Origin: a virus
Lineage: Duplodnaviria; Heunggongvirae; Uroviricota; Caudoviricetes
Virus record (IMG/VR): IMGVR_UViG_2534681831_000032
DNA length: 2,910 nt
Direction: 5' to 3' (one strand)
Both the position numbers and the translations under genes were made by a program. Below, piece after piece: positions 1-2,910 of the stretch. A model generated the notes under the pieces. It was given only the letters and a program-made list of their open reading frames with translations, was not told where the DNA came from and made no database searches. Positions within the stretch are counted from its first letter, which is position 1. The number at the start of each line of letters is the position of its first letter.

Positions 1-2
1 AC

Positions 3-515
3 AAATACATTACTGAATACCTGACTACAAAGGGCGTGTTTGAGAATGAAGAAACAGACCTGGGCACTGTTGATGTTCTCCAGTCATCAGAAACACAAAC
101 TGATGCAGTGGAAACTGAGGTATCTGATATCCCAAAAAATGAAACCGCGCCGGAAGCTGAACCATCTGTAGAGCGTGAGGGGCCGTTCTATTTCCTCTTC
201 GCAGATAAGGACGGAGAAAAATACGGTCGCGCAAACAAACTTTCTGGTCTGGATAAGGCACTGGCTGCTGGCGCCACTGAAATCACAAAAGAAGAATATT
301 TTGCCCGAAAAAATGGCACATACACGGGCTTACCGCAAAATGTAGATACCGCTGAAGATTCAGAACAACCAGAGCCGATAAAAGTTACCGCTGACGAAGT
401 AACAAAATTATGCAGGCAGCCAATATCAGCCAGCCTGACGCCGATAAGTTGCTTGCTGCCTCTCGCGGAGAATTTGTTGCAGGGATTAGCGACCCGAATG
501 ATCCGAAATGGGTAA
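3..515 (+). CDS. Hypothetical acidic protein, 5'-partial (reading frame open to the left window edge; annotated GTG at 36 is probably internal)
   Basis: Frame 0 is open from position 3 to the TAA at 513-515 (about 171 codons, no stop). The ORF-track start (GTG at 36) is preceded by in-frame sense codons back to the window edge, so the gene most likely begins upstream. The product is strongly acidic (E/D/T/S-rich, e.g. [29 protein letters not shown]). The last ~35 codons (about 411-512) are rich in codons that are rare in enterobacteria (AGG, ATA, TTA, TTG, CGA) and overlap the next ORF, so the true 3' end is uncertain. Confidence 0.5.
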
Positions 516-1489
516 AGGGGATTGAAACCCGCGATTCTGTAAACCAGAACCAGCAAGAATCGGAACAGAACGACCAGAAAGCGGAACAAAACAGCCCAAA
601 TACGCAACAAAACGAGCCAGAAACGAAACAACCTGAGCCAGTAGCGCAACAGGAACCGGAAAAAGTCTGCACCGCCTGCGGTCAGACCGGCGGCGGCAAC
701 TGCCCTGATTGTGGCGCGGTGATGGGCGACGCAACATACCAGGAAACATTCGATGAAGAGTATCAGGTTGAAGTTCAGGAAGATGATCCGGAGGAAATGG
801 AAGGCGCTGAACATCCACACAAGGAGAACACTGACGGCAATCAGCATCACGATAGCGATAATGAAACTGGCGAGACGGCAGATCACTCAATTAAGGTGAA
901 CGGTCATCAAGAAATCACATCCACCAGCAGGACGTGTGACCATCTAATGATCGACCTTGAAACCATGGGAAAAAATCCTGATGCCCCGATCATCTCAATA
1001 GGTGCAATATTTTTCGATCCGCAAACCGGAGATATGGGACCGGAATTTAGTAAGACTATCGATCTGGAAACTGCTGGCGGGGTCATTGATCGGGACACCA
1101 TTAAATGGTGGCTTAAGCAATCACGCGAAGCGCAATCTGCCATTATGACCGATGAAATCCCGTTAGATGATGCACTGTTACAATTGCGGGAATTTATCGA
1201 CGAAAACTCCGGTGAATTTTTTGTTCAGGTCTGGGGAAATGGAGCCAACTTCGACAACACGATTTTGCGCCGTTCATACGAACGGCAGGGGATCCCCTGC
1301 CCGTGGCGTTACTACAACGATCGCGATGTACGCACAATCGTTGAGCTGGGGAAAGCCATAGACTTCGATGCCAGAACGGCTATTCCATTCGAAGGTGAGC
1401 GCCATAATGCACTTGATGACGCCCGTTACCAGGCAAAATACGTTTCAGTTATCTGGCAAAAACTGATCCCGAATCAGGCTGATTTTTAA
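410..1489 (+). CDS. DEDDh-family 3'-5' exonuclease (DnaQ/RNase T-like) with an N-terminal acidic low-complexity region and a CxxC-x7-CxxC zinc-knuckle motif
   Basis: Frame 2 is open for 359 codons from ATG 410 to TAA 1487-1489. The C-terminal domain carries the three exonuclease motifs: Exo I (MIDLETMG, D182 at 953-955 and E184 at 959-961), Exo II (WGNGANFD, D282 at 1253-1255) and Exo III ([14 protein letters not shown]332 at 1403-1405 and D337 at 1418-1420, an H-x4-D pattern that resembles the DnaQ epsilon-subunit motif as recalled). The N-terminal ~180 aa are acidic and Q/N/E/P-rich and contain C87/C90/C98/C101 (668-712, [16 protein letters not shown]). The start is uncertain: alternative in-frame starts are GTG 718, ATG 721 and ATG 947, and no start has a convincing Shine-Dalgarno sequence. 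Confidence 0.8.
540..665 (+). repeat. T-poor, A/C/G-rich imperfect short-repeat tract (CAGAAC/GAACAG-like units) encoding a Q/N/E/P-rich low-complexity linker
   Basis: Read directly: cagaaccagcaagaatcggaacagaacgaccagaaagcggaacaaaacagcccaaatacgcaacaaaacgagccagaaacgaaacaacctgagcca. It translates in frame 2 to [40 protein letters not shown]. It is a compositionally biased coding tract, not a tandem repeat of exact copies. Confidence 0.6.
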
Positions 1490-1553
1490 TGTTCAACCCC
1501 GGTCGTTGCCCACCAGCTATAGTGGCGGCGACCATGATTAGCGAACGACGCTC

Positions 1554-1802
1554 ATGGCAAGACTTATTCTGCTCACTGAGTGGGCAAAAGAGGAATTCAG
1601 TGAACCGGTCCCAACTCCGAGTACGTTAAGTAAATACGCTAAAGCCGGAATGATATTTCCTCTCCCCAAAAAAGTTGGAAGACGCTGGCGAGTGGATCCG
1701 CAAGCTCGCTTTGTCGGAATGGTAAACAAGCCGGAGGTGATCGCCACAGATCACCCTGCTTTGAAGAGGATACTGGAAGATGGCGCGCCCGCGAAAATAT
1801 AA
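1554..1802 (+). CDS. xis: Excisionase (lambda Xis-like recombination directionality factor)
   Basis: An 82-aa ORF (ATG 1554, TAA 1800-1802) lies immediately upstream of the integrase and overlaps it by 23 bp, as lambda xis overlaps int by about 20 bp. Its sequence resembles lambda Xis as recalled: N-terminal LILLTEWAK against lambda LTLQEWNAR, and IFPLPKKVGRRWRV against lambda IFPPPVKDGREYLF. Size and basic character fit a small DNA-binding protein. Confidence 0.8.
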   Translation: MARLILLTEWAKEEFSEPVPTPSTLSKYAKAGMIFPLPKKVGRRWRVDPQARFVGMVNKPEVIATDHPALKRILEDGAPAKI

Positions 1803-2910
1803 AACCGATGTTCCGGGATTATCTCCGTATTTTGACAAAAGAAATAACAAAGTTTACTGGCGTTACAGGCATCCCATAACAGGCAAAAATCACGGTCTCG
1901 GCAGTATTGACCAGAAACTGGCAGAAACTATTGCAGCAGAAGCGAACAGCCGTCTTGCCCGGCAGCAAATGGAACAAATGCTCAGTCTGCAGGAGAAAAT
2001 TATTAGTGATACCGGCGGTTCATCAACCGTTACCATTTTTCTGAATAATTACAGAAAAATTCAACAGGAAAGATATGAAAACGGCGAGATCAAACTCAAC
2101 ACGCTGAAACAGAAAGCGGCCCCTCTCAGGGTATTTGATGAACGTTTTGGCACCAGACCGTTAGATGCCATAACCGTAAAAGATGTGGTATCAGTACTGG
2201 AAGAGTACAAGGCCAGAGGACATAACAGAATGGGACAAATTTTCAGGAAAGTACTGATCGATGTTTTCCGGGAAGCTCAGCAAACGGGCGATGTCCCGCC
2301 AGGCTTTAACCCTGCAGAATCTGCAAAAAAACCGCAGGTGCGGATATCAAGACAGCGACTGACTTTTGATGAGTGGATGATGATTTATAACGCAGCGGAA
2401 AAGGATGGTTACTTTTTACAGCGCGGTATGCTGCTGGCACTGATGACAGGCCAGCGCCTTTCAGATATTTGCAAAATGCAATTTTCGGATATCCGGGATG
2501 GTTATCTTCATGTCGAACAGCAAAAAACAGGAACCCGGATTGCCATCCCTCTGGCTCTGCGTTGCGATAAATTAAATCTCACCCTGGATGATGTGGTGTC
2601 ATCCTGCCGCGATTGCGTTCTTAGTCCGTGGCTATTGCACCACCATCACGCGAAAGGGACAGCTAAGCGCGGCGGGATGGTTAAGCCAGCAACATTAACC
2701 GTTGCATTTAAAAAAGCCCGGGATTCTGTGGATTACAACTGGCGTGCTAATGGCACCCCTCCCTCTTTCCATGAGCAGAGATCTTTATCAGAGCGATTGT
2801 TCAGAGAGCAGGGGGTTGATACCAAAATTTTGCTAGGCCATTCGAATCAAAAAATGACCGATATTTACAACGACGCACGCGGTAAGGAATGGAAAAAACT
2901 GGTCATTTGA
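1780..2910 (+). CDS. int: Lambda-family tyrosine site-specific integrase (complete)
   Basis: A 376-aa ORF (ATG 1780, TGA 2908-2910). The N-terminal arm-binding region RPRKYKTDVPGLSPYFDKRNNKVYWRYRHPITGKNHGLG parallels lambda Int RRRSHERRDLPPNLYIRNNGYYCYRDPRTGKEFGLG. The catalytic domain holds the conserved residues in lambda-like context: R226 (TGQRLSDICKMQFSDI, 2455-2457), K249 (VEQQKTG), H331-x-x-R334 (HEQRSLSERLF, 2770-2781), H354 (LLGHSNQKMT) and the nucleophile Y363 (DIYNDARGKEW, 2866-2868). The C-terminus is co-linear with the lambda Int C-terminus (HELRSLSARLY...LLGHKSDTMASQYRDDRGREW). Confidence 0.95.
   Translation: MARPRKYKTDVPGLSPYFDKRNNKVYWRYRHPITGKNHGLGSIDQKLAETIAAEANSRLARQQMEQMLSLQEKIISDTGGSSTVTIFLNNYRKIQQERYENGEIKLNTLKQKAAPLRVFDERFGTRPLDAITVKDVVSVLEEYKARGHNRMGQIFRKVLIDVFREAQQTGDVPPGFNPAESAKKPQVRISRQRLTFDEWMMIYNAAEKDGYFLQRGMLLALMTGQRLSDICKMQFSDIRDGYLHVEQQKTGTRIAIPLALRCDKLNLTLDDVVSSCRDCVLSPWLLHHHHAKGTAKRGGMVKPATLTVAFKKARDSVDYNWRANGTPPSFHEQRSLSERLFREQGVDTKILLGHSNQKMTDIYNDARGKEWKKLVI

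Follow-up and report, generated by a model that had tools for sequence, protein, structure and literature searches.

The window, that is, the whole stretch of 2,910 nucleotides that was analysed, very probably carries at nt 3–1489 the 3' 60% of a single full-length exonuclease gene of the ydfE family, which is interrupted by a frameshift and which in its intact form is 2,472 bp long and encodes 823 aa. An ORF scan of the window did find the reading frame singled out in the preliminary description: it runs on the + strand from ATG to stop at 410..1489 and encodes 359 aa. Its boundary at 410 can be regarded as a product of the frameshift, since the reading frames swap at one missing A. The parts of the gene are located as follows:

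3..401, + strand: probable upstream piece of the frameshifted exonuclease gene, in frame 3 and running off the 5' edge of the window (residues ~329–461 of the 823-aa protein)
400..401, + strand: site of the 1-bp deletion, placed by alignments with Tritos, Stx2_14040, 258E and L006
410..1489, + strand: the reported 359-codon ORF, the downstream piece (residues 465–823 of the intact protein)

In these four alignments, an A is missing at window position 400/401, where the relatives read GTAAACAAAA and the window reads GTAACAAAA. The deletion reduces AAA to AA within the codon AAC, which encodes Asn463 of the intact protein, and moves the reading out of frame 3 into frame 2. Stop codons are lacking between nt 3 and 513 in frame 3 and between 395 and 1487 in frame 2; when the A is restored, a single ORF of 496 codons extends from nt 3 to 1489. 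On PHROG 2082, a profile of 823 positions, window 3–401 corresponds to positions 329–461 (E 9.5e-72) and the ORF to positions 465–823. The frame 3 piece was also matched by tblastn to the exonuclease of strain 258E, to which the downstream ORF is 96% identical. In all close homologues the junction segment is in frame, and the Met encoded at 410 is an internal residue (Met465) in every intact one. Besides the single gap, the window's part of the gene contains no other lesion.

The full-length protein is not made from the window copy by normal decoding. This copy can be explained either as a pseudogene or as the outcome of a homopolymer sequencing error. Exact-match scans of the genome, metagenome and viral collections found no copy of a 44-mer spanning the deletion. 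The ungapped window 90-mer was found in none of 3,846 matching complete E. coli records, the best of which is 98.9% identical and differs only by the gap. The nearest contig (L005), with an identity of 99.92%, begins at window position 408, just past the deletion site. Given that the deletion allele was found nowhere else, a true mutation and a sequencing error are indistinguishable.

A sequencing or assembly error would mean that the real genome has an intact ORF of ~823 aa and no 359-aa ORF. This is a serious possibility, to which we give somewhat less than an even chance; it agrees with our preferred explanation on the identity of the gene and differs only in the status of the window copy. 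A short A run that has lost a single base is typical of homopolymer errors, the remainder of the gene is undamaged, and the absence of the allele from the complete E. coli records and from the three collections points the same way. The related, error-rich metagenome contig L006, in turn, shows that such assemblies fragment the exonuclease gene. However, a systematic homopolymer error would be expected in a longer run than AAA, and the gene is often hit by real lesions of independent origin, so that a true private frameshift would be unremarkable. Thus, a 4-bp deletion is annotated in the exonuclease gene of the PPompW phages; the Stx2a JNE phages have an in-frame stop and a truncated 3' end, followed by transposase-like sequence; ydfE of K-12 is a pseudogene cut by IS2; and prophage copies at the Qin attachment site have a 5' deletion of the exonuclease gene.

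The preliminary description took the first residue of the ORF for the N-terminus of the protein, which does not agree with the continuation of the frame upstream to the window edge after the 1-bp repair. Its other point about this region, that the 179 codons open ahead of ATG 947 are improbable in unconstrained sequence, was well founded: at the base composition of the window the chance is ~6e-5, the same order as the 2e-4 given earlier. The sequence upstream of ATG 947 is indeed conserved coding sequence, as every close homologue reads through it in frame (for dN/dS, see below). We consider it very unlikely that this ORF is an independent gene, expressed from ATG 410 as a 359-aa protein in which a disordered acidic extension of its own and a zinc knuckle precede the DEDDh exonuclease domain. 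In favour of this view, the reading frame is uninterrupted between ATG and stop, gene callers give 359-aa proteins starting at the same Met elsewhere (P0034, with 455 member sequences, and P0101), and the DEDDh domain is able to work alone in the wider family, as the ~180-aa stand-alone homologues and EcD indicate. Nevertheless, the upstream frame, open to the window edge, is colinear with the same protein family, and Met 410 is internal in all intact homologues, as noted above. The 359-aa calls of P0034 are 5'-deleted copies or contigs that begin inside the gene; in them, the match to the 823-aa protein, which is in the same frame, starts at residue 368–448. No Shine-Dalgarno sequence precedes ATG 410 (−0.6 kcal/mol, a value matched or bettered by 71% of window positions), and no promoter-like site was found upstream of it. 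With a frameshifted full-length gene, ATG 410 would simply be the first in-frame Met past the break.

Programmed −1 frameshifting, in which a slip of tRNA-Lys on A_AAA (404–407) would restore the full-length protein (...VTK-IMQ...) and leave the allele functional, is hardly credible: AAA (405–407) would re-pair perfectly as AAA (404–406), ATT ATG would follow in the downstream frame, and one residue would differ from the intact protein (N to T), but the canonical X_XXY_YYZ heptamer is absent, the allele is private, all relatives are in frame and none needs a frameshift, so that low-level leaky read-through is the most that could be expected.

Judging by its family, the C-terminal domain of the frameshifted gene is a DEDDh 3'–5' exonuclease:

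941..1456, + strand: DEDDh 3'–5' exonuclease domain of the Rv2179c/DexA family (Pfam PF16473, E 5.3e-68)
953–955, 959–961, 1253–1255, 1403–1405 and 1418–1420: predicted catalytic residues D182, E184, D282, H332 and D337, respectively

The match to PF16473 scores 228.6 bits against a cut-off of 27 and covers profile positions 2–177 of 177 and ORF aa 178–349, in agreement with the DEDDh domain proposed earlier to follow ATG 947. This domain also corresponds to PHROG 255 "exonuclease" (E 6e-80), and in the PDB it matches DexA of phage T4 (8KEL, E 1.6e-6; also 8KEN). D182 and E184 are located in the MIDLET motif, D282 in NFDN, and H332 and D337 in RHNALDD. The five residues are invariant in 12 homologues and align with D7, E9, D119, H186 and D191 of DexA. 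The DEDDh assignment, for which the preliminary description had asked for profile searches, is supported by the Pfam match, the DexA structure and the catalytic residues alike. The dN/dS of the domain is 0.14–0.27. The AlphaFold2 (AF2) model of the 359-aa ORF, built from a shallow set of 12 near-identical homologues, has a pLDDT of 33, too low for the model to be relied on; its alternating strands and helices would be compatible with an RNase H-like alpha/beta fold. In the wider family, stand-alone proteins of ~180 aa that start at the Met equivalent to that of MIDLET are in the majority; homologues starting there, which had been considered as a possible outcome, therefore do exist, but not in the lineage of the window. 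A PADLOC search returned only a weak generic Cas-associated DEDDh match, which was not counted as evidence of a defence system.

The part of the ORF that precedes the exonuclease domain contains three features:

437..892, + strand: RecE-homologous acidic linker (ORF aa 10–161), matching residues ~454–591 of K-12 RecE
548..651, + strand: degenerate 21-bp (7-aa) tandem repeat array (TRF: period 21, 4–5 copies, 72% matches)
668..712, + strand: CxxC-x7-CxxC knuckle, common to RecE (ORF aa 87–101)

The preliminary description had presented this part as the long disordered N-terminus of a 359-aa protein not placeable in a characterised family. The elements it listed are present: ORF aa 1–178 contain 39 D+E and 11 K+R residues, and the CxxC-x7-CxxC motif lies where it was reported, at 668–712. 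However, the segment is an internal linker of the ~823-aa protein, and its family can be named from the RecE model, K-12 RecE, PHROG 2082 and, for the intact homologue, ydfE. ORF aa 8–161 match positions 463–602 of the NCBIfam RecE model PRK09709. Over ~150 aa including the knuckle, the identity is 68% between the window ORF and K-12 RecE and 75% between the intact homologue and the RecE of Rac-SA53. The similarity to RecE stops at ORF aa 161, i.e., at about RecE residue 591, and the solved domain of RecE (3H4R, ~606–866) lies downstream of the shared segment. The 21-bp repeat array constitutes the Q/N/E/P-rich low-complexity stretch, and the RecE alignments are gapped by 7 aa and 14 aa at this place.

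Constraint varies along the linker: dN/dS is 0.12–0.28 before the knuckle, 0.3–0.5 across it and 0.75–0.94 in the acidic stretch after it. All four Cys of the knuckle are present in 102 of 120 close homologues, with C87S in 17 and C98Y in one. Among RecE-type and exonuclease-type proteins the knuckle persists down to ~65% identity, and 12 of 15 divergent large DEDDh-fusion proteins lack it. An AF2 model of aa 1–178, based on 30 sequences, has a pLDDT of 50, every residue scoring below 70; it stays below 60 throughout the linker, including 56–59 at the knuckle, and shows one short helix at aa 11–18. At this low confidence, the modelling fits a disordered linker but is no reliable guide to the four Cys, whose metal site is putative.

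Two further genes follow in the window:

1554..1802, + strand: xis, excisionase, 82 aa (Pfam PF07825 Exc, E 1.3e-7; excisionase in relatives)
1780..2910, + strand: int, lambda-type tyrosine integrase, 376 aa (Pfam PF09003, PF00589), overlapping xis by 23 nt

The exonuclease gene lies in the repressor-controlled early-left operon of a lambdoid E. coli prophage belonging to the type that is integrated beside ompW; in relatives (strain 258E, the PPompW phages) the prophage end adjoins ompW. The gene order in the window is exo, xis, int, and the annotation of the window and of its relatives confirms the earlier statement that the exonuclease gene lies directly upstream of xis-int. What had been described as a xis-int "cargo slot" is a position syntenic with recE of Rac: the gene occupies the recE/exo place in the order dicB-ydfD-exo-xis-int. 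The genes dicB, ydfD, ydfE and intQ are transcribed from the dicB promoter, which is repressed by DicA (PMC11430063). In strain 258E and the phages Tritos and mEp460_ev081, intact 823-aa genes have ydfD/DUF1482 on one side and xis-int on the other, and an 826-aa form in phage Evi follows a kil gene instead. Of 5,426 complete E. coli genomes, 3,834 contain matches to the 90-nt junction segment, a single genome having as many as six copies. No Rfam family was matched in the window, and its promoter-like (1) and terminator-like (4) sites do not exceed the means for shuffled sequences (4.0 and 4.0).

The ydfE of K-12 corresponds to the first 256 of the 823 aa of the intact homologue, with 95% identity in this part. 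Precomputed matches to YdfE_N (PF27430) and YdfE_C (PF27432) were located on upstream fragments of the gene in a related contig; the window itself begins downstream of the corresponding region. On the intact homologue, neither model was matched with the Pfam set used, which may lack them. Apparently, the intact protein would start with an N-terminal body (YdfE_N + YdfE_C) distantly related to the central part of RecE, continue with an acidic linker of ~180 aa, predicted to be largely disordered and bearing the C4 knuckle, and end with a DEDDh 3'–5' exonuclease where RecE has a PD-(D/E)XK 5'–3' nuclease. The combination of RecE-N (PF06630), acidic linker and DEDDh domain recurs in proteins that are only 45–63% identical.

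When compared with known systems, the window gene is closest to the ydfE-family exonuclease of PHROG 2082 (WP_000034482.1 of 258E, TRITO_27 of Tritos). It is the same gene, with 96–99% protein identity over the window's part, the same neighbours (dicB and ydfD upstream, xis and int downstream) and the same domain order, whereas the window copy differs from the intact one in its private 1-bp deletion at 400/401 and the resulting two ORFs. With RecE (exodeoxyribonuclease VIII of Rac), it has in common the acidic linker with the CxxC-x7-CxxC knuckle, a weakly similar central region (NCBIfam positions 271–602) and the genomic position, which for both genes is in the early-left operon ahead of xis-int; the N-terminal domain PF06630 of RecE is present even in some DEDDh forms (P0122). 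In contrast to RecE, the C-terminal PD-(D/E)XK 5'–3' nuclease (3H4R, 606–866) is replaced by the DEDDh 3'–5' exonuclease, and the recT partner is missing. In Rac, recT follows recE; in the window, as in each DEDDh-type relative that was examined, xis comes directly after the exonuclease gene, with no recT. PF12684 matches the RecE of Rac-SA53 and gave no match on the intact homologue. The equivalog cut-off of PRK09709, 1269 bits, is reached neither by the window ORF (229) nor by the intact homologue (286).

DexA of T4 (8KEL, 8KEN) belongs to the same Pfam family, has the same D-E-D-H-D residues and, like the window gene, is phage- or prophage-encoded, but it is only 29% identical, and the window domain is without the extra loops of DexA. 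Furthermore, DexA consists of 227 aa and EcD starts at MIDTET, whereas the window domain is fused behind ~640 aa. Rv2179c of M. tuberculosis, the namesake of PF16473, shares the Pfam family and the DEDDh motifs and is a stand-alone chromosomal protein reported as a 3'–5' exoribonuclease; a phmmer search against the PDB did not detect it at E <= 0.01.

DexA and EcD are 3'–5' DNA exonucleases, and EcD ("HREX"), the stand-alone DexA homologue of E. coli, protects against T4 (PMC12153337). The same work gives D7, E9, D119, H186 and D191 as the catalytic residues of DexA, reports W152 and D169 for 5hmC recognition, and describes the loss in EcD of the tetramer residue D90 of DexA (PMC12153337). In our alignment, at 29% identity, W152 corresponds to Y302, and D169 to a Phe within IDFDA, where a one-residue shift would give Asp; the equivalent of D90 is retained as D254. 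An EcD-like or 5hmC-specific activity is not supported, given that W152 and D169 are not clearly kept and D90 is. The window domain thus has neither of the characters of HREX/EcD, a stand-alone protein with DexA D90 replaced. EcD was likened to the window domain by its description, the MIDTET start being taken from primers, and it was not among the top 150 representatives.

The DEDDh domain would remove nucleotides from the 3' ends of nucleic acids by two-metal catalysis. By analogy with DexA and EcD, DNA is the likelier substrate, but this preference is uncertain, Rv2179c being reported as an exoribonuclease. The N-terminal body and the flexible linker may tether or target the nuclease. A recombination pair of the RecET type is not indicated, because the polarity is 3'–5' and no annealase gene follows. 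The degradation of incoming or competing DNA (e.g., in superinfection defence) or the processing of phage DNA ends would be more plausible. No functional study or biochemistry of the fused exonuclease was found in the literature. As the stand-alone relative defends against T4 (PMC12153337), a defence role of the fused form is testable.

The gene is already catalogued, very common and often disrupted, and the window copy is frameshifted or mis-sequenced; an annotation should treat the 359-aa ORF as one piece of a frameshifted ydfE/exonuclease gene and not as a new three-part protein. The family itself deserves attention, being extremely common, located in the DicA-repressed dicB operon and joining a body of the RecE type to a nuclease that has the opposite polarity, although this wider interest is not specific to the copy in the window. 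Only one aspect is mildly novel, namely RecE-like N-terminal bodies with different C-terminal nucleases. Possibly, though in our opinion this is rather unlikely, the RecE-like body and acidic linker form a general prophage platform whose C-terminal effectors are swapped at the linker, the DEDDh form serving targeted DNA-degrading defence or counter-defence and not recombination. If true, the DEDDh form might also reveal what the long-unexplained N-terminal region of RecE does. The effectors seen are the PD-(D/E)XK 5'–3' nuclease of RecE, the DEDDh 3'–5' exonuclease of the window family and other short tails (P0130, P0202). A search with the divergent knuckle-bearing linker of P0202 revealed 54 proteins, mostly contig-end fragments.

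The 359-aa ORF is present in the window as claimed (359 codons, ATG 410 to the stop codon at 1487–1489); ATG 410, taken in the preliminary description as the start of the gene, is not a gene start. Aligned at the DNA level to phage Tritos, E. coli 258E, and one metagenome contig, the window is one A short at 400/401, with GTAACAAAA in the window versus GTAAACAAAA in the relatives. Restoring the missing A yields one 496-codon ORF (nt 3 to 1489). The stop-free stretches of the window extend from nt 3 to 513 in frame 3 and from 395 to 1487 in frame 2, and a frame-3 ORF (GTG 36 to 515) overlaps the 5′ end of the 359-aa ORF. The two pieces are colinear with PHROG 2082, an 823-position "exonuclease" profile: positions 329–461 correspond to window 3–401, and positions 465–823 to the 359-aa ORF. 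A 20-residue stretch spanning the break site is read in frame in every close homologue; therefore, Met 410 is the internal Met465. No Shine–Dalgarno sequence precedes ATG 410 (−0.6 kcal/mol; 71% of window positions score as well), and no promoter-like site was found upstream of it in the window scan. An antisense ORF of 232 codons (window 188–886, minus strand) lies opposite the linker region and most likely reflects codon composition.

The intact gene (2,472 bp, 823 aa) is flanked by ydfD (DUF1482) and xis-int in E. coli 258E, whose prophage adjoins ompW, and likewise in Tritos and mEp460_ev081, two temperate phages; in phage Evi, an 826-aa form lies downstream of a kil gene. The gene is represented by a dedicated PHROG family and by recent Pfam families, is annotated in thousands of genomes as "exonuclease" or "3′-5′ exoribonuclease", and its junction segment was matched in 3,834 of 5,426 complete E. 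coli genomes. The literature search turned up no functional work on the fused protein. The first 256 aa of the intact protein are 95% identical to the product of the K-12 ydfE pseudogene, and precomputed Pfam matches to YdfE_N and YdfE_C are found on upstream gene fragments of one related contig. The gene order in K-12 Qin is dicB-ydfD-ydfE-IS2-intQ; a preprint describes dicB, ydfD, ydfE, and intQ as being transcribed from the dicB promoter under repression by DicA (PMC11430063). The exonuclease gene occupies the same position as recE-recT in Rac; the proposed "cargo slot" is instead the place of the recombination genes in the early-left operon.

The segment upstream of ATG 947 was correctly described as acidic and Q/N/E/P-rich (ORF residues 1–178, 39 D+E versus 11 K+R). 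The chance of 179 open codons is about 6e-5 given the window base composition; therefore, the earlier argument that this extension is coding holds. Contrary to the earlier view, it can be placed in a known family: judged by sequence similarity, it is the RecE linker. ORF aa 8–161 match positions 463–602 of the 877-position NCBIfam RecE equivalog model, and the linker segment is 68% identical to K-12 RecE residues ~454–591; the same segment is 75% identical between Rac-SA53 RecE and the intact 258E homologue. The likeness ends shortly ahead of residues ~606–866 of RecE, the nuclease domain whose structure is 3H4R. RecE carries a PD-(D/E)XK domain there, whereas the exonuclease family has a DEDDh domain, and PF12684 does not match the intact homologue. 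The 805-aa homologue P0122 makes the nuclease-domain swap obvious: it carries PF06630, the Pfam domain at the N-terminus of RecE, together with the same linker and a DEDDh domain.

Selective constraint varies along the linker, with dN/dS values of 0.12–0.28 before the knuckle, 0.3–0.5 across it, and 0.75–0.94 in the acidic stretch beyond, against 0.14–0.27 in the DEDDh domain. The Q/N/E/P-rich part consists of 4–5 degenerate tandem copies of a 21-bp (7-aa) unit (window 548–651, 72% matches). RecE proteins align to this array with gaps of exactly 7 and 14 aa, suggesting that repeat units have been gained and lost. An AlphaFold2 model of aa 1–178, built from a shallow alignment, has no residue above pLDDT 70; it shows one short helix at aa 11–18 and, where the knuckle lies, a weak hairpin. 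The model would fit a largely disordered tether.

As for the putative zinc knuckle, the CxxC-x7-CxxC motif was indeed found in a 15-residue stretch (nt 668–712) and lies within both RecE alignments, the K-12 RecE form being CNACGQTGGDNCPDC; zinc binding is plausible. The motif is not universal. One Cys is lost in 18 of 120 close homologues, thus the C4 motif is not strictly maintained: C87S, at the first knuckle Cys, marks a sub-lineage of 17 proteins of 528–575 aa (P0041, P0042, P0048, and 14 others), and the third Cys is replaced by Tyr (C98Y) in one protein, P0035. Among 15 divergent large DEDDh-fusion representatives, only three have the knuckle, and the acidic linker of ~150 aa is kept in all but P0143. 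Many of these database entries (575, 533, and 528 aa) are gene calls shortened at the 5′ end. In sequence L018, homology to an 805-aa RecE-N/DEDDh protein continues in frame ~540 bp 5′ of the start that was called.

A DEDDh domain following the Met of ATG 947 was confirmed. The whole Pfam model PF16473 ("Rv2179c-like 3′-5′ exoribonuclease") matches aa 178–349 (E 5.3e-68), and T4 DexA (8KEL and 8KEN, E 1.6e-6) was the only solved relative found by sequence. DexA is a 3′-5′ DNA exonuclease with catalytic residues D7, E9, D119, H186, and D191 (PMC12153337); at 29% identity, these correspond to D182, E184, D282, H332, and D337 of the ORF. EcD, a stand-alone E. coli DexA homologue, cuts 5hmC DNA and protects against T4 (PMC12153337). 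D90 of DexA is retained in the ORF, whereas W152 aligns to Tyr and D169 to Phe flanked by Asp; since the reported specificity residues are not clearly conserved, EcD-like specificity is not assumed. Stand-alone proteins of 180–200 aa that start at the MIDLET-equivalent Met make up most of the wider family, counted over 8,046 cluster representatives at E ≤ 1e-10, which makes the earlier intuition about ATG 947 reasonable. The lineage of the window gene, however, is fused.

The 1-bp deletion allele is private to the window. Of the 3,846 complete E. coli records with a match to the 90-mer across 400/401, none aligns to it without the gap, and the 44-mer with the deletion has no occurrence in genome, metagenome, and viral collections; the nearest sequence, the E. 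coli contig L005, is 99.92% identical, but starts only at window 408. The missing A is either a true mutation or a homopolymer error. By normal decoding, the window copy cannot produce the full-length protein. A −1 slip on A_AAA would bring it back into frame; however, nothing else speaks for such slippage. Real lesions of the gene are common, and it has been disrupted independently in several lineages:

Window 412–419: 4-bp deletion of one unit of GCAGGCAG, as annotated in eleven records of PPompW and Stx2a phages
Stx2a JNE phages: in-frame stop in place of the conserved Trp of KWVKG
Stx2a JNE phages: shortened 3′ end of the exonuclease gene, with transposase-like sequence downstream
K-12 ydfE: interruption by IS2
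Prophage copies at the Qin attachment site, adjoining rspB: 5′ deletion

The loci compared were window 400–419 and, in related sequences, L001 (Stx2_14040) ~4400–4420, L009 1186–1188, L012 3844–4549, and L014 ~3710. The 4-bp deletion (one GCAG unit) sits only ~12 bp downstream of the 1-bp deletion of the window, and the 5′ deletion in the Qin-site copies explains other 359-aa gene calls from the same Met. Among active temperate phages, the three examined (Tritos, mEp460_ev081, and Evi) have retained an intact gene. Contig breaks inside the linker region are frequent in short-read assemblies, as in L005, probably because there are several near-identical copies per genome; the 90-nt junction probe matched up to 6 places per genome. 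Such assembly fragments make up many database "partial exonuclease" entries, and P0271–P0311 are fragments from contigs of 200–660 bp.

While the gene structure, frameshift, domain homologies, and genomic context are observed directly, a function can be proposed. The DEDDh domain would act by two-metal catalysis, trimming nucleotides from 3′ ends, and may be tethered or targeted by the N-terminal body and acidic linker. Degradation of incoming or competing DNA, or processing of phage DNA ends, seems more likely than a RecET-type recombinase pair, which we rejected because of the 3′-5′ polarity and because no recT follows the DEDDh-type exonuclease gene in the relatives examined.

The linker may mark the point at which modules are exchanged. 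Two further homologues, P0130 (683 aa) and P0202 (680 aa), have PF06630 and the same linker and knuckle, followed by other sequence in which no Pfam domain was found, neither PD-(D/E)XK nor DEDDh. RecE-type bodies carry interchangeable C-terminal modules: PD-(D/E)XK, DEDDh, and the tails of P0130 and P0202. This may help explain the role of the RecE N-terminal region, which is unknown (PMC11611040).

Upstream of the linker, a 49-residue segment is conserved in frame 3 of window 3–401, especially at ~175–330. It matched no Pfam family and no RecE protein compared, and it is also kept in the 901-aa homologue P0125, whose matched stretches are 60% identical to the 359-aa ORF. The stretch that separates the exonuclease stop codon from xis holds a GC-rich hairpin (window 1501–1533) with a stem of ~10–12 bp; the 76-nt stretch folds at −22 kcal/mol, with a z-score versus shuffles of only −1.35 and no U tract. 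No Shine–Dalgarno sequence was found for xis (−0.4 kcal/mol). The xis and int frames overlap by 23 nt (window 1780–1802), and a Shine–Dalgarno-like GAGGA for int lies within xis (−5.8 kcal/mol).

Follow-up and report, generated by a model that had tools for sequence, protein, structure and literature searches.

One missing base divides a single prophage exonuclease gene into two overlapping reading frames

The window, by which we mean the whole 2,910-nt stretch of DNA that was analysed, carries three co-oriented coding regions on its + strand: an exonuclease locus in which two ORFs were called, followed by an 82-aa ORF and then by a 376-aa ORF. The layout of these regions is as follows.

1–515, + strand: upstream ORF in window frame 3 (codons starting at 3, 6, and so on), open at the left window edge and closed by the TAA at 513–515
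392–394, + strand: TGA in frame 2, the last frame-2 stop before the ATG at 410; out of frame in the native gene, which reads GC TGA C
410–1489, + strand: downstream ORF in frame 2, with the ATG at 410–412 and the stop at 1487–1489; 359 aa
1554–1802, + strand: excisionase gene (xis), intact, 82 aa, identical to WP_000113189.1 as encoded in the database loci L003, L006, and L007
1780–2910, + strand: integrase gene (int), intact, 376 aa, identical to WP_000113674.1; ompW adjoins it in relatives

The two ORFs of the exonuclease locus share positions 410–515, i.e., 106 nt. On recheck, the coordinates given for the overlap, the TGA (392–394), and the TAA (513–515) in the original prediction proved exact, and the sequence quoted there for the out-of-frame tail of the upstream ORF was correct, with a length of 37 codons. 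The proposal that a −1 shift would join the two frames also held. Either such a shift or the insertion of one base connects them, and with one A added 495 codons are read without a stop from position 3 to the stop codon. The TGA at 392–394 only marks the point from which frame 2 is open to a program that calls ORFs mechanically, and the 359-aa ORF was called because the native Met465 is the first ATG after this triplet.

In relatives, the neighbourhood of the locus is the left arm of a lambdoid prophage, with dicB, ydfD/DUF1482, exonuclease, excisionase, integrase, and the attachment site; the latter is chromosomal and varies between prophages (ompW, rspB, or potC). Among other prophages, that at the ompW site of O157:H7 EDL933 encodes Xis and Int proteins identical to those of the window, and the window thus represents the left end of a prophage of the "PPompW" type. 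PPompW prophages are generally defective and contain pseudogenes (PMC8112680). The start of int lies 23 nt inside the xis ORF (1780–1802), which is a genuine overlap, found in the same form in relatives (5281–5303 in L003 and 4781–4803 in L006). Unlike the overlap at 410–515, the xis/int overlap is kept among the relatives.

For comparison we used 11 relatives that span 99% to 82% nucleotide identity and come from at least four different integration contexts. One continuous CDS of 2442–2493 nt (813–830 aa), annotated as "exonuclease" and encoding a C-terminal Rv2179c-like DEDD domain, spans the site in all 11, and the break falls in the middle of a protein block that is conserved in every one of them, including two with unrelated N-terminal halves. 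Megablast showed that the region is present in 4,740 of 5,426 complete E. coli genomes, mostly in several copies each. Among the matches listed that cover the whole query, a single "exonuclease" or "3′-5′ exonuclease" feature lies under all of positions 1–1497. Gene coordinates were taken from the relative L001, where the gene (CDS 2519–4990) is 2,472 nt long with 823 codons and position 3501 corresponds to position 1 of the window; the first 328 codons lie to the left of the window. On this scale the locus is divided into the following parts.

1–401, + strand: native-frame upstream part of the exonuclease gene, codons 329–461 of 823, in frame 3, from the alignment with the 11 relatives
401–402, + strand: deletion site, AA in place of the AAA of all relatives (GTA AAC to GTA AC), at codons V461–N462
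402–515, + strand: out-of-frame tail of 37 aberrant codons (TKLCRQ...MIRNG) and the TAA at 513–515
410–1489, + strand: downstream part of the same gene, codons 465–823 plus the stop; the ATG at 410 is the internal Met465

Alignment of positions 340–560 with three relatives revealed a sole length difference, the relatives reading GAAGTAAACAAAATT where the window reads GAAGTAACAAAATT. A regular-expression check found the exact wild-type string in the 11 fetched loci and the deletion string in none of them. After the A was restored, the window aligned without gaps to L001, L002, and L006 over 1,498 nt with 11–37 mismatches (11 for L001), indicating that the missing A is the only indel. As in a frameshifted pseudogene, repair of this single indel restores the full ORF, colinear with those of the relatives. 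The original prediction had preferred one frameshifted gene to two overlapping genes, and this is what we observed, since the relatives inspected all have a single CDS and the window has one A fewer. Two details of the prediction have to be corrected. The A4 run at 404–407, proposed as the indel site, is not the place of the loss, as the alignment with relatives puts the missing base three bases away, in the adjoining upstream A run at 401–402. The suggested "gene fusion" runs in the wrong direction, for the single ORF is ancestral and the split is derived.

Across the overlap, the relatives vary at 20 sites, and 13 of these fall on the third codon position of the native frame. The variant codons comprise 15 synonymous and 8 non-synonymous ones when read in frame 2, vs. 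2 and 21, respectively, in the frame-3 tail. We conclude from these counts that frame 2 is the selected frame across the overlap and that the tail has no coding history. The richness of the tail in rare codons, remarked on earlier from the sequence, was reproduced with a set of eight codons that are rare in E. coli (AGG, AGA, ATA, CGA, CGG, CTA, GGA, and CCC): they account for 6 of 37 codons in the frame-3 tail, whereas frame 2 has 1 of 35 across these positions. Elsewhere, the set contributes 3 of the 133 codons upstream (frame 3) and 15 of the 324 codons downstream (frame 2).

A genuine overlap of two genes was ruled out, as the relatives inspected are all single-frame. A pair of conserved genes overlapping in the same way in homologues would speak against a frameshifted gene; this was sought and found in 0 of 6,170 homologous places. 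Three ORFs are open on the other strand, opposite the acidic, Gln/Glu-rich linker of the protein.

188–886, − strand: antisense ORF, 232 aa
385–672, − strand: antisense ORF, 95 aa
486–890, − strand: antisense ORF, 134 aa

Coding antisense ORFs across the site were likewise ruled out. In the relatives these frames stay open for anywhere between 63 and 169 codons, and the minus-strand ORFs are therefore probably by-products of sense-strand codon composition.

To judge the length of the overlap, a one-base deletion was simulated in each codon of the intact gene. The median tail produced in this way was 25 codons, and tails of at least 37 codons arose at 35% of the positions. Some overlap with the next ATG-started ORF was obtained for 49% of the simulated deletions, and an overlap of at least 106 nt for only 3%. 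In the window, the overlap reaches 106 nt because a native Met codon sits three codons past the deletion. The overlap length per se is not unusual, and the frameshift alone suffices.

The intact L001 protein matches the family phrog_2082 ("exonuclease," 823 positions) over positions 1–822. Two features of the protein were located in the downstream part of the gene.

668–712, + strand: CxxC-x7-CxxC motif, a putative zinc ribbon (the zinc role is suggested by the motif only), in the linker common with RecE
941–1456, + strand: Rv2179c-like DEDD 3′-5′ exo(ribo)nuclease domain, PF16473, 228.6 bits vs. a cut-off of 27

The PF16473 match covers profile positions 2–177 of 177 and residues 178–349 of the 359-aa ORF, which correspond to residues 642–813 of the full protein; the domain is intact but is now located downstream of the frameshift. 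Solved relatives detectable by sequence were only 8kel and 8ken, both "exodeoxyribonuclease" entries (E = 4e-7). The predicted architecture of the 823-aa protein is a variable N-terminal module, an acidic CxxC...CxxC linker, and a C-terminal DEDD 3′-5′ exonuclease domain. The reading frame of the window is broken after codon 461 by the 1-nt deletion, and we therefore treat it as a disrupted copy and not as an intact member of phrog_2082 or PF16473. Our literature search on the function of the Rv2179c-like prophage protein family or of the PPompW exonuclease returned no report.

The intact 823-aa "exonuclease" of E. coli lambdoid prophages, exemplified by WP_000048551.1 (O157:H7 EDL933), WP_000034482.1, and ECO26_1771 (O26:H11 11368), is the same gene, with 97–99% nucleotide identity over positions 1–1497, the same synteny, and the same PF16473 domain. 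The window differs from it in lacking one A at 401–402, with the frame broken after codon 461. Upstream of this point the gene is mosaic. A junction is seen at approximately 362–381, where the relatives L004 and L005 and the records H24, H25, and H98–H100 match the window only from 379 onward. Relatives of the L004/L005 type have an unrelated N-terminal half that starts with MSTDKEEF... vs. MSKVFICAAIPD..., and L008 and L018 show a sharp divergence upstream of approximately 375. The conserved block KVTADEV... opens the common C-terminal module.

A second known protein to which the gene is related is RecE (exodeoxyribonuclease VIII) of the Rac prophage of K-12, which occupies the same position in the early-left operon as the exonuclease gene. 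The two have a central linker cassette in common: residues 473–625 align with RecE 453–591, the CxxC...CxxC motif included, and positions 589–884 of the window are approximately 85% identical in nucleotide sequence to K-12 Rac recE. By BLASTP against K-12 RecE, the alignment extends over residues 262–625 (RecE 278–591 of 866), with close similarity confined to 473–625. The nuclease domain of RecE is formed by its C-terminal roughly 260 residues. The catalytic ends of the two proteins differ, as the alignment stops before the RecE C-terminal nuclease domain and a DEDD domain is found here; no recT follows the exonuclease gene. Identity with RecE was also rejected by the NCBIfam equivalog model NF007259, which gave 279.4 bits vs. 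a cut-off of 1269, with the match limited to profile positions 267–602. On sequence evidence, the relationship between RecE and the 823-aa exonuclease is one of a common linker cassette with swapped nuclease domains. In the GenBank phage records H93, H95, and H98–H100 the protein is named "exodeoxyribonuclease VIII" or "exonuclease VIII, ds DNA exonuclease." This label is unjustified because the RecE cut-off is failed and the RecE nuclease domain is absent, and it is probably a mis-annotation that has spread via the common linker.

The deletion allele is a singleton. When the 55-mer of the window at 376–430 was compared by megablast with 6,170 places in 3,824 E. coli complete-genome records, no match of at least 99% was obtained, and the best matches listed all span 56 bases. 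Exact-pattern scans detected no deletion string in GTDB species genomes, IMG/VR viral contigs, or JGI metagenome contigs. A protein search with the N-terminal fragment joined to the aberrant tail yielded no high-identity match over the tail; the matches with at least 95% identity, partial proteins of the wild-type kind, cover at most 81% of the query. The single protein match with full coverage, P0062, is a metagenome product with a different frameshift and the same stop.

The exact 359-aa ORF is on record in two contigs, L007 and L008. L007 (GCA_043650015.1, DAZKGB010000022.1) is 99.92% identical to positions 408–2910, with 2 mismatches in 2,503 nt, and may be of the same lineage as the window. 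Its position 1 corresponds to window position 408, six bases past the deletion site, and the site itself is not covered. The end of this contig lies probably at the repeat common to several prophage copies of the exonuclease gene. L008 has AAA at the deletion site and is broken elsewhere. Compared with the window, L008, L015, and L016 show 11, 30, and 7 gap openings, respectively, and the gene is called there as 2–4 short ORFs. Judging from such alignments, most of the "split exonuclease" proteins in protein databases seem to stem from assemblies rich in indels rather than from biology.

A different frameshift in the same gene occurs in Shiga toxin-producing strains of serotype O145:H28, where a short repeat next to the deletion site is shortened.

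412–419, + strand: tandem GCAGGCAG, of which one GCAG unit is lost in the PPompW prophages of STEC O145:H28

Of the phage records, those closest to the window are the PPompW prophages of O145:H28, which annotate the gene as "putative exonuclease ... frameshifted by deletion of 4bp" (LC567818), and in RefSeq the O145:H28 allele is one "frameshifted" pseudogene (F7G76_RS07730). We found the 4-bp allele in 11 phage records and in 18 complete-genome records of RefSeq, only two of which lack an explicit O145 designation; the deletion was located in L018 (1905–1915) and L019 (CDS 1140–3607). The O145:H28 pseudogene agrees with the window in gene and prophage type and in the Xis and Int proteins, which are identical, and its frameshift belongs to one class with that of the window (−1 modulo 3). 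It lies about 10–15 nt downstream of the deletion in the window, enters the same alternative frame, and ends at the same TAA (513–515). The two alleles differ in that GCAG is lost in O145:H28 with the AAA intact, which makes the O145:H28 frameshift independent of that in the window; the allele of the window was found nowhere else searched.

Both frameshifts fall within codons 461–468, a short way past the point where the variable N-terminal module meets the common linker-DEDD module. That these codons are a recurrent break-point, with two same-class frameshifts within 20 nt of a 2,472-nt gene, is in our view improbable. Its cause could be selection in resident prophages, by which the C-terminal 3′-5′ exonuclease is lost and the N-terminal (YdfE-like) module is kept; another candidate cause is a mutational hotspot formed locally by short repeats. 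Being post hoc, with n = 2 and both events in short repeats, the coincidence is suggestive and is to be taken as a lead, not as a finding.

The locus is thus one gene with one missing base, in which frame 2 is selected and whose allele is absent elsewhere in the collections searched. With a probability of roughly 0.6, the deletion is in our view a genuine inactivating mutation private to one lineage, whose presence in the DNA we infer, and the locus is a pseudogene in a decaying prophage. The annotated pseudogene of the same gene in O145:H28 PPompW prophages was counted in favor of this reading. The intact xis and int and the lack of any other indel indicate that the record is not generally noisy. 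Counted against it were the singleton state of the allele and the start of L007 past the site. Both a frameshift pseudogene and the gene family concerned are already known, and this is not a new gene arrangement.

According to the pseudogene reading, one A of the AAA run at V461–N462 would have been lost from a single 823-codon exonuclease gene. Ribosomes coming from the native start, outside the window, would translate 461 native and 37 out-of-frame codons and stop at the TAA at 513–515. This would yield a truncated protein of 498 aa that lacks both the linker and the nuclease domain, and the C-terminal two-fifths of the protein, nuclease domain included, are expected to be lost. The 359-codon ORF starting from the internal Met465 is probably translated poorly or not at all, its non-expression being what we infer from the surroundings of the start codon. 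No match to a Shine-Dalgarno sequence was found at the ATG at 410; the 17 nt upstream pair with the anti-SD sequence at −0.6 kcal/mol, compared with a window mean of −2.3, and the pairing is weaker than at 71% of window positions. The test is weak against expression of the 359-aa ORF because the xis start is likewise poor (−0.4 kcal/mol). A search for promoter-like or terminator-like sites in positions 200–800 found none.

A singleton allele is what either a private mutation or a single sequencing error would produce, and it does not favor one over the other. It is possible, though unlikely, that the organism has the AAA run and the 823-codon gene, and that one A was lost from the record by an error of sequencing or assembly (a homopolymer under-call or a consensus error). 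Such an error would agree with the uniqueness of the allele across all collections searched and with the position of the missing base within a homopolymer, and the same gene is chopped by evident assembly noise in other public assemblies (L008, L015, and L016). However, the run is only 3 bases long, and homopolymer errors are uncommon in 3-base runs. Furthermore, the missing A is the sole indel in 2.9 kb vs. close relatives, xis and int are perfect, and genuine frameshift mutations of the same gene are known from O145:H28, a well-sequenced lineage.

If the deletion is real, both parts of the gene could in principle be working proteins, i.e., the N-terminal module and a stand-alone 359-aa protein of linker and DEDD exonuclease. 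The break is situated approximately 20 nt downstream of the mosaic junction near 379, hence roughly between two modules; the DEDD domain is intact, a native ATG is available within 3 codons of the break, and PHROGs families of shorter pieces exist (phrog_20376, phrog_14078, and phrog_5943). Yet, we consider a functional split highly unlikely. Neither a Shine-Dalgarno sequence (−0.6 kcal/mol) nor a promoter-like site supports initiation at the ATG at 410, and the upstream stop is located 103 nt past this ATG, so that coupling by termination and reinitiation would be unlikely. The same split occurs in no other genome searched. In O145:H28, the independent frameshift puts the ATG at 410 out of frame for the C-terminal part, and this frameshift therefore gives no support to a selected product initiated at Met465.

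Recoding, which the original prediction had listed among the possible causes, is barely credible as an explanation. It would require that the full-length protein be made via −1 slippage of tRNA-Lys on one motif.

404–407, + strand: A_AAA tetramer, the only slippery motif, as read from the sequence in the mutant zero frame GTA ACA AAA TTA

The deletion places the A4 run in the A_AAA register, where re-pairing in the −1 frame would be perfect, and a −1 slip would give ...DEVTKIMQ..., i.e., a full-length protein with a single N462T substitution. In E. coli, lysyl-tRNA(UUU) is prone to slip (PMC4066793). Against this, the published efficiency of tetramers without a stimulator is near background (0.147% vs. 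0.112%), and A_AA.A is the weakest of the six motifs that respond to a strong pseudoknot (PMC4066793). No X_XXY_YYZ heptamer is present in the zero frame, only the tetramer. A stimulatory structure was not apparent either: the 105 nt at 396–500 fold at −28.9 kcal/mol (z = −1.26), and 18 of 200 shuffled sequences were as good. The arrangement is conserved in no homologue (0 of 6,170 places, with 11 of 11 relatives single-frame), which argues against any programmed feature. The −1 frameshift sites of dnaX and IS3/IS911 are alike in having two overlapping frames joinable by a −1 shift and an A-rich tetramer read by tRNA-Lys. Unlike them, the window has no conservation, heptamer, stimulatory SD sequence, or structure, and its motif was made by the deletion itself. 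Conservation, motif, and structure thus all led us to reject programmed −1 frameshifting. At most, traces of full-length protein are conceivable; a programmed event is not supported.

For annotation, these results mean that the locus is to be described as one frameshifted gene (a pseudogene) and not as two overlapping genes, and that the 359-aa "exonuclease" ORF is not to be taken as a natural stand-alone protein. The finding has no bearing on any open question. If the deletion is real, the prophage would have lost the DEDD exonuclease of its early-left operon and kept xis and int, and it would be one more case of the piecemeal decay of prophages.

Follow-up and report, generated by a model that had tools for sequence, protein, structure and literature searches.

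The acidic coding segment at positions 3-400 of the window, the whole 2,910-nt stretch of DNA analysed here, is best explained as residues 329-461 of a single 823-aa protein, encoded in the early left operon of a PPompW/Qin/Rac-like lambdoid prophage. This reading, taken together with a linker-minidomain-linker anatomy, a frameshift and the mechanism proposed below, is given a probability of about 85%. The first-pass annotation had described a partial acidic protein that ended at an overlap with the next gene and might be a DNA mimic. The observation is real but the framing is wrong, as the segment is the middle of a well-known prophage gene; the gene is ordinary and has already been annotated as an exonuclease. 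The segment resembles a separate partial protein because the window starts in mid-gene and carries a unique 1-nt deletion. Its odd look is the product of a window boundary and a one-base frameshift, the latter probably being either a private mutation or an assembly error.

An annotated prophage exonuclease gene

All features described here lie on the + strand. Translation of frame 3 from window position 3 to 401 gives 133 aa, in which both motifs quoted in the first-pass annotation are present. With 30 acidic residues (D+E) and 13 basic residues (K+R), the segment has a net charge of -17 and a pI of 4.21, and the pI and charge calculation that had been suggested bears out the description of a strongly acidic, partial coding segment of 133 codons. 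The acidic fraction of 23% is about twice the 11.5% typical of E. coli proteins (binomial p = 2e-4). The remainder of the same protein is itself 18% acidic, with a pI of 4.64, and the excess of the segment over this remainder is not significant (p = 0.11). Frame 3 is truly coding, given that 22 of the 30 substitutions in window 151-335, the minidomain region, fall at the third codon position of this frame in comparison with the divergent allele L005 (4/4/22 over the three positions). As had been remarked by eye, the segment holds no catalytic motif, and searches of the 133 aa against Pfam, NCBIfam and PADLOC returned no match.

By megablast, the window is 98.6% identical over its full 2,910 nt to E. 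coli chromosomes. It is matched at least in part in 4,741 of 5,426 complete E. coli genomes (~88%), and at least 80% of it is covered in 1,716 of them, such that about a third carry a near-full-length copy. Further matches are found in PPompW-type and Tritos-like phages. In these relatives a single coding sequence, WP_000034482.1 ("exonuclease", 823 aa), spans window positions -981 to 1489, flanked on one side by dicB/DUF1482 (ydfD) and on the other by xis-int-ompW. The segment aligns to positions 329-461 of the 823 positions of PHROG 2082 with E = 9.5e-72, and the N-terminus does lie beyond the window, as had been supposed, with 328 further residues upstream in relatives. WP_000034482.1, PHROG 2082, Tritos TRITO_27 and the ECO26_1771-like gene all represent the same gene as that of the window; the DNA identity of the window is 98.6% to the L001 copy, 96.8% to the ECO26_1771-like copy and 97.4% to Tritos (window 1-1497). 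The window copy has the same position between dicB/ydfD and xis-int as the E. coli prophage "exonuclease" gene and is colinear with it on to the DEDDh domain, but lacks one A at about 400-402, is therefore read in two frames, and has its first 328 codons outside the window.

Homology search and structure prediction, which the first-pass annotation had recommended, were carried out via these relatives. A family was found in PHROG 2082, but no free-standing protein was. What was recovered instead is a full-length ORF with clear homology to a nuclease family, by way of PHROG 2082, a RecE-like middle region and a PF16473 DEDDh domain, and this overturns the original framing on its own terms. Relatives carry the gene as one uninterrupted ORF of about 811-831 codons, whereas the window copy is split by the 1-nt deletion; the split is a defect of the window copy or of its assembly, and not a family difference.

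The precomputed Pfam annotations of full-length relatives list PF27430 (YdfE_N), PF27432 (YdfE_C) and PF16473; the local Pfam copy detects only the C-terminal PF16473, and the newer precomputed annotations add YdfE_N and YdfE_C. Every full-length relative has YdfE_N and YdfE_C at its N-terminus, a region that here would lie upstream of the window. YdfE of E. coli K-12 (b1577), a pseudogene of the Qin prophage that follows dicB-ydfD, corresponds to residues 1-256 of the 823-aa protein with 95% identity and is truncated by IS2 before the segment is reached. The Pfam YdfE families do not cover the segment, and the 136-aa fragment of L005 that holds it, minidomain included, has no precomputed Pfam match. 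A literature search on the function of ydfE and on Rv2179c-like domains in phages found nothing functional.

Downstream of the segment, the same gene continues in frame 2 with a RecE-like middle region at 410..940, made up of a conserved block, a Q/N/E-rich low-complexity stretch and a third acidic stretch, with a CxxC...CxxC zinc ribbon at 668-712. The last part of the gene, 941..1489, encodes the DEDDh 3'-5' exonuclease domain (PF16473, Rv2179c-like) and includes the stop codon. In the 359-aa frame-2 product, residues 178-349 (window 941-1456) match PF16473 with E = 5e-68, the DLET, NFD and HNALDD motifs are present, and PADLOC gives a generic DEDDh match. In a PDB sequence search with the full-length protein, the DEDDh domain alone finds matches (8kel, 8ken). 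An excisionase (1554-1802) and a tyrosine integrase (1780-2910) follow, both of an ompW-integrated (PPompW-type) lambdoid prophage, and L001, Tritos and ten other loci share the order gene-xis-int. Scanning the window for Rfam families and for promoters or terminators gave nothing above chance.

The one-base deletion

The reading frame changes from frame 3 to frame 2 at 399..403, where the window reads GTA-AC and relatives read GTA-AAC. One A is missing, such that the window has GTAACAAAAT where every relative examined has GTAAACAAAAT, and pairwise alignment to L001 shows a single gap, at window 400. As a result of the missing A, the frame-3 ORF runs on to 515 and overlaps an ATG at 410 (410-515, 106 nt), which in relatives is an internal Met codon of the ORF. 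The out-of-frame tail at 402..515 (TKLCRQ...RNG, 37 residues, stop codon at 513-515) is not native protein, and a database fragment that ends with the same frame-3 tail (P0069) is itself frameshifted. The separate protein ending at an overlap with the next gene, as first described, accordingly dissolves into the single ORF that relatives maintain through to window 1489. More generally, overlaps of two ORFs in prophage early regions can be frameshift artefacts.

The deletion was found nowhere else. A 70-nt query across it finds 6,927 places in 3,830 of the 5,426 complete E. coli genomes, and none of these places matches the 70-mer exactly; the best matches are 70/71, with the extra A. A 34-mer across the deletion is absent from IMG/VR, the JGI metagenomes and the GTDB species representatives, whereas the intact 35-mer, used as a positive control, is present in at least 120 viral contigs. 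Nor is the deletion present in any of the 20 loci that were fetched.

That the deletion is an assembly or sequencing artefact, with an intact 823-aa gene in the source organism, has about an even chance of being correct. The deletion is seen in none of 6,927 gene copies and in none of three large collections, and it sits at a junction. The window has a mosaic makeup, being almost identical to L001 and L002 over positions 1-400 and 99.92% identical over positions 408-2910 to contig DAZKGB010000022.1 (GCA_043650015.1), which begins exactly at window 408. A contig end and an allele switch thus fall at the place of the deletion. In E. coli genomes with the gene, the number of matching places has a median of 2 and reaches 9, a copy number that typically breaks short-read assemblies. 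Frameshifts are also present in many of the fragments of the gene found in databases. Against an artefact, AA in place of AAA is a short run and not a classic site of long-homopolymer error. The gene is also truly disrupted in some strains, by IS2 in K-12 ydfE and by an IS in L017, and PPompW prophages are often defective (PMC8112680).

These last points equally favor a real deletion, which is given somewhat less than even odds. In that case the gene would be a pseudogene with an N-terminal product of about 499 aa that ends in the 37-aa nonsense tail, and possibly a separate 359-aa exonuclease fragment started from the ATG at 410. In other strains different events have inactivated the gene, prophages integrated at ompW are often degraded (PMC8112680), and gene callers have called the 359-aa product on two contigs. 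One of these contigs starts at window 408, and the other is a noisy metagenome contig with a different allele. On the other side, there is no second occurrence of the allele in complete E. coli genomes, the fetched loci, IMG/VR, the JGI metagenomes or the GTDB representatives, no obvious Shine-Dalgarno sequence is seen by eye upstream of the ATG at 410, and a genuine mutation would have to coincide with the contig end and allele switch. Given the copy number of the gene, its frameshifted fragments, the mosaic window and the uniqueness of the deletion, an artefact is rated about as likely as a private pseudogene. If the deletion is real, translation would stop 37 out-of-frame residues past the segment, and the exonuclease head would be cut off from the rest of the protein; the other possibility is that the deletion is simply an error. 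Programmed -1 ribosomal frameshifting, giving a short product alongside the full-length one, was rejected as very improbable. The change from frame 3 to frame 2 is formally -1 and the 106-nt overlap (410-515) is available, but no slippery heptamer (X XXY YYZ) is seen among the zero-frame codons at the deletion site, GTA ACA AAA TTA TGC; the window has no Rfam match, every other copy examined is one uninterrupted ORF and the deletion is in no other genome.

Acidic linkers around a conserved minidomain

Within the 823-aa protein, the segment is predicted to consist of the end of a helix, a disordered acidic linker, a small conserved domain and a second disordered acidic linker. The AF2 model that underlies this division is of a full-length family member and was built from a 26-sequence alignment. 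The alignments used had little depth (26 and 21 sequences), and pTM for the whole protein is 0.24. Residues 1-340 are predicted to be folded, with pLDDT mostly 74-92 except for a brief drop at 97-101 and a stretch of low values at 207-242. The first codons of the segment (3..32, residues 329-338) encode the end of the last helix of this folded, N-terminal YdfE-like region, modeled as a helix over residues 324-338 with pLDDT of about 89.

Acidic linker 1 (33..155, residues 339-379) is rich in E, D, T and S, carries the ENEETDLG...VSD motif and is predicted to be disordered. The model has no predicted structure over residues 344-384, with pLDDT of about 25, and the net charge over residues 329-385 is -12. 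Acidic linker 2 (330..398, residues 438-460) is likewise predicted to be disordered, from a pLDDT of about 25, below 50 and with no predicted structure, over residues 438-458; the net charge over residues 436-465 is -5. Low pLDDT is not always a sign of disorder in these models, given that the exonuclease domain also scores low for want of alignment depth. The entropy over residues 341-380 is 0.53-0.71 among 120 cluster representatives, the highest in the protein, and substitutions in linker 1 relative to L005 (window 3-150) are spread over the codon positions without bias (16/14/11). The charge persists where the sequence does not: the 60 residues upstream of the minidomain motif have a net charge of -6 to -17 in 16 of 17 relatives, with unconserved sequence.

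Between the linkers lies a minidomain of about 55 aa (156..329, residues 380-437) with a predicted beta-beta-alpha-beta-alpha fold. The "short hydrophobic core" of the first-pass annotation, its second quoted motif, proves to be real and begins the most conserved element of the whole protein family. The signature of the minidomain is (V/L)E..P.V.ER.GPFY, a hairpin, and (G)RANK..gL..aL..G..EI(S/T).EE(Y/H).ARK.G. Entropy over residues 381-440 is 0.04-0.13 among the 120 cluster representatives, so that this part is almost invariant. In a 26-sequence alignment of relatives, 13 of the 14 invariant columns fall within the minidomain (R386, G388, P389, F390, Y391, R404, A405, N406, K407, G418, E421, I422 and K431), the 14th being M1. 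AF2 gives pLDDT of 83-91 over residues 385-437 and places strands at 390-396 and 399-405, a helix at 408-416, a strand at 419-422 and a helix at 424-431. Window 147-344 modeled alone is predicted to adopt the same fold, with core pLDDT of 86-91.

The minidomain is without a match to a Pfam family or a solved fold, which is a modest new observation. Weak matches to SHOCT (PF09851) were found in 8 of 16 minidomain sequences, the best with E = 0.0097, and the window's own copy has none. A PDB search with the minidomain profile gave nothing below E = 0.068, and a BFVD search with the minidomain gave nothing below E = 0.31. A WGR domain, considered on account of the (F/Y)Y...GR pattern, was rejected, as there is no Pfam WGR match and the predicted order of secondary structure differs from that of the WGR fold.

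The acidic flanks raise the question of DNA mimicry. High negative charge density is common to the segment, the C-tails of T7 gp2.5 and SSB, Ocr and ArdA, and disordered acidic tails that compete with DNA exist, in the C-tails of T7 gp2.5 and SSB. The segment could be, or act as, a DNA mimic, either as a free-standing anti-restriction or anti-RecBCD protein or as an acidic tail that occupies DNA-binding sites of its own nuclease head or of host proteins. In favor are the net charge of -17 over 133 aa, the flanks that stay acidic in 16 of 17 relatives despite divergence, and the position of the gene where lambda carries gam, with a weak Gam-like neighbor in one relative. However, the segment is not free-standing but internal to one 823-aa ORF in all relatives, and PADLOC, Pfam and PDB searches gave no match for it. 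Its acidic parts are predicted to be disordered (pLDDT of about 25) and thus to present no rigid array of charge, they are the least conserved part of the protein, and the first linker shows no codon-position bias; the conserved part, the minidomain, is net neutral. A folded scaffold with a conserved acidic array was not found, as the sole part of the segment predicted to fold is this net-neutral module. A folded DNA mimic is therefore not supported by the models, mimicry in any of these forms is unlikely, and the same low probability is assigned to a loose electrostatic, DNA-like role for the disordered acidic tethers. Compared with Ocr, ArdA and the T7 gp2.5 and SSB tails, the segment has no sequence or fold match, and its acidic stretches are internal, variable linkers that are predicted to be disordered, with no predicted folded acidic surface.

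Under the preferred reading, that of an internal part of the 823-aa protein, the acidic stretches would be intrinsically disordered tethers, apparently selected for composition and charge and not for sequence. The minidomain, with invariant R386, R404, K407 and K431 on a net-neutral module, would probably dock onto a partner protein or the end of a nucleic acid. The minidomain and the YdfE-like N-terminal region may make up a shared targeting platform, on which one DNA-processing head has been exchanged for another. It is a tentative proposal that the minidomain is an undescribed domain that docks head-swapped phage recombination enzymes onto DNA ends or a host factor and determines where they act.

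Exchangeable heads and comparison with RecE

Searches for homologous proteins, run once with the segment and once with the minidomain profile, yielded nothing beyond short E. coli fragments, of which many were frameshifted, and gave no architectures; the segment is 99-100% identical to fragments annotated as E. coli "exonuclease". When 1.84 billion representatives were searched exhaustively with the segment (phmmer), there were only 40 matches, two of which (P0230 and P0226) were discarded on reading the sequences as spurious repeat or low-complexity matches. Named members of the family come from Escherichia, Klebsiella aerogenes and Enterobacter. The long relatives have in common the YdfE-like N-terminal region, the acidic flanks and a single minidomain, and vary in their C-terminal heads. 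The head is a PF16473 DEDDh exonuclease in P0092 and P0213 and a RecE-type PD-(D/E)XK nuclease (PF12684) in P0224, P0225, P0227 and P0238. In P0215, P0216, P0229 and P0239 it has a weak, below-threshold match to Rad52_Rad22 (E = 0.0037), and in P0220 it has no family match.

The order in relatives is YdfE_N/YdfE_C (about 340 aa), linker, minidomain, linker, RecE-like middle, linker and DEDDh head. The analysis establishes this architecture, the pattern of conservation and the swapping of heads. In the loci examined, the gene follows kilR/dicB (and gam, by a weak match, in one) and precedes xis-int; the RecE-type locus has no xis-int called downstream. The early left operon is where lambdoid phages keep their recombination genes. 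If the minidomain is the tentatively proposed docking domain, it would be the one near-invariant element of large Enterobacteriaceae phage recombination proteins with exchanged heads, be they DEDDh, RecE-type or a possible Rad52-like annealase. Small, strongly conserved and unnamed, it offers a target for studying the role of the non-catalytic two-thirds of RecE-like proteins.

A known protein of similar design, and the only relative studied by experiment, is RecE, the exodeoxyribonuclease VIII of the Rac prophage in K-12, which, like the 823-aa protein, is a large, modular nuclease of an early left operon with acidic low-complexity linkers. BLASTP against K-12 RecE gives 40% identity over 364 columns (E = 5e-62), nearly all of the identity being downstream of residue 465. 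The similarity is high between residues ~465-625 and RecE 453-591, where the block that contains DPNDPKW and the CxxC...CxxC zinc ribbon are shared; in the window this region lies at 410-900, downstream of the segment. The 133 aa of the segment, in contrast, do not resemble RecE to a significant degree, the best BLASTP match covering 24 residues with E = 0.022. NCBIfam NF007259, the RecE equivalog, matches residues 246-625 with 285.6 bits, against a cut-off of 1269. The catalytic heads differ as well: here Pfam finds PF16473 and RNase_T, not the PD-(D/E)XK family PF12684, so that a DEDDh 3'-5' exonuclease stands where RecE has a PD-(D/E)XK 5'-3' nuclease. Unlike in the RecE system, recT is not adjacent to the 823-aa gene.

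The N-terminal part of RecE has been described as being of unknown function, dispensable for nuclease activity and able to enhance linear-linear recombination (PMC11611040). K-12 RecE lacks the GPFY...RANK minidomain, which the RecE-type relatives P0224, P0225, P0227 and P0238 possess, and the recombination effect of the RecE N-terminal part (PMC11611040) therefore cannot be ascribed to it. In short, the comparison joins K-12 ydfE, the N-terminal half of RecE and the DEDDh "exonuclease" of Qin/PPompW-type prophages in one modular family.

Frameshift, contig boundary and allele switch

The single-nucleotide deletion that shifts the frame of the 823-residue exonuclease gene lies at a point where the window also changes in its resemblance to other alleles. 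Before position 400 the sequence is like L001, the closest complete E. coli genome locus, and after it like L004, an independent contig near-identical to the window (DAZKGB010000022.1 of GCA_043650015.1). The first base of that contig (L004 position 1) corresponds to window position 408, at most 8 nt from the frameshift, such that all three features fall within 399-408. This pattern is what would be expected if two copies of a repeated prophage gene had been wrongly joined.

The differences from L001 are unevenly distributed, with about 20 of the 40 concentrated in the 200 nt from 460 to 660 of the window, where L004 is identical to it. This points to allelic mosaicism, and hence recombination, within the RecE-like middle region.

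Features around the exonuclease gene

An antisense ORF of 232 codons with a GTG start (window 188-886, minus strand) faces the acidic and Q/N/E-rich portion of the exonuclease gene, and probably arises only as a side effect of biased codon usage on the sense strand. Downstream, the 64 nt that separate the exonuclease stop codon from the xis start codon contain a GC-rich hairpin (GGUCGUUGCC…GGCGGCGACC, window 1501-1533), for which a 71-nt fold gives -22.3 kcal/mol (z = -2.4 versus shuffles). The hairpin is not followed by a T-run, and it has neither a terminator call nor an Rfam match. The last 23 nt of xis are shared with the start of int (window 1780-1802), and the exact 376-residue integrase is extremely frequent, with 41,177 indexed blocks in the assembly collection.

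Relatives and remnants of the exonuclease gene

Four protein relatives (P0215, P0216, P0229 and P0239) combine the YdfE-like platform, the acidic linkers and the minidomain with a C-terminal domain whose signature (KKSLTDALKKALSLLGF) is Rad52-like and which matches Pfam Rad52_Rad22 below threshold (E = 0.0037). Although labeled "exodeoxyribonuclease VIII", these proteins would be possible annealases. One example, at L006 5650-7986, is preceded by a weak Gam-like gene and followed by a Sipho_Gp157 gene.

The exonuclease gene is inactivated repeatedly among E. coli prophages. In strain CP040316.1 (L017 1-3710), an inserted IS (transposase) splits it near residue 490, which places the break a few dozen codons beyond the frameshift seen in the window, on its downstream side. 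In the Qin prophage of E. coli K-12, IS2E truncates the gene to leave the ydfE pseudogene (L010 4079-4999), which corresponds to codons 1-256 at 95% identity. Therefore, the Pfam families YdfE_N and YdfE_C, both new, take their name from a truncated remnant.
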